Shown in pieces: positions 1-64,000 of a stretch of 64,000 nucleotides of DNA. Every line of letters begins with the position of its first letter. Within the stretch, counting starts at the first letter, position 1. The DNA is from an uncultured Campylobacterales bacterium (GTDB lineage Bacteria; Campylobacterota; Campylobacteria; Campylobacterales; QNZT01): positions 51,743 through 115,742 of the forward strand of contig CAZLLE010000083.1 in assembly GCA_964560425.1 (NCBI GenBank), given 5' to 3'. A model generated the notes under the pieces. It worked only from the letters and a program-made list of their open reading frames with translations, was not told the DNA's origin and searched no databases. The position numbers and the translations under genes were made by a program.

Positions 1-1
1 T

Positions 2-853
2 TTTGGATTTTTAGATTTTTCGTTTGATGAAGTAGGTATAGGTAAAGCAACTTCAAGTAGGTATGCTTATACAAATGCTTATAATTATGATATGGGTATT
101 GCTGGGATGAGTGAAATTTGTAGTAATAATGATGCCTTAAATAGTTACCACTATTATACGCAAGTTTGTGCAGATTTGACACAAAAAGTTGATGAAGAGG
201 CCTTTTCTATGGTGATGGAGTATAATAAAAATTTAAATCCAAAAGTAGTTGTTTGGCCTTATGATGGACAACAAGACTCCAAAACAGTTTTTTATGAAGA
301 GTCACCAGATCCTCTTCCTGAATGTGGAGTGAGCGGTTATCCTATTAGTATACAGTTTAATGATATAAAAAATGGGTCTATAGATATGGGTTCATTTAAG
401 TTATTTAATGTAACTACAAATCAAGAAGTTACAAATACAAAATTGATGAATAAAAGCAATGACCCCAATCAGAGATTTACAGATAAGCAGTTTGCTCTTT
501 TTCCAATGGAGAGGTTAAATTGGAATACAAATTACCGTGTTGAAATAGAGTATAATGAAAATGGTGTTTATCAAAAACGAAATTGGAGTTTTAAAACGAA
601 ATCTTTGCCATATCAATATTTTGTAGTAACGGGAAATAATCAATCTTTTAGCGTTGCAAGAGGAGGTACATATCTATTTTATATGAAACCTGCAAATTGT
701 AATGATGTTTTGCGTGAAGCAACCGCATCTGGCTTGGCTGTTGGTATCGGTTTTTATGATACAAATACGATACAAATTACTATACCTAATCAGAGTGGAA
801 ATATTTTTGTAACTCCATCAAATGGAAGAAATTTTACAATTCATGTTAATTAG
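2..853 (+). CDS. hypothetical secreted protein, C-terminal part (5' end outside window)
   Basis: The frame is open from base 2 (FGFLDFSFDEVGIGK... precedes the first Met at 92) to the stop at 851-853, so the gene probably starts upstream of the window. I can name no motif with confidence. Confidence 0.6.
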   Translation, partial: FGFLDFSFDEVGIGKATSSRYAYTNAYNYDMGIAGMSEICSNNDALNSYHYYTQVCADLTQKVDEEAFSMVMEYNKNLNPKVVVWPYDGQQDSKTVFYEESPDPLPECGVSGYPISIQFNDIKNGSIDMGSFKLFNVTTNQEVTNTKLMNKSNDPNQRFTDKQFALFPMERLNWNTNYRVEIEYNENGVYQKRNWSFKTKSLPYQYFVVTGNNQSFSVARGGTYLFYMKPANCNDVLREATASGLAVGIGFYDTNTIQITIPNQSGNIFVTPSNGRNFTIHVN

Positions 854-873
854 ATAAGAGGATAAAACCTCTT

Positions 874-1431
874 ATGTCTAAAGTTTTGATTTTATCAATT
901 TTGTTTTTTTTAGGTTGTTCTGTAAAATATCCGAAAGTAGAAATAGTAAAAACAGATAAATTATTTGTAAAAAAATTAAATCAGGATAAAATCGAAGAGA
1001 TTCAGCATCTCTATAATCAATTAATAGAATTATCTGAGAATGTATCTATAGATGAAGCTCAAAATTTGGCAAGTTCTATTGTTGTCTACTCAATGTATTT
1101 GTCTAATAAATATAAATTAGTTTCACCTCCTAACTTTCAAAACTTTTTAGTGAATATTAAAATAAAAGAGAGAGGTTTATGTTATCAATGGATGTATGAT
1201 TTGAGCTCTTTTATAGGTAAAAATAGATACGAAACATTTGATTTTTATTATGCTGTGGATAATTTGAATACAATCTTTGAACATAATGTATTTGTAATAA
1301 CAGCGAAAAAGGAACTTTTTAAGAGTGGTATTGTGATTGATCCTTGGAGAAATTCAGGTGCAATTCATAGTGTCAAAATTGAAGATGATAAGAACTATAA
1401 ATGGACCAAAAGAGTGAAAGTATTTGACTAA
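874..1431 (+). CDS. putative lipoprotein, unknown function
   Basis: The N-terminus MSKVLILSILFFLGC has a signal peptide plus lipobox Cys. The ORF starts 21 nt after the previous stop, with a GAGGA-like RBS upstream. Confidence 0.65.
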   Translation: MSKVLILSILFFLGCSVKYPKVEIVKTDKLFVKKLNQDKIEEIQHLYNQLIELSENVSIDEAQNLASSIVVYSMYLSNKYKLVSPPNFQNFLVNIKIKERGLCYQWMYDLSSFIGKNRYETFDFYYAVDNLNTIFEHNVFVITAKKELFKSGIVIDPWRNSGAIHSVKIEDDKNYKWTKRVKVFD

Positions 1432-1452
1432 ATACTTTCCTCCTTTAATTAT

Positions 1453-1953
1453 CTATTTTGTAATATTGTACTCTTGAGTTACTGATGAGCTTTTTCCATT
1501 ACTATCTGTAATTGTTAGAGTTGTGATAATTTTTGTTGCAACTTCACATATATGAACAGTGTGTGAGGTTGTATTTTGAATTGAACAATCAATATATGGG
1601 TCACCGTCACTATCAAAGCTATGAATTTCCCAGTCACATTGAACAATTTCACTACTATTATTTTCTATTTCACTTGGTTGACTTGAGTTACAGTCAAATG
1701 TATATGCTTCTCCCGTTATAATAGGTTTTCCATCATTGAAATTTATTACTGGGATAGGTGTAGAAACTGCAGTTACCTCTAGTTCTGGGCTACTTGTGGC
1801 TACAACTTCTTTTATTGTTTGATTTTGTACTTGCGGAATAAGTACAGGCTCATTTAGTGATTTTCCAGAATCACAACAACTATCTTCAGAACTGCCACAA
1901 CCAATAGATAGTAGGGCAGTTATAGCAATTGAAGTTAATATAAAATATTTCAT
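1453..1953 (-). CDS. putative lipoprotein with PKD/Ig-like C-terminal module
   Basis: The lipobox is LLSIGCGSS. The C-terminal pattern CDWEIHSFDSDGDP...TLTITDSNGKSS resembles PKD-type beta-sandwich repeats. Confidence 0.55.
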   Translation of the reverse strand: MKYFILTSIAITALLSIGCGSSEDSCCDSGKSLNEPVLIPQVQNQTIKEVVATSSPELEVTAVSTPIPVINFNDGKPIITGEAYTFDCNSSQPSEIENNSSEIVQCDWEIHSFDSDGDPYIDCSIQNTTSHTVHICEVATKIITTLTITDSNGKSSSVTQEYNITK

Positions 1954-2149
1954 TTAATCAAACACTCCTAGTTTTAATTTTTAGTAATAAGTGTAACTTG
2001 TTACCTTATAAAAAAAGATTAATAAATTATAATCTTCCTTTATAATACCAAAACTAGATAATTTTTATCTTAAATTTAAATTTAAATTTTACTTTAAATT
2101 TAAAATTTTACTTAAAATATAAAATAGATTACTTGTTTTTGTAAAAAAG

Positions 2150-2872
2150 TTAAATACATTGATTTGTTACAAATTGTTGATTTGGATATAAAAATATCTC
2201 AACTCTTCTATTTAGTGCCATATTTGATGGTGTTGTATTTGGAACAATAGGTTTATCATAAGAACAACCTTTCTTATATATTGGATTTGAAATACGACTA
2301 TTATGAATAATATTGGCTACACTTGCTGCTCTTCTTTCTGAAAGATTTTGGTTGTGAGCATGGCTTCCTCTACGATCAGTATGTCCTACTACTTGAATAA
2401 TTGTTGATGGATAGTTGATTAAAATATTGTTTAAACGACTAACTTTTGATCTTGCAGCTTGAGTTAAAGTAGAGGAGTTTGTAGGGAACATCATAGCTTC
2501 TCTAAAAGTAATTTTTACAAAACGATCATTACTTGTCACAATAATGTCTCTATCTCTATTAAATTCTGCTCTTGGAGAGTTATCTACTTGTGTGTCAAGA
2601 GCTTTTGCAACCTCTTTTGCTTGTTTATCCATATTATATCCAATCAAACCACCCAATGCCGCTCCAGCTGCTGCTCCAATAGCAGCATTTTTGCCCTTAT
2701 GTTTTTTTGTTGTTATTGCACCCAAAATTGCTCCAGCTGCTGTTCCAATCATAGCCCCTTTTTGAGTATTGTCTCCTGCCTGTGATGTTTGAGGCATTGT
2801 TGAGACACATCCTCCAATTAGTGGAACAAGAATTAATGGTGCAATTGCTTTTTTTAAAATATTTTTTTTCAT
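2150..2872 (-). CDS. OmpA-family peptidoglycan-associated lipoprotein with Gly-zipper N-terminal region
   Basis: The lipobox is LIGGC. A Gly/Ala zipper is present (GAMIGTAAGAILGA...GAAAGAALGGLIG). The OmpA_C signature reads VVGHTDRRGSHAHNQNLSERRAASV...NRRVEI. Confidence 0.85.
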   Translation of the reverse strand: MKKNILKKAIAPLILVPLIGGCVSTMPQTSQAGDNTQKGAMIGTAAGAILGAITTKKHKGKNAAIGAAAGAALGGLIGYNMDKQAKEVAKALDTQVDNSPRAEFNRDRDIIVTSNDRFVKITFREAMMFPTNSSTLTQAARSKVSRLNNILINYPSTIIQVVGHTDRRGSHAHNQNLSERRAASVANIIHNSRISNPIYKKGCSYDKPIVPNTTPSNMALNRRVEIFLYPNQQFVTNQCI

Positions 2873-2919
2873 TAAAATAATCCTTTATTAACTTTTGCCA
2901 AAATTATACTATATAAAAG

Positions 2920-3441
2920 TTAATTGATTATCATGCTTTGAATATCCTCATATAAAAATATTTCAACTTTTTTGTTATCTTTAGATGGGTATCCTTTAGC
3001 AAACATTTCATTTTTAATGTGAGAATTATCTATAATTTCGGCTATATTAAATGCTCTATTATTTGCCAAATCAATATTCTCTTCCTCTTTTATTAGATCA
3101 TTAGAGTATGTATTGATTTGTATAATGATTGTTGGAAATTTTTTGAGTGAGTGTGTGAGCTGATCTAATATTTCTACTTTTACTATTGGTGTTATGATAG
3201 AAGAGCATTTTGCAAAAGCATTTTTTGGAAAATTGATTTTAATATATTTATCTGTTTTTACTATTAATGATAAGTTATAATCTAATTGCTTATCTTTTAA
3301 CTTTAAATTTTGTTTGAAATTGGATAAAAGAGAGGGATTTTCCAAAAGATCCTTTGTTTGAATATTTTTGGTTGTTGTTGCACATCCTACTAGGAGTAGT
3401 GTAAGTTGTATTGTGGTTAATATTTTTATTATATTTTTCAA
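2920..3441 (-). CDS. lipoprotein with degenerate OmpA-like C-terminal domain
   Basis: The lipobox is LLVGC. The C-terminal half is colinear with OmpA_C (INTYSNDL...NNRAFNIAEII...KKVEIFLY) but the key TD/R residues are substituted. Confidence 0.5.
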   Translation of the reverse strand: MKNIIKILTTIQLTLLLVGCATTTKNIQTKDLLENPSLLSNFKQNLKLKDKQLDYNLSLIVKTDKYIKINFPKNAFAKCSSIITPIVKVEILDQLTHSLKKFPTIIIQINTYSNDLIKEEENIDLANNRAFNIAEIIDNSHIKNEMFAKGYPSKDNKKVEIFLYEDIQSMIIN

Positions 3442-3590
3442 AATTTGTCAACCTTTTTTTACTTTTGTACTATAATATCAGTTTTTATGAAAAAAATCAA
3501 TATATCAAGAAAAATAAAGAATTGTTTATGTAAAATGTACCACTTTTTTACAAAAGCTTAATCATATCAAATCATAAATAAGGTACTATC

Positions 3591-4937
3591 GTGTTTGGAG
3601 CATTAACAGATTCATTTAAAACAGCTATAAATAAAATGCGTTTCGCAGGTGATGATAAATCACTCAAAAAAGCGTTAGATTCCCTTAAAAAATCTCTTTT
3701 AAAGGCTGATGTCCATCATAAAGTAGTAAAAGAACTTATTATGGATATTGATTCAGATGTAAGGGCTAAAGGTATTGGAAAAGATAATTTTCTTCTATCT
3801 TTGAAAAATAGACTTACAGAGATCTTGAGTGCACCTGGAAATCAAGGTTTTGTATATGCCTCAAAGCCACCTACAACAGTTTTGATGTGTGGTCTGCAAG
3901 GTAGTGGTAAGACAACAACAACTGTTAAATTGGCAAATTATTTGAAGACCAAAAAGAAAAAAGTTTTGGTTGCGGCTTGTGATATGCAAAGATTAGCGGC
4001 AGTTGAGCAGTTGAAGCAACTATGTACTCAAAATGAGATAGATCTATTTTCTCAAGAAGATGGGGCAGATGCCGTTGAGATTGCAAAAAATGCGATGAAA
4101 AAAGCAAAAAGTGGTCTGTATGATGTTCTTTTAGTAGATACAGCAGGTCGATTAGCTATTGATGAAGAGCTTATGAATGAGCTTGGAGAGATAAAAGATA
4201 CTGTATCTCCTGATGAAGTTTTTTATGTAGCAGACTCTATGACTGGTCAAGATTCAGTTAGAACAGCAGCAACATTTAATGAAAAGATGAAAATTTCTGG
4301 TGTGGTGCTAAGTAAATATGATGGTGATAGCAAAGGTGGAGTTGCTTTAGGTATTGCAAAACAGCTTGGTATTCCTCTTAGATTTATTGGTACTGGTGAG
4401 AAAGTTGTAGATTTAGAGATCTTTTTGCCTGATCGTGTTGTTAATAGATTGATGGATGAGGGTGATTTAGAGGGACTAGCTGAGAAAACTGCTGATATTA
4501 TAGATGAGAAACAAGCTAGAAAACTTACCTCCAAAATCAAAAAGGGTCAGTTTAACTTCAATGACTTTTTAGATCAGTTGGAGAGTATGAAAAAACTTGG
4601 TAATCTTAAATCTTTAATAGGTATGATGCCGGGGCTTTCTGGAATGGCTGGAAAACTCAAAGATTTAGATTTGGATAATTCAGCTGAAATAAAAAAAATA
4701 AAAGCTATGATAAGTTCTATGACAAAAAAAGAGAGAGAGACCCCATCTTTATTGAATAATAGCCGTAAGAAGAGAATTGCAAATGGTGCAGGATTATCTC
4801 AAATGGAAGTAAATAGATTTCTTAAGCAGTTCCAAAATGCTGCTAAAATGGCAAAGAAATTTTCTGGGAAAAAGGGTATGAGAGATTTAGAAAATATGAT
4901 GTCTCAACAAGGCAAAGGACCAATGTTAGGTCGGTAA
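3591..4937 (+). CDS. ffh: signal recognition particle protein Ffh
   Basis: GTG start. The N-terminus MFGALTDSF is typical. SRP54 GTPase motifs are GLQGSGKTTT, DTAGR and SKYDGDSKGG. A Met-rich M domain lies at the C-terminus. Confidence 0.97.
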   Translation: MFGALTDSFKTAINKMRFAGDDKSLKKALDSLKKSLLKADVHHKVVKELIMDIDSDVRAKGIGKDNFLLSLKNRLTEILSAPGNQGFVYASKPPTTVLMCGLQGSGKTTTTVKLANYLKTKKKKVLVAACDMQRLAAVEQLKQLCTQNEIDLFSQEDGADAVEIAKNAMKKAKSGLYDVLLVDTAGRLAIDEELMNELGEIKDTVSPDEVFYVADSMTGQDSVRTAATFNEKMKISGVVLSKYDGDSKGGVALGIAKQLGIPLRFIGTGEKVVDLEIFLPDRVVNRLMDEGDLEGLAEKTADIIDEKQARKLTSKIKKGQFNFNDFLDQLESMKKLGNLKSLIGMMPGLSGMAGKLKDLDLDNSAEIKKIKAMISSMTKKERETPSLLNNSRKKRIANGAGLSQMEVNRFLKQFQNAAKMAKKFSGKKGMRDLENMMSQQGKGPMLGR

Positions 4938-4943
4938 ACTTTT

Positions 4944-4987
4944 ACAGTTTATCTTTTGTGAAATAGAGTTCACAAAAGATAAGCTGT
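4944..4987 (+). terminator. long stem-loop downstream of ffh (no U-tract)
   Basis: ACAGTTTATCTTTTGTGAA / TTCACAAAAGATAAGCTGT forms a stem of about 19 bp (14 bp perfect core, one G-T pair) with a 6-nt loop, 7 nt after the ffh stop. It is not followed by a T-run, so it may be a processing or stability element rather than an intrinsic terminator. Confidence 0.4.
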
Positions 4988-5097
4988 ATACAATAGGTAT
5001 CTATTTGTAATAAAATTTATATTAACTATGTTTTATTATGAATAGGTACATGAGTTAAGTGCTTAAAAATAAAAATTAATTAAATTAGGGAGTATTA

Positions 5098-5331
5098 ATG
5101 GCAACAGTTGTTAGACTTACAAGAATGGGTAGAAATAAAAAACCATTTTATAGAATCGTGGTTACAGATAGTAGAAAAAGAAGAGATAGTGGTTGGATAG
5201 AGTCAATTGGTTATTATAATCCAATGGTAGAGCCAGAAGTAATCAAGTTTGATAGTGAGAGATTAGATTATTGGAGAAGCTGTGGTGCAAAACTGAGTGA
5301 TAGAGTTAAGAGAATTACAGCAAGTAAGTAG
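5098..5331 (+). CDS. rpsP: 30S ribosomal protein S16
   Basis: [22 protein letters not shown] is the classic S16 N-terminus. The conserved ffh-rpsP-rimM-trmD-rplS context supports the call. Confidence 0.97.
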
Positions 5332-5349
5332 TTTTAGGTAATTTAAATC

Positions 5350-5595
5350 ATGATAGATAAATTTATACTAGAGTTTGCAAAGCTTATAGCTGATTACCCT
5401 GACAAGATTCGCATTGATCGCGAGGATGTCGATGACAAATTTTCTGAGCTTACGGTTTGGGCAAATAAGGGTGATACAGGGAAGTTAATTGGTAAAAATG
5501 GGAAGATGATAAGTTCCTTAAAAACCATTATCTCTGGTTGCAAAGCTAAAGATGGACGCTCTTATAGAGTGAGTATCAAAGCAAATGAAGGATAA
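5350..5595 (+). CDS. KH-domain RNA-binding protein (YlqC/UPF0109 family)
   Basis: The GxxG loop reads GKLIGKNGKMISSL. The position between rpsP and rimM is conserved. Confidence 0.85.
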   Translation: MIDKFILEFAKLIADYPDKIRIDREDVDDKFSELTVWANKGDTGKLIGKNGKMISSLKTIISGCKAKDGRSYRVSIKANEG

Positions 5596-6118
5596 TGATC
5601 TTTTAGCAGTTGCTACTATTGGAAAAGTTGTTGGGCTTAGTGGCGAATTAAAGCTACATAGTCATAGTGACTTTTCTGAGCAATTTGTGGAAGGTGCTAA
5701 GTTTACTCTAAATAATGGTAACCAGATTGAGATAGAGTCATATAATCCAAATAGATCACTCGTAAAGTTTTATCACTTTAATGTGCGAGAGGATGCTGCT
5801 AAATTAACAAATCAAAAACTTTTTACTACTGTTGATGAGAGTCGTAAAAACTGTGTTTTAGGTGAAAAAGAGTTTTTTTGGTTTGATATTGTTGGTTTGG
5901 ATATTATAGATGATGGCAAAAATCTTGGTAAGGTAAAAGAGGTTGAGAGAATTGCTAATAGTGATTATCTTCTAATCGAAACTGATAAGCAGTTACTAAA
6001 AGATGGATTGCCCAAAAGATTTTATATACCATACATAGATAGATATGTTATAAAAGTTATTTTAGGTAGTGGATTGATTAAAACTATTGATGCTTATGGA
6101 TTGCTTGAGAGTTCATGA
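5585..6118 (+). CDS. rimM: 16S rRNA processing protein RimM
   Basis: The N-terminal pattern is [13 protein letters not shown] with a PRC-barrel C-terminus. It overlaps the neighbouring genes by 11 nt and 4 nt within the trmD operon. Confidence 0.9.
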
Positions 6119-6810
6119 AATTCACATTTTTGACACTTTTTGATACTTTAATCAAAGAGTATTTTGAAGATTCTATACTATCTCGTGCTATCAAAAAAGA
6201 TCTTATAGAGATTGATTTTATAAATCCTAGAGATTATACTCTCAATAAACATAAAAAAGTTGATGATTATCAGGTTGGCGGTGGAGCAGGGCTTTTGTTG
6301 ATGGCTCAGCCTCTTGGTGATGCTATAAAATCTATTAAAGATAATGATCCTAACGCATATATTATCTTTCCAACTCCAGCAGGAAAACCATTTAAACAGA
6401 TTGATGCAAAAAGATTATCCAAAAAATCTCATATAGTATTTGTTAGTGGTCGATATGAGGGGATTGATGAGAGGGTAATTGAGAAGTATGCAGATGAGCT
6501 ATTTAGTATAGGTGATTTTATTCTTACAGGTGGTGAATTGGCTAGCTTGTGTATGTGTGATGCTATTAGTAGAAATGTATCGGGAGTGCTTGGAAATCAA
6601 GACTCTTTGAGTGTTGAAAGCTTTGAAGCAGAGCAGTTAGAAGCACCAGCTTTCACAAAACCAAATCAATTTGATGGCAAGGAAGTTATTAAAGAGTATT
6701 TAAAGGGAAATCATAGTAAAATCCACACTTTAAAAAATAGATTAGCCATCTATAAAACACAATTTTTTAGACCAGACTTATATCAAAAAACAAAAATTAA
6801 TAGTAAATAG
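6115..6810 (+). CDS. trmD: tRNA (guanine37-N1)-methyltransferase TrmD
   Basis: Motifs seen are [11 protein letters not shown] and LTGGELAS. Operon context supports the call. Confidence 0.95.
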
Positions 6811-6821
6811 AGGAAAAAACA

Positions 6822-7181
6822 ATGAGAAATAAGTACATTGAAGCTTTTGAAGCAAAGCAAATAGAGGGAAAAAATATTCCTGATTTTAGAGCGGGTGATA
6901 CGCTTAGAGTTGATGTTATAATTAAAGAGGGTGATAAAACAAGAGTTCAAAAATTTGAAGGTGTTTGTATTGCTAGAAGAGGTCAAGGTACAGGTGAGAC
7001 TTTTATGATTAGAAAAATAGGTGCTAACAATGTTGGTGTTGAGAGAATTTTCCCAATTTTGAGTGATAGCATTGAGAATATTACAGTTCTTAGAAGAGGT
7101 AGAGTAAGAAGAGCTAAATTGTTCTATCTTAGAGAGCTTAAAGGTAAAGCAGCAAGAATTAAAGAACTTAAAAGAAAGTAA
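6822..7181 (+). CDS. rplS: 50S ribosomal protein L19
   Basis: The FRAGDTLRV...[12 protein letters not shown]...RRAKLFYLR pattern is typical of L19. Confidence 0.97.
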
Positions 7182-7198
7182 TCTTTTAGATCTTTTAA

Positions 7199-7233
7199 GG
7201 TTCTCTACTCTTTTGAGTAGGGAACCTTTTTTT
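7199..7233 (+). terminator. rho-independent terminator after rplS
   Basis: GGTTCTCTACTC-TTTT-GAGTAGGGAACC forms a 12-bp stem (one G-T pair) followed by T7. It lies between the convergent rplS and the minus-strand gene ending at 7245. Confidence 0.8.
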
Positions 7234-7244
7234 ATGCCTAAAAT

Positions 7245-7673
7245 TTAAATTATAAATGGGATAATCATCTTTGTAGATTTTTTATACTCATGATAAAAAT
7301 CACTATTTATATGCCACAACTTCTCCTCTTTAAAAGCTTTTATTAATACTGCAAGAGTCATAATAATTAGAAAAAGTAAATTTATCCAATTGAAATGATA
7401 AAGGACAATACCTAACATAAATAGTATTAATGAACTATACATAGGGTGTCTTATAAACTTATATGGACCAGTTATAACTAATTTTGCATTATCTTTGATC
7501 TCTGGAGTAATATTAAAATTTCCAACCTTGTTGTGTGTAAAAATCCAAAGGGCTGTGATTGAAGATATTATGATTAATATCCACCATAAATTTGTAAGAG
7601 TTATGCTTTGTTTTGGATATAAGATAACAAATATGGAAAAGAATTGTACAGATACTAAAAATTTTGAATTCAT
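7245..7673 (-). CDS. isoprenylcysteine carboxyl methyltransferase (ICMT/PEMT)-family membrane protein
   Basis: It has four hydrophobic segments and the family motif VITGPYKFIRHPMYSS. Confidence 0.7.
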   Translation of the reverse strand: MNSKFLVSVQFFSIFVILYPKQSITLTNLWWILIIISSITALWIFTHNKVGNFNITPEIKDNAKLVITGPYKFIRHPMYSSLILFMLGIVLYHFNWINLLFLIIMTLAVLIKAFKEEKLWHINSDFYHEYKKSTKMIIPFII

Positions 7674-7676
7674 ATT

Positions 7677-8129
7677 TTAATAATTTTTCATAGCACTTCT
7701 AGCATCACGATCTGCTTGTCTCTTTTTGAGTGTCTCTCGTTTATCATGAAGCTTCTTACCTTTGGCAAGTGCAATTTGTACTTTTGCCAAATTTTTGTGG
7801 TTAAAATATATACTAATTGGTACAATAGAGAGACCATCTTGTGCTACTTTGCCTATAAGTTTATCTATCTCTTTGCGATGAAGTAGAAGTTTTCTATCTC
7901 TTCTCTCATCAGGTTTGTAGAATGAGTGTGTGGTTTCAAAATATGATATATGAGCATTTAGTAAAAATGCCTCATTTTTAATGATCTTTACAAAACTATC
8001 TTTTAGATTTACTCGACCAGCTCGAAGGGCTTTTACTTCACTCCCTTTTAATGATAATCCTGCTTCAAATCTCTCTAATATCTCATAATCATGAAAAGCT
8101 TTTCTATTTTTTGCTACTGTTATACCCAT
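7677..8129 (-). CDS. smpB: SsrA-binding protein SmpB
   Basis: [13 protein letters not shown]...[13 protein letters not shown]...LLLHRKEI is the SmpB signature. Confidence 0.96.
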
Positions 8130-8138
8130 TTATATATC

Positions 8139-8909
8139 CTATCTAATTCTAAAAAATGAACTACCACTACCACTAAAAAACCAGCTATCTTTTTGATACT
8201 CTTTTAATTTAGGTTCTAAATCAAGACTAGGGGCAAATAGGTCATTTAGTGTAATACTATCATAATTTGCAAGAATATCTCTACTTGAGAGAGGGAGCAA
8301 CTCTTCTGCCAATTTTGGTTCTATTTGGGATAGATACTCTTTTCTAAATTGCTGATAAACTTTTGTGGTATCACAAGCTATTTTTGGTGTGAAGGTTTCT
8401 ATATCAATAGACTCTTCTTTGAACTCCTCTACAATCTCACCAATACCGCTTACATTTGCACTATTTGTCTCATAAATAAAAAATGATACATCAGCTCCAA
8501 TAGAACTACCGATGGATGATAGAGTCTCTTTGTCTAATCCTAAAGATAAAACTTTGTTTGTGAGTAGTAAAAATGAAGCAGCATTTGAACTACCTCCACC
8601 AAGTCCTGCAAATTCAGGAATATGTTTATTTACGACTACATCATGAGTTTCAAAAAACTCTTCTATTCTCTTCTCTTTGGTATAATTTAATAGTGCTTTA
8701 TAGGCTTTGTATATAGTATTGCTTTTGGTCTGACAACTAAAATTACCTATTAGGTTAAAAGTTTTATTGTTTGACTCTTTTTTTTTAAACTCAATTGTGT
8801 CAAATAGATTTTTGACAATAACAAACCTAGAGATAAGCTCATGATAATTATTACGAGTTCCCACAATTTTTAAAAATATATTAACTTTTGCATAAGAGAT
8901 TATTTTCAT
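8139..8909 (-). CDS. ispE: 4-(cytidine 5'-diphospho)-2-C-methyl-D-erythritol kinase
   Basis: The GHMP kinase motif reads PEFAGLGGGSSNAAS and the N-terminus is AKVNIFLKIVG. The csrA-ispE-smpB synteny matches Helicobacter. Confidence 0.9.
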   Translation of the reverse strand: MKIISYAKVNIFLKIVGTRNNYHELISRFVIVKNLFDTIEFKKKESNNKTFNLIGNFSCQTKSNTIYKAYKALLNYTKEKRIEEFFETHDVVVNKHIPEFAGLGGGSSNAASFLLLTNKVLSLGLDKETLSSIGSSIGADVSFFIYETNSANVSGIGEIVEEFKEESIDIETFTPKIACDTTKVYQQFRKEYLSQIEPKLAEELLPLSSRDILANYDSITLNDLFAPSLDLEPKLKEYQKDSWFFSGSGSSFFRIR

Positions 8910-8923
8910 TAAAAAACCTTATA

Positions 8924-9154
8924 TTATTTTTTTAGTAACTTACTAAAACTTTTAAGTTGTTCGATATTTGGTTTGAGAGAAGCTTTAGTATTTGCCTCTT
9001 TGACTTTCTCTTTTAACTCTCCTCTTAAGATAACTATATCTTTTGGGGCAGTTATTCCTATTTTTACCATTCCTTTGGTTATATTTTCGATAGATATTGT
9101 GATATCATTTCCTATATGGATCTTTTCTCCATCTTTTCTTCCTAGTATTAACAT
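8924..9154 (-). CDS. csrA: carbon storage regulator CsrA
   Basis: MLILGRKDGEKIHIG...ITISI...VKIGITAPKDIVILRGEL is the canonical CsrA fold sequence. Confidence 0.95.
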   Translation of the reverse strand: MLILGRKDGEKIHIGNDITISIENITKGMVKIGITAPKDIVILRGELKEKVKEANTKASLKPNIEQLKSFSKLLKK

Positions 9155-9981
9155 AATTTAACTCCATTTAATATATATGTTACTTTAGAATCTTCTATTT
9201 TAATAATAGAAAGTATAGTTCCTATTTTTAAAAAGTATTCACCTTCCTCTTTTATTTGAAAATTTTCAATATAGACTTTTTTGCCTAGGAGAATATCGTC
9301 ATGATCTGATAAATAGTAATTTTGTTTTACATTTAAATATTTTATTGGGTCTAATGCTATCTCTTTGTTGTAAAAAAGTTCTCCCTCATGAAGCCTCTCC
9401 AATGCACTTAAAGAGCCAAAGGTACCAAGTTTATTGGCTATTATATCTCCCATGCTTCTAATATATCCACCCTCTGAAATTGTTATTTCAAAGGTTAAAA
9501 ATGGATGATTATAATGAATAAGTTCTATTTTTGATATTGTACTTGTAATCTTTTTTAGATTGATCTCTTCATCATTTCTTGCTAGTTTATATGCTCTTTC
9601 ACCATTGATTTTTTTTGCTGAATATTTTGGTGGTAGATAGTCTATCTTCCCTTTGAGTGAATTTAGTGTTTGAATAATTTTTTCATGAGGGATATGTGGT
9701 ATCTCTTTTATTAAATCTACTTTCTCGATATCTAGTGTATCACTATGAGCTCCTAGCCAAAGTGTAGCTCTGTAGCTTTTTGGGCTTTTTTTGAGAAATC
9801 TAAAGAGCTTTGTATATTGTCCAAAAGCGATAATAAGTACACCTTTGGCAAATGGGTCTAATGTCCCTGAAAAACCAGCTTTTTTGGGCTGATAAGTTCT
9901 TTTTATTTTTGATAGATAACGGTTGGAACTCATAGATGCAGGTTTATATCCTACAAATAGTCTATTAATTGCTATTTTCAA
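9148..9981 (-). CDS. truB: tRNA pseudouridine(55) synthase TruB
   Basis: The catalytic motif is GTLDPFAKGVL. It overlaps csrA and uvrD by 7 nt and 4 nt. Confidence 0.92.
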   Translation of the reverse strand: MKIAINRLFVGYKPASMSSNRYLSKIKRTYQPKKAGFSGTLDPFAKGVLIIAFGQYTKLFRFLKKSPKSYRATLWLGAHSDTLDIEKVDLIKEIPHIPHEKIIQTLNSLKGKIDYLPPKYSAKKINGERAYKLARNDEEINLKKITSTISKIELIHYNHPFLTFEITISEGGYIRSMGDIIANKLGTFGSLSALERLHEGELFYNKEIALDPIKYLNVKQNYYLSDHDDILLGKKVYIENFQIKEEGEYFLKIGTILSIIKIEDSKVTYILNGVKLC

Positions 9982-12038
9982 ATTTTTTCTACAAATGAAG
10001 CTAGAATATCCCTCTGCTTACCACTAAAGTTTATTTTAAGCATATACTCTCTCTTGATTTTATTTACACCCAATACTCTACCAATACCAAATAGTTTATG
10101 TTTAACTAGCGTTCCTTTTTTGTAACAGGTTGTTTTTTCTAGTTTTAGTGAACCTTTGACTACTCCCGCTTCTGCTAAAAATCTACTTTGAAGTAGTCCT
10201 GCCCTTTTTCCTCTATAAAAACGACTAGCGGAGCTACTAAGGGTGAGTTCATCTTTGGCTCTTGTAAATGCAACATAAGCTAATCTTCTCTCCTCTTCTA
10301 TATCGTTTCCATCTCCAATTAGTGGGAAAAATCCCTCCTCTAATCCTATGACAAAGATATGTTCAAACTCTAATCCTTTACTAGCATGAATACTCATGAG
10401 TGAAACACTTTCATCATCAATTTGGTCTTGATCACTTCTTAGAGATATCTCATTTAGAAAAATATCTAATGAGGCATCATCATTCATCTGCATAAAATCT
10501 TTGAATAGAGCATAAAACTCCTCTATGTTTAGAACTCTCTCTAGTGAATTTGGTAAAGATTCATAATATGCTCTAATTTTGAAACTCTCTTCTAATCTAT
10601 CCATAAGTTCTGAGATTGGCTCATTATCTAAACTCTCTTTTATTTTGAGTATATTTTCACTAAATGATATGAGAGAGGTAAATGCTTTTTTTGTAATTTT
10701 ATCTTTGATTTCATCTAAGTTGTTTGTAATAAAACTAAATATTGAACAGTTTTTCTCTTTTGCTCCAAAAGATAGTTTATCTATAGTTGCTTTTCCTATC
10801 CCTCTTTTTGGTTTATTGATTACTCGCTTGATCGAAAAGTTATCATGTACATTTGAAATTAGGCGAAGATAAGAGATTATATCTTTGATCTCAGCTCTTT
10901 CGTAAAATTTTAGACCACCTACCATTTTATAGGGAATACTATTTCTATTAAATGACTCCTCCAATGATCTACTGAGTGCATTTATTCTATATATAATAGC
11001 AATCTCTTTTGGATTAACTTTCTTGGTTAAAATAAGTTTTTTTATGTGATTTGCAATAATATGAGCTTCTGCATTTTCATCTTGTGAATGGATAATTGTA
11101 ATCTCTTTACCATCCTCTTTGGTACCAATAAGCACTTTTCCTAGTCTCGTTCTATTGTGTTCTATAAGGCTATTTGCAACTTTCAGTATATTATTTGTTG
11201 ATCTATAGTTTTTTTCTAGTTTAATTGTTTTTGTATTTGGAAAGATTTGGTTAAATTCTAAAATATTTTTGATATTTGCACCACGCCAGCCATAAATACT
11301 TTGATCATCATCACCTACTACACATAGATTTTTATGAGAAGTAGTAAGTTTTTCTAAAAGTTTAAATTGTAAATCATTTGTATCTTGGTACTCATCTACC
11401 ATGATATATTGATATTTTTGGCTAATCTCTCTTGCTAAAGTAGGGTTTTGCTCTAATATTTGATAAGGCAGAGCCAATAAATCTTCAAAATCAACCAAGT
11501 TATTTTGTTTCAGATAATCATCATACTGTTTATAAATAGCTGCAATTTTCTTGTAATTTGGAAGTTGAGCCCCACTAATTGCTCTTTCGGGGGTCATGAG
11601 ATTATTTTTAAATCTAGATATTTCACTAGCTATTGTGGGTATTGGTAGATCTACATCAAAACTTTTTATAATTCTTTTTTTATCGTCACTATCAATGATT
11701 ACAAAACTATTAGATCTATTTAGATGATTTATATGATGTTTTAGAAAAAGTAGCCCAAATTTATGAAATGTACATAAAAGTGGCGTATAAGATATATCTG
11801 AATCAATCAGTGAAAGAGCACGATGTCGCATCTCATTGGCTGCTTTATTAGTAAAGGTTAAAGTTAAAATTGAAGATGGATGAATACCATTGGCAATAAG
11901 ATATGCAACTCTTGATGTGACTGTCTTTGTTTTCCCACTTCCTGCCCCTGCTAAAATAAGCACAGGTCCATCTATTGTCTGTACAGCCTCTATTTGTGGT
12001 GCATTAAGTGTGTCAAAAATAGTTGCCATCTTCTCCAT
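9978..12038 (-). CDS. uvrD: ATP-dependent DNA helicase, UvrD/PcrA family
   Basis: Motifs seen are Walker A AGAGSGKT, MVDEYQDTN, VGDDDQSIYGWRGA, NYRS and VAFTRAK. Confidence 0.93.
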   Translation of the reverse strand: MEKMATIFDTLNAPQIEAVQTIDGPVLILAGAGSGKTKTVTSRVAYLIANGIHPSSILTLTFTNKAANEMRHRALSLIDSDISYTPLLCTFHKFGLLFLKHHINHLNRSNSFVIIDSDDKKRIIKSFDVDLPIPTIASEISRFKNNLMTPERAISGAQLPNYKKIAAIYKQYDDYLKQNNLVDFEDLLALPYQILEQNPTLAREISQKYQYIMVDEYQDTNDLQFKLLEKLTTSHKNLCVVGDDDQSIYGWRGANIKNILEFNQIFPNTKTIKLEKNYRSTNNILKVANSLIEHNRTRLGKVLIGTKEDGKEITIIHSQDENAEAHIIANHIKKLILTKKVNPKEIAIIYRINALSRSLEESFNRNSIPYKMVGGLKFYERAEIKDIISYLRLISNVHDNFSIKRVINKPKRGIGKATIDKLSFGAKEKNCSIFSFITNNLDEIKDKITKKAFTSLISFSENILKIKESLDNEPISELMDRLEESFKIRAYYESLPNSLERVLNIEEFYALFKDFMQMNDDASLDIFLNEISLRSDQDQIDDESVSLMSIHASKGLEFEHIFVIGLEEGFFPLIGDGNDIEEERRLAYVAFTRAKDELTLSSSASRFYRGKRAGLLQSRFLAEAGVVKGSLKLEKTTCYKKGTLVKHKLFGIGRVLGVNKIKREYMLKINFSGKQRDILASFVEKI

Positions 12039-12200
12039 TACAGAACTCTTTTTTGTTTTATTTAAATAGATTATATAAAAAAGCTAATAAAAGTTTTATT
12101 ATTTATTATTTAACAATACTTATAATTGAATTTAATATTATTTTTGGTTATGTTTCATTATAATATATAAATAAAATTGATAGTTAGATAGGAATAAATA

Positions 12201-13106
12201 ATGTTAAAAGATTTTGCAAAATTAGAGACTTTTTTGACAGTTGTGAAAGAGAGAAGTTTTTCAAAAGCGTCAAAAAAACTTGGAATTTCGCAACCAGCTG
12301 TGACACAACAAATTAAATGGTTAGAAGATTATTTAGATAATAGAATTGTTGAGAGAAAAAAGAATGGTATTACTCTAACAAAGACAGGAGAAGAGCTTTA
12401 TAGAGTTGCTTTGCGATTAGATAAGTGTGTCTCTGGAGTGGAAAAAGATATTATTCGTATTATTAATAAAGAGCTTACTTTTGTATTGGGGGCATCTTTT
12501 ACAATAGGTAATTATGTATTGCCTTATTGTGTTAATGATATAAAAGAGGCAATTAAAAATGAAGTTTTATTGGATATTAACTATTCTGGACATGTATTAG
12601 AAAAACTTATATATAAAAAAGTTGATTTGGCTCTTATTGAGTCTCCTATATTTTTAGATGGTTTAATTTATAAAGAGTGGTTAGAAGATGAATTGGTTCT
12701 TTTTAGTAACTCTAAGTTGCCTAAAAGTGTAAAAATAGAAGATTTAATGAACTTTAAATGGATATGTAGAGAAGAGGATTCTCATACTCGTAAAATTGTT
12801 TCAGATGCTTTTGCTGAAGCTGATATAAACTGTAGAAATTTTAATGTTGTTGGTACATTAACAAGTCAAACAGCAATTAAGCAGACTATTTTAAATGCAC
12901 CTGTTGATGTTAAGAGTCCAACAGTATCTCTATTATCAAAATTTGTAATTCAAGATGATTTGGATGCAGGAACTCTATACTATTCAACAATTAAAGGTAT
13001 TAAAATAAAAAGATCATTTTATGTAGTTTATCTCAAAGATAGAAAATATGATGCTTTTATTGCAAAAGTTTCTGATTTTATCATGGGTAGAAGTAGAAAA
13101 GCATAA
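12201..13106 (+). CDS. LysR-family transcriptional regulator
   Basis: The N-terminal wHTH reads FSKASKKLGISQPAVTQQIKWLE, and a substrate-binding-like C-terminus of about 200 aa follows. Confidence 0.9.
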   Translation: MLKDFAKLETFLTVVKERSFSKASKKLGISQPAVTQQIKWLEDYLDNRIVERKKNGITLTKTGEELYRVALRLDKCVSGVEKDIIRIINKELTFVLGASFTIGNYVLPYCVNDIKEAIKNEVLLDINYSGHVLEKLIYKKVDLALIESPIFLDGLIYKEWLEDELVLFSNSKLPKSVKIEDLMNFKWICREEDSHTRKIVSDAFAEADINCRNFNVVGTLTSQTAIKQTILNAPVDVKSPTVSLLSKFVIQDDLDAGTLYYSTIKGIKIKRSFYVVYLKDRKYDAFIAKVSDFIMGRSRKA

Positions 13107-13161
13107 GTACTTGACCAATATTAATTTGAAATTAATAATTGGCTAGGTAATTATTGAATTA

Positions 13162-13189
13162 GGGAAGTCAACTTGACTTCACCCTTTTT
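13162..13189 (+). terminator. stem-loop plus T-run after the LysR gene
   Basis: GGGAAGTC-AACTT-GACTTCACCC is followed by TTTTT. It overlaps the stop of the convergent minus-strand gene. Confidence 0.5.
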
Positions 13190-13640
13190 AGTGAAAATTG
13201 CTTTTTACAATATTTTTATTTTCTGGATTTGATAAAAAGATATTTGTTGACTTTTTGATTGACTCTTTTTTTGATTCTCTATTTTGAGCTATTGCTAGAT
13301 TGATAAATATTGGTGTATCATCTACAAGTATTTGTACGATAGAGTTTAGTGGCACAGAGACATAGCTTCCAACATTATCTTTACCGAAACCTGCCTCAAA
13401 ATATAAATTATCATCATCTATACTAGAACTCTCAAATGTATAATCGGCGATTATAAACAGAGTGATTGGTTTAAGAGAAGAACTAATTTCATTTGGTAAT
13501 GGTGGATTAAAATATACATTTGTAATATTTGTTAAAATTGAAAAAAATTGACCCTTCTTCATCAGTAATTCAATAATTTCACTTGTGTGCAACTTCATTA
13601 AGTTTGAAAACTCTTCGTCATTAATGATTCTATTTGTCAT
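13188..13640 (-). CDS. SspB-like ClpXP adaptor (tentative)
   Basis: The pattern NLYFEAGFGKDNVGSYVSVPLNSIVQIL parallels E. coli SspB EVRFNARFGGIPRQVSVPLAAVLAIY. Size (150 aa) is compatible. The call rests on pattern similarity only. Confidence 0.45.
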   Translation of the reverse strand: MTNRIINDEEFSNLMKLHTSEIIELLMKKGQFFSILTNITNVYFNPPLPNEISSSLKPITLFIIADYTFESSSIDDDNLYFEAGFGKDNVGSYVSVPLNSIVQILVDDTPIFINLAIAQNRESKKESIKKSTNIFLSNPENKNIVKSNFH

Positions 13641-13649
13641 TTCTTTACC

Positions 13650-14243
13650 CTAATATATAAACTTGGCATTTTTAACCTCATGAAAGCCTATTATAGCGTT
13701 CATGATAGCAAAACCAGTATAGTTTTCTACTTCTTTAATTCTAACATTTTTTTCTAAAATTAGTTTATGTTTTAATAAATATTCTCTATAAGTTCCCCTA
13801 AAAAGGGGTGTTTTGGGTGTAATCCACACACTTCCATCAAAAAATGCAATATTTGCAATTGAAGTATCGGTAAGTAATTCATTCTTTACCATGATGATAT
13901 CATGACAAGTTTCTTTTTGCTTAAAAAGTAAATCTATTTCTTTTCTGTTGGTACTTTTATAAGTATATTTTATATTGGTATTAATTAATTTAAAAGATTG
14001 AAATTCTCTTTTAACTATAGGATGAAATTCTACTTTTTCTATCTCTTTTGTATATAAGATTTTGCAACGATAATTTCTATTTTTAGATGCAATAGTGATA
14101 TATTGTGATAAGTTTATATCTGTTGTAATATTAAAATTTTCTAAAATAGTTCTATTTAATCTAGTATTATGTAGATCCAGATTTTGAATAATACCATTTT
14201 CAATTTTTAGTGTTTCAAAAAAAAGGGACATAAACTTTCTCAC
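13650..14243 (-). CDS. pabC: aminodeoxychorismate lyase-like protein (class IV aminotransferase fold, short form)
   Basis: The N-terminus reads [23 protein letters not shown]. It is translationally coupled to the chorismate-binding enzyme upstream by a 29-nt overlap. Confidence 0.55.
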   Translation of the reverse strand: MRKFMSLFFETLKIENGIIQNLDLHNTRLNRTILENFNITTDINLSQYITIASKNRNYRCKILYTKEIEKVEFHPIVKREFQSFKLINTNIKYTYKSTNRKEIDLLFKQKETCHDIIMVKNELLTDTSIANIAFFDGSVWITPKTPLFRGTYREYLLKHKLILEKNVRIKEVENYTGFAIMNAIIGFHEVKNAKFIY

Positions 14244-15162
14244 ACATCTCTTTATACTCCTCTTTAATATTACTATCTATTGTAATACCTCCACCACTTT
14301 TGTAGATCAATTGATCCCCATTGCGTTCAATAAAACGAATCATGACACTACTATCAAGACTATTTCCATCAAAAACACCAAAAATACCGCTAAAAAAACC
14401 TCTATTATAATTTTCAATCTCTTTAATAATTTGAGTTGTTCTCTTTTTTGGAGTACCTGTAATAGAGCCTGCTGGAAGTAAAGTTGTAATAATATCACCT
14501 AATCTATCTTGCCAACTCTCCTCTAACTCTCCATGAATTTTTGAACTCACTTGCAATAATTCTCTTTCCCCTGCTTTTATCTTTTCGATATAACGAAATT
14601 TATCTACACGAACTTTTTTTGAAACCATTGATAGATCATTTCTCAAAAGATCAACAACCATGACATGTTCTGCCATCTCTTTTTGATTATTTAAAATTTT
14701 ATCTTGTGCATTTGGGATTTTTGCGTCAATTGTCCCTTTCATAGGATATGTATATATTTTGTTATCTTTGATCTCTATAAATCTCTCAGGAGAGAAGCAT
14801 ATAAATTGATCTTTGAAATATAGTTTAAATTTTGCATCTGTGTAGTGGTATAACTCTTTTAATGAGTAGTCTATATTGATATTAGAGGGACATGTTAAAT
14901 TTGTGAGATAACTATTCCCTTTTTTGATATGTAGTTGCAGTTTATCAAACGCTTTTTTATATTTTTGAAACGCTATTGGTTTAAACGAGTATGCTTTTTT
15001 TTTATCTTTTATCTCTATATTTTTTTTATCTATCGAAAATAGAATATCTTGATCTATATCTTTTAGAGGGATAATATCGTAGTTTTTTAGCTCAAAATCA
15101 ATAACAAAAAAAGATGGTTCTCTCCTTTTGCCATAAAAATTTAATTTATCTTTAATGCTCAA
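14215..15162 (-). CDS. pabB: aminodeoxychorismate synthase component I (chorismate-binding enzyme, short form)
   Basis: Chorismate-binding motifs are [23 protein letters not shown] and GGGITIDS. Confidence 0.8.
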
Positions 15163-16033
15163 TAAGCTTTTCCAAAGTAGCCATTCTTACAAAAAGACCA
15201 TTTTTGACCTGTTGTAAAACTTTACATCTAGGATCTTCCAACATTTTATCATCAATATCAATATTTCTATTTACAGGTCCAGGGTGAAGTAGTAAAATAT
15301 CTCTATCTTTCATTATCTCTTTGGTAATACAGTAATCTTGTGCATAATCTTTTAAAGATGCATATATTTGGTTACTATGTCTCTCTGTTTGTGTACGAAG
15401 GCTCATAATAATATCTACATTTTCTACTGTTTTGTGCAGATCAAAACTTTTTTTGAGATGTGTAGTATGTGGTAAAAAATGAGGGGGTGCTACAAGTGTG
15501 ATATCTATACCAAATCTACTGAGGAGTTCAATGTTACTATTTGCAACACGAGAGTTTTTGATATCTCCTACAATTGCTATCTTTTTGCCACTAATATCTT
15601 CAAAGTTAAAGTGTTCTTTGATTGTAAAAAGATCAAGTAGTGCTTGTGTAGGGTGTGCATGAGCCCCATCTCCACCATTTAAAATAGGGCAATTTACATA
15701 ATTTGATAAAATTTTTGGAACACCAGCATCTTTGTGTCTGACTACAATGGCATCTGGTTCCATTGCATCTAAGTTTTGTGCTGTATCAAAAAGTGTTTCA
15801 CCTTTGGCTGTTGAACTTTTGGAAACATCTAGACTTACTACAGAAGCTCCTAATCTTTTTGCAGCAATTTCAAAACTACTTCTTGTTCTTGTGGAGTTTT
15901 CAAAAAATATAGTAATAATTAATTTTCCATCTAAAGTTTTAAGGTGTTTTAATTTTTTTAACTCTTTAGCTCTTGTAAATATCTCTTCGACTTCTTCTAT
16001 GCTCAAATCATTGGTATTGGTTAAGTGTTTCAT
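15152..16033 (-). CDS. pyrB: aspartate carbamoyltransferase catalytic subunit
   Basis: Motifs seen are [21 protein letters not shown] and HPGPVNR. Confidence 0.95.
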
Positions 16034-16143
16034 ATTGTTATTATAGCAGTTAGAACTAAATTAATTTATAACAATTTCACAATTTATTCACAAAAAAAGT
16101 TTACAATTAGAATGTAAGTAATAAAATACTTGGGAGGAAAATA

Positions 16144-16692
16144 GTGAAAAAGCAAATTTTATTAACTTTAATATTTATTTTATCTTTGGGAGCGGAGAGT
16201 TTAACATATACAGAATATGTAAGTGTTCAATCTTCAACACCAGAGTATCAGCAGAGTAATAGTCGTGTACCATATCAAGAGTGTTATAATAGAAGGGTTC
16301 CTGTGAGCTCTTATAGTAGTCATTCAAATAATTATAATCAACAACAAGCTACATCTTCTGCCATTGTTGGTGGTGCTTTGGGTGGTGTGATTGGTCATCA
16401 GTTTGGTAGTGGTAGAGGTAAAGATGCTGCTACAATTGGTGGTGCTATTTTGGGAACTCTTGTAGCTGGAAATGCAGCAAGAGATCAATATAATAGCAAT
16501 TATAACCCTCAATATGCTCAATCTTCGCAATATCAAACAAAAAGAGAGTGTGTAACTAAATATAGATACCAATCACAACAGAGAGTTTTTGTTGGGTATA
16601 AAAATGTTGCTTATTATAAGGGTAGAAAAATTGTTAAGTATAGTGAACGCCGTTTGAGTAGTATTCCTATTCGGGTGACAATAGATTATTAG
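16144..16692 (+). CDS. glycine-zipper (Rick_17kDa_Anti-like) outer-membrane or secreted protein
   Basis: A signal peptide is present. The Gly-zipper reads AIVGGALGGVIGHQFGSGRGKDAATIGGAILGTLVAG. Q/Y/N-rich flanks surround it. Confidence 0.7.
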   Translation: MKKQILLTLIFILSLGAESLTYTEYVSVQSSTPEYQQSNSRVPYQECYNRRVPVSSYSSHSNNYNQQQATSSAIVGGALGGVIGHQFGSGRGKDAATIGGAILGTLVAGNAARDQYNSNYNPQYAQSSQYQTKRECVTKYRYQSQQRVFVGYKNVAYYKGRKIVKYSERRLSSIPIRVTIDY

Positions 16693-17314
16693 CAATATTT
16701 TCTATATCTTTTTGCACGGTTAATACCCTCTCAAACTTCTCTTGAAAGTAGGGTAAGCTTACTTGGTCAAAAGAGCTATTTTTCTCTTTTAAGTTTACAC
16801 ACCAAGTAAAAGGTATAGCTCTACTCTCTAGTGCTTCTATAGAGAGTAGAGTATTGTTAATACACCCTAGTTTTTCATCAGTGATGAGAAGCGTGGAGGT
16901 TACTTTAAAATAGTTGGCTAAATCAATCATATAGTAGTTTTTTTCTATAGGAGTTAAAAGTCCCCCAGCACTCTCAATTAGTAAAATATCACAATGCTTT
17001 GATAGTTTATCGAAAGCTTGAGCTATCTTTGAAAACTCTATTTTACTTTTTCCTTTTGATACATAGGGTGCAGCAGGTAATTGATATGTAATGGGTGCGA
17101 CATCTTTTATGTTTATGTTATTAAAATTTTTATTGTAGATTTGACAATTATCTAAGAGCAGTTGTGCATCATAAGCTATCTCTTGTACTCCTGTTTCAAT
17201 AGGTTTAAAAACACCAACTTGAAAACCTCTTTTAGATAGCTCTGCTATCAATTTTATTGTCGTGTATGTTTTGCCAATGTCTGTGTTAGTTGCCGTGATA
17301 AGTATAGATTTCAT
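16667..17314 (-). CDS. bioD: dethiobiotin synthase
   Basis: The P-loop reads ITATNTDIGKTY and IESAGGLLTP is also present. Its 3' end overlaps the convergent gene by 26 nt. Confidence 0.88.
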   Translation of the reverse strand: MKSILITATNTDIGKTYTTIKLIAELSKRGFQVGVFKPIETGVQEIAYDAQLLLDNCQIYNKNFNNINIKDVAPITYQLPAAPYVSKGKSKIEFSKIAQAFDKLSKHCDILLIESAGGLLTPIEKNYYMIDLANYFKVTSTLLITDEKLGCINNTLLSIEALESRAIPFTWCVNLKEKNSSFDQVSLPYFQEKFERVLTVQKDIENIANNLLSPE

Positions 17315-17439
17315 CTGAAAATATTACCAAATTACAAGTTAGAGCAAAATTTTTAACAATTAAATATTTCTATTTACCCTTTATATAAAAAATAGAGTAT
17401 ACTTTGTGTAATTAATATGATAAAAAGAAGGGTAGACTA

Positions 17440-17745
17440 TTGGGGTACAAAAATAGTGAAGAAGTCAGTTCTCAGAGCCAAGAAGAGATTTTGAGCTTAA
17501 AAAGGTATAAAGTAGTTCTACTAAATGACGATTTTACAAGCATGGACTTTGTAGTTGAAGTTTTGATGGAACTGTTTGACCATACAGTAGATAGTGCCAT
17601 CAATATTATGCTCCAGATTCATAGATCAGGTAGAGGTGTTTGTGGTGTTTATACCTATGAAATTGCTGAAACTAAAATCTTGCAGGTCGAGAAGCGTGCT
17701 AAAAAAAATGAATATCCATTAAAAGCCATTATGGAGGAAGAATAA
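17440..17745 (+). CDS. clpS: ATP-dependent Clp protease adaptor ClpS
   Basis: YKVVLLNDDFTSMDFVVEVL...IMLQIHRSGRGVCGVYTYEIAETK matches ClpS. TTG start. Confidence 0.93.
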   Translation: MGYKNSEEVSSQSQEEILSLKRYKVVLLNDDFTSMDFVVEVLMELFDHTVDSAINIMLQIHRSGRGVCGVYTYEIAETKILQVEKRAKKNEYPLKAIMEEE

Positions 17746-17749
17746 TTAT

Positions 17750-19957
17750 ATGTTAAATAAAGAGTTAAATTCAGTACTAAATGAGGCTTTAGAATTTGCT
17801 AAGAAGAGTAGGCATGAGTATGTAACTATTGAACATGTTTTCTATTCGTTGTTGACAAATGAACAAGCAATTGCGGTGTTAAAAAAATGTGGTGCTGATA
17901 CAGCTTTTTTATATGAGAGAATTAAAACACATCTTGATTCTGTATTTAAACCACTCCCAGAAGATAATTATCATGATCCATTTGAGACTGTTGCATTAGC
18001 AAGAGTGATTGATAATATGATTACACATATAAAGGGAGCAGATAAAAAACAGGCTAATGTTGGTGATCTATTAGCTGCTCTTTTTGAAGAAGAGAGATCT
18101 TATAGTGTCTATCTTCTTAAGCAACAAGGTGTATCAAGATTAAATATCTTAGAGGGTATTACAGAAGAGAAACATAAAGAGGATAGTTTAATTGAGCCTA
18201 AAGAGGATGGCGAATTAGCGAACTACACTATTAATCTAAATGAACTTGCAAGAAAAGGTAAAATTGACCCTGTGATTGGTCGAGAAGATGAACTTAGTCG
18301 TGTAATGCAAGTTTTGTGTAGAAGAAAGAAAAATAATCCTCTTTTAGTTGGTGAGCCTGGTGTTGGTAAAACAGCAGTTATTGAGGGTTTGGCTCTTAAA
18401 ATTATTAATGATGAAACACCTGATATTTTAAAAGGTGCAACACTTTTCTCTCTTGATATTGGTGGATTATTATCGGGTACCAAATATAGAGGTGATTTTG
18501 AAAAGAGACTCAAGGGTGTATTGAATGAGCTTGAAGAGATAGAAAACTCTGTCTTATTTATTGATGAGATTCATACTATTGTAGGAGCAGGCTCAACAAG
18601 TGGTGGTTCTATGGATCTATCAAACCTTCTTAAACCTGCTCTTGCATCGGGAAATATTAAATGTATTGGTGCTACGACATATAGTGAGTATAGAAGTTTT
18701 TTTGATAAAGATAAGGCACTAAGTCGTAGATTTGCAAAAGTAGATATTGATGAACCAACAATTGAAGATGCCTTTAAGATTGTTGTTGGTCTTAAAGATA
18801 AATATGAATCACATCATAATATTACTTATACAAATAAAGCTCTTAGAAGTTCAGTTGAACTTGCAAAAAAATATATTAATGATAGATTTTTGCCAGATTC
18901 AGCAATTGATTTGATTGATGAGGTTGGAGCTTCATTTCATATCCAAACACATGAAAGAAAGAGTGTAACAGTAAGAGATATTGAAGCAATTGTTGCAAAA
19001 ATGGCAAATATTCCGAGTCGTCAAGTTAATTCTGATGATAGAGATATATTAAAAAATCTTGAAGAAGAGTTAAAATCTAAAGTCTTTGGGCAAGATGAAG
19101 CAATTGTACAACTATCAAAAGCTGTAAAAAGAGGTAGAGCAGGGCTTGGTAAGCCAGAGTCTCCTATTGGATCATTTCTTTTTGCTGGACCTACAGGTGT
19201 TGGAAAAACTGAAGTTGCAAAGCAGTTATCTACTACACTTGGCATTCATTTTGAGAGATTTGATATGAGTGAATATATGGAGAAACATACAGTTAGTAGA
19301 CTTATTGGTGCTCCTCCTGGATATGTTGGATATGAAGAGGGTGGTCAGCTTACTGAGTCTGTAAGAAAACATCCTTATACTGTTTTACTTTTGGATGAGA
19401 TTGAAAAAGCACACCCTGATGTATTGAATATTTTACTTCAAGTAATGGATAATGCTACGCTGACAGATAATAATGGCGTAAAAACTGATTTTAGAAATGT
19501 TATTATTATTATGACTTCAAATTTGGGTGTTGCAGCTGCTCCAAAAGTTGGATTCCAAAAAGATGAGACGCATAAAACTGATAGTGCTATTAATGAATTT
19601 TTTGCTCCTGAATTTAGAAATAGATTAGATGCTGTCGTTCACTTTAAACCTCTTGGTAGAGATGTTATGATTAATATTGTTGAAAAACAGTTAATTGAAC
19701 TAGAGATGCTTCTAAAAGATAAAAAAGTTAGAATAGAAGCAACTACAAATGCAAAAGATTATTTTGCACAAAAAGGTTATAGTTCAACACTTGGTGCTAG
19801 GGTTATGGCTCGAATTATTCAAGATGAGGTAAAAACTCCATTGACTGATGAGGTTCTATTTGGTAAGTTGAGAAGTGGTGGTGTTGTGAAGCTTGATATG
19901 AAAGATGATAATCTTATTATTAGTTATGAGAGTGATAAAGAGATGGCGGTAATGTAG
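17750..19957 (+). CDS. clpA: ATP-dependent Clp protease ATP-binding subunit ClpA
   Basis: Two AAA+ modules are present (GEPGVGKT and GPTGVGKT) after a Clp N-domain. It lies immediately after clpS. Confidence 0.95.
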   Translation: MLNKELNSVLNEALEFAKKSRHEYVTIEHVFYSLLTNEQAIAVLKKCGADTAFLYERIKTHLDSVFKPLPEDNYHDPFETVALARVIDNMITHIKGADKKQANVGDLLAALFEEERSYSVYLLKQQGVSRLNILEGITEEKHKEDSLIEPKEDGELANYTINLNELARKGKIDPVIGREDELSRVMQVLCRRKKNNPLLVGEPGVGKTAVIEGLALKIINDETPDILKGATLFSLDIGGLLSGTKYRGDFEKRLKGVLNELEEIENSVLFIDEIHTIVGAGSTSGGSMDLSNLLKPALASGNIKCIGATTYSEYRSFFDKDKALSRRFAKVDIDEPTIEDAFKIVVGLKDKYESHHNITYTNKALRSSVELAKKYINDRFLPDSAIDLIDEVGASFHIQTHERKSVTVRDIEAIVAKMANIPSRQVNSDDRDILKNLEEELKSKVFGQDEAIVQLSKAVKRGRAGLGKPESPIGSFLFAGPTGVGKTEVAKQLSTTLGIHFERFDMSEYMEKHTVSRLIGAPPGYVGYEEGGQLTESVRKHPYTVLLLDEIEKAHPDVLNILLQVMDNATLTDNNGVKTDFRNVIIIMTSNLGVAAAPKVGFQKDETHKTDSAINEFFAPEFRNRLDAVVHFKPLGRDVMINIVEKQLIELEMLLKDKKVRIEATTNAKDYFAQKGYSSTLGARVMARIIQDEVKTPLTDEVLFGKLRSGGVVKLDMKDDNLIISYESDKEMAVM

Positions 19958-19960
19958 TTT

Positions 19961-20599
19961 TTGATTCCTCAAATTAATCGTTTTAGTCATGTATTTCCGG
20001 ATCCAAGCCAAACTTCCAAAGAGGGATTAGTGGCTTGGGGTGGAGATCTAAATCCGAATCGTATTATGGCAGCATACCTAAAGGGTATTTTCCCATGGTA
20101 CAATGAAAATGATCCTATTCTATGGTGGAGTCCAGATCCACGACTTATTCTCTATCCTCAAGATATTAAAATCTCAAAAAGTTTAAAAAGAAGTATGAAA
20201 TCTTATGAAATTCGTATCAATACAAATTTTGAAGCTGTAATTAGAAAATGCCAAGAAGTTCGTCTAGGTGAAGATGGTGGCACATGGATTTTAGAAGAGA
20301 TTATTGAGGCATATATGGAGCTTCATGAGTTAGGATTTGCCAAATCTTTTGAAACTTACTATCAAGGAGAACTTGTTGGTGGTCTTTATGGTATAGATTT
20401 GGGGAGTGTTTTTTGTGGTGAATCTATGTTTCAAATAAGAAGTGATGCCTCTAAAGCTGCTTTAGTTCATCTATCAAATTATTGTTTAGAGAATCAATAT
20501 AACTGTATTGATTGTCAAGTTCCTTCAGATCATCTCAAATCAATGGGAGCAATAGAGATCAATCGGGATGATTTTTTTAAACTTTTACCTTCTCTTTAA
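19961..20599 (+). CDS. aat: leucyl/phenylalanyl-tRNA--protein transferase
   Basis: Motifs seen are GIFPWYNE...PILWWSPDPR and FCGESMF. TTG start. It completes an N-degron module with clpS and clpA. Confidence 0.92.
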   Translation: MIPQINRFSHVFPDPSQTSKEGLVAWGGDLNPNRIMAAYLKGIFPWYNENDPILWWSPDPRLILYPQDIKISKSLKRSMKSYEIRINTNFEAVIRKCQEVRLGEDGGTWILEEIIEAYMELHELGFAKSFETYYQGELVGGLYGIDLGSVFCGESMFQIRSDASKAALVHLSNYCLENQYNCIDCQVPSDHLKSMGAIEINRDDFFKLLPSL

Positions 20600-20649
20600 A
20601 TAAAAATTCAATTTTGACGATTTAACCCTATACAATAATAATAGGGATT

Positions 20650-23289
20650 TTGATGCGATATTTAGTTTTACTACTACTTCTTTTTACTTTTTCTAATGCT
20701 TTAAAAGTTGATGTGGAATATTTAAAAAGAGAGATATCTAATAATCCTCAAGAGATTAAATATAGGCTAATTTTGGCTAAATATTTTATTTCGCATGGGA
20801 ACAGTGTTGAAGCTAAAAAATATCTTCAAGAAGCTTTAGATATTGATTCTTCTAATAGAGATGCTATTAGTTATAAGCGTAGGCTTAATGAAGTTATAAA
20901 TTTTGAAAATTATCTGTTAACTCATGGTATTAATAATTTAAACCAAAAGAGTAAAATTTTTATTTTGCTTAATACTCTTTTTGATAAAAAAAACTATCAA
21001 GAGTATATCTCTGTTTATGAAAATTTAAATAGTATAAATGTTTCACTTAATCAAAAAAGTCATCTGCAAGCCATAAAATCATATTTGTCTATTGGAGATA
21101 CTCTTCATGTTCGTGCTATTTTAGATAAAAATTTAATAAAAAACTATAGTGATACTCTTTGGGCGGAAGCTAGAATCTGTATATTAGAAGAAAAATATAG
21201 TTGTGCTAGGGAATATTATCACAAATTACTTTCTCAAAGTTTAGATGAGAAATATTTTATAGAGCTTTTTGATTTGGCTGAAAAGAGGGTAGATTCTAAA
21301 GAGTTAGAGCTTCTTTATAGAGAGGTAAAATTACTATTTCCTAATAGAATGGTATCCAAAAATATAGCTCAAAAGTTTGGTAAATATAGAGATAAGGTGT
21401 TGAACTCTCTTCAAAGCAGTTATTATAAAAATAGAACATTAAATTCATTGCGACCTTATGCTTATAAACTACATGAAGTGGGTAAAATTGATGAATCAAT
21501 AGATGAGATAAAGAAGTTTATAGTTACTAATCCTAACGATAATGGGGCAAAATATCTTTTGGCAAAGATATACTCTTGGAGTGGTTATCCTCAAAAATCT
21601 ATATCTACACTAACTCCAGTTATAGATGATAATGGTGATAATTATGAGCTATTATCCTTTTTTGTTGATAATCTATATCAGGTGGGGGATTATAAAAGAT
21701 CTATTTTTTATCTTAATAGAATGTCGAAGTTGACAACAGATAAAGATGAACTCTCTAAAATAGATAAAAAATTATCTTCGCTCTTAAAACTTCGTAAAGA
21801 AAAATCTACAATAGAAGCTCAAGATTTTCTCTCCAAAGCTATAAAATATCACGAAGAGAAATCTTATAAATTAGCAATTTCATATTATGAGAAATATTAT
21901 AATTTTACTAAAGATAAAAAAATAACTAAAGAGATTGCTGAATTATCATTTTTAGTAGGGGATTTAGTAAAAGCTGAAAAATTTTATAGAATCTATCTAT
22001 TTACTTATCCTGATGATTTTTTTATGAATTTTAGATATGCCACTCTATTAGAAAGTAAAAGAGAGTATCAAAAAACTATACCTCTACTCAAAAGAGTTGT
22101 TAGTGCTAGAGATGAAAATTATTATTTAGCTAAGTACCATTTAGCCTTTAATCTAATGCTTCTTGATAATGATAGAAGTTGGCTAGAGTCTAGAAAGATT
22201 TTTCATTCATTAAAAGATGAGCTTACTTCTGATGAGAGTTATAAAGGATCAAAAAGTATGCTTCCTTTGATTACTCAAGCTTTGAAAAAGGTTGATAAGG
22301 AGCGTCCAAAAGCCTCTTCTTATAAAGATATTATGCTTGGAGCTGGACAAAAGAAGGTGATTGATGATGATATTTTTTATCCTATAAGTATAAAAATGGT
22401 TGATTCACTCTCTACATCTTCGCTTCTTGGTGTAGCTGAGAAGTTAAAAAATGATAAGCCTAGAGAAAAAATCACTCTAGAGTATAGATCTATAAATGAT
22501 GATACTATTTTTAGTACTAATTATGGTATTAGAGGTCGTAATCTAATCACTGTAGCTGGAAGACAATTTGGTGCAAGTGTAAATAAATTTAAGATTCGTA
22601 CAGATGAAAAAGAGCATGAAGCTACAACTGTTGCTCTGAATATGAACACAAAAAATATTAATGTTTCTATAGGTTTTAATAAATTTGCCGATTTTACAGA
22701 AGTAGTACCCAAGATTGAATATTCACAAAAAGTGGCAAACCATAATATAAATGTTGGATTATCTTATCAAAATGGTCTGTTTTCAAATTATCGTCAACAG
22801 ATGGTTGAATCAAAAGTAAAAAATTTACAGCTTACTTTTTATGATGCGATATTGTTACATAATTTAGAACATTCAGAAGTTTGGGCTCAGGCTAGTATTT
22901 ATGATAATGATGCTCAAGGTTATAGTTTGGGTTTTAATTATCCTCTATGGAAAATAGCTACTGATAATGCTCAATTACCTTTTCTTGTAAATGGTAATTA
23001 TGAATACAACACAAATCCAGAGGCTTCTTATAGTCCTTCTGAATTTTATGATTCAAATTTTATTGATGTTCGCCCCAAATTATCTTTAGGTAGAGGTACT
23101 TATCTATCAGGTTTGGGTGGTATGGGATATTCACTAGAGAGTAAGGATATGTTATTTCATTATGGTCTTAGTTCTAGTATATTACTTTTTGATGTGGTTG
23201 AGTTTTTATTAAATTGTCAGCATATGCAGAGTCAGTATAGTAAGTATGGCTCTGATGAGTGTAGTGCAAATCTGGGATATGTATGGTAA
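20650..23289 (+). CDS. TPR-repeat plus C-terminal beta-barrel outer-membrane exopolysaccharide export protein (PgaA/BcsC-like)
   Basis: It has a signal peptide (LLLLLFTFSNA), about 550 aa of TPR-like helical repeats, and a last ~300 aa with an alternating-strand pattern ending ANLGYVW. The likely true start is ATG 20653, after AGGGA. Confidence 0.75.
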   Translation: MMRYLVLLLLLFTFSNALKVDVEYLKREISNNPQEIKYRLILAKYFISHGNSVEAKKYLQEALDIDSSNRDAISYKRRLNEVINFENYLLTHGINNLNQKSKIFILLNTLFDKKNYQEYISVYENLNSINVSLNQKSHLQAIKSYLSIGDTLHVRAILDKNLIKNYSDTLWAEARICILEEKYSCAREYYHKLLSQSLDEKYFIELFDLAEKRVDSKELELLYREVKLLFPNRMVSKNIAQKFGKYRDKVLNSLQSSYYKNRTLNSLRPYAYKLHEVGKIDESIDEIKKFIVTNPNDNGAKYLLAKIYSWSGYPQKSISTLTPVIDDNGDNYELLSFFVDNLYQVGDYKRSIFYLNRMSKLTTDKDELSKIDKKLSSLLKLRKEKSTIEAQDFLSKAIKYHEEKSYKLAISYYEKYYNFTKDKKITKEIAELSFLVGDLVKAEKFYRIYLFTYPDDFFMNFRYATLLESKREYQKTIPLLKRVVSARDENYYLAKYHLAFNLMLLDNDRSWLESRKIFHSLKDELTSDESYKGSKSMLPLITQALKKVDKERPKASSYKDIMLGAGQKKVIDDDIFYPISIKMVDSLSTSSLLGVAEKLKNDKPREKITLEYRSINDDTIFSTNYGIRGRNLITVAGRQFGASVNKFKIRTDEKEHEATTVALNMNTKNINVSIGFNKFADFTEVVPKIEYSQKVANHNINVGLSYQNGLFSNYRQQMVESKVKNLQLTFYDAILLHNLEHSEVWAQASIYDNDAQGYSLGFNYPLWKIATDNAQLPFLVNGNYEYNTNPEASYSPSEFYDSNFIDVRPKLSLGRGTYLSGLGGMGYSLESKDMLFHYGLSSSILLFDVVEFLLNCQHMQSQYSKYGSDECSANLGYVW

Positions 23290-24605
23290 AGGGGAGTGTA
23301 ATGAAGCAGGAACTCGATCAGGGTAATGTTTTTGTAATTGATGGTGATGAAAATGTTTGTATATTATCACATGTCTTACAACTGCAACATAGATATTTTG
23401 CAAATAAGATGTTATTTATATCATCAAAAGAGTCTTCATCTATAAAAGGTAATTTACAATATTTAAAAGATAAATTAGAGAAATTTGATGATATATATGC
23501 GAGGTTAAAATTTCTTTTTTTAAAAGAGTCTTGGCAAAATTTAAATGAAAAGTATGGAAACTCTTTTTTTAAAAATGAGTTAAATGATATTATTGGACAT
23601 GAGGGAGTAGGGACTATCTATTTTCATCATATTGATCTATTTTTTGATAATTTAGCTCCTCATGATATGCATGTTATTGTGAGTGATATTATTGGATTAG
23701 TTAAATATCATCATAAAAAAATTATTTTTTCATATAGTTCCAAACTTAGATTAGGATCAGTTTTAGATGATTTAATGCAAGAGTTTGTCGATATCACTTA
23801 TCATGTAACTAAAAATAGTGAACAAGTCTGTATGAATGAGGTTTTTTTTCATAAAAAGAGTGTTGTAAATCTTCTTCTTTTGACTCAAGATCCTCTTTTG
23901 GTAAAGTTTCATAGTTATATTTTTGATTGTCTAGGGCTTGTTAATTTTTTACATCTAGATGAGTTGACTAATGAGAATAAAGATAAATTATATAATGCAG
24001 ATATTATTGTATATCATTTGGCTGATGAAAAATTAAAAAATATGCTTTTAGAGTGGAATAATCAGAAAAAAGTCAAATCAAAACTTTTTCAACTTAGTTT
24101 TGAAAATTTGCATAGAAAACAAGATAAAATTATGGAGCTTCAAAGTGGATTTGACCATATTTTTGAACAAAATTTTGATCTACTAGATTATCTATTTCAT
24201 ATAGAAAATAGTGTCAAAGATAACTTTTATACTAAGAAGATGAAATATCTCCCTGTATTAAAAAATGCTGTTATTTTCGATGAAGGCATTTTTAAAAGGC
24301 AAATTGTTGACTTTATAGATAAAGAGATATTCTTCTCTATTGTAGTTATCTATTATGAATCAAGATATAAAATTGAGCTTCCACATTTAGAAGAGCTTAT
24401 TAGAGAAAATGATTATATCTATTTTGATGCAGGTGAGAGTAGAATAGTTTTTCTAATGTTGAATATGTTACCAACAACAGCGTATATGCTTTTAAAGTCT
24501 AGATTAGAAAAATCGCATATTTATATCAAAAAGCATCAGTTACATTGTGTAAATGATCTATATCCTACACTCTCTCATAAAAAAGAGACTGTATATGCTA
24601 CTTAG
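23283..24605 (+). CDS. cytoplasmic three-module protein with degenerate GGDEF (RxxD retained); candidate c-di-GMP receptor (BcsE/PelD-like)
   Basis: No TM segments. The C-terminal REND-YIYFD-AGESR-IVFLML aligns with RKSD-TFARW-GGEEF-VIILSQ of the cyclase at 59832-61139. The better start is ATG 23301, preceded by AAGGGGAG. Confidence 0.55.
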   Translation: MVKGSVMKQELDQGNVFVIDGDENVCILSHVLQLQHRYFANKMLFISSKESSSIKGNLQYLKDKLEKFDDIYARLKFLFLKESWQNLNEKYGNSFFKNELNDIIGHEGVGTIYFHHIDLFFDNLAPHDMHVIVSDIIGLVKYHHKKIIFSYSSKLRLGSVLDDLMQEFVDITYHVTKNSEQVCMNEVFFHKKSVVNLLLLTQDPLLVKFHSYIFDCLGLVNFLHLDELTNENKDKLYNADIIVYHLADEKLKNMLLEWNNQKKVKSKLFQLSFENLHRKQDKIMELQSGFDHIFEQNFDLLDYLFHIENSVKDNFYTKKMKYLPVLKNAVIFDEGIFKRQIVDFIDKEIFFSIVVIYYESRYKIELPHLEELIRENDYIYFDAGESRIVFLMLNMLPTTAYMLLKSRLEKSHIYIKKHQLHCVNDLYPTLSHKKETVYAT

Positions 24606-24619
24606 AGGAGGGTATAGAC

Positions 24620-25918
24620 ATGGTTAGAATATTGTTTCTATTTTTTATATTGCTATTTTTATCTTATACAAGTCTTACACAGCTGAATAATCTCTATCTG
24701 TATGGGGATACATTTGTTAAGTATGGAATTATTTTTATCTTAGTTTTCTCTTTGATTGTAATTGCTAGATATTTTATTCTGTTGCTTCTTTCGATGTTAA
24801 ATCTCTTTAGACATGTTAAATCTAAACAGAAGTATAACTATTATCATCAAAAAAAAGTTACTATTATTGTCCCTTGTTTTAATGAAGATAAGGTAATTAA
24901 AGCTTCATTAGAGTCTCTAAAAAAGCAGACATATCAAAATTATGAGATTATTGTTGTAGATGATGGTAGTAGTGATGATACTTTTAAAATTGCAAAACGG
25001 ATGGAATTTAATGATGGAAAGTGTAGGTTAATTGCTGTTACAAAAGAGAATGGTGGTAAAGCTAATGCTCTTAATCTTGGTATAGAGATGGCAAAGGGTG
25101 AGCTATTTTTGGCGGTTGATGCCGATTCTGTCCTCTCAAGAGATGCCTTGGAATTGATGGTTCCATATTTTGATGATCCTCGTGTGGGGGCTGTTGCTGG
25201 TTCTGTTTATGTTGTAAATCAAGATAATTTATGGACAAAACTTCAAGCTTTAGAGTATATTCAAGGATTAAATTTAGTAAGAAATGGTCAAGCGTATCTA
25301 AAACTTGTCAATATTATTCCCGGTCCCATTGGTATGTTTCGTCGTGATGCTGTATCCTCTTTGGGTGGTTATAGTGATGATACTTATGCAGAAGATTGTG
25401 ATTTGACTCTTAGATTAATCAATGAAAATTATAAAATTGATTATGAGATTGATGCTGTCTCATATACTGAAGCACCAGAGGAGCTTTTGGATCTACTAAA
25501 ACAGAGATATCGTTGGACAAGAGGTATTTTGCAATCTATTTTGAAGCATAAAATGAAGCTTGTCAATATCTTTTCAAATTTTTCGATGAGTATGGTTCTA
25601 TGGTATATGGTATTTGAGGCATTTTTATGGCCATTTGCCTCAATATTTGCAAATGTTTTTATTGTCTATCTAGGGGTTAGTTCTTCTCATAGTGAACTTC
25701 TTCTATATTGGTGGGTAATGTTTACAGTATTGGATGTTGTGGCTAGTATCTATTGTGTAAGTGTAACAAAAGAGCGTATGGGGCTTGTTTGGTACTCTCT
25801 CTATTATCGTATCTTTTTTATTAATGTGATTAATATAGCAAAGGTATTGGCAACTATTGAAGAGTTGTTTGGAATAGAGATGAGTTGGGGTAAATTAGAG
25901 AGAAAAGGAAAAATTTAA
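24620..25918 (+). CDS. processive family-2 glycosyltransferase (PgaC/IcaA/NodC-like polysaccharide synthase)
   Basis: It has 2 N-terminal and about 3 C-terminal TM helices. Motifs are VVDDGSSDD, AVDADS, AEDCDLT and QRYRWTRG. No PilZ domain is present. Confidence 0.88.
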   Translation: MVRILFLFFILLFLSYTSLTQLNNLYLYGDTFVKYGIIFILVFSLIVIARYFILLLLSMLNLFRHVKSKQKYNYYHQKKVTIIVPCFNEDKVIKASLESLKKQTYQNYEIIVVDDGSSDDTFKIAKRMEFNDGKCRLIAVTKENGGKANALNLGIEMAKGELFLAVDADSVLSRDALELMVPYFDDPRVGAVAGSVYVVNQDNLWTKLQALEYIQGLNLVRNGQAYLKLVNIIPGPIGMFRRDAVSSLGGYSDDTYAEDCDLTLRLINENYKIDYEIDAVSYTEAPEELLDLLKQRYRWTRGILQSILKHKMKLVNIFSNFSMSMVLWYMVFEAFLWPFASIFANVFIVYLGVSSSHSELLLYWWVMFTVLDVVASIYCVSVTKERMGLVWYSLYYRIFFINVINIAKVLATIEELFGIEMSWGKLERKGKI

Positions 25919-25920
25919 TC

Positions 25921-26121
25921 ATGGATATTAATATATTAGAAATTTTATCTTATACAGTTGTTACTATTACTGTATTGACAATGATATTTGGTGTTATTGC
26001 TTACTCTTTTTATAAAATTAGAGAGAGCAGGAGAAATGCTCAAAAAGATAATGCTCAAAATGAAGATAATGTATTGGAAAAAGATGAGTATCTATTTTTT
26101 GATGAGAAGGAGATTTTATGA
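25921..26121 (+). CDS. 66-aa single-pass membrane protein (possible synthase partner, PgaD/IcaD analogue)
   Basis: One TM segment (YTVVTITVLTMIFGVIAYSFY) is followed by a basic then acidic tail. It starts 2 nt after the GT2 stop and overlaps the next gene by 4 nt. Confidence 0.6.
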   Translation: MDINILEILSYTVVTITVLTMIFGVIAYSFYKIRESRRNAQKDNAQNEDNVLEKDEYLFFDEKEIL

Positions 26122-27986
26122 ATGTTGCAATAGATGAAAAAAAAGATTATTATGTTGCAAAATTGGGATTATCTCTAATTTTTTTGTTTGCCATTATGGC
26201 ATTTATGATGTACAAAATTCAACAAGGATCTGAAAATAGTGAAACTAAACCAAATTTTGCTGTACCAGTTCTTACTAATAACCCTATTTATATTGTAAAA
26301 TCATACTCCACTGCTTTAACATTTAGTAAAAATGGTTTAAGTAGTGATACTTATATTGAAAAATTGGACTCATTTAAAAAGTTTTTATCAGCAATGGGAT
26401 ATAAATCTTCCTATATTGATGAGGATAAAATTGGTTTATTAGATAAAAAAAGTATACTATTTTTACTTGATGCTGTATCTTTGAGTGATAGTGCTAAAGA
26501 TGGAATTAAGCTATTTACAAAAAATGGTGGATCACTATTTTTTAACTTTAATACAGGTTTTAGTGATGGTGATGGTAAATATATTGGAGATCAATTTGTA
26601 AATGATATTACCTCTTTGAAACTTAGTAAAAAGGGTTTTGTTAAATTTGAAGATGGTATTTTTATGACAAAAAAATTGCTTACCCCTATGTCCTCTTCTT
26701 ATCAAATGGGTGAACTACTATATCTTGTAATATATGATAATATTCCTATTTATGATAACCCAAATAGATTAAAACCAGATCTTATGGCATTGGCTTATAA
26801 TCAATCTTCTCCTCCTCGCGGTAAAGATAATATTGAAAAATTGACATTTTCTGAATCTGGAATAGGTTGGAGCGGTTATTATGGATATGGTAGATGGATT
26901 TATCTAAATTTCCCTAGTTACTCTTTTTATGAGACAGAAGGTAAAAGTAGTGAATTTGCAAAATTATTAAATGGCATGATCGATTATCTCTCTTCTGATA
27001 TCATTGTGGAAAAATTTCCTTATATTGATGAAGAGAGTGCTATATTCATATCAGAGGATACAGAGTATAGATTTGAAAATTTTGAAAAATTTTCTGATTT
27101 ATCTTTAAAGTATCAGATACCTGTAACAGCATTTATTGTAGCTAATTTAGCAGAAAATCCTCAGTATAAAGATTTAATGGCGAAAGTAGCAAAAAATCCA
27201 TATTTAGAGTTTGCTTCACATAGTACCTCACACAAAAAAATTGTTGGTGAATCAGAGGAATTTATCAAAAATGAGACAGTTGGTTCAAAAAACATAATTG
27301 ATAGATATGCACCAACTCCTATTGTTGGATTTAGACCTCCTAGAGAAGAGCTAAATGATATGATGAAAAAGTATCTACAAGAGGGTGGTTATAAATTTAT
27401 TTTACCAAAAACACAACAATATCTTTATCCTAAATTTGATGAAAAGTATAGAAATATCATGATGATTCCTCGCCATGGGACAGATGATTATGGTTATTTG
27501 GTAAATTTAGATTGGGATCAAAAGACAATTATAGATCAGATGAAAGAGGAGGCTAACTTTATTACTTATTTGAATGGTATATATACTTTGAGTATGCATA
27601 CACACCTCTTTGCTTATGATACAAATATCAATATTGTAGATAGGTTTTTTCAATATATCAAAAAAAACCCACAGCTTAAACCTCTTTCTGGGGCTCAAAT
27701 TTATAATAAAGTTACAGAAGCGATGGGGATAGATATCTCTTCTACTGTTCAATCAAATAGATTAGTTATTAGTGTAAAAAATAGTAATAGTAAAATTGTT
27801 AAAAATTTAAGTTTGAGGATTTTCAAAAATCCTTTGGATAAAATAGAAAAATTAGAATCAAATATGGAAAATATTACTCTTAAAATAAATAAACAAAGCG
27901 ATCAAGAGGTAGATATAAATATCAAAACTTTACAGCCAAATTCAGAGGTTCTACTTTTTGTAAACTATAAAAGAGAGAAAAGATGA
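26118..27986 (+). CDS. membrane-anchored polysaccharide deacetylase (CE4/NodB) with N-terminal domain of unknown function
   Basis: It has an N-terminal TM anchor. CE4 motifs are SEDTE, ASHSTSHKK, GFRPPREE and LSMHTHLF. The ~300 aa before and ~110 aa after the CE4 core are unassigned. Confidence 0.8.
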   Translation: MNVAIDEKKDYYVAKLGLSLIFLFAIMAFMMYKIQQGSENSETKPNFAVPVLTNNPIYIVKSYSTALTFSKNGLSSDTYIEKLDSFKKFLSAMGYKSSYIDEDKIGLLDKKSILFLLDAVSLSDSAKDGIKLFTKNGGSLFFNFNTGFSDGDGKYIGDQFVNDITSLKLSKKGFVKFEDGIFMTKKLLTPMSSSYQMGELLYLVIYDNIPIYDNPNRLKPDLMALAYNQSSPPRGKDNIEKLTFSESGIGWSGYYGYGRWIYLNFPSYSFYETEGKSSEFAKLLNGMIDYLSSDIIVEKFPYIDEESAIFISEDTEYRFENFEKFSDLSLKYQIPVTAFIVANLAENPQYKDLMAKVAKNPYLEFASHSTSHKKIVGESEEFIKNETVGSKNIIDRYAPTPIVGFRPPREELNDMMKKYLQEGGYKFILPKTQQYLYPKFDEKYRNIMMIPRHGTDDYGYLVNLDWDQKTIIDQMKEEANFITYLNGIYTLSMHTHLFAYDTNINIVDRFFQYIKKNPQLKPLSGAQIYNKVTEAMGIDISSTVQSNRLVISVKNSNSKIVKNLSLRIFKNPLDKIEKLESNMENITLKINKQSDQEVDINIKTLQPNSEVLLFVNYKREKR

Positions 27987-29224
27987 AACCTTTAGCCACT
28001 GCGGTACTATTAGTTATCGGAGTATTGGGTTCAATTATTTATGATGTGGAGAGGGGAGATATAAATTTCCCCTATCCTTCTCATATTGCTTATACTTATG
28101 GTTCTATTTCTCCCACTAGTAATACACAAGAAGAGAAAGATAAGATAGTAAGTGACTATTATGATATATGGAAAAAAAATTATCTTATAAAAGAGACAAA
28201 TAGTACATTACCCCTCTATAGAATTGCTACAGATATTAATAATATAACAAGAACCGTCTCTGAAGCACAAGGTTACGGCATGATTATTACTGCTATTATG
28301 GCAGGATATGATAAAGATGCCAAAGAGATTTTTGATGGTCTGTGGAGATTCTCTCGTCTCTATCCTAGCTCAATATCTTCTGATCTGATGGCATGGGAGA
28401 TTCCCAAAAAAGTAAAAAACTCAAATAGTGCTTTTGATGGTGATACTGATATGGCTTATGCACTATTAATAGCAGATAAACAATGGGGTTCTTCTGGAGA
28501 TATTCACTATACAAATGAGGCAAAAAAATTAATAGAAGCAATCTACAAATATACTATAGGAAAAGATAGTAAACTTCCTCTTCTTGGGGATTGGGAAGAC
28601 CCTTATGGTGAAAAATTTAACCAATTTACCCCTCGAACCTCTGATTTTATGTTGAGAAATTTTAGATCTTTTTATGCTTTTACTAAAGATAACAGGTGGT
28701 TAGAAGTTTTGGAAGCTTCACAATTAGCACTTATGAGTTTTCAAAAATATAGTGCACCATATACTGGATTGGTATCTGATTTTATTAAATTTGATTATGA
28801 AAAAAATTATTTTGTACCAACTCAACAACATTTTTTGGAGACTCATGATAATGCTTTTTATTATAATGCGTGTAGAGTACCACTTCGTATAGGAATGGAT
28901 GCTCTTTTGAGTGGAGATGATAGATCAATAGATATTACACAAAATATATCCTCATGGATTATTAATAGTACAAATGGAGATCCTACACTTATAAAAGGTG
29001 GATACATGATGGATGGTAAAGTGATTGGCAATTTTTTTACTACAGCTTTTGCCTCTCCTCTAGCCGTAGCTAGCATGCTCTCGCCAAAAGATCAAATATG
29101 GCTAAATAAAAATTATGATTTTATAAAAGATAGAGTAGAAAATTATTATGAAGATAGTTTAAATCTACTCTCTCTTTTAGTTTTGAGTGGTAATTTTTGG
29201 GACTCTGCTAAAACCCCAAAATAG
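27983..29224 (+). CDS. glycoside hydrolase family 8 (BcsZ/chitosanase-like)
   Basis: It has an N-terminal signal/anchor. GH8 signatures are TVSEAQGYGMII and SAFDGDTDMAYALLIADKQWG. Confidence 0.85.
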   Translation: MKPLATAVLLVIGVLGSIIYDVERGDINFPYPSHIAYTYGSISPTSNTQEEKDKIVSDYYDIWKKNYLIKETNSTLPLYRIATDINNITRTVSEAQGYGMIITAIMAGYDKDAKEIFDGLWRFSRLYPSSISSDLMAWEIPKKVKNSNSAFDGDTDMAYALLIADKQWGSSGDIHYTNEAKKLIEAIYKYTIGKDSKLPLLGDWEDPYGEKFNQFTPRTSDFMLRNFRSFYAFTKDNRWLEVLEASQLALMSFQKYSAPYTGLVSDFIKFDYEKNYFVPTQQHFLETHDNAFYYNACRVPLRIGMDALLSGDDRSIDITQNISSWIINSTNGDPTLIKGGYMMDGKVIGNFFTTAFASPLAVASMLSPKDQIWLNKNYDFIKDRVENYYEDSLNLLSLLVLSGNFWDSAKTPK

Positions 29225-30329
29225 ATATATTTGCATATCTCTCATATGCCCATATCGCAGCAATTATTGCTGTGATAAATGATCCTCCATAAACTACGAT
29301 ATTTCGATAATAGATACTCTCTCTTGCCAAAAATATATATGGTAATATTACTAGAACAATGATTAGTTGACCTATCTCTACGCCTACATTAAATCCAAAA
29401 AGCATACCTACTAAAGTTATATCTTCTAATAGTAGCTCTTTTAATACATTGGCAAATCCAAAGCCATGAATTAATCCAAATCCAAATGCTAAAAACCATA
29501 TTTTTGATTTTATAAAACCAAATAGATTATTTATAGCAGTAAATAAAACTGATAGAGCTATGGCAATCTCTATATATCTTGAATCGATATCAACTATATC
29601 AATTACACTTAGTACTAAGGTAATGGAGTGAGCAACACTAAAGGCTGTTACTATCTTTGCTACTTCTATAAAAACTTTTTTGAATGAATTATATGTTTTT
29701 AACTCTTTGTTCTCATAATAGTAGATAGCAGGAAGAAGTAGCATGAGTAAGAATAGAATATGATCAAAACCTATCCATATATGCCAAATACCTTCTATTA
29801 GAAAGTTTTTAAATGCTCCCAATGTACTTCTTGCTTCCATATCTATTTCATAACTAGTGGATCTTTGGCTTAAAATTATGGGTTTAGTTTGATTGCTCTC
29901 ATTTACTCTTACAAATGCTTTTTGATTTTTGTCTATAGTGAAAAATAGATCATAATTTATTTTAAGAACTTTTTCTGGTTTAGGACAGAGGAGATGCATA
30001 TCAAGTTTAATATATGATTGATGGGAACCTCTTTGATGTGCTGTATATTTTTTTATTTTAAATCTACATTGTTGTCCATCAGAATATACTTGAAAGTGTC
30101 TAAACACATAAGGTAGTATCTCTTTTTTGTGTGCTTTTAGTTCATTCCATGAGACAACTTTATTTTGATTGTCATCAAGAGAAAACATCTCTTCTAATAT
30201 AACACTCCCAAAATCTAAACTAATTTTAATTGGATCTGAGTTTAGATTAATATCTATAAAATTCTCTTTTAATACATCTGCATAAGAGATTTGTAACATG
30301 ACTAAAATAGCAACTATTATCTTTTTCAT
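29208..30329 (-). CDS. HupE/UreJ-family membrane protein with N-terminal periplasmic domain
   Basis: It has a signal peptide, a soluble region of about 170 aa, then 6 TM helices with WIGFDHILFLLMLLL and HGFGFA motifs. Its 3' end overlaps the GH8 gene by 17 nt. Confidence 0.7.
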   Translation of the reverse strand: MKKIIVAILVMLQISYADVLKENFIDINLNSDPIKISLDFGSVILEEMFSLDDNQNKVVSWNELKAHKKEILPYVFRHFQVYSDGQQCRFKIKKYTAHQRGSHQSYIKLDMHLLCPKPEKVLKINYDLFFTIDKNQKAFVRVNESNQTKPIILSQRSTSYEIDMEARSTLGAFKNFLIEGIWHIWIGFDHILFLLMLLLPAIYYYENKELKTYNSFKKVFIEVAKIVTAFSVAHSITLVLSVIDIVDIDSRYIEIAIALSVLFTAINNLFGFIKSKIWFLAFGFGLIHGFGFANVLKELLLEDITLVGMLFGFNVGVEIGQLIIVLVILPYIFLARESIYYRNIVVYGGSFITAIIAAIWAYERYANISILGF

Positions 30330-31612
30330 CTTATTACCCCACTTTCACTCATATTTGCACTGTGAAAAATCACAGTTTTATGTAGCTTTGAAAAATATTT
30401 AAGAAGTAGATGTTGTAAAGTCGGTTCAATTGATGGTGTAAACCATGCATTATTGCTCATGGCGATCATAAATTTTGGATTGTTCACAAATAGCTCCTCT
30501 CTTGTGGCTTCATAACATATTGCATTTCTAAATATCTCCCCCTTTAATTCTATATCTGTTGGATTTTTGGCGGCTATATAATCATCCGCACCATTATACA
30601 ATATTCTATTAATTTGCTTTGAGATAAAAGATGGTAATGGAATCTCCTCCCCAAAAGGTACTAATACAACTTTATTAGCAATTTTTACCTCTCCTTTTAT
30701 GAAATAGTAGGTTGAATTATAGGAGTCTTTGCCATCTGTATATAATCCTCCCGTTACTATATTTATATTTTGTGATAGTTTTCTGAGCTTTATCATAAGG
30801 TTTGGTGTCATGTTTAAAAATATAGGAAATGCACTTTCGCTAATGACTACAGTATCATATTTTTTTGCAATTGCTTGATGAATAATATTTAGATTGATAT
30901 TGATACTTTTATCTCTATACTCATCTTTCCATTTCAACTCTTGTGGAGTATGTAGAGATGATAGATAAATTTTTTGATTTGGAAGTGGAAGTTTATCCTC
31001 TGGTATAAAATTTATTGAGGCTATAAGAATTAAAATTGATAAATATCTATAACTATTTTTAATCAGAATAAAGAGTACAATAGCTAGTAAAAATAGGGCA
31101 AATTGCCACTTTTCAACTCCAAAAAAACTATCAATTAATGTAAGTTCTGGAACAAACCAATTAAAATTTAGTGGGTGAAAATAGCTTAATAATAGAATCA
31201 AAATGGCTCTAATTGCAACATGAAATATGCCAATAAACCAAAATATAATACCATATACAAGTGCTATAAATATCATCATAAAAGGTATGGCATAAGAGGC
31301 ATCATAATATCTAAAAGAGAAACCAATCCAATAAAACCAAAGTAATCCTATAAATAGACCACTCCAAAAAAGTATCTCTCTTGGTGATTTTAGAACTAGA
31401 TAGAAACCTAAAATAGCCACAGTAGAGTTAATTATTTTTAAAATAGTTAAATTATTAAGATTGAAAAAATTAAGATATATGAAGAGTGATAAAAGAAAAG
31501 CGTTTAAAAAGCCTTTTATTATATATTCGGTGGTAGAATATCTGCCTAAATTTTTTATACTGAAGGATGTATATGCAAGAACAGGCGAGTATTTTAACAT
31601 CGTTGTTACCAC
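30326..31612 (-). CDS. lnt: apolipoprotein N-acyltransferase
   Basis: A multi-TM N-terminal half is followed by a CN-hydrolase domain with VPFGEEIPL and AICYEATREE (catalytic Cys). The track start is GTG 31612, and ATG 31600 is an alternative. Confidence 0.8.
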   Translation of the reverse strand: MVTTMLKYSPVLAYTSFSIKNLGRYSTTEYIIKGFLNAFLLSLFIYLNFFNLNNLTILKIINSTVAILGFYLVLKSPREILFWSGLFIGLLWFYWIGFSFRYYDASYAIPFMMIFIALVYGIIFWFIGIFHVAIRAILILLLSYFHPLNFNWFVPELTLIDSFFGVEKWQFALFLLAIVLFILIKNSYRYLSILILIASINFIPEDKLPLPNQKIYLSSLHTPQELKWKDEYRDKSININLNIIHQAIAKKYDTVVISESAFPIFLNMTPNLMIKLRKLSQNINIVTGGLYTDGKDSYNSTYYFIKGEVKIANKVVLVPFGEEIPLPSFISKQINRILYNGADDYIAAKNPTDIELKGEIFRNAICYEATREELFVNNPKFMIAMSNNAWFTPSIEPTLQHLLLKYFSKLHKTVIFHSANMSESGVIR

Positions 31613-31845
31613 TTATTGTTTTATTTGGAATTTTTTACTTTCTAATTATTAGACCACAACAGAAACAGGCAAAAGAGCACAAAGAGATGGTAAGTAATCT
31701 ATCAAAAGGTGATAAGATCATTACTAGTGGTGGTCTTATGTGTGAAGTAATAAAAACCGAAGAGGATTTTATCAAAGTGAAACTTAATGATGCTACAGTT
31801 GTAAAACTTGCAAAAGATTTTGTTGCGAGTAAGATAGAAGCGTAA
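31567..31845 (+). CDS. yajC: preprotein translocase subunit YajC
   Basis: LIVLFGIFYFLIIRPQQKQAKEHKEM...KGDKIITSGGLMCEV matches YajC. ATG 31573 has the best RBS (AAGGA, 5-nt spacer). Confidence 0.92.
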   Translation: MYMQEQASILTSLLPLIVLFGIFYFLIIRPQQKQAKEHKEMVSNLSKGDKIITSGGLMCEVIKTEEDFIKVKLNDATVVKLAKDFVASKIEA

Positions 31846-31849
31846 TTAG

Positions 31850-33418
31850 ATGAACTTTAGATTAATTATTTTTATAGTTGCCATTATATTTGGTATTGGT
31901 ATGTCTATGCCCTCTATTTTGCAAACAGAGAAGGGCTCAAAGATATCACTAGGACTTGATCTTCAAGGTGGGCTTCATATGTTACTTGGAGTCAAAACTG
32001 ATGAAGCAATCAAGTCAAAGGTTAAATCCTTAGCATCTAGTATTAAATTTTTTACTAGTGATGAAGAGATTTTAATTGAAGATTTAAGAGTTAATGATAA
32101 TATTATTACTTACACCGTTCTTGATAGTGATGAACTACCCAAAATGGATGAAATGCTTTCAAAAATTGAAGGTTTGGATATCAAAAAAGATGGTGAAAAT
32201 TATAGTATTGGATACACAGAAGCTGAAAAGCTTATTATCAAAGAGTTTGCAATTGCTCAAGCTGTAGATACTATTAGAAATAGATTGGATCAATTTGGAC
32301 TCTCTGAGCCTAGTGTTGCAAAGCAGGGGCAAGATAAGATTGTTGTTGAACTTCCTGGTATTAAAAGTGCAGAAGAAGAGAAGAGAGCAAGGGAGTTGAT
32401 TTCCAAAGCTGCCTATCTACAGTTGATGGCGGTTGATGAAAAAAGAAGTGATCAAACATACTCTCTCTCTCCCGAAGAGGCAGCTGAATATGGTGATGTA
32501 ATATTGCCAGATTATCAAGATGAGAAGAGAAAATATCTTTTAAATGAGATTCCTATTCTTGATGGTAGTATGATTACTGATGCAAGAGTTGGTTTTGATC
32601 AAAATAATCAAGTTGCAATCCACTATTCACTTAATAGTGAGGGAGCAAAGATTTTTGGTGATTATACTGAAGTTAGTGTTGGAACTCGTATGGCGATTGT
32701 TCTTGATAATGAGGTAGTCTCTGCTCCAAATATTCGTGAAAGAATTGGTGGTGGGGCTGTTCAAATTACGGGTAATTTTACTATGCAAGAGGCAAGTGAT
32801 GTTGCCATTTCTCTAAGAAGTGGGGCACTTTTAGCTCCAGTTGTTTTACTAGAAAAGAGAAGTGTTGGACCATCTTTGGGTGCTGATAGTATTAAAGCTA
32901 GTTTGATTGCTCTTCTATTAGGATTTGCTGCTGTTTTTATTTTCATGATTGTCTATTATGGTTATTCAGGGTTTATATCTGATATTGCTTTGGTTGCTAA
33001 TCTATTTTTGATTGTTGCTATTATGGCAATGTTTGGGGCTACTTTGACCCTTCCTGGTATGGCTGGTATTGTACTTACTGTTGGTATGGCAGTAGATGCA
33101 AATGTTATTATCAATGAGAGAATTAGAGAACTGCTGCATAGTGGCTCAAAAGTAAAAAATGCGATAGAGAATGGCTATAATAATGCTATGAGTGCTATTT
33201 TGGATGCAAATATTACAACTCTGATTGCAGCAGTAGTATTATATGCGTATGGTACAGGACCAATTAAAGGTTTTGCTATTACAATTAGTATTGGTATTTT
33301 AGCTTCAATGTTGACTGCAATTTTAGGTACACATGGTGTATATGACTTTTTAATTGGGCGTATTCAAAAGAGTGGTGATCTCAAAAAATGGTTTGGTATC
33401 AAAGAGGAGGGTAAATAG
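31850..33418 (+). CDS. secD: protein translocase subunit SecD
   Basis: It has a large periplasmic loop. GLDLQGG and the C-terminal 6-TM SecD/F fold (GMAVDANVIINERI) are present. Confidence 0.95.
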   Translation: MNFRLIIFIVAIIFGIGMSMPSILQTEKGSKISLGLDLQGGLHMLLGVKTDEAIKSKVKSLASSIKFFTSDEEILIEDLRVNDNIITYTVLDSDELPKMDEMLSKIEGLDIKKDGENYSIGYTEAEKLIIKEFAIAQAVDTIRNRLDQFGLSEPSVAKQGQDKIVVELPGIKSAEEEKRARELISKAAYLQLMAVDEKRSDQTYSLSPEEAAEYGDVILPDYQDEKRKYLLNEIPILDGSMITDARVGFDQNNQVAIHYSLNSEGAKIFGDYTEVSVGTRMAIVLDNEVVSAPNIRERIGGGAVQITGNFTMQEASDVAISLRSGALLAPVVLLEKRSVGPSLGADSIKASLIALLLGFAAVFIFMIVYYGYSGFISDIALVANLFLIVAIMAMFGATLTLPGMAGIVLTVGMAVDANVIINERIRELLHSGSKVKNAIENGYNNAMSAILDANITTLIAAVVLYAYGTGPIKGFAITISIGILASMLTAILGTHGVYDFLIGRIQKSGDLKKWFGIKEEGK

Positions 33419-34390
33419 ATGGAAATTTTTAAAGGAAATAAGACTTATGATTTCATGAGCAAAAGTAAAATTTTTATCATTATCTCTATGGTACTTATTC
33501 TTGGGTCTTGGGGGCTTCTTGCCACTAAGGGGCTAAATTATGGTATTGATTTTGCTGGTGGTACTATTGTACAGGTAAAATACAAAGGTGAAGCACCAAT
33601 TTCTGATATTCGTCAAAGAGTAACCTCAAATAAAGAGTTTGCTGGTGCCATTGTGACAGAGTTTGGAGCTAAAGAAGAGGTGATTATTCGTATCCCAACA
33701 ACAACAACATCTGTTGGCAATGATACTGGTGATACTATTAAAACTCTACTTACTGGTAGTGGTGATTTTGAGATTCGTCGTGTGGATATGGTAGGACCAA
33801 AAGTTGGTAATGAGCTTCGTGAAAAAGGTCTTATGGCAATGTTACTCTCTATCATTGGGATCTTGATATATATATCACTTAGATTTGAGTGGAGATTTGC
33901 TGTTGCTTCTATTTTTGCTTTGGTTCATGATGTATCTATCGCTCTTGGTATGTTGGTACTGTTTGGTGTTGATGTAAATCTTGATATTCTAGCAGCACTT
34001 TTGACCATTTTGGGTTATTCTCTAAATGATACAATTATCGTTTTTGATCGTATTCGTGAGGGTATTAAAGATTCTAAAATTTATGATCTTTTTCAAATTA
34101 TCAATGAATCAGTTACAAATACATTATCTCGTACAACATTAACTTCATTAACCACTTTCTTTGTGGTTGTAACTCTCTACTTTTTTGGAGGAGAGATTAT
34201 CAATGGATTTAGTTTTACAATGCTTATTGGTGTAGTTGTTGGTACTTATAGTTCTATATTTGTGGCATCTCCATTTTTGAAATGGCTCGGTTTTGATGTT
34301 GAAGCATTTAAGAAAAAAGAGGCTCAAAAAGAGAAACTAAGAATAGAAAAAGAGAAAATGCGTGCTCAATATGAGGGCGGTGTAGTATAA
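33419..34390 (+). CDS. secF: protein translocase subunit SecF
   Basis: Motifs are NYGIDFAGGT and GYSLNDTIVVFDRIRE. It starts directly after secD. Confidence 0.95.
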   Translation: MEIFKGNKTYDFMSKSKIFIIISMVLILGSWGLLATKGLNYGIDFAGGTIVQVKYKGEAPISDIRQRVTSNKEFAGAIVTEFGAKEEVIIRIPTTTTSVGNDTGDTIKTLLTGSGDFEIRRVDMVGPKVGNELREKGLMAMLLSIIGILIYISLRFEWRFAVASIFALVHDVSIALGMLVLFGVDVNLDILAALLTILGYSLNDTIIVFDRIREGIKDSKIYDLFQIINESVTNTLSRTTLTSLTTFFVVVTLYFFGGEIINGFSFTMLIGVVVGTYSSIFVASPFLKWLGFDVEAFKKKEAQKEKLRIEKEKMRAQYEGGVV

Positions 34391-34408
34391 TTAGAATGGG
34401 AGTTTGTC

Positions 34409-34747
34409 ATGGATTGGGGTAAAGTTGTATATATCTTTTTTGCATTGATGAGTCTTACAACTACCGCTGGGTTTTTGTATGATCATAATGTAATTGCACT
34501 ATTTATTGCTGCGAGTATAAATTTGATATCTACTTTGTTAAAAATTGGTATCAAAAATGTTTTGGCAGCAGAGTTGTTTGCAAGTTCACTTGTGGCAGAT
34601 TTACATCTAATCCCTGCTTTTTTATATGAGCAACTAGGTGGCAATACAGAAGCTGCTATGGCTATGGCAATAGGTGGGGTTATAGCAAACACCTTTTCTA
34701 TGATGCTTGTTCTTATAGAGTCTTCTAAGATACGAGAAGATTTTTGA
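34409..34747 (+). CDS. small integral membrane protein (3-4 TM), unknown function
   Basis: The 112-aa product is hydrophobic throughout. It sits downstream of secF and is followed by a strong terminator. Confidence 0.6.
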   Translation: MDWGKVVYIFFALMSLTTTAGFLYDHNVIALFIAASINLISTLLKIGIKNVLAAELFASSLVADLHLIPAFLYEQLGGNTEAAMAMAIGGVIANTFSMMLVLIESSKIREDF

Positions 34748-34754
34748 TTTTGTG

Positions 34755-34790
34755 GGTTTGGTAAATCTTACCAAACCTACTTTTTTTTGT
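34755..34790 (+). terminator. rho-independent terminator
   Basis: GGTTTGGTAA-ATC-TTACCAAACC forms a perfect 10-bp stem, followed by TAC and T8. Confidence 0.8.
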
Positions 34791-34890
34791 TTGCATATTT
34801 CGAAATAATTTTTGTGACTATTAATGCCCCCCAAAATATAAGCATAATCACTACCATTTTATAAACTATCTCTGCAATATTTATCTCCAT
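34777..34890 (-). CDS. possible 37-aa single-TM peptide (not in ORF track)
   Basis: The product reads MEINIAEIVYKMVVIMLIFWGALIVTKIISKYANKKK, with GAGGAAG 4 nt upstream of the ATG. Its stop lies inside the 34755 hairpin. Confidence 0.3.
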   Translation of the reverse strand: MEINIAEIVYKMVVIMLIFWGALIVTKIISKYANKKK

Positions 34891-34956
34891 ATAACTTCCT
34901 CTATCCTATTTTATATTAGAATATCCAAGTAATCCTTAGTACTTATTTCGTCATCT

Positions 34957-35214
34957 TTATAAGAGGGCTTGTATTTTTGAAATACTATTTTTGTTGTCTA
35001 TATTTAATGTTCTCAATTTTGCTGCTAGAGACAATAAATTATCTTCTTGGGTGGAAGCTAAGATATTTAGAGTGAGGATATTTATATCAAAGGCATTCTT
35101 CTCAATACTCTCAATTATAGTTTTTATATACTCTCGTTGATCATCTTTTTTTCCTACATTTCTTTCTTGAATATGTTGCATATTTTCTACCTCCTTTAAG
35201 ATAAAATCGACCAA
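34957..35214 (-). CDS. hypothetical small protein
   Basis: No motif is recognised. The internal ATG at 35181 (MQHIQERN...) is preceded by AAAGGAGG with an 8-nt spacer, so 34957-35181 (74 aa) is the more likely CDS. Confidence 0.5.
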   Translation of the reverse strand: MVDFILKEVENMQHIQERNVGKKDDQREYIKTIIESIEKNAFDINILTLNILASTQEDNLLSLAAKLRTLNIDNKNSISKIQALL

Positions 35215-35299
35215 AATATATTTTTTTTGAGTACTTTTTCAAATTTTTAGCACAAATGGGTTAATATGCTCTATTAATTAATGAATAAGGTATTTTTAC

Positions 35300-36433
35300 A
35301 TGGCAGTTGATCTAAGTTATTATGAAATTTTAGAACTCGAACAAGGTTGTAATGGTAGTGAAATTAAGAAAGCATATAGAAAACTTGCTCTTAAATATCA
35401 CCCAGATAGAAATCAAGGCGATAAAGGTGCTGAAGAGCAATTTAAATTGGTAAATGAAGCTTATCAGGTATTGAGTGATTCTCAAAAAAGAGAGATTTAT
35501 GATAGATATGGTAAAGCAGGATTAGAAAATCAAGGTGCTGGTGGATTTGGTGGAGGTATGAACTCTGATGATTTAAGTGCTATTTTTGAATCTGTATTTG
35601 GTGGTGGTTTTGGAGGTTTTGGTGGTTCCCGTAGAGGAGCTGCTAGTGAAGGTCAAAAGTATGCTTTGGATATTGAGAGTGAGATTACTTTAGATTTTAA
35701 TGAGGCTATTTTTGGATGTGAAAAAGAGATTGAGTATAGTTTCAAAAAAGAGTGTCCGACTTGTGATGGTACGGGTGATAAAGATAAAAAGCCTACTACT
35801 TGTAGTGCTTGTGGGGGAAAAGGTCAAGTATATTATAGACAAGGCTTTATGACATTTTCTCAAACTTGTGATGTTTGTCATGGAGAGGGTAAACAGGTCA
35901 AAAATCCATGTTCTACTTGTAATGCCAAAGGGTATATTACTGAAAAAGCAAAAACTACAGTCAAAATCCCCGCAGGAATAGATCATGGCAATCGTATTAG
36001 AGTAGGCGGTAAAGGTAATATAGGTAAAAACGGTAGAGTTGGTGATCTATATCTTCTTATTATGGTTGAAGATGACGAACACTTTATTAGAGATGGAGAT
36101 ACAATCTATATTGAAGTACCAATTTTCTTTACTCAAGCGGCACTTGGTGGAATGATAGAGATACCTACTCTTAGAGAGAAAAAAGAGATTAAGATACCTG
36201 TTGGTGTAAAAGATAAAGAGCAGTTTGTCTTAAGAGGTGAAGGTGTTGAGAATGTGCATTCTAAAAGAGCAGGTGATTTGATTGCTCAAATTAAAATTAT
36301 ATATCCTAAGAAGTTAAATGATGAACAAAAAGAGCTTTTGGCAAAACTTCAAGAGTCGTTTGGTTATGAGAGCAAACCTAGTGAAAATAAGTTTGAAGGT
36401 GTTATGGATAAAGTTAAAAGCTGGTTCCACTAA
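35300..36433 (+). CDS. dnaJ: molecular chaperone DnaJ
   Basis: It has a J-domain (YYEILE...[16 protein letters not shown]), a G/F region, and four CxxCxGxG zinc-finger repeats. Confidence 0.97.
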
Positions 36434-36444
36434 AGGTAGATTAT

Positions 36445-37473
36445 ATGTTTTTTTTTAGAAATATCATCGCTAAGTTTTTAAAAAAAACATATAGTGAAGA
36501 TTACCGTTTTTTACTTGTAGTTTTTGTTGTTGCTTCTTTGATTTTTGGTGTTTTTATCTCTTTGTATGAAAACATCTCCTTGATTGATACATACTACTAC
36601 ATCATTACTACAGCAACTACAGTTGGTTATGGTGATATATCACCATCAACTGTGGTAGGCAAAATTATAGCAACAATCTATATGATGCTTAGTATTACAA
36701 TTCTTGGTATTTTAATGGGAAAAGTTGCTGAACATATTATCTCTATAAATGATAAAATAAGACGAGGGTTATATAAGATGAAAGATGGTGTTGATCTATT
36801 GATTATTGGGTATCCCAATGATGATAAGATGCGTGAATTAGTGATAGAACTTAGAGGTGATGATAGGTTTGATGATGAGGTAATACTCAATATTAATAAT
36901 ATCATAGAGTCCAAAAATAGATGGATGGATGATTTGGATGTCTATTTTATAAAAGGTTTAGCATCAAATCAAAAAGTTTTGGAAGATGCAAATATATCAA
37001 ATGTAAAACAAGTTTTAATTTTGGCAAATGATATAAGTGATATAAACTCAGATGATTTTACAATATCCTCATGTGCTATGATCAAAAAGCTTAATCCTTC
37101 CGTTCATGTTATAGTAGAAAAAGTACGCCAAGATGCAACTCTTTTTGAAATTGTAGGAGCAGATATTATTGTAGATTCTGCTAGTTCTTCACTCCTAGCT
37201 CAAGAGATTTTGGATCCAGGGGCAATAGAGTTGGGAGATGCAATTTTTTCAAATAGTACAGAGGGAACACAATATAATATTATTTATAATGGTGAAGATA
37301 TGAGTTGGGAAGATATCGCTATCTCTATTCTAAAATCTGGTGCAATTGCTGAAGGATTTAGAAATAGTGGTGAGAAACGATTTAATCTTTTGCCATCTTT
37401 AGATGATATTGTAAAAAAAGGTGCATTAGTAAAATATAGAGCTAATAGTAAATTATCAAAAATATCAGTTTAA
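36445..37473 (+). CDS. potassium channel protein (2-TM pore plus RCK/TrkA-like cytoplasmic domain)
   Basis: The selectivity filter is TATTVGYGD, between two TM helices. A Rossmann-like C-terminal domain follows. Confidence 0.85.
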   Translation: MFFFRNIIAKFLKKTYSEDYRFLLVVFVVASLIFGVFISLYENISLIDTYYYIITTATTVGYGDISPSTVVGKIIATIYMMLSITILGILMGKVAEHIISINDKIRRGLYKMKDGVDLLIIGYPNDDKMRELVIELRGDDRFDDEVILNINNIIESKNRWMDDLDVYFIKGLASNQKVLEDANISNVKQVLILANDISDINSDDFTISSCAMIKKLNPSVHVIVEKVRQDATLFEIVGADIIVDSASSSLLAQEILDPGAIELGDAIFSNSTEGTQYNIIYNGEDMSWEDIAISILKSGAIAEGFRNSGEKRFNLLPSLDDIVKKGALVKYRANSKLSKISV

Positions 37474-37483
37474 CTATTTAAAA

Positions 37484-39112
37484 TTAAATTTTTGATTTAA
37501 TAATAATTTTGGAGGGGTTAAAAAGCTCTCCAGCTCTTTTTACAAAAGGGTCATCTAAGATATCATTTTGGTCTATCTCTTTTGTTTGATTTTCTCCTAT
37601 AACTTGATTTTCTATACAGCTGTTTGGTTGTCTATTAAATTCAATATCTTCTATCATTGACGCTGTTGTTGTGGGCGGAGACTCCTCTTCTTCTATGATC
37701 TTTTTATCACAAGCTTGCATCTCTATTTTTGTCTCTATACCAAATATCTCTTGTACAAAATGTCTGATAATTCCAGAACTATGACGCAAGGTATTTTTGC
37801 AATTTTGGGATGCACATGATGTGAGAATAAGTTTTTGATTTTCAAAGTTTACAAAAGATACTTCATTTTTAAAACACTCTCCTAGCTCATAATTTCTATC
37901 GTATAGTTTGTCGATAAGTTGATTAAAGCTATTTTGATGGTTTTGTATTTGTGGTTTTGGTATTATTATCTCTTTTTTATCCTCTTTCTCTTCTTCTTTT
38001 TGAGTATATATCTGTTTTCTATTTTGTGGACTCTCTTTTGATGTTGGAATAGTTATATCTTTTTCCAAATTCAAAATCATATCATCTATATCTTTGATTT
38101 TTAGAGCTTCCATCATCTTAAAAAATATAAGAGATAGTACAAATCCACTATCTGCATTGATAAATAGAAGATTTTTGCTTTCACTTAAAATTCTAAAAAA
38201 ACGATCACTAACCATTGTAGAAAACTTAGGGTCTCCTGCGAAAAAAGCCTCTTTTATATAGATTGTAAGTTCATCAATAACAACTTCACCTTCATAGTTT
38301 TCAAGCTCTTTTATATACTCTATGACCCTATCTTTCTCTCTGTTGAAGATAGCATTTATAATTTTTTCAAGAAATTCAGGGTCTAGTATACCAAGCATAG
38401 AGGCTACATTTTTGGTATCTATAAAGTTTTTGGAAAAGATAATAGATTGATCTAGTAGAGTAAGTGTATCTCTTAGTGATCCATGTCCTGCACGAGATAG
38501 CATGGCTAATGCCTCTGTCTCATACTCTACATTTTCTAGATTCAATATATTGGAAAGATGTTTAATAATTTCAAGATGTTGTATCTTTTTAAATCTAAAA
38601 TGTTGAGTACGAGATAAAATAGTAGCTGGTAGTTTCATTGGGTCTGTTGTAGCTAATATGAATTTTACATATTCGGGTGGCTCTTCTAGTGTCTTTAAAA
38701 GGGCATTAAATGCCTCTTTTGTGAGCATATGTACTTCATCTATGATAAATATCTTAAATCTTGCACTATTTGGTTTATATTTGGTCTGTTCAATAAGATT
38801 ACGAATATCATCAATTTTTCTGCTACTAGCACCATCCATCTCTATAATATCGATATGTCTATTTTCATTGGATAATTTACAATGCTCACATACCTCACAT
38901 GGTGTGGATGTTGGACCTTGTTGGCAAATAAGGGATTTTGAAAATATTCTTGCAGTTGATGTCTTTCCACTTCCCCTTAATCCTGAAAATAGATAGGCAT
39001 GAGAGAGTCTATTTTGATCTAGGGCATGAGTCAATGTTTGTGTTATTGTATCTTGTCCAATCAACTTATCAAATGAAGCTGGACGATATTTGAGTGCTAA
39101 TACTTGTGACAT
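37484..39112 (-). CDS. dnaX: DNA polymerase III subunit gamma/tau
   Basis: Motifs are KYRPASFDKLIGQ, GLRGSGKTS, a CEVCEHC zinc module, IIDEVHML and SRTQ. Confidence 0.95.
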   Translation of the reverse strand: MSQVLALKYRPASFDKLIGQDTITQTLTHALDQNRLSHAYLFSGLRGSGKTSTARIFSKSLICQQGPTSTPCEVCEHCKLSNENRHIDIIEMDGASSRKIDDIRNLIEQTKYKPNSARFKIFIIDEVHMLTKEAFNALLKTLEEPPEYVKFILATTDPMKLPATILSRTQHFRFKKIQHLEIIKHLSNILNLENVEYETEALAMLSRAGHGSLRDTLTLLDQSIIFSKNFIDTKNVASMLGILDPEFLEKIINAIFNREKDRVIEYIKELENYEGEVVIDELTIYIKEAFFAGDPKFSTMVSDRFFRILSESKNLLFINADSGFVLSLIFFKMMEALKIKDIDDMILNLEKDITIPTSKESPQNRKQIYTQKEEEKEDKKEIIIPKPQIQNHQNSFNQLIDKLYDRNYELGECFKNEVSFVNFENQKLILTSCASQNCKNTLRHSSGIIRHFVQEIFGIETKIEMQACDKKIIEEEESPPTTTASMIEDIEFNRQPNSCIENQVIGENQTKEIDQNDILDDPFVKRAGELFNPSKIIIKSKI

Positions 39113-39171
39113 TTTAATCCTTAATTGGGATTGGTATAGGGATATTTTACACTAATATAGTACTTAATACC

Positions 39172-39906
39172 CTAAAGCCATATTTTAGATATTTTTTTTA
39201 AGTTATCAGGATTTTCAGAAGCAAACAGTTTTAATCTAGTATCAGGAAACTCCTCTTTTAGATGATAAGTCTCTTCAAGATACTCTACCATAGCCTCTCC
39301 TGAGTGTATTAATGTGGCGTTTGGAAAATATCTCTTAATTGCTTTTGAGATAAGAGGAAAATGTGTACAACCTAAAATAATAAAATCAGGCTCTTTAACA
39401 TTTTGAAAGTAGTGATTAATAACTGTCTCTAATACATTACCTTCAAAAAGTCCCTCTTCAACAATGGGAACAAATAGTGAAGGTGCTAAAGATTCTATAT
39501 TGTGGTAACCATAGTGGCGTAAAAGTCTCTCATATTTTTGGCTATTTACAGTCGCTCTTGTACCAAGGATCAATATTTTGGAGTTTTTATCACTTGTACG
39601 ATTTCTGAGTGCTAAGACACCAGGGTCAATTACGCCTGATATTTTAAATGGTGCATTTTCCATTAACTCTTCAATAGCGTAAGCACTTACTGAGTTACAA
39701 GCAGCAATCATGATATCAACATCAAAGTTTTTAAAAAACTCTAAAGCCTCAAGGGAGTATCTAATAATAGTATTTTTATCTTTTACTCCATAAGGAACTC
39801 TTGCAGTATCACCAAAATATATAATCTCTTCAAAGAGTTTATGTTCTAATAGACTTTTTACAACGGTTAGACCACCTACACCACTATCAAATACACCAGC
39901 TTTCAT
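39172..39906 (-). CDS. murI: glutamate racemase
   Basis: Motifs are GVFDSGVGGLTV, IAACNSVS and LGCTHFP (the two catalytic Cys). Confidence 0.95.
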   Translation of the reverse strand: MKAGVFDSGVGGLTVVKSLLEHKLFEEIIYFGDTARVPYGVKDKNTIIRYSLEALEFFKNFDVDIMIAACNSVSAYAIEELMENAPFKISGVIDPGVLALRNRTSDKNSKILILGTRATVNSQKYERLLRHYGYHNIESLAPSLFVPIVEEGLFEGNVLETVINHYFQNVKEPDFIILGCTHFPLISKAIKRYFPNATLIHSGEAMVEYLEETYHLKEEFPDTRLKLFASENPDNLKKISKIWL

Positions 39907-39915
39907 ATAATAAGG

Positions 39916-41295
39916 TTATGCACCATCATTCATGATTGACAAAAACTCGGTATTATTCTTTGTCTTTTTAAGTTTAGAGTATAAAAATTTAAGTGCTTCT
40001 ATATCTTCCATTTGACTCATTGCTGAACGAAGAGCCCAAACCTTTTGTAGTATTTCAGTATCAAGAAGAAGTTCCTCTTTTCTTGTACCAGATTTGAGGA
40101 TATTTATTGCTGGATAGATTCGTCTTTCACTTATGTGTCTATCAAGAACGGTTTCACTATTACCTGTACCTTTAAACTCTTCAAAAATTACTTCATCCAT
40201 TCTACTACCAGTATCAACAAGTGCAGTAGAGATAATAGTTAAACTTCCTCCAAATTCAATATTTCTAGCAGCACCAAAAAATCTTTTTGGCTTATGTAGA
40301 GCATTGGCATCTACACCACCACTTAGTACTTTTCCACTTGATGGCGTTACTGTATTGTATGCACGAGCTAATCTAGTGATTGAATCTAGTAAAATAACAA
40401 CATCTTTGCCCATCTCTACTAATCTTTTTGCTCTCTCAATTACAAGTTCTGCCACTCTTACATGGTTTGATGCAGGAAGATCAAATGTTGAGCTAAATAC
40501 TTCACCTTGTACAGATCTTTGCATATCTGTAACTTCTTCAGGTCTCTCATCAACCAATAGAACCATCAATGAAACTTCTGGATGATTTTTACTAATACCA
40601 TGAGCCAACTCTTTTAGCATTTCAGTTTTACCTGTTCTTGGTGGTGCTACAATTAGCCCTCTTTGACCCTTTCCTATTGGTGCAAATAGGTTTAACACTC
40701 TACCTGTCAATTTGTTTGGATCATATTCAAGATCTAAGATTTCATTTGGATATAGAGGTGTAAGATTTTCAAATAGTGGACGATTTCTCATCTCTCTAAG
40801 AGGTAGATAGTTGATTGCTTCAATTTTTAAAAGAGCATAATATCTCTCTTGATCTTTTGGTGCTCTCACCTGACCTGTCACAATATCACCATTTCTAAGG
40901 GCAAATTTACGAATTTGTGTGGCACTTACATAAGCATCATGAGAACTATCACTAAAGTTTACATCAGTTGTTCTCAAAAATCCATATCCATCATTTGCAA
41001 TCTCTAAAATTCCAGTAAAAAGGATAAATCCACCTTTACTTACTTGTGCTTTTAAAATTTCAAAAATTAGATCTTGTCTCTTTAATTGGTGTGGATTTTC
41101 AACTTTAAGTCCATCTGCTATTGATAGAAGATCATTTAGACCTTTTGCTCGTAGTTCTTCTATTTTATGACCCTCTACTGGTACATGGGTTCTTGTCTTG
41201 TTTTGTTTTCCTCCATGATTATTGGAGCGGTTATTTTGGGGTTTGTCCATTTTGCCTTCTTTGGAAGTATTTGTATGTAGTGATTTTTTTCTCAA
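39916..41295 (-). CDS. rho: transcription termination factor Rho (with basic N-terminal extension)
   Basis: Motifs are [30 protein letters not shown] and an RNA-binding CSD-like region. About 45 extra N/K/R/H-rich residues precede the usual N-terminus. ATG 41250 is an alternative start. Confidence 0.95.
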
Positions 41296-41432
41296 TAGTA
41301 AGATAAGTTTATTTCATTGCCATGTGGGAAAAAAATATTTAAATCAGAAACGATGGAAAGATTTTAGTAAAATGAACTTTAAGAAATGTTTAATTTACTA
41401 AAATAACTCCGTTTTGTTTGTAAAATCAAATA

Positions 41433-42998
41433 TTATGGAAGAATATTCTTCAAAATAAAATCCGCTACCACTCTTTGCCCCTCTCTTGAGAGATGTACAT
41501 TATACCCATCTTTTTTATACCAGTCATATGATGTCTTCTCTTGAGTTGGCATTAGAGAGTCTATTACATTAATAAGTGGTATATTTAACTCTATGGAAGT
41601 TTGGATATAGGCACTTCTTATTATTTGTGTAAAGTCATCATCGTCATATTGTCTATTTGGCATAGTTAGTACAAATATAGTCATTGGTTTATAACTTCTA
41701 ATTTTATTAATAGCAATTTCTAAATTCATTCCAATTTTATTTTGAGTGTTTGGATTCCATACATCATTAATTCCAAGAGATATATCGACAATGGTATGTT
41801 CACCATTATTAGGTATTAGATTTACTGCATCTTTCCAGTTTGGTGTAAAAATATTTCCCGCAAAATCTCTTATTGTATGTCCTGATTTTGCCACAAGGTG
41901 AGAAGAAACATTATATTTTTTTAGAGTATCTCTTAGTTGATAATATAAATATTGTCCACCATGTTGTCCATCATCTGCTCTTGTACTATCACCTACACAA
42001 ATATATGTTACATCTGTAATAATGCCATTTTTTGAATCGTTTATAAGTTCTTTAATATCTTGAAATTCACCCGTAAAAATAGGTCTTTCAATAGTTTCAA
42101 TATTGCACTCAATAGGTAATCTATCTGTTGAATCATAATTTTTCCCATTTAACTCATTTTGATATATTGTTTCTATCTCTTGTGGAGTTAGAGGACGATC
42201 AAATAGTTTTGTTTCATCTAGTATCCCAGAAAAGCCATTATCAAACTCATTCCAAATAGTACCACCTAAAATATTTGTATCCCTAGTTAGAATAGATGTG
42301 TCTATACAGCTTTGATCGAGGTGATCTGATGGATTTCCGTTGGTATCATAGGTAGGTTGTTCTATTCCATCTAAATATATTTTTGCCTCTCCACTTTTAT
42401 GATCATAAGTTGCACTATAATGGTGTAGTCCATCTTGTATAGCATCTGTCCATATTTGTGTATTACAGTTACCATTTAGAAGTTGAAAGCGTATACGATT
42501 TTTATCCCCACCTTGCCAAAATGATATAAAATCTCTAGCTTTTCCCTCTTTATCTCTTCCATTTGAAATTTCAATAAAATGTCTATCTTGATAATCTAAC
42601 TCTCCAAAATCAACCCATGAGGATAGAGTTAATCCGTTTTCAAAACTATTTTTGATTGTAGGTAATTGAATATATCCATCTTCACTAAATTGATTGGCTC
42701 TATTTAATATTGAAGTTGTAGAAAATTTTCTATTATGAGGAGTGCCATGAAGTCCATTTTGACTGCTATCTTTTATTTTGCTATTTATAGAACATTCATC
42801 AAAACGGTACTCAAATATTAAATCTGGATTAATTTTGTTTGCATATTTTGAGAAACTATTTTCTGAGTGATAAACTTTGGTATTACTATTTTGAGCTGTA
42901 GTTGTAGTTATATCTGTAGTTCCTCCACAACCACTAAATATAATAGTAGTAAATAGTATGGATAGATAGGAATTTATAGATAATAGTATTTTATTCAT
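41433..42998 (-). CDS. lipoprotein with LamG/concanavalin-like N-terminal domain and SGNH/GDSL hydrolase C-terminal domain
   Basis: The lipobox is IIFSGC. A LamG-like pattern is present (GLHGTP...GYIQLP...LTLSSWV...LDETKLFDRPLTPQEI). SGNH blocks are CVGDSTRADDG, SLGINDVW and DGYNVHLSREG. Confidence 0.7.
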   Translation of the reverse strand: MNKILLSINSYLSILFTTIIFSGCGGTTDITTTTAQNSNTKVYHSENSFSKYANKINPDLIFEYRFDECSINSKIKDSSQNGLHGTPHNRKFSTTSILNRANQFSEDGYIQLPTIKNSFENGLTLSSWVDFGELDYQDRHFIEISNGRDKEGKARDFISFWQGGDKNRIRFQLLNGNCNTQIWTDAIQDGLHHYSATYDHKSGEAKIYLDGIEQPTYDTNGNPSDHLDQSCIDTSILTRDTNILGGTIWNEFDNGFSGILDETKLFDRPLTPQEIETIYQNELNGKNYDSTDRLPIECNIETIERPIFTGEFQDIKELINDSKNGIITDVTYICVGDSTRADDGQHGGQYLYYQLRDTLKKYNVSSHLVAKSGHTIRDFAGNIFTPNWKDAVNLIPNNGEHTIVDISLGINDVWNPNTQNKIGMNLEIAINKIRSYKPMTIFVLTMPNRQYDDDDFTQIIRSAYIQTSIELNIPLINVIDSLMPTQEKTSYDWYKKDGYNVHLSREGQRVVADFILKNILP

Positions 42999-43202
42999 AA
43001 TAATAGGTTCCTTTTAGATGAGTTGGTTTAAAATTTATATGCAAAAAAAGTGAAATAATCGTGGAGTATCTATTTAAGTTTTTATATTAAAAAATATTTT
43101 ACCTTTGAATTCTTTATTTAATCTTAAAAAATAAAAAACAAAGTTTTTATAATTTTAATAAAAGTATAATATATTCAAATCTTATAAAGGAATAGTATTT
43201 AG

Positions 43203-43826
43203 ATGTCTTTTTCAAAAACTATTAATTGTCCACAATGTGGTGTTTCTTTAAATAATGTTATAAAATATACAGCTTTGATGAAATGTCCTCAATGTGGTAG
43301 TGTATTAGTTTATGAAAATGAATCTTTTCGTTCGATGGGTAAAATTGCAACACTTGCAGATGAGCCATCTTTACTTTGTTTAAATCAATCTTTTTCATAA
43401 CAAGATGTAAAATTTACTCCTATTGGAAAAGTTCGTTATAGATATGATATAGGTTTTTGGGAAGAGTGGTTTGTGATTGACTCAAAAGGAAAAGAGTTTT
43501 GGGTGAGTGTTGATGAGGGTGATTTTGCTTTTGAAGTACCTTTTGATATCAAAAAAAAATTTCCAAAAAAGAGTGAACTTAAAGTCTCTGCAACTATATT
43601 TTTTGAGGGAATTAGCTGGGTTGTATCAGAGCTTGGCGAGGGTAGTTGTGAAGGATTTGAAGGACAATTGCCAGAGATGATTAGGATTGGTGAGAAGTTT
43701 GATTATATTCACTTTACAAGCTTAAAGGGCGAAGATTTTTTGAGTGTTGAGTGTTATAAAGATGGAACGCAAAAAGCATATCGAGGATATTGGGTAGATG
43801 CATATGAGATCAAGAGGGTTTCATGA
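43203..43826 (+). pseudogene. Zn-ribbon plus DUF4178-like protein interrupted by an in-frame TAA (43398-43400)
   Basis: Track ORFs 43203-43400 and 43473-43826 share one frame. The 72 nt between them translate without further stops into QDVKFTPIGKVRYRYDIGFWEEWFV, which continues the same domain. Only a GTG start without a clear RBS is available for the second piece. Confidence 0.5.
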
Positions 43827-45043
43827 GTAATAATAAAATTAGAGTCATTAACTGTAAAAATTGTGGTGGTTCTATGGAGATGTTTATAGAGAGTAGAAAA
43901 CTACAAACTTTAACTTGCTCATATTGTGGGAGTGTTCATGATGTGCAACATGAATTTAACATACTCTATAAATATTCAAATAATCTCAAATCAAATAGCC
44001 CTATTAAACTTGGAATGAAGGGTAAAATCAAAGATGTAGAGTTTATTGTAATTGGGGAGATTTTTTATAGTGATAAACTATATCCTGAGTCAAAATTAGT
44101 AATGAGTGATTATTTGGTTGATTATCAGCTCTACTCACCCACTCATGGTTATGCTACTCTCTCTTATGAAAATGGACACTATATTTTTTCAAGAAGAGTA
44201 AGAGATATTGCTCCAAATCTACTTAATGGTATTTTTGTGGGAAATGTAGTTGTATATAGGAATATAGCTTTTAAAGTAGTAGAAATTTATCAAACTTATC
44301 TATATCAGGTAAAAGGAGCTTTGAGCTGGAGGGCAAAAAAGGGTGATAAAACAGCCGTAGTTATGGCTAGTTCACCACCATATATGATATCTTATGAGAA
44401 GAGTAGAAATGAGATAGAGTACTATTTTGAGGAGTATATTAAACCTGAGATTATTTTTGAAGGGTTTAATATCAAAAATGATCAAGAGGATCATCGTCTT
44501 GGAGTTCATAGTGCTCAACTTTTTGATTCACCTATTTTACAAGCACTCTCAAAAGTGAGTTTTATAAGCATGATTTTCTCTATATTTGTGCTTCTATTTC
44601 TATTTATATTTGGAAGTGGAAAAGAGATTTTTTTGGATAATTGGAGTGGAACCAATTTGCAAAATGCTATCTCAAAAGAGGTTAATGTGAGTAATGTTTC
44701 GCATCTATTAAATCTCCAATTAAAAAGTTCATTTAGTGGAAATAGGTGGAGTGATTATGATATTTCACTTTTACAAAATCAAAAAGTGATCAAAAATTTC
44801 TCCAATGAACTAAATATGGCTAGAAAAAAGAGTCCAAAGATAAATATATATTTTAAGCTCCCTTCAATGGGTAAATATAATCTCAAAATTGCTTCAAAAA
44901 TAACTAAGACTCCATATATTAAAGTCTCTTTGAAGCAGAATGTTTGGACTTTGAAATATTTTTTTATGCTTTTTTTGATTAGCTTTCTCTCTTATATTTT
45001 CTATCTTTTCAAAAGATATAGTTTTGAACTAAAGAGAGATTAA
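43823..45043 (+). CDS. Zn-ribbon plus DUF4178-like domain membrane protein
   Basis: The zinc ribbon is CKNCGG...CSYCGS. A DUF4178-like beta-rich core is present (LGMKGKIKDVEFIVIGEIFY...). TM segments lie near residues 240-265 and at the C-terminus. It overlaps the upstream gene by 4 nt. Confidence 0.7.
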   Translation: MSNNKIRVINCKNCGGSMEMFIESRKLQTLTCSYCGSVHDVQHEFNILYKYSNNLKSNSPIKLGMKGKIKDVEFIVIGEIFYSDKLYPESKLVMSDYLVDYQLYSPTHGYATLSYENGHYIFSRRVRDIAPNLLNGIFVGNVVVYRNIAFKVVEIYQTYLYQVKGALSWRAKKGDKTAVVMASSPPYMISYEKSRNEIEYYFEEYIKPEIIFEGFNIKNDQEDHRLGVHSAQLFDSPILQALSKVSFISMIFSIFVLLFLFIFGSGKEIFLDNWSGTNLQNAISKEVNVSNVSHLLNLQLKSSFSGNRWSDYDISLLQNQKVIKNFSNELNMARKKSPKINIYFKLPSMGKYNLKIASKITKTPYIKVSLKQNVWTLKYFFMLFLISFLSYIFYLFKRYSFELKRD

Positions 45044-45044
45044 T

Positions 45045-45215
45045 ATGATTAAAGTTTTTACATTAATATTTCTGTCTCTTACTCTTTTGGCATCATATTT
45101 AACCTATAATGATATAGCTGCTCAGGGTGTAAATGTTGAAGAGGAGAAGAGTGTGAGAAGTAGTAGCTACTCTTCGGGTGGTTTTAGTGGTGGCGGGTAT
45201 AGTTATGGGAAATAA
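45045..45215 (+). CDS. 56-aa signal/anchor peptide with Gly/Ser/Tyr-rich tail (not in ORF track)
   Basis: The product reads MIKVFTLIFLSLTLLASYLTYNDIAAQGVNVEEEKSVRSSSYSSGGFSGGGYSYGK. The ATG is 1 nt after the upstream stop and the ORF fills the otherwise empty 189-nt gap. It falls below the apparent 60-aa track cutoff. Confidence 0.5.
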   Translation: MIKVFTLIFLSLTLLASYLTYNDIAAQGVNVEEEKSVRSSSYSSGGFSGGGYSYGK

Positions 45216-45232
45216 AAACAGGAGATTTTAAA

Positions 45233-45445
45233 ATGGATGAGACAGTAATAATGCAGTTGATATCAACACTTTTATATGGGATAATTGGTTTAGTAATATT
45301 TATATTTTCACTTATTGTATTGGAGAAGATAACTCAATTCTCAATCAATAAAAAAATTGTAGAAGAGGGTAATATCGCTTTGGCAATTGTAGTAGGTTCT
45401 ATTATTATCGCTATTGGTATGATTAGTTCTTCAGCAATTCAATAA
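45233..45445 (+). CDS. DUF350 (YjfL-like) small membrane protein
   Basis: The 70-aa product has two TM helices (LLYGIIGLVIFIFSLIVL and IALAIVVGSIIIAIGMI). A GGAG RBS is present and the next gene starts at the following base. Confidence 0.65.
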   Translation: MDETVIMQLISTLLYGIIGLVIFIFSLIVLEKITQFSINKKIVEEGNIALAIVVGSIIIAIGMISSSAIQ

Positions 45446-46966
45446 GTGAAAGAGGGCAAATATTATAAAGAGAGTGCTCTTCTCTTTTCTACCTTTATTA
45501 TTGCTATTTGTGGATTAATTTATGAGCTTTTAGCAGGTACTCTATCTAGTTATCTTTTGGGAGACTCTATCTACCAATTTTCCCTAACTATTGGATTTTT
45601 TATGAGTGCAATGGGAGTTGGTGCATGGCTTAGTCGTTTTATCAAAGATGATCTTCCAAGGGCTTTTATATATATTCAAATTGCTATTGCTATTTTGGGT
45701 GGAGTTAGTGCTGAGGTTCTATTTTTTGCTTTTAGTGTTATTCATAACTACTATTTAATATTTTTTATGGTGATAATATCTCTTGGAGCGATGATTGGTA
45801 TAGAGATACCTCTTGTTATTAGAATATTAGAGAAGAGTAGTTTGCGAGAGAATCTTTCAAATGTTTTTACTGCTGATTATATCGGAGCTCTATTTGCTGC
45901 TTTGATTTTTCCTATAGTTCTATTACCAAAATTGGGCGTAATGCAGACAAGTTTTTTTGTTGGTTTTCTCAATATTTGTGTAGCTCTTTTGGCATGGTTT
46001 ATATTTGTAGAGTTGAAAAATAGATATAAAATATTATTAGCTATTATTGCTACTAATATATTACTGTTTGTAGGATTTTTTAGTGCAAATAGTGTTATGG
46101 ATTCTCTTGAGAGTAGATTATATAAGGGTAATATTATCTACACCAAAACTACTAAATATCAGAGATTAACAATTACAAAAAATAGAGATAGAGTCAGATT
46201 TTTTATAAATGGTGCATTGCAATTTGATTCAATAGATGAGTATCGCTATCATGAGATGTTGGTGCATCCTGCTATGAATAGGGCTTTAGATCGAGAGAAT
46301 ATACTTATTTTGGGTGGTGGTGATGGACTTGCTTTAAGAGAGATATTGAAATATAAAGATGTAAAAAGTGTAATCATGGTAGATTTAGATCCTGAAGTGA
46401 CTAAAATTTTTAGATCAAATCTACTTTTGACTTCACTAAATAAAAACTCTCTAAATAGTAAAAAATTGACTATAATAAACAAAGATGCATGGAAATTTTT
46501 GCAAGAGAATCAAAATTTATATGACATAATCATAATAGATTTGCCAGATCCAAACAATATAAGTCTTAGTCGTCTATATACGACAACATTTTATAATCTT
46601 GTAAAATTAAACCTATCTAAAAATGGTATATTTACAGTTCAATCTACATCACCTCTTTTTGCAAGAGAGGCTTTTTGGTCAATTTACAAGAGTGTCTCTT
46701 TTGAAGATAACGAGTTTAAAATATATCCCTATCATGTATATATTCCAAGTTTTGGAGAGTGGGGATTTATCTTGGCAAGTCGTATGAATGTAGATTTTAA
46801 TCTTTTTGATTCTAAAATAGAGAGAAGATTTATAGATCAAAATGTGATGAAAAGATCACTTCTTTTCTCTTTAGATATGAGTCAAATAGATGTAGAGCCA
46901 AATAGATTAAGTAATCATCTTTTGATTAAATATTATAATGATGGATGGGTAAAATGGTATGAGTAA
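45446..46966 (+). CDS. membrane-fused polyamine aminopropyltransferase (spermidine synthase-like)
   Basis: GTG start. About 7 N-terminal TM helices are followed by a SpeE fold with ILILGGGDGLALRE, MVDLDPEV and IIIDLPDPNN. Confidence 0.8.
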   Translation: MKEGKYYKESALLFSTFIIAICGLIYELLAGTLSSYLLGDSIYQFSLTIGFFMSAMGVGAWLSRFIKDDLPRAFIYIQIAIAILGGVSAEVLFFAFSVIHNYYLIFFMVIISLGAMIGIEIPLVIRILEKSSLRENLSNVFTADYIGALFAALIFPIVLLPKLGVMQTSFFVGFLNICVALLAWFIFVELKNRYKILLAIIATNILLFVGFFSANSVMDSLESRLYKGNIIYTKTTKYQRLTITKNRDRVRFFINGALQFDSIDEYRYHEMLVHPAMNRALDRENILILGGGDGLALREILKYKDVKSVIMVDLDPEVTKIFRSNLLLTSLNKNSLNSKKLTIINKDAWKFLQENQNLYDIIIIDLPDPNNISLSRLYTTTFYNLVKLNLSKNGIFTVQSTSPLFAREAFWSIYKSVSFEDNEFKIYPYHVYIPSFGEWGFILASRMNVDFNLFDSKIERRFIDQNVMKRSLLFSLDMSQIDVEPNRLSNHLLIKYYNDGWVKWYE

Positions 46967-46975
46967 GGGGAATAT

Positions 46976-47707
46976 ATGAAAATAGTATTATTACTTTTAA
47001 TTGGAGTGATATTGAGTGCGGGTAATATAAAAATAGCTGTGGCAGCTAATGTTAGCTATGCAATAGAGGATTTAAAGGCGGAGTTTAATACGCTTTATCC
47101 TGATATAAAAGTTCAAGTTACACTTGGAAGTAGTGGAAAATTGACAGCCCAAATCAAAAATGGAGCTCCGTATCAACTATTTATGTCTGCAAATATGAGA
47201 TATCCAAAATCTCTATATACTGATAAAATAGCCATAACAAAACCAAAAGTTTATGCACAAGGTGGACTTGCTTTTTTGAGTAGTAAAAAAAGAGATTTTT
47301 CAAAAGGGATTAATCTCTTAAAAGATAAAAAAATATCTAAAATAGCTATTGCTAATCCAAAAACAGCACCCTATGGAAAAGCAACATTAGAAGCTTTGAC
47401 AAATGCCAAAATTTATAATGATATAAAATCAAAAATTGTCTATGGTGAATCAATCTCACAAACTCTAACATTTACATTAAGGGCTACAGACATTGGAATT
47501 GTTGCAAAATCTCTACTTTTTTCACCTAGAATGGCTAAATTTAAAAAAGGTATAAATTGGAGTGAATTAGATTCTTCTCTTTATACTCCTATTAGTCAAG
47601 GGATTGTTATGCTAAAAGATAATAGAGATGTGGAGCTATTTTATAATTTTATATTGAGTCAAAAGGCAAAAAAAATCTTGAAAAATTTTGGGTATATAGT
47701 AGAGTGA
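46976..47707 (+). CDS. modA: molybdate ABC transporter substrate-binding protein
   Basis: It has a signal peptide. AANVSYA...TLGSSGKLTAQI...NPKTAPYGKA is the ModA pattern. modB and modC lie downstream. Confidence 0.9.
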   Translation: MKIVLLLLIGVILSAGNIKIAVAANVSYAIEDLKAEFNTLYPDIKVQVTLGSSGKLTAQIKNGAPYQLFMSANMRYPKSLYTDKIAITKPKVYAQGGLAFLSSKKRDFSKGINLLKDKKISKIAIANPKTAPYGKATLEALTNAKIYNDIKSKIVYGESISQTLTFTLRATDIGIVAKSLLFSPRMAKFKKGINWSELDSSLYTPISQGIVMLKDNRDVELFYNFILSQKAKKILKNFGYIVE

Positions 47708-48099
47708 ATAGTTTAATTGCTTTGGTTGTAAAAATTGATAATGTTGATAATCTTAATATTGTTGATTTTAAATTTTTGGATCAGACTCTTAGCATGATGA
47801 GCTTGGATTTGAGTGATAATATCAGAGTTGGAAGTAGGGTTGAATTAATGGCAAATCCCTCTCATGTTGCAATAGCCAAAAATTTTAGGGGAGTATTAAG
47901 CTACTCAAATCAATTAGAGGCAAAGATAAAATCATTAGAGAATGGTAAACTTTTGAGTAGTATTAAACTCTCTATTGGAAGCTCTATATTAGAATCTATT
48001 ATTACACTTCGTTCATCTAAAAAGATGAATTTAAAAGTAGGTGATGAAGTTACAGCTCTTATTAAAGCTAGTGAACTCTCTATTTTGAGGGTTTTGTAG
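47704..48099 (+). CDS. molybdopterin-binding Mop/TOBE domain protein
   Basis: The 131-aa product has two TOBE-like halves (SRVELMANPSHVAIAK and GDEVTALIKASELSI). It lies between modA and modB. Confidence 0.7.
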   Translation: MNSLIALVVKIDNVDNLNIVDFKFLDQTLSMMSLDLSDNIRVGSRVELMANPSHVAIAKNFRGVLSYSNQLEAKIKSLENGKLLSSIKLSIGSSILESIITLRSSKKMNLKVGDEVTALIKASELSILRVL

Positions 48100-48791
48100 T
48101 GTTTGAACTATTACAAAATCTTGAATTTACTCCGTTTGTATTATCTTTTAAATTGGCTTCTATTACTACTTTGATTTTGTTTATTGTCTCTCTCCCTTTG
48201 GCTTGGTATCTATCTCAAACATCTTCAAAAATCAAACCATTTTTGGAGGCTATTACAGCTTTGCCTATTGTACTTCCTCCATCAGTTTTGGGATTTTATA
48301 TTTTAGTTGCTCTTTCTCAAAATTCACCAATTGGTACTTTCTTTGATAAATATTTTGATATCAAACTTGTATTTAATTTTACAGGGCTTGTAGTTGCTAG
48401 TTGTTTTTACTCTCTTCCTTTTATGCTTCAGCCTCTTCAGAGTGGTTTTGAAAATATAAATAAAAATATGCTTGAAGCCTCTTATCTAGCGGGTAAAAGT
48501 AAATTTGTAACTATCTTTAGAGTCGCTCTTCCAAATATAAAACCAGCTCTTTTAACTGCTATCATTATAACTTTTGCACATACTGTTGGTGAGTTTGGAG
48601 TTGTTTTGATGGTTGGTGGAAGTATTCCTGAAGAGACAAAAGTGGCTTCAGTTGCAATATATGAGATGGTAGAGATTATGGATTATAGTTCCGCTCATAT
48701 CTATAGTGCTATTATGGTTATCATGAGTTTTCTTGTATTACTTATTGTATATATTTTTAATGCCAAAGAGAATAAAAAGTTTAGGGTATAA
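48099..48791 (+). CDS. modB: molybdate ABC transporter permease
   Basis: It has five TM helices and the EAA loop EASYLAGKSKFVTIFRVALP. Confidence 0.9.
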   Translation: MFELLQNLEFTPFVLSFKLASITTLILFIVSLPLAWYLSQTSSKIKPFLEAITALPIVLPPSVLGFYILVALSQNSPIGTFFDKYFDIKLVFNFTGLVVASCFYSLPFMLQPLQSGFENINKNMLEASYLAGKSKFVTIFRVALPNIKPALLTAIIITFAHTVGEFGVVLMVGGSIPEETKVASVAIYEMVEIMDYSSAHIYSAIMVIMSFLVLLIVYIFNAKENKKFRV

Positions 48792-48794
48792 GAG

Positions 48795-49673
48795 ATGTTG
48801 AAAATAGAGTTAACTAAGAGGCTTCATGGTAGTAGTGGAGAGATGAATTTGGATATTAATCTTGAAATAGATGAGAATGATTTTGTTGCTCTAAGTGGAA
48901 AAAGTGGAAGTGGAAAAACAACATTTTTAAGAATACTTGCAGGGTTGGAAGATGCAAGAGGAGAGATAAAAATAGGTGATAAAATTTGGCTAGATTCCAA
49001 GATTAATACTCCGCCTCAAAAAAGAGAGATAGGTTTTGTCTTTCAAGATTATGCACTCTTTTCAAACATGAGTGTAGAAGAGAATCTACTTTTTGTAAAT
49101 AGAGATAAAACTCTTGCTTCTCGCTTGTTGGATATTACAGAGCTTAGTGAACTAAAAAAGCGTTTCCCAAATACCCTTAGTGGAGGACAAAAACAGCGTG
49201 TTAGTTTGTGTAGGGCTTTGATGAATAGACCAAAATTGTTACTTATGGATGAGCCATTATCTGCTCTTGATCCTATGATGCGAACAAAACTTCAAAATGA
49301 GATTTTGACACTTCACTCTGAATTTGGAACAACTACTATTATGGTCAGTCATGATAGTAGTGAAATTTATAGATTGAGTAATAGAGTATTGATCTTAAAT
49401 CAAGGAAAAATTATTGATGATGGTCTTGCAAAAGATGTTTTACTAAAGACAACAGGCTCTCAAAAATTCTCTTTTGAGGGTGAATTGCTAGATATTATCA
49501 AAGTAGATGTGATCTATATAGCAATTATATCTATAGCTCAACAGTTAGTTGAAGTTGTAGTTACTTCCAAAGAGGCTCAAAATTTGACTATTGGTGAAGT
49601 GGTGAATGTTAGTACAAAAGCTTTTAGTCCGACCATCTCTTCAAAGGGGAAAAGTTTTCCCCCCTTAAAGTGA
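48795..49673 (+). CDS. modC: molybdate ABC transporter ATP-binding protein
   Basis: Motifs are Walker A GKSGSGKTT, signature LSGGQKQRV and Walker B LLLMDEP. A short TOBE-like tail is present. Confidence 0.88.
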   Translation: MLKIELTKRLHGSSGEMNLDINLEIDENDFVALSGKSGSGKTTFLRILAGLEDARGEIKIGDKIWLDSKINTPPQKREIGFVFQDYALFSNMSVEENLLFVNRDKTLASRLLDITELSELKKRFPNTLSGGQKQRVSLCRALMNRPKLLLMDEPLSALDPMMRTKLQNEILTLHSEFGTTTIMVSHDSSEIYRLSNRVLILNQGKIIDDGLAKDVLLKTTGSQKFSFEGELLDIIKVDVIYIAIISIAQQLVEVVVTSKEAQNLTIGEVVNVSTKAFSPTISSKGKSFPPLK

Positions 49674-50678
49674 TTTTTTGATTCTATAGTTGATCTGTTT
49701 TATTAGAGATTCCCAATTTACAGCTTTTTCTCTATTCATGATAGATGCATGATTGCTTGTGTTCCAGTTTAGATATTTTGCTGGATTTAGCCATTTGTTG
49801 AGGTATCTAATCTCATAGTGTAGATGAGCTCCTGTGCTTCTGCCTGTGCTACCTACATAGCCTATTATATTACCTTTATATACATACTCACCCTTTTTGA
49901 CCTTATATTGACTTAAATGTCCATACGCAGTTTCAAATCCATAAGCATGATTTATAAGTATAAATTTCCCATAGCCACCTTTATTACCTACAAAAGAGAT
50001 AACTCCATCAGCTGTAGCACGAATTGGTGTACCTTTTTTGGCAACTAAATCTATACCTGCATGAAAACTTTTTTTATGAGTTATTGGATGTGTACGATAA
50101 CCAAATTTACTAGATACTCTTTTGTATGGGATAGGTCTATCATTTGGAATATTTTTCTCAAGAGTAGTTGTCAAAGCTTTTGATAACTTTTTTTGAATAA
50201 ATTTTTTCCTATTTTGACTATTTGCTTTTATGTCAGCTGCTTTTATTCTATCACCAAGAGCTGCATCCATATCTGGTTCAAGTCCAATCTTTTTCTCTAT
50301 CTCTTGTAGATGTTCATTCATTGATTCTAGTTTTTGACTATCATCAGTTATACTTTGTTGTAGTTGTAGATTTTTACTAATTAGTGTATGTTTTACATCT
50401 TCTAGCTCTTTTTTTTCTAATAAGAGAGTTTTATGCTCTTTTTTAAGTTGTTGATTTTGATCAATAAGTTGTTGTTGTGAATCTTTTAATTCTTGTGTAT
50501 ATAATGCATAATCATCAACCCTAACAGATAGAGTTTTTAGTAATATTGCACCTATAATAATAATTAGGATTACTCCTAGAAGTACCCATTTTGCAACTAC
50601 TTTAATGAATTGATTCAGTGTATATTGTCTGATCCCATTTATATCACTTATGGTAATCATGAACTGGTTTTTCATCAT
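49665..50678 (-). CDS. M23 (LytM) family metallopeptidase with coiled-coil region
   Basis: It has an N-terminal TM, a Q/L/E-rich coiled coil, and catalytic motifs HAGIDL and GAHLHYEI. Its 3' end overlaps modC by 9 nt. Confidence 0.88.
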   Translation of the reverse strand: MMKNQFMITISDINGIRQYTLNQFIKVVAKWVLLGVILIIIIGAILLKTLSVRVDDYALYTQELKDSQQQLIDQNQQLKKEHKTLLLEKKELEDVKHTLISKNLQLQQSITDDSQKLESMNEHLQEIEKKIGLEPDMDAALGDRIKAADIKANSQNRKKFIQKKLSKALTTTLEKNIPNDRPIPYKRVSSKFGYRTHPITHKKSFHAGIDLVAKKGTPIRATADGVISFVGNKGGYGKFILINHAYGFETAYGHLSQYKVKKGEYVYKGNIIGYVGSTGRSTGAHLHYEIRYLNKWLNPAKYLNWNTSNHASIMNREKAVNWESLIKQINYRIKKSL

Positions 50679-50688
50679 TTCTTTCCTT

Positions 50689-51687
50689 CTATACTTTGCA
50701 TAAACTATTTTCAGTTAATGCAAAGAGTACCTCTTCTAGGGTATCTCTATATTTCGAGTATTCTACTTGTAGTGTTCCTGCATTAAGATGACCTCCTCCT
50801 CCTAGTTTTGATAGGATTTGTGCAATATTAGCATTAGAGTTTTTGTTGATAATAGATTTACCTACTGCAAATACAATATTTTTTTTATCTTTAGCTGGAA
50901 ATATATGAATTGATGTATTTGCATTTGGAAAAAGTGTATAGATTAAAAAACGATTTCCGGGATAAATTATCTCTTCATCTTTGAGATTGAGTATTATAGT
51001 TTTATCTTCTAGGGTTGCACATCTTTTTAGTTGATCTATAAATTGTTGTTGATATTTATTATAAAGTTCAACTCTCTCTTTTACATCAGGAAGTTGCAAA
51101 ATTTCACTGATTGTATATTTGTTACAATAATCGACTAAATCCATCATAAGAGAGTAGTTAGATATTCTAAAGTTTTTGAACTTTCCAAGATTAGTGCGTG
51201 GATCCATTATAAAACTAAGTAGATTCCAACCTGTTGGATTTTTGATTTCATCTATAGTATATTTTGCTTGATTAGCATAATTTAGTGCATCTATCATCTC
51301 TTTGAAATATAAAGGAAAATCAGCACCAACTCTTTGATAATAGCTATATATTACCTCTGCTGTTGATGAAGCATCAGTAAATAGTACATGATTTGCATTA
51401 ATAATAATATTTCCAATTGTATGTGTGTAGTGATGATCAAATGCTTTATTTACACCTTGTGCATATGGTAAATTTGCTGTGATATCATCTAAACTAATTT
51501 CGATTTTACCATCTTGCATATCCTTTGGATGTACAAATTTAATATTATCGATGATCTCAAGATATTTGAGTAGAGATGCACATATAATACCATCCATATT
51601 ACTTCTAGTTAATAATCTATATTTTTTTGTGTTGTTGTTGGCTTGCATATTTTGGATCCTCAATTTTTGATATAAGTACCAAACCAT
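50689..51687 (-). CDS. DHH/DHHA1-family phosphoesterase
   Basis: Motifs are NMDGI, AFDHHYTH and GGGGHLNAGT. The track start lies inside a 20-bp inverted repeat. ATG 51648 (MQANNN...) has a GAGGA RBS and is the likelier start. Confidence 0.7.
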   Translation of the reverse strand: MVWYLYQKLRIQNMQANNNTKKYRLLTRSNMDGIICASLLKYLEIIDNIKFVHPKDMQDGKIEISLDDITANLPYAQGVNKAFDHHYTHTIGNIIINANHVLFTDASSTAEVIYSYYQRVGADFPLYFKEMIDALNYANQAKYTIDEIKNPTGWNLLSFIMDPRTNLGKFKNFRISNYSLMMDLVDYCNKYTISEILQLPDVKERVELYNKYQQQFIDQLKRCATLEDKTIILNLKDEEIIYPGNRFLIYTLFPNANTSIHIFPAKDKKNIVFAVGKSIINKNSNANIAQILSKLGGGGHLNAGTLQVEYSKYRDTLEEVLFALTENSLCKV

Positions 51688-51720
51688 AATAAATATTTTG
51701 TTTATTATGGTTTGGTACTT
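51674..51720. repeat. 20-bp perfect inverted repeat (7-nt spacer)
   Basis: The arms are AAGTACCAAACCATAATAAA and TTTATTATGGTTTGGTACTT, separated by tattttg. No flanking T-run is present on either strand. It shares the core GGTTTGGTA/TACCAAACC with the hairpin at 34755. Confidence 0.85.
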
Positions 51721-51759
51721 ATTACAAATCAGATCGACAAAAAGGGAAAAAAGTGAAGC

Positions 51760-51787
51760 TTTTTCATGAGTGTTGAATCATGAAAAA
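51760..51787 (-). terminator. AT-rich stem-loop downstream of the LysM gene
   Basis: TTTTTCATGA-8 nt-TCATGAAAAA forms a perfect 10-bp stem. On the minus strand a T-rich stretch follows after about 9 nt. This is a weak terminator candidate. Confidence 0.35.
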
Positions 51788-51795
51788 ACTTGCTA

Positions 51796-52650
51796 TTATT
51801 GTGGAATTCTAAGTTTTTGTCCGGGATAAATTAATCTTTTATTTTTTATAAGCTCGGGGTTGGCTTTGATAATTTTTTTATATGCAGATACTGTACCATA
51901 AGCTTTTAGAGCAATTTTTGAGAGTGTATCACCACTTTTGACAGTAATAAATTTCATCTCTTTCTCTCTTGTTTTTATCTCTTTTGCAATTGATTGAGTA
52001 TATTTTGTCTTTTTCTGTTTTTTGAAATCCTCTTTAAAGTCTTTCTCTATCTCATCATTAATTAACATAGACATTCTTGAGAGTGCATCTAGTTCAAGAG
52101 TATTCTCTTTTTTTGTTACAACAACTTTGTTAAATCTCTGCATATCTTTCTCTGATAGATTATCACCTGCCTCTTTACTCTGCTCCTCTTTTGTCATCTC
52201 TAAATTAGTATCATTTTGTACATTATCTAATCTATCTACTTCTGCTTCAACAAGTGATGATATAAAATCTTTATTATCTGTTTGTGCATCTTTTGTTTTG
52301 CTAGAAGCACTATTCATTTGTGCCATAACTGCTTGAACAATCATACTAATATCTTCAGCTTTCAAGTTTCCTGTTTTTATTTGAGGAGCTTGTTGTGTAG
52401 TAGGAGTTGAGATATTTTGTGTTTGATTTGATCTTATATTATCCTCTTTAATCATATATTTATATCCAAACATAATTAGATAAGCTGTGATAATAAATAG
52501 AACCAAAATAATTAAAATTTGAATTATACTTCCAAAAGGAGTGTTACTCTCTTCTTTATTTTCTTGCGTATCTTTAACATTCAAATTACTATTTGCACCA
52601 TATTGGTTAAAGTCATTTTCCAAATGCTCAGATTCTTCTCTTTTAAACAT
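51796..52650 (-). CDS. LysM-domain membrane protein
   Basis: It has one TM (IIQILIILVLFIITAYLIMFGY), a low-complexity linker, and a C-terminal LysM (ITVKSGDTLSKIALKAYG...IYPGQKLRIP). Confidence 0.85.
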   Translation of the reverse strand: MFKREESEHLENDFNQYGANSNLNVKDTQENKEESNTPFGSIIQILIILVLFIITAYLIMFGYKYMIKEDNIRSNQTQNISTPTTQQAPQIKTGNLKAEDISMIVQAVMAQMNSASSKTKDAQTDNKDFISSLVEAEVDRLDNVQNDTNLEMTKEEQSKEAGDNLSEKDMQRFNKVVVTKKENTLELDALSRMSMLINDEIEKDFKEDFKKQKKTKYTQSIAKEIKTREKEMKFITVKSGDTLSKIALKAYGTVSAYKKIIKANPELIKNKRLIYPGQKLRIPQ

Positions 52651-52661
52651 CTTCTTTTCCT

Positions 52662-53333
52662 TTACTTATTAATCTCTTTTTGTACTACTGTTGTCAGTCC
52701 TAGAATTTTCCATCCTTGAAAACCATCTCTATAATAGAAAATTTTATCTGTTGGATATCCATATTTTAATAGTCCATTTATTAATCTTCGTGATTGATCG
52801 CACCATAGGCCATTATCAAAAATAGTTAATTCTTTTGCTTTTTCAAAATTCCATTTACCATCTTTATCTATGTTCATTCCTAGAAGTGTAAAGATTTTTG
52901 CGATTTTACTTTTTTTTGCTCTTTCCATCACGGGATAAGGAATATTAACTGCTGATGGTATAGTTTCAATCTCATGCCATCTTTTTAATCTAGCATCCAC
53001 TATAACTCCTTGTGCTTTTTCCACCTTGTTTTTGATAAAGCTCATCAACTCTACTTCTCCAACTGTTTTAATATCAGGGTGAACTTTCATAGGATGTATA
53101 CAAAATGGTGGACACTCTCTTGCTACTTTTACATAATCATCAGTTAAGATATTCTCTGTATCTTGTATTCTTTGTACACGAACTTCATTTCCTAAATGGT
53201 ATAGGTTGACATAAGGTATATCTTTTGTAATTTTTACATGTATCTGCTCTTTTTGCATATCGACACTATTTTGAGAAAATAGAGAGCTACTAAATAAAAC
53301 TCCACTTGCTATTGCTACATTTATAACTTTCAT
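52662..53333 (-). CDS. secreted rhodanese-like domain protein (paralog A)
   Basis: It has a signal peptide. Motifs are CPPFC, DARLKRWHEIETIPSAVNIPY and a putative active-site loop FDNGLWCDQSRR. It is clearly paralogous to 55047-55694. Confidence 0.65.
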   Translation of the reverse strand: MKVINVAIASGVLFSSSLFSQNSVDMQKEQIHVKITKDIPYVNLYHLGNEVRVQRIQDTENILTDDYVKVARECPPFCIHPMKVHPDIKTVGEVELMSFIKNKVEKAQGVIVDARLKRWHEIETIPSAVNIPYPVMERAKKSKIAKIFTLLGMNIDKDGKWNFEKAKELTIFDNGLWCDQSRRLINGLLKYGYPTDKIFYYRDGFQGWKILGLTTVVQKEINK

Positions 53334-53345
53334 TATTTTTCCTTG

Positions 53346-55037
53346 TTAATAATCTATGCTAAGTTCACTCATGTGAACTGCTTTATTCATCTCTTTTAAG
53401 AGGATAGGGTTTAGTTTTATTATATTCGCTAAATCACTACTATTTGGACTCTTTTTTATATATAGTGGTTTGAGCTTTTTCCATAGGGTTTGAACCTTTA
53501 TAAGCTGTTGTTTAATTGATTTATTACTTACAGGTATAACTTTTATATTTTCATCACCTTTTAAGAGTGCCAAAAGTGAATTTTCAAATAGAGCAATAGT
53601 CTCATCTAACTTTTTTTGGTTACTGTTTTGGTTTAAATTTGCTACTGTTAGTAGTTTCTCTTTTGCCATCTTTTGTGTTAACATTCTTTGTCTTCCTGCA
53701 ACATCAATAACTTGTGTTCGTACGACATCCATGTATCCATCAAAATTCTTATTTTTCTTATATAGTTGCACAAGGGTATTTGAAATTTTTAGTAGATTCT
53801 CATTGTGTGAAGCAATAAATATAATATCTTTCGGATCTGTTTTTTGAGTATTACTAATATTTTGAATATGTTTATAAAAAGGTTGCCACTCCTCTTGAAT
53901 AGTTTTTAGTTGTGTAAGAATATTTTTATCTGTTGTTGGTATTAATTGTAGATCTTTATCGCCATTTATAAAGCCATTTAGTGTTTTGTTGTATAAATTA
54001 GAGGCTTTTTTTAGCTCTTTTTTACTATTTTTTACCCCAATGTTTGATGCAATTAGCAGTGAAAGTTTTGACATTTTTTGTGTCAACATTCTCTGCTTTC
54101 CTGCTAGATTAATAACATGATTTTTTTCACTTTTTAACTCCATAAAATTACCAACAATAGCTGATAAGTTTTTCATGAGTTTCTCTTTTCTTATTGAGTT
54201 TTCATATAGTGAAACAATTTGATTCATCTGTGTACGAAGTGAGTCTAGTTTAATAATACTCTCTTTTAATTTTCCTCTATTTTTTTGAAGTTTCTTATAA
54301 TCAAGAGATGGTTTAATATCTTCCCAATCTTTTTGAGCAATTTTTAACTCTTTTTTAATTTTGGTTAGTTTAGTTCCCTTTAAATTTAGTGAACTATCTC
54401 CATTTTGTAACCCTTTTAATATTTTGTCAAATAGAGATATAGTTGTTTGTAACTCTTTTTTATTCTCTTTTGTATTGATATTATTAGTGATTAGGAGAAT
54501 CTCTTTTGCTATTTTCTGTGTAAGCATTCTCTGTTTTCCAGCAAGGTTGATATCATTTGTCAAACTTGATTTTAAGTTAGAACTATCTCCCCTTTTGATA
54601 TACATCTCTACAACTTTATTTATCTCTTTTAAGAGTTGTAAATTTATTTCTGCTATAGAGTGATAACTTTTTTTAGATGATCTGTTATGTAAAATATTTT
54701 CAATATCTTTATGAAATTTTTTCCAAATTTTTTCTACGATTTTTAGTCGTTTTTGAATTTTTGAATTTTTAATAGCTACAAGATTTAACTCTTTATCTCC
54801 ATTGATTAGACCATTAAGTGTCTGCTCAAAAAGTTTAATACTATGATTTAGGTTTTTTATATTTTTCTTTTTATCAATACTAGATTTAATTAAAAATATC
54901 TCTTTTGTTATTTTTTGTGATAACATCCTCTGTTTACCTGCCAAATTTATAGTTGTGGCTAACTCTTTATTTGATAAGGCAAATGATAGAGATGGTAGTA
55001 GTAGTAATAAAATAAAAATTTTCTTTATATATATCAA
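53346..55037 (-). CDS. secreted protein made of four tandem PilJ/NarX-type (NIT-like) sensor modules, no output domain
   Basis: TTG start and a signal peptide ending LSFALS. The motif AG(K/R)QRML(S/T)QK occurs at residues 33, 166, 312 and 447. I see no TM segment or catalytic/HAMP/MCP domain after the signal peptide. Confidence 0.7.
   Translation of the reverse strand: MIYIKKIFILLLLLPSLSFALSNKELATTINLAGKQRMLSQKITKEIFLIKSSIDKKKNIKNLNHSIKLFEQTLNGLINGDKELNLVAIKNSKIQKRLKIVEKIWKKFHKDIENILHNRSSKKSYHSIAEINLQLLKEINKVVEMYIKRGDSSNLKSSLTNDINLAGKQRMLTQKIAKEILLITNNINTKENKKELQTTISLFDKILKGLQNGDSSLNLKGTKLTKIKKELKIAQKDWEDIKPSLDYKKLQKNRGKLKESIIKLDSLRTQMNQIVSLYENSIRKEKLMKNLSAIVGNFMELKSEKNHVINLAGKQRMLTQKMSKLSLLIASNIGVKNSKKELKKASNLYNKTLNGFINGDKDLQLIPTTDKNILTQLKTIQEEWQPFYKHIQNISNTQKTDPKDIIFIASHNENLLKISNTLVQLYKKNKNFDGYMDVVRTQVIDVAGRQRMLTQKMAKEKLLTVANLNQNSNQKKLDETIALFENSLLALLKGDENIKVIPVSNKSIKQQLIKVQTLWKKLKPLYIKKSPNSSDLANIIKLNPILLKEMNKAVHMSELSIDY
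53346..55037 (-). repeat. four tandem intragenic repeats of about 400-440 nt
   Basis: The conserved core codons for AGKQRML sit at 54921-54941, 54522-54542, 54084-54104 and 53679-53699 (computed from the ORF frame). The flanking LFE/LFD...LNGL(I/Q)NGD...W pattern recurs in each unit. Confidence 0.75.
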
Positions 55038-55046
55038 TTAATTCTC

Positions 55047-55694
55047 CTACTGTTTTGGTACAATTGTACTTAATCCAAGAAGTTGCCAAAACTGCATACC
55101 ACCTCTGTAATATGAGATTTTATCTTTTGGATAACCATGTTTGATTAAGTTTCTCATTCCACTAACAGCTTGTTGACACCAAGGTCCATTATCAAATAGA
55201 AGTAGTTGCATAGCATCTGAAAAGTTCCAACCTTTTTTACTTTTAGTTGCTCCAAATAGTTTAAATATCTGATCTACATAAGGGTTGTCTTCATCTGCTG
55301 AGAGAATAGAAAAAGGTATATTTACAGCCCCCGGTATTGTACCGTTTTGGTGCCATTTTGGCATTCTTGCATCAACTAAAGCACCTCTGTTATTTGATAG
55401 CTTTTTTTGAATAAAATCAAGTACATCTAGTTCAGAGATTGCAACAATACCCTCTATTGGCTCAAGTGCTTGAACACAAAATGGTGGACATGGTCTAGAT
55501 GTTTTTGCATAACTATTATTTAGTTTTTTTTGTGTATCTTGAACTCTTTGAATTTTCATTATTTTGCCCTCAAATTCAACCTCCACAAATGGTAAATCTT
55601 TTTTGATATTAACCTCTAAAGCCGATAAATTAGCCGTAAATGAGAGTGCTACCATTATTGTTGTTACTATTTTTGGTAAATATACTCTTTTCAT
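55047..55694 (-). CDS. secreted rhodanese-like domain protein (paralog B)
   Basis: It has a signal peptide. Motifs are CPPFC, DARMPKWHQNGTIPGAVNIPF, FDNGPWCQQAVS and GYPKDKISYYRGGMQFW. It is colinear with 52662-53333. Confidence 0.65.
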   Translation of the reverse strand: MKRVYLPKIVTTIMVALSFTANLSALEVNIKKDLPFVEVEFEGKIMKIQRVQDTQKKLNNSYAKTSRPCPPFCVQALEPIEGIVAISELDVLDFIQKKLSNNRGALVDARMPKWHQNGTIPGAVNIPFSILSADEDNPYVDQIFKLFGATKSKKGWNFSDAMQLLLFDNGPWCQQAVSGMRNLIKHGYPKDKISYYRGGMQFWQLLGLSTIVPKQ

Positions 55695-55825
55695 GTTGCT
55701 CCTTGTATAACTATTTTAAATTCTCTTAAGCAACTTCTATTCCTATACTCAGGTTATTAATTTATTCTTCTTTTTTCCGATCTTAAGTACATGAAGTAAA
55801 TATTTATATATTAGAAGGATGGGAG

Positions 55826-56614
55826 ATGGCATTTTTCTCTAGAATGGGCAAAAAAAAAGAGAACAAAAATTTTTATAGTGTTTCTACAATTATCACAGAA
55901 GGGACAAGTAGTTTTGGAAATATTGTGGGTAATGATACAATCCATGTAGATGGAAATGTAGAGGGTAATATCAAGGTAAATAATATTGTAATTATCGGTA
56001 AAAGTGGTGTAGTAAATGGAAAAATACAAGCACAGCAGGTGATGATCAGTGGTGAAACATCAGGGCAAATTATATGTAACTCTCTTGAAGTTATGGATTC
56101 AGCAGTTGTTAGTAGTCATGTAAAAGCAAATAAGGCGTTGGTTAAGGGTGTTATTAAGGCTACAATCCATTGTGATGGTCTTTTTGTAGAGAAAAATGGT
56201 GTTATTAGAGGAAAAGTACAAGCCAAAGATTTAGTGGTAAGTGGAATTGTAAATGGTGATGTTGCTTGTAATGTACTTTCAATCAAAAAGAGTGGTTTTG
56301 TTCGTGGTAAAATGTTTGTCAATAATATGATAAATGAAGGTGGTAAAGTAGAGGGAGCGATTGGACTTTATAATGATTTATTAACTCCAGAGCAGATGGC
56401 TAAACTTAAAAATGGTAAATCTGTTAAACTACTTGAAATGTCAGATTATTATGTAGATGTACCAACAGAGGTTGAAACTGAATCAAAAATTAAAGATATT
56501 ATAGAGCAAGTTGTCTCATATGAGGGTGAAAAAAATCCAGAACTTGGATTTATTGCTCCAAAAGAGTCAATAGATGAAGATTTTGTTGATGTTGATTTTG
56601 AGGCAATACCTTAA
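55826..56614 (+). CDS. ccmA: bactofilin-family cytoskeletal protein (CcmA-like) with acidic C-terminal extension
   Basis: It shows a repetitive beta-helix pattern (IHVDGNVEGNIKVNNIVIIGKSGVVNGKIQAQQVMISGETSGQI...). The RBS is AGGATGGGAG. Confidence 0.85.
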   Translation: MAFFSRMGKKKENKNFYSVSTIITEGTSSFGNIVGNDTIHVDGNVEGNIKVNNIVIIGKSGVVNGKIQAQQVMISGETSGQIICNSLEVMDSAVVSSHVKANKALVKGVIKATIHCDGLFVEKNGVIRGKVQAKDLVVSGIVNGDVACNVLSIKKSGFVRGKMFVNNMINEGGKVEGAIGLYNDLLTPEQMAKLKNGKSVKLLEMSDYYVDVPTEVETESKIKDIIEQVVSYEGEKNPELGFIAPKESIDEDFVDVDFEAIP

Positions 56615-56661
56615 AACCATTTTGATAACATGGAGTTTAAAAAAATTATAGTAGGTGATTT

Positions 56662-57465
56662 TTGAAAATTCCATATATTAGTATATTTTTGTTATTAATA
56701 ATTGTAGGGGTCTCATTTTTTGGCTCATATTTTTATAATATCTCTCCTTTTGAATTAAATAAAGAGGCAATTTTATTGCCTCCCTCTTTTGAGAATCTAA
56801 TGGGTACAGATCGTCTTGGTCGTGATGTTTTTGCACGGATAATGGAGGGTGGAAAAGTCTCTTTGATTATTGGTGTAGGAAGTGCTTTGATTGCTAGTTT
56901 TACAGGGCTTATGATCGGTGTTTCTGCTGGTTTTTTGGGTAGAGGTGTTGACAAGCTTGTTATTATTTTGATTGATCTATTTTTGACATTTCCTACTTTT
57001 TTCTTGTTATTAGCTTTGATTAGTTATATGAATGCATCTATTTTGATTTTAGTAATTGTAATCTCTATTACTGGATGGATGGGTATGGCTAGAATGATTC
57101 GTAGTGAGAGTTTTGCTATTAATTCAAAACCATTTATTAAGATACTCAAAATTTCAGGCGTTAGCAAAGTTAAAATTATTCTCAAATATTTTACTCCTCT
57201 TCTTGCTCCTATATTTTTTATTAGTTTTACTTTTGGTGTTGGTGGTGCAATTTTGGCAGAGAGTGGACTAAGTTTTTTGGGGATTGGTATTATGCCTCCA
57301 CAAATTAGTTGGGGAAGTGTTTTGAGTGAGGGTAAAGATGTTGTTGATATTGCTTGGTGGCTCAGTTTTTTTCCTGGTTTGATGATCTTTTTGATAATTT
57401 ACTCTTTGGCAAATATATCTGATTTTTTACAAAGGTATACAAATCAAAAAGATAAGGTCGTATAG
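56662..57465 (+). CDS. ABC transporter permease, DppC/OppC/NikC-like (no cognate ATPase or binding protein adjacent)
   Basis: TTG start and six TM helices. Motifs are LMGTDRLGRDVFARI and the EAA-like loop ...FIKILKISGVSKVKIILKY.... Confidence 0.8.
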   Translation: MKIPYISIFLLLIIVGVSFFGSYFYNISPFELNKEAILLPPSFENLMGTDRLGRDVFARIMEGGKVSLIIGVGSALIASFTGLMIGVSAGFLGRGVDKLVIILIDLFLTFPTFFLLLALISYMNASILILVIVISITGWMGMARMIRSESFAINSKPFIKILKISGVSKVKIILKYFTPLLAPIFFISFTFGVGGAILAESGLSFLGIGIMPPQISWGSVLSEGKDVVDIAWWLSFFPGLMIFLIIYSLANISDFLQRYTNQKDKVV

Positions 57466-58212
57466 ATGGATAGATTAAAAGAGATATTAGATGCTGAAGT
57501 TTTAAAAAGAGACTCTTTTGATGAAATATCTCTTGATAAACCAGATCCAATGCTTGTTGCAAGGGAGTACAAAGATGAGTATATATCTCTGATTTGTGCT
57601 CTGTTTGCTTATGGAAATGCTAGGTTGATTGTAAAATTTTTAAGCTCTTTAGATTTTTCTTTGATTGATGGTAGTGAAGAGGAGATTAAAAAATCTTTGA
57701 GTGATTATTATTATAGATTTCAAAGCTCAGAAGATGTAATTAATATATTTATAACTCTTAGAAGAGCAAAATTAGAATTTTCTCTTGAAGATATATTTTT
57801 GAGTGGCTATCAAAGAGAAAATAATATTTTAGATGGTTTAAATACTTTGATAAGTAAATTACTTGAATTAAATAAGTTTACTTCTCATGGATATCAATTT
57901 TTACTTGGTTCTCCACCAACTAAAAAGAGTAAATCTGCTTATAAAAGATGGAATATGTATCTAAGGTGGATGGTAAGATCTGATAAAATAGATTTAGGAC
58001 TATGGGAGAGAGTAGATCAAAAAGATCTATTAATTCCGCTAGATACACATACCTTTAAGGTGTCTCGTAAGCTTGGATTGTTGGAGAGAAAGAGTTATGA
58101 TTTGAAAGCAGTTGTAGAGTTAAGCCAAAAATTGAGAAGTTTTGATCCTCTTGATCCAATTAAATATGACTTTGCTCTGTATCGTATAGGACAAGAGAAA
58201 CAAAAGATTTAA
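57466..58212 (+). CDS. DUF2400/TIGR02757-like protein (HhH-GPD-like fold suspected)
   Basis: It starts at the base after the permease stop. LIPLDTHTFKVSRKLGLL resembles the EndoIII-type VDTH..RV..RLG helix-hairpin-helix region. The family name is from memory only. Confidence 0.5.
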   Translation: MDRLKEILDAEVLKRDSFDEISLDKPDPMLVAREYKDEYISLICALFAYGNARLIVKFLSSLDFSLIDGSEEEIKKSLSDYYYRFQSSEDVINIFITLRRAKLEFSLEDIFLSGYQRENNILDGLNTLISKLLELNKFTSHGYQFLLGSPPTKKSKSAYKRWNMYLRWMVRSDKIDLGLWERVDQKDLLIPLDTHTFKVSRKLGLLERKSYDLKAVVELSQKLRSFDPLDPIKYDFALYRIGQEKQKI

Positions 58213-58289
58213 GCTTTAAGAAAAATTTTATCAATTATTAATCGAAAATAAGATAAAATACGCGAACTTTATACACAAGGAACTCTACG

Positions 58290-58964
58290 ATGAATGAGAT
58301 TTTTACTTTCTTTGGGCTGATCTCCCATGACCACACATTTATTTTTGTAACTCATACCCTTCTTGCTGCGGGTATAGTGATTTTTATTGCTAGAATGGCT
58401 ACTTCTTCGCTTCAATTAGTACCAAAAGGTACTCAGAATGTAATGGAGTCATATCTTTTAGGTGTTATTTCTATGGGTCAAGATGTAATGGGCAAAGAGT
58501 TGGCTAAAAAATATCTTCCTTTAGTTGCAACAATTGGTCTACTTGTTTTTGTATCTAATATGATTGGTATTATTCCCGGTTTTGAATCACCAACAGGAAA
58601 TATTAACTTTACACTTGCACTTGCTCTTATTGTATTTATATATTATAACTATGAGGGTATTAAAGAGAATGGCGTAGTTAAATATTTTGCACACTTCATG
58701 GGACCTAGCATTTGGTTGGCTCCTCTTATGTTTCCTATTGAGATTTTGTCTCATTTTTCAAGAATTATCTCTTTGTCATTTAGACTTTTTGGAAATATTA
58801 AAGGTGATGATCTATTCTTGGCTGTTATTTTGATGCTTGCACCATTTGTTTTCCCTCTTGCACCATTTGCGATTTTGGTATTTTTTGGATTGCTTCAATC
58901 ATTCATTTTTATGATTTTGACTTATGTTTATCTTGCAGGTGCTGTACAGATTAGTGATCACTAA
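58290..58964 (+). CDS. atpB: F0F1 ATP synthase subunit a
   Basis: It has five TM helices and [13 protein letters not shown] with the essential Arg. A stand-alone position is typical of epsilonproteobacteria. Confidence 0.93.
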
Positions 58965-58967
58965 GGA

Positions 58968-59231
58968 ATGAGAGTGCAAAAAAATAGTTTTGAATCAATT
59001 GTAAGTTTTTTACAAGGAGCCTCTTGGGCAATTGTTGTCATTGGTGCGTATCTATTTTTTACACTTTTCTATCCATTTGGGCTTATTGTAGCTTTGGTGG
59101 GTGGATTTTTTGGTGCTATGATTGGTCTGTTTATGGTTGTTTTCTTTGAGATGGCTCACGCTCAAGAAGAGAGTTTGAAAGAACAAAGAGAGCAGACTAA
59201 GCTTCTAAAAGAGTTATTAGAAAAAAAATAG
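58968..59231 (+). CDS. small two-TM membrane protein, unknown function
   Basis: The 87-aa product has two hydrophobic helices and a charged C-terminal helix. It is tightly coupled between atpB and thiE. Confidence 0.55.
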   Translation: MRVQKNSFESIVSFLQGASWAIVVIGAYLFFTLFYPFGLIVALVGGFFGAMIGLFMVVFFEMAHAQEESLKEQREQTKLLKELLEKK

Positions 59232-59788
59232 TGATCAGTTATTGTATTACTGACCCCTCTTATTATAGTGACTCTACTGAAAAATTTTCTCTATATATTG
59301 AGGAAATTTTTCAAAGTCACAAAGTTGATATGATCTCTTTTAGAGATAAAAGAGGTATCAATTTGGAACCTTTTATAAAGATATTTCTTGATATTTGTAA
59401 AAAATATAATACTCCTGCACTTATTAATTCTCATATTGATTTAGCTCTAAAATATAATTTTTTTGGTGTACATCTTACCTCCTCTCAATTTAATAAAATA
59501 TCTTATGCCCATAATAAAAAACTTTTTGTTATTGTTAGTACACACTCTTTAGAAGAGGCTAAATTAGCTCAAAAATATGGTGCTTCTTTGATTACCTTTA
59601 GCCCCATTTTTCACTCTCCAAATAAGGGTAAACCAAAAGGATTAGAAGCTCTAAAAGAGGTTGTAGATAATCTTGATATTGGATGTATTGCTCTTGGTGG
59701 AATTATGAGTCAAAAAGAGATAGATAGTTGTCAAAAAGCTGGATCATATGGATTTGCCTCGATACGATTTTTTGCAAATAAAGTTTAA
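59231..59788 (+). CDS. thiE: thiamine-phosphate synthase-like protein
   Basis: GTG start. A TIM-barrel ThiE pattern is present (ISFRDK, GVHLTS, ITFSPIFHSPNKG, ALGGI). Confidence 0.75.
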   Translation: MISYCITDPSYYSDSTEKFSLYIEEIFQSHKVDMISFRDKRGINLEPFIKIFLDICKKYNTPALINSHIDLALKYNFFGVHLTSSQFNKISYAHNKKLFVIVSTHSLEEAKLAQKYGASLITFSPIFHSPNKGKPKGLEALKEVVDNLDIGCIALGGIMSQKEIDSCQKAGSYGFASIRFFANKV

Positions 59789-59831
59789 TATATTTAATTT
59801 TTGATAAAATAATAGGATTATTTATTCTAAA

Positions 59832-61139
59832 TTGGTAAAATATATGAAAAAAAATCGAAGTATTGTCAAAACCTTTTTTATTAGCATGTCAACAGTTATT
59901 TTCTCATTGGTTCTAATTGTTGTTATTCTTTCTGTATATCAGAGTAGTTTTGATATTGATCCTACTTTTAGAGAGTTCAGTAACGGCATTCTAGACTCTC
60001 TTTTTGCAATTAGAACTAGTCAATTGCTTTTTATTGCCTTTTTTGCAGTGGTTATCTCTATTATCATTGCATATTTTATATCTTCAAATATAGAGAAAAA
60101 TTTTGATGTTTTTCATCTTTACTTCCATAAAGCTGCACATAAATTAGAAAAAATAGATACAAATAAATTACAGTTTGATGAATTTATTAGTCTTGCAAAT
60201 TCTGTTAATACTATGATAGATAGTATTAATGAAGCACATAAAGAGTTAGAGTGGAATCAAAAATATCTTCAGGCAATATTAGAGGCACAGACAAACATGG
60301 TATTGGTTTTATCAAGTGCTGAAAATGATATTATAGAGAGTGTAAATCAAGCGTTTTTAAACTATTTTGAAGTAGAAAGTATTGAAGAGTTCTATTATGA
60401 GTATAACTCTTTGACTGATGTACTAAAATATGAAGATTTGATGCTTAAAGATATATCAATTAATGATAAAAAATGGTTTGAATATATTTTAGAGAATCCA
60501 TCAATTACGCATAAAATTGTGATTGAGAGGGAGTCTTTGGATGATACTTTTATTGTTACAGCTAGTTTGGTGGATATAGAAAATGTTTATCGTGTTGTAA
60601 TTGCTCTTCATAAAGTAACAGAGTTAGAAGAGCAGAGAAAGATGTTTGAAAAAGAGGCATCTACTGATACTTTGACAAGAATTGCAAATAGATTAAAATT
60701 CAATGCCGTTTTAGAACAGCAGGTAGAGATTTCAAAAAGATATGGTGATGATCTTTCGATAATACTTTTTGATATTGATAACTTTAAAATGATTAATGAT
60801 ACTTATGGACATCAAGTTGGGGATAATGTTCTTGTAGAACTCTCTGCTGTTATTAGTGAATCTGTTAGAAAAAGTGATACTTTTGCGAGATGGGGAGGAG
60901 AGGAATTTGTAATTATTTTGTCTCAAACATCTCTTGAAACAGCTAAGATTTTAGCTGAAAAACTAAGAGAAAAAGTTGCTGGATACTCTTTTAGTGATAA
61001 TCTTGATGTTACTTGTAGTTTTGGTGTTGCTCAATATCAAAATATGGAGCCTATTTCTGATTTTCTCAAGCATGTAGATGATGCACTCTATCAAGCAAAG
61101 GATGCTGGTAAAAATATTGTTGTGAGTGATATATATTAA
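59832..61139 (+). CDS. membrane-bound diguanylate cyclase (2 TM, linker, PAS-like, GGDEF with I-site)
   Basis: Motifs are DTLTRIANR, FDIDNFKMINDTYGH and RKSD-x5-GGEEF. The likely true start is ATG 59844. Confidence 0.9.
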   Translation: MVKYMKKNRSIVKTFFISMSTVIFSLVLIVVILSVYQSSFDIDPTFREFSNGILDSLFAIRTSQLLFIAFFAVVISIIIAYFISSNIEKNFDVFHLYFHKAAHKLEKIDTNKLQFDEFISLANSVNTMIDSINEAHKELEWNQKYLQAILEAQTNMVLVLSSAENDIIESVNQAFLNYFEVESIEEFYYEYNSLTDVLKYEDLMLKDISINDKKWFEYILENPSITHKIVIERESLDDTFIVTASLVDIENVYRVVIALHKVTELEEQRKMFEKEASTDTLTRIANRLKFNAVLEQQVEISKRYGDDLSIILFDIDNFKMINDTYGHQVGDNVLVELSAVISESVRKSDTFARWGGEEFVIILSQTSLETAKILAEKLREKVAGYSFSDNLDVTCSFGVAQYQNMEPISDFLKHVDDALYQAKDAGKNIVVSDIY

Positions 61140-61193
61140 AGCCAATAGATTGTAATATAGCCACAATAATAATATACTATTTAAGGTAATTTA

Positions 61194-62618
61194 ATGTTTG
61201 AAGTTATAATCGGTTTAGAAGTTCATATTCAACTAAATACAAAAACAAAGATTTTTTGTTCATGTGCTACATCTTTTGGAGAGGAGGCAAATACTAATGT
61301 TTGTCCTGTCTGTTTGGGGCTTCCTGGGGCTCTTCCTGTATTAAATAAAGAGGCAGTCAAAAAATCTATATTACTCGGTAATGCTATCAATGCAACTGTA
61401 CATAAAAAATCTATTTTTAATCGTAAAAACTATTTTTATCCTGATCTTCCAAAAGGGTATCAAATCTCTCAATTTGAGATTCCTATTGTGGAGAGTGGAG
61501 AGTTATATATAGATTTTGATGATGGAACTCAAAAAAGAATAGGTGTTACAAGAGCTCATCTTGAAGAGGATGCGGGTAAAAATATTCATCATGGCTTAGA
61601 GAGTCATGTAGATCTTAATCGTGCAGGAACCCCACTTCTTGAAATTGTGAGTGATCCTGATATGAGAAGTAGTGATGAGGCTATTAGATATCTCAAAAAA
61701 TTACACTCTATTGTAAGGTATCTTGATATTAGCGATGCAAATATGCAAGAGGGGTCATTTAGATGTGATGTAAATGTCTCAATTCGTCCAAAAGGTGAAG
61801 AAAAACTCTATACTAGAGTAGAGATCAAAAATTTGAACTCATTTAAATATATCCAAAAAGCTACAGAGTATGAGATAAATCGTCAAATTGATGCTTGGGA
61901 AGATGGTCTATATGAAGATGAAGTTTATCAAGAGACTAGATTGTTTAATGTTGATACAGGTGAAACTAGAAGTATGAGAGGTAAAGAGGATAGTGCTGAA
62001 TATCGTTATTTCCCTGATCCTGATCTTTTGCCTGTAATTGTAACTGATGAGATGCTAGAAGAGGGTAAAAATATCCCTGAATTACCTGATGAAAAACGAA
62101 AAAGACTTGTAAGTGAATATGGTATTAAAGAGAAAGATGCTGTTGTAATTACATCCGTTTTGGAGATGGCTCACTATTATGAGAAGATGATTCAAGAGGG
62201 TGCTAGTGCCAAAAATAGTCTCACTTGGTTGACTACAGAACTTTTAGGACGATTAAAAGGAGAATTTACAATAGAAAATTCTCCCGTAGATGCTATAAAA
62301 TTGGCATTGATTGTAAAAAGAATAGAAGATGGTACTATTAGTGGAAAAGCTGCAAAAGAGGTTCTTGATTTTGTAATGGAGTCTGATGAAGATATTGATT
62401 TGGTCATTGATAAGCTTGGTCTAAAACAGGTAAGTGATGATGGTGCTATTGAAGAGTTGGTTGATACTATCTTATCTGCAAATATGGATAAAGTAGAACA
62501 GTATAAATCTGGTAAAGATAAGCTATTTGGTTTTTTTGTAGGACAAGTTATGAAGGCTAGTAAAGGTAGTGCTAACCCTGCAAAAGTAAATGAAATTCTA
62601 AAGAAAAAACTTAGTTAA
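61194..62618 (+). CDS. gatB: Asp-tRNA(Asn)/Glu-tRNA(Gln) amidotransferase subunit B
   Basis: Motifs are [34 protein letters not shown] and a C-terminal YqeY-like tail. Confidence 0.96.
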
Positions 62619-62635
62619 TATTTAGTGAGGTTAAG

Positions 62636-63523
62636 ATGAAAATTGGTGTAGTTGGAGCTGGAAAGTGGGGGCAGGCTTTGGCTTATGCTTTGAGTGAAAA
62701 AAATGAAGTTCTCATTACATCAAGAAGACCCAAAGATATTAAAAACTTTGTATCTTTAGAAGAGGTTCTGAAGTGTGAGTATCTTGTTTTTGCAATTTCT
62801 GCACAAAATGCTAGAGAGTGGCTAGAGAATAAATTTATTTTTAATGACCAAAAGATATTAGTAGCCTCTAAAGGGATTGAAGTTAGTAGTGGAAAGTTTC
62901 TAAATGAGATATTTTTAGATTTTGTACCTGATAAAAATATGGCTTATATATCTGGTCCTACATTTGCAGCAGAGGTAATTCAAGGTCTTCCATGTGCTTT
63001 GGTAGTTAGCTCCTCTTCCAAAAAAACAGCCAAAAAATTTGCTTCATTTTTTCCATCTTTTATCAAGGCTTATGTAAGCAAAGATGTTATTGGTGCAGAA
63101 GTAAGTGGTGCTTACAAAAATGTTATTGCTATTGCTAGTGGTATATGTGATGGTATGAATCTTGGTAATAATGCTAGAGCTAGTTTAATCTCAAGAGGTC
63201 TTGTTGAAATGCAGAGATTTGGTCTCTTTTTTGGTGCAAAAAAATCTACTTTTTCTGGATTAGGAGGGGCAGGTGATCTCTTTTTGACAGCATCTAGTGT
63301 ATTATCTCGAAATTACCGTGTTGGTTTTGGACTTTCAAAGGGAAAAAGTTTAGATGATATTTTAGAAGAGTTAGGAGAGGTAGCAGAGGGTGTTTATACT
63401 GCTGATGCAATATATAAAATCTCTTTAGAATATGAGATATATACACCAATTGCAGATGAAGTTTATGCTATTTTACATGGAAAAAATGTAAAAGATAGTA
63501 TGCAAAATCTGTTATCAAAATAA
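62636..63523 (+). CDS. gpsA: NAD(P)H-dependent glycerol-3-phosphate dehydrogenase
   Basis: Motifs are GAGKWGQALA, SKGIE, SGPTFAAEV and GAYKNVIAIA. Confidence 0.93.
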   Translation: MKIGVVGAGKWGQALAYALSEKNEVLITSRRPKDIKNFVSLEEVLKCEYLVFAISAQNAREWLENKFIFNDQKILVASKGIEVSSGKFLNEIFLDFVPDKNMAYISGPTFAAEVIQGLPCALVVSSSSKKTAKKFASFFPSFIKAYVSKDVIGAEVSGAYKNVIAIASGICDGMNLGNNARASLISRGLVEMQRFGLFFGAKKSTFSGLGGAGDLFLTASSVLSRNYRVGFGLSKGKSLDDILEELGEVAEGVYTADAIYKISLEYEIYTPIADEVYAILHGKNVKDSMQNLLSK

Positions 63524-63541
63524 GCGGTATTAAGCAAAAAA

Positions 63542-63550
63542 TGCTATAAT
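63542..63550 (+). promoter_or_regulatory. extended -10 promoter-like element TGCTATAAT
   Basis: It is a perfect TGnTATAAT preceded by an A-tract, 19 nt after the gpsA stop. It faces about 220 nt of non-coding DNA and no + strand ORF. Confidence 0.35.
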
Positions 63551-63684
63551 ATCACTTCAAGTTAAATCGTATCAATGCTACGAAAACCAAGTAGTCAATT
63601 ACATTTAACAAATATAGTCTAGGTGGGATACACCTGACTTTAAATGCTTGTAATCAAATAAAGCTTGACTTTATGGAGCAAGAA

Positions 63685-63706
63685 TCCACCTCTTTCAAGG
63701 GGTGGA
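63685..63706 (+). other. GC-rich stem-loop in the gpsA-distal intergenic region
   Basis: TCCACCTC-TTTCAA-GGGGTGGA forms an 8-bp stem with one G-T pair. It is conspicuous in an AT-rich background. Confidence 0.5.
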
Positions 63707-63749
63707 GTATCAATGTTGTAGTTATATTAAAGAGTAGAAGAGTATAGAA

Positions 63750-63765
63750 CTCCCCTTTGGGGGAG
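63750..63765 (-). terminator. stem-loop just downstream of the minus-strand DUF1566-like gene
   Basis: CTCCCC-TTTG-GGGGAG is a 6-bp GC stem starting 7 nt beyond the stop at 63772-63774. On the minus strand it is followed by a moderately U-rich tract. Confidence 0.45.
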
Positions 63766-63771
63766 GAGTTT

Positions 63772-64000
63772 CTATGGAATATCTCTTACACACCGTACTT
63801 TGTGTGTATTGGTTGAAGGTTCATTTTGGTTATCAATACCATTTGAAAAATCTATAAGAGTAATACCAGAATCATTAGTTGATGACCAATAGCTATCAGT
63901 TGTTTTATATTTAAATGCTCTATATGTGGTGGGTGACTTATATAGATCAACAATGCTATATAGCTCATTAATATTTGGTAAACGCCAATTTGTTCCATTT
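63772..64000 (-). CDS. DUF1566 (Lcl C-terminal-like) domain protein, C-terminal 75 aa (5' end outside window)
   Basis: The reverse-strand translation reads NGTNWRLPNINELYSIVD...SYWSSTNDS...IDFSNG...HKVRCVRDIP then stop, matching the WRLP...EL...YWSS...VRCVR pattern of DUF1566. Confidence 0.7.
   Translation of the reverse strand, partial: NGTNWRLPNINELYSIVDLYKSPTTYRAFKYKTTDSYWSSTNDSGITLIDFSNGIDNQNEPSTNTHKVRCVRDIP

Follow-up and report, generated by a model that had tools for sequence, protein, structure and literature searches.

A four-gene Campylobacterota operon links four PilJ sensor modules lacking a transmitter to two rhodanese-like paralogs and a LysM membrane protein

What does a sensor module do when the polypeptide that carries it holds no transmitter? 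The question is raised by a gene group in the window, which is the whole 64,000-nucleotide stretch of DNA analysed here, from a Campylobacterales bacterium of the sulfur-oxidising vent type. In this group, a protein with four PilJ-type modules is encoded between two rhodanese-like paralogs. The first-pass annotation described a triad of co-directional minus-strand genes lying 9-12 nt apart, and the ORF coordinates bear this out: the ORF listing contains three minus-strand ORFs (rhoA, pilJx4 and rhoB) spaced 9 and 12 nt, each with an AGGA-type ribosome-binding site ahead of its start, the start codon of pilJx4 being TTG. A fourth co-directional gene, lysM-TM, follows 11 nt past rhoB; thus, the unit is a four-gene operon. 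Its features, in the order of transcription, are as follows.

55695 to 55825, minus strand: upstream intergenic region common to rhoA and a divergent bactofilin gene, the presumed promoter region
55047 to 55694, minus strand: rhoA, 215 aa, predicted secreted, N-terminal region with CPPFC (C69, C73) and C-terminal rhodanese-like domain
53346 to 55037, minus strand: pilJx4, 563 aa, predicted secreted, four PilJ four-helix-bundle modules
52662 to 53333, minus strand: rhoB, 223 aa, predicted secreted, RhoA paralog with CPPFC (C74, C78)
51796 to 52650, minus strand: lysM-TM, 284 aa, membrane protein with a single span and a LysM domain at its C-terminus (from ORF, Pfam and hydropathy)
51756 to 51791, minus strand: terminator-like hairpin with a stem of 14 pairs and a T run behind it, where the operon ends

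No terminator-like site was found on the minus strand between the four genes, the sole one being the hairpin 3' of the LysM gene. A promoter scan of the region upstream of rhoA yielded sites no more numerous than in shuffled sequence; therefore, no promoter was assigned. The N-termini of RhoA, PilJx4 and RhoB each run from a basic through a hydrophobic to a small-residue segment, which fits signal peptides, and the three proteins are probably secreted. The fourth protein has a transmembrane helix at approximately residues 38-62, a charged, low-complexity region predicted to be periplasmic, and a LysM domain at residues 235-283 (Pfam PF01476, E 1.3e-10, 41.5 bits against a cut-off of 20.9); LysM domains bind peptidoglycan. 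The three genes of the triad are placed as described, but the unit is really a tetrad, because the LysM gene accompanies the rho and PilJ genes in every complete related cluster.

The central protein had been read as four PilJ modules only, without a cryptic transmembrane or output domain, and on this point Pfam, hydropathy and AlphaFold2 agree. Four stretches of PilJx4 match the Pfam PilJ family (PF13675; E 6.5e-75, 249 bits, cut-off 26.6), and no further Pfam domain was found. No membrane helix was detected beyond the N-terminal leader, the top 19-residue Kyte-Doolittle mean there being 0.83. The AlphaFold2 model (pLDDT 86.3) consists of four four-helix bundles and nothing else, and its pTM is only 0.53, so that it does not establish the relative arrangement of the modules. 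We also considered PilJx4 as a transmembrane sensor, such as a chemoreceptor, a NarX/NarQ-type kinase or a GGDEF protein, and rejected this assignment because the chain has bundles only and no hydrophobic segment after the leader. Profile searches of the PDB matched PilJ (8wdf/7zjr; the best match, E 5e-16) and McpN (6gcv), and Foldseek superimposed a PilJx4 module on 6gcv, the ligand-binding domain of McpN (target TM-score 0.80-0.82, 30% identity, rmsd 1.8-2.0 Å). The modules follow one another as A- and B-types, and all four contain an exact match to the N-box, [IVL][ND]xAGxQRML[ST]Q.

54582 to 54974, minus strand: PilJ module 1, aa 22-152, A-type; N-box INLAGKQRMLSQ at 54915-54950
54138 to 54581, minus strand: PilJ module 2, aa 153-300, B-type; N-box INLAGKQRMLTQ at 54516-54551
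53742 to 54137, minus strand: PilJ module 3, aa 301-432, A-type; N-box INLAGKQRMLTQ at 54078-54113
53349 to 53741, minus strand: PilJ module 4, aa 433-563, B-type; N-box IDVAGRQRMLTQ at 53673-53708

The N-box was defined on the nitrate-binding PilJ domain of McpN, in which R61 hydrogen-bonds nitrate at the dimer axis and is reported to have a key role in nitrate recognition (PMC6381276). The equivalents of this residue in PilJx4, R37, R170, R316 and R451, are invariant among 24 homologs. In many orthologs, some N-boxes have Ser in place of Ala or Glu in place of Gln, which we counted against the nitrate-sensing complex proposed below. Judged by Pfam, motif and predicted fold together, the PilJx4 modules are PilJ domains of the N-box, McpN-like subtype, whose nitrate binding they may share. 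The first module of two-module proteins scores higher with modules 1 and 3 of PilJx4, and the second with modules 2 and 4.

PilJ proteins lacking an output domain are abundant and not exceptional, as they comprise more than 1000 protein clusters. Of 1062 significant matches, 120 of 120 among the matches listed have the output-less architecture of ~557 aa; the earlier claim of a transmitter in every protein with this sensor module is therefore wrong. In a sister clade, PilJx4 genes are encoded alone, without rho or LysM genes, which implies that the PilJ array does not strictly need these partners.

The two flanking proteins had been described as paralogs and proposed to have a rhodanese fold, and both descriptions hold. 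RhoA and RhoB are 41% identical over 191 residues (E 8e-61), and both proteins exceed the 22.2-bit cut-off of the Pfam Rhodanese family (PF00581), scoring 39.8 and 31.5 bits (RhoA, E 6.6e-10). The AlphaFold2 model of RhoA is of moderate quality (pLDDT 66.5); Foldseek places TSTD1, RDL2, BH2092 and a rhodanese domain from a persulfide reductase at the top of its matches, at a probability of 1.00 and target TM-scores of 0.55-0.72. The equivalents of the active-site loop are located at the following positions.

55173 to 55193, minus strand: RhoA, D168-N-G-P-W-C173-Q, with the sole loop Cys at position 6
52797 to 52817, minus strand: RhoB, D173-N-G-L-W-C178-D

The catalytic Cys is absent as the first loop residue in both paralogs, where Asp168 in RhoA and Asp173 in RhoB are found. 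In the RhoA model, the strand of residues 163-167 ends at F167 and the helix of residues 175-185 begins at Q175. In the alignments, this Asp shares its column with the leading Cys of 'CWGPAC' in BH2092 and with Cys in 77 family representatives. Instead of the six-residue CxxGxR[ST] loop, both proteins have a seven-residue loop, D-N-G-P/L-W-C-Q/D. Cys173 of RhoA, which is equivalent to Cys178 of RhoB, is kept in 120 of 120 among the homologs listed, out of 3475 homologs of RhoA. Orthologous clusters differ in which loop cysteines remain, with at least one in at least one paralog in every related cluster examined; some family representatives have no loop cysteine, and nine, including the fusion P0249, have Asp at both positions. 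Because the canonical Cys is missing in both paralogs and the loop cysteines of the orthologs vary, sulfur transfer may not be the activity of RhoA and RhoB.

The closest relatives with an assignable gene context were not considered in the first-pass annotation. The majority state of the RhoA/RhoB family is a two-cysteine loop, CNGxWC, together with CPPFC; RhoA and RhoB have CPPFC and, with Asp for the first loop Cys, depart from this state. Family members with two cysteines sit between soxX-soxA and soxY-soxZ-soxB, or right after soxX-soxA (L083, L086 and L087). P0290, which matches the RhoA-family profile with E 1.5e-45, adjoins soxX-soxA, as do P0450 and P0467, the latter being followed by soxY, soxZ and soxB. 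These profile matches and gene contexts show, at the level of sequence, that RhoA and RhoB are related to rhodanese-like genes inside sox clusters, at the position that SoxL holds. In Allochromatium vinosum, SoxL is a periplasmic rhodanese-like protein encoded after soxXAK (PMC3368242). Near the operon itself, no sox gene was found among the 29 window ORFs scanned (30326-63523), nor was any nap gene among the window ORFs scanned over the same interval. The earlier description of the flanking proteins as sulfurtransferase-like, as in Sud, is right in the rhodanese fold, but the likeness to Sud is doubtful, given the Asp at the catalytic position and the failure to recover Sud among PDB sequence matches at E up to 10 or among the top 50 Foldseek matches of RhoA.

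The functional tie proposed between the central protein and its rhodanese-like neighbours is supported by a strong, recurrent linkage of the gene families and by gene fusions. Rho and PilJ genes occur together at 13 related loci with four modules, 14 if the window is counted, and at a single two-module locus, and they do so in four gene orders: rho-PilJx4-rho-LysM (L001, L004, L012, L013, L020, L023 and L003, the last cut by a contig end), rho-PilJx4-LysM-rho (L017, L018 and L036), rho-LysM-PilJx4 (L021, L022 and L024) and LysM-rho-PilJx2 (L006). The rho-PilJ-LysM linkage is thus conserved elsewhere. In two further lineages (L080 and L090), rho is fused to two PilJ modules, and a second rho gene and a LysM gene follow. 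The wider neighbourhood is conserved in part: a divergent bactofilin gene, the operon, a gene for a 332-aa conserved protein and an M23 peptidase gene follow one another in the window and in L001, L004, L012, L020 and L023, and in L013 as far as the 332-aa protein gene. The bactofilin and M23 genes are missing from the Nitratifractor-type, L021-type and fusion clusters, while rho, PilJ and LysM are kept in all of them. A tandem rho gene followed by an M23 peptidase gene was also seen in a Halobeggiatoa contig (L089).

We tentatively propose, as the favoured though not a probable reading, that the four proteins form a periplasmic complex anchored to membrane and cell wall, in which a sensor array for nitrate or another oxyanion is coupled to SoxL-family proteins. 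Such an extracytoplasmic complex would be characteristic of Campylobacterota that oxidise sulfur and respire nitrate, the relatives of Sulfurovum and Nitratifractor. In McpN and NarX dimers, the conserved N-box arginines of two bundles clamp one nitrate. PilJx4 is built as two tandem A-B module pairs, each of which would behave like a McpN/NarX sensor-domain dimer in one chain; given the arginine clamp, this putative pseudo-dimer geometry predicts up to two binding sites for nitrate or for another small oxyanion like it. A membrane-spanning transmitter is missing; RhoA and RhoB would be the direct partners of PilJx4, and the LysM protein would hold the complex in place between inner membrane and peptidoglycan. 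The complex would couple the availability of nitrate as electron acceptor to SoxL-type handling of sulfane sulfur wholly in the periplasm, with a putative effect on sulfur oxidation as its output. A bolder form of this proposal, which we consider unlikely, is that of a periplasm-confined device: PilJx4, on sensing nitrate, would directly control secreted SoxL-family effectors with no transmitter or cytoplasmic step, sulfane sulfur handling would be gated by the acceptor, and output-less tandem PilJ proteins would represent an unrecognised class of soluble nitrate co-sensors. No published description of the rho/PilJ/LysM combination was found.

Other readings have to be weighed against this one. 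PilJx4 could be a free periplasmic nitrate-binding co-receptor that docks, when loaded with ligand, on a chemoreceptor or sensor kinase encoded at another locus, the rho and LysM proteins being accessory or separate. Among two-module (~300-aa) PilJ-only proteins from other phyla, a same-strand gene with an MCP motif lies directly downstream in at least 18 of 49 and directly upstream in 3 more, and five of the downstream genes, when scanned with Pfam, encode HAMP and MCPsignal domains and no annotated sensor domain. That solute-binding proteins can stimulate receptors is well established (PMC8050422), and the clade of PilJx4 genes encoded alone fits a free co-receptor as well. However, no chemoreceptor or kinase gene is adjacent to any of the Campylobacterota clusters, and the rho-PilJ fusions and the four conserved gene orders with rho and LysM would be left unexplained; we hold this reading to be rather doubtful.

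It is improbable, in our judgement, that RhoA and RhoB are active sulfurtransferases or sulfane-sulfur carriers like Sud or SoxL, as the earlier model had it, acting through the remaining loop Cys with PilJx4 as a scaffold or a binder of sulfur oxyanions. The conservation of Cys173 and its retention as Cys178 in RhoB, the loop cysteine in each related cluster examined and the family members at the SoxL position all agree with such an activity. Against it stand the Asp at the canonical catalytic position of both paralogs, the representatives lacking loop Cys or having Asp twice, the failure to recover Sud by sequence or fold, and the N-box, which is a nitrate-binding signature and no known sulfur-anion site. 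Very improbable is a role in cell envelope or shape, in which peptidoglycan would be the target of the LysM protein, the neighbouring M23 peptidase and the bactofilin, and the PilJ and rho proteins would regulate the process. The shared bactofilin-to-M23 order, the Halobeggiatoa rho-M23 pair and the binding of peptidoglycan by LysM domains speak for this role, but the bactofilin and M23 genes are not part of every cluster type, and the terminator parts the operon from its downstream genes. Overall, the soluble output-less array and its tie to the rhodanese-like proteins survive from the earlier interpretation, while the Sud-like function is doubtful, and neither the triad as the complete unit nor the constant tether to a transmitter holds.

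These proteins would matter in several respects. According to a 2019 review (PMC6682613), the NarXL-type regulation that is common in Proteobacteria has not been conserved in Campylobacterota, which makes the abundant and conserved N-box proteins, predicted to be secreted, a concrete candidate for nitrate perception. For vent and sediment Campylobacterota, this candidate route is directly testable. That the PilJ genes are linked, and in places fused, to genes for SoxL-family proteins suggests that acceptor sensing and sulfur oxidation, the two halves of the energy metabolism of these organisms, are connected directly in the periplasm. Soluble tandem PilJ proteins, often encoded beside a chemoreceptor in which no sensor domain is recognisable, would extend the range of periplasmic co-receptors by a new fold and would affect sensory censuses that demand sensor and transmitter in one polypeptide.

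Among known rhodanese-like proteins, SoxL of Allochromatium vinosum (Alvin_2171) is comparable with RhoA and RhoB, whose predicted secreted family has a CPPFC region ahead of the rhodanese domain; two-cysteine members of this family occupy the SoxL position, the link being by gene position only. Unlike SoxL, the rhoA and rhoB genes lie outside a sox cluster, are linked to PilJ and LysM genes and encode Asp for the first loop Cys. Sud of Wolinella succinogenes, a periplasmic polysulfide-sulfur transferase, offers the likeness of a periplasmic rhodanese fold in a member of Campylobacterota; Sud uses a canonical catalytic cysteine, where RhoA and RhoB carry Asp. On the sensor side, PilJ (PA0411) likewise contains tandem PilJ modules in one chain (periplasmic region, 7zjr/8wdf), but these are two in number and part of a membrane chemoreceptor, and PilJ has no N-box and did not bind nitrate (PMC6381276). 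McpN (PA2788 of Pseudomonas aeruginosa) and NarX/NarQ share with PilJx4 the PilJ family (PF13675), the four-helix bundle and the N-box with its nitrate-clamping arginine, which every PilJx4 module has. McpN forms a dimer of chains with a single module each, joined by a membrane helix to the HAMP and MCP signalling domains, whereas PilJx4 has four modules in one predicted secreted chain without membrane helix or transmitter. Solute-binding proteins that stimulate receptors, such as maltose-binding protein with Tar and LuxP with LuxQ, resemble PilJx4 in that a soluble periplasmic binder is separate from the transmitter, and the two-module PilJ-only relatives adjoin chemoreceptor genes; in contrast to those systems, the Campylobacterota clusters have no adjacent receptor gene, and PilJx4 has the four-helix-bundle fold of a sensor domain.

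The first-pass annotation described three co-directional genes, two encoding paralogous rhodanese-like proteins (RhoA and RhoB, of the gene family here called rho) and, between them, one encoding a protein of four PilJ modules (PilJx4). The three ORFs were confirmed, but a fourth co-directional gene, encoding a LysM membrane protein, belongs to the set as well, and the four minus-strand ORFs span 55694 to 51796:

55047-55694, minus strand, rhoA, ORF of 215 aa
53346-55037, minus strand, pilJx4, ORF of 563 aa with a TTG start
52662-53333, minus strand, rhoB, ORF of 223 aa
51796-52650, minus strand, LysM membrane-protein gene (fourth ORF), ORF of 284 aa
51791-51756, minus strand, terminator-like hairpin and then a T run, directly after the fourth gene and the only one on this strand

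The four genes are separated by gaps of 9, 12 and 11 nt, and an AGGA-type ribosome-binding site lies ahead of every start. The G+C content of the DNA is ~29-30% throughout with no compositional break, and a promoter scan of this AT-rich DNA was uninformative (25 sites against 24 expected). RhoA, PilJx4 and RhoB have leader-like N-termini and are predicted to be secreted. The fourth protein has one strongly hydrophobic segment (~aa 38-62) and a LysM domain at its C-terminus; basic residues precede the membrane helix in its homologs, which points to a periplasmic location of the LysM domain.

PilJx4 matches PilJ (PF13675) in four stretches (E 6.5e-75) and no further Pfam domain. Its N-terminal leader is the sole hydrophobic segment (hydropathy maximum elsewhere 0.83), and the AlphaFold2 model consists of four four-helix bundles only (pLDDT 86.3), with low inter-module confidence (pTM 0.53). 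Hydropathy, Pfam, NCBIfam and the AlphaFold2 model thus agree in ruling out a hidden membrane helix or output domain, as the first reading of this protein as output-less had it. The PilJx4 family profile matches the periplasmic region of PilJ (8wdf, 7zjr) and the ligand-binding domain of McpN (6gcv), and a single PilJx4 module aligns with 6gcv at a target TM-score of 0.80-0.82, an rmsd of 1.8-2.0 Å and 30% identity. McpN holds one nitrate on the dimer axis, hydrogen-bonded by R61 from both chains, and the same study defined the N-box, [IVL][ND]xAGxQRML[ST]Q, as the marker of nitrate-binding PilJ domains (PMC6381276). The N-box is exact in all four PilJx4 modules, and the four arginines equivalent to McpN R61 are invariant in 24 homologs. 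We therefore assign the modules to the nitrate-binding type, with binding itself being predicted. Compared with the two-module proteins of other bacteria, modules 1 and 3 are closer to the first module and modules 2 and 4 to the second, so PilJx4 looks like a duplicated A-B unit. Each A-B pair would mimic the McpN dimer and form one putative binding site, the inter-module confidence of the model being too low to confirm this.

It had also been assumed that modules of the PilJ/NarX type are always tethered to a transmitter. This premise is wrong because output-less PilJ proteins are common: a protein search with PilJx4 gave 1062 significant matches, and all 120 matches listed are 534-588 aa long with PilJ as the sole Pfam family and, where named, are called 'hypothetical' or carry a generic PilJ-domain name. 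Scanning species-representative genomes gave 483 relatives; 79 loci were kept, and their proteins split into two classes. The four-module proteins occur in Campylobacterota, in records labelled Sulfurovum, Nitratifractor and Campylobacterales, and the two-module proteins (~300 aa) in Gammaproteobacteria (Sedimenticola, Thiomargarita, Shewanella, Psychromonas, Thiodiazotropha), Desulfobacterota, planctomycetes and others. In at least 18 of 49 cases the two-module gene is directly followed on the same strand by a gene with the MCP signalling motif, and in 3 further cases an MCP gene directly precedes it. The loci with this downstream arrangement include:

L044, L046, L049, L051, L060, L061, L063-L067, L070, L073-L075, L079: two-module PilJ gene and then a chemoreceptor gene, same strand, with the PilJ match at ~6000-6900 within each locus

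Five of the downstream MCP genes were examined with Pfam and encode HAMP and MCPsignal domains, with no sensor domain recognised in the ~190-residue periplasmic part. The secreted two-module PilJ-only protein and the chemoreceptor, paired for example in Shewanella canadensis and Psychromonas ossibalaenae, look like an undescribed co-receptor pairing, and the soluble PilJ form in other phyla is probably a chemoreceptor partner.

The four-module genes have a different set of neighbours. A rho gene lies within ~1 kb in 14 of 27 cases, including the window, and a LysM membrane-protein gene is also present at every such locus on a complete contig. The order rho-PilJx4-rho-LysM is found in the window, at L001, L004, L012, L013, L020 and L023, and at L003, which is cut off by the contig end, rho-PilJx4-LysM-rho at L017, L018 and L036, rho-LysM-PilJx4 at L021, L022 and L024, and LysM-rho-PilJx2, with a two-module relative, at L006. 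An exhaustive search of representatives gave two fusions (P0243 and P0249), in which a leader is followed by rho and two PilJ modules; downstream of each fusion gene come a second rho gene and a LysM gene (L080, L090). The triad first seen in the window is therefore conserved elsewhere. Since the co-occurrence is rearranged and fusions exist, there is strong genomic evidence that the rho, PilJ and LysM families work together, and the proteins are probably in physical contact. In a neighbour-joining tree, the rho-linked PilJx4 clade is apart from a stand-alone clade, and therefore the PilJ array can exist without rho and LysM neighbours. The conserved convergent neighbour of the solo PilJx4 genes, an AAA-type ATPase gene, appears unrelated. 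In the rho-LysM-PilJx4 variant, the next gene encodes a protein of ~630-656 aa (L021 7038-8936; L022 7840-9810), and the L021 copy has calcineurin-like metallophosphoesterase and purple acid phosphatase N-terminal domains (Pfam).

RhoA and RhoB share 41% identity (E 8e-61). The rhodanese fold proposed for them holds, in that both exceed the Pfam Rhodanese threshold and the C-terminal half of the RhoA model, of moderate quality (pLDDT 66.5), matches the single-domain sulfurtransferases TSTD1, RDL2 and BH2092. The model has a strand at 163-167 and a helix at 175-185, which places the seven-residue active-site loop at D168-N-G-P-W-C173-Q, and in a profile alignment with BH2092 ('YCWGPAC') D168 pairs with the first Cys and C173 with the second. 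Among the best 150 of 889 rho-family representatives, with RhoA and RhoB added, 134 sequences align at these two columns and 77 of them have Cys/Cys; one or both cysteines are gone in other lineages (e.g. Asp/Asp in 9). RhoA homologs have Asp and then Cys in all 120 among the matches listed. RhoB orthologs in related clusters usually retain Cys/Cys (L001 and L080, for example) and the motif CPPFC, RhoA being degenerate there; the window paralogs are both Asp/Cys. The case for canonical rhodanese activity is weakened by the Asp at the catalytic position. We also considered whether the system depends on CPPFC (RhoA C69, C73) as a redox or metal site and rejected this, as many RhoA orthologs have substituted the two cysteines jointly (A/T...S/T/N/F, e.g. 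APPFS, TPPFN). Because they are lost as a pair while PPF is invariant in the rho family alignment, the cysteines may form a dispensable structural disulfide around a conserved Pro-Pro-Phe turn.

Elsewhere in the family, two-cysteine rho members lie directly after soxX-soxA (L083, L086, L087), and on the longest of these contigs one also precedes soxY-soxZ-soxB. At L085 a LysM gene accompanies a two-cysteine member, with no PilJ gene. At L089 and L092, tandem-rho proteins show translational coupling to a multi-pass membrane protein that carries a dCache domain. On Beggiatoa-like contigs, a 449-aa tandem two-cysteine rho protein overlaps the end of the 657-aa membrane protein, which has no known output domain:

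L089 3035-6350, tandem rho and 657-aa membrane protein
L092 3035-6350, tandem rho and 657-aa membrane protein
L093 159-3474, tandem rho and 657-aa membrane protein

At L092 and L093 the membrane protein has NrfD-type and 4Fe-4S (PsrBC-like) genes as neighbours, and at L089 an M23 peptidase gene. Two Sulfurovum transcriptome papers mention up-regulated rhodanese-like genes, which could not be linked to the rho family.

The operon is surrounded by the following genes:

46976-49673, plus strand, molybdate-transporter-like set (SBP_bac_11 binding protein, TOBE protein, permease, ABC ATPase)
49665-51687, minus strand, conserved 332-aa protein gene and M23 peptidase gene, downstream after the terminator
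55826-56614, plus strand, bactofilin gene, upstream and divergent from the operon
56662-57465, plus strand, lone OppC/NikC-type ABC permease gene, then a TIGR02757/DUF2400 gene
59832-61139, plus strand, GGDEF diguanylate cyclase gene, its N-terminal ~270 residues without a family match

The 332-aa protein has no family match, and the M23 peptidase has sub-threshold similarity to the shape and cell-wall endopeptidases Pgp3 and ShyA. These surroundings resemble the cell-shape loci of helical Campylobacterota. The bactofilin-operon-332-aa-M23 order is common to the window, L001, L004, L012, L020 and L023, and partly L013; Nitratifractor-type, L021-type and fusion clusters do not have it, and we therefore treat it as local synteny. 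No partner permease, ATPase or binding-protein gene is adjacent to the OppC/NikC-type permease gene. The molybdate-transporter-like set lies ~2 kb past the downstream neighbours, and binding-protein and permease homologs are found near PilJ loci in a Nitratifractor MAG (L018 6687-8110) and a Pseudomonadales MAG (L070 9320-11970); this may have arisen by chance or may point to nitrate respiration through molybdoenzymes. The BLAST cluster of the GGDEF protein also has members at PilJ loci L023, L046, L052, L060, L073 and L075, perhaps simply because GGDEF genes are so widespread. The remaining ORFs scanned (30326-63523) are housekeeping genes, with no nap, sox or chemotaxis genes among them.

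The best-supported mechanism, which we put forward tentatively, is an anchored periplasmic complex in which nitrate or a similar oxyanion would be the ligand of the N-box PilJ array, and the array would work on its rhodanese-like partners of the SoxL family or through them. It is rather doubtful that PilJx4 acts as a free co-receptor whose chemoreceptor or kinase is encoded elsewhere; the chemoreceptor pairs of the two-module proteins and the stand-alone clade fit this, and the rho-LysM linkage and the fusions point to other partners. The first-pass model, with active sulfur carriers and PilJ as scaffold, is unlikely: the sox-adjacent relatives are consistent with it, and the Asp at the catalytic position of both window paralogs argues against it. 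The first-pass observation was confirmed; its interpretation is supported in part only. A role of the operon in the cell envelope would suit the bactofilin and M23 neighbours and is very improbable given clusters that lack these flanks.

The exact window proteins and their cluster members carry no database names beyond 'rhodanese-related sulfurtransferase' and 'hypothetical protein'. The literature was searched on output-less or stand-alone PilJ proteins, on PF13675 and on periplasmic rhodaneses of Sulfurovum or Sulfurimonas, and no account of output-less tandem PilJ proteins or of the rho-PilJ-LysM combination turned up. The components belong to known families, and their architecture and combination are an undescribed variant, through which a link between nitrate sensing and sulfur oxidation is plausible and testable. 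The PilJx4 modules carry the N-box of McpN; the PilJ chemoreceptor lacks it and did not bind nitrate in the McpN study (PMC6381276). In Allochromatium vinosum, regeneration of SoxY is the role proposed for SoxL, a rhodanese-like protein of the periplasm (PMC3368242; PMC10892978); the two-cysteine rho members occupy the corresponding sox position and are likened to it by gene position, and we file RhoA and RhoB as divergent members of this putative SoxL-type family that fail the canonical catalytic-cysteine test.
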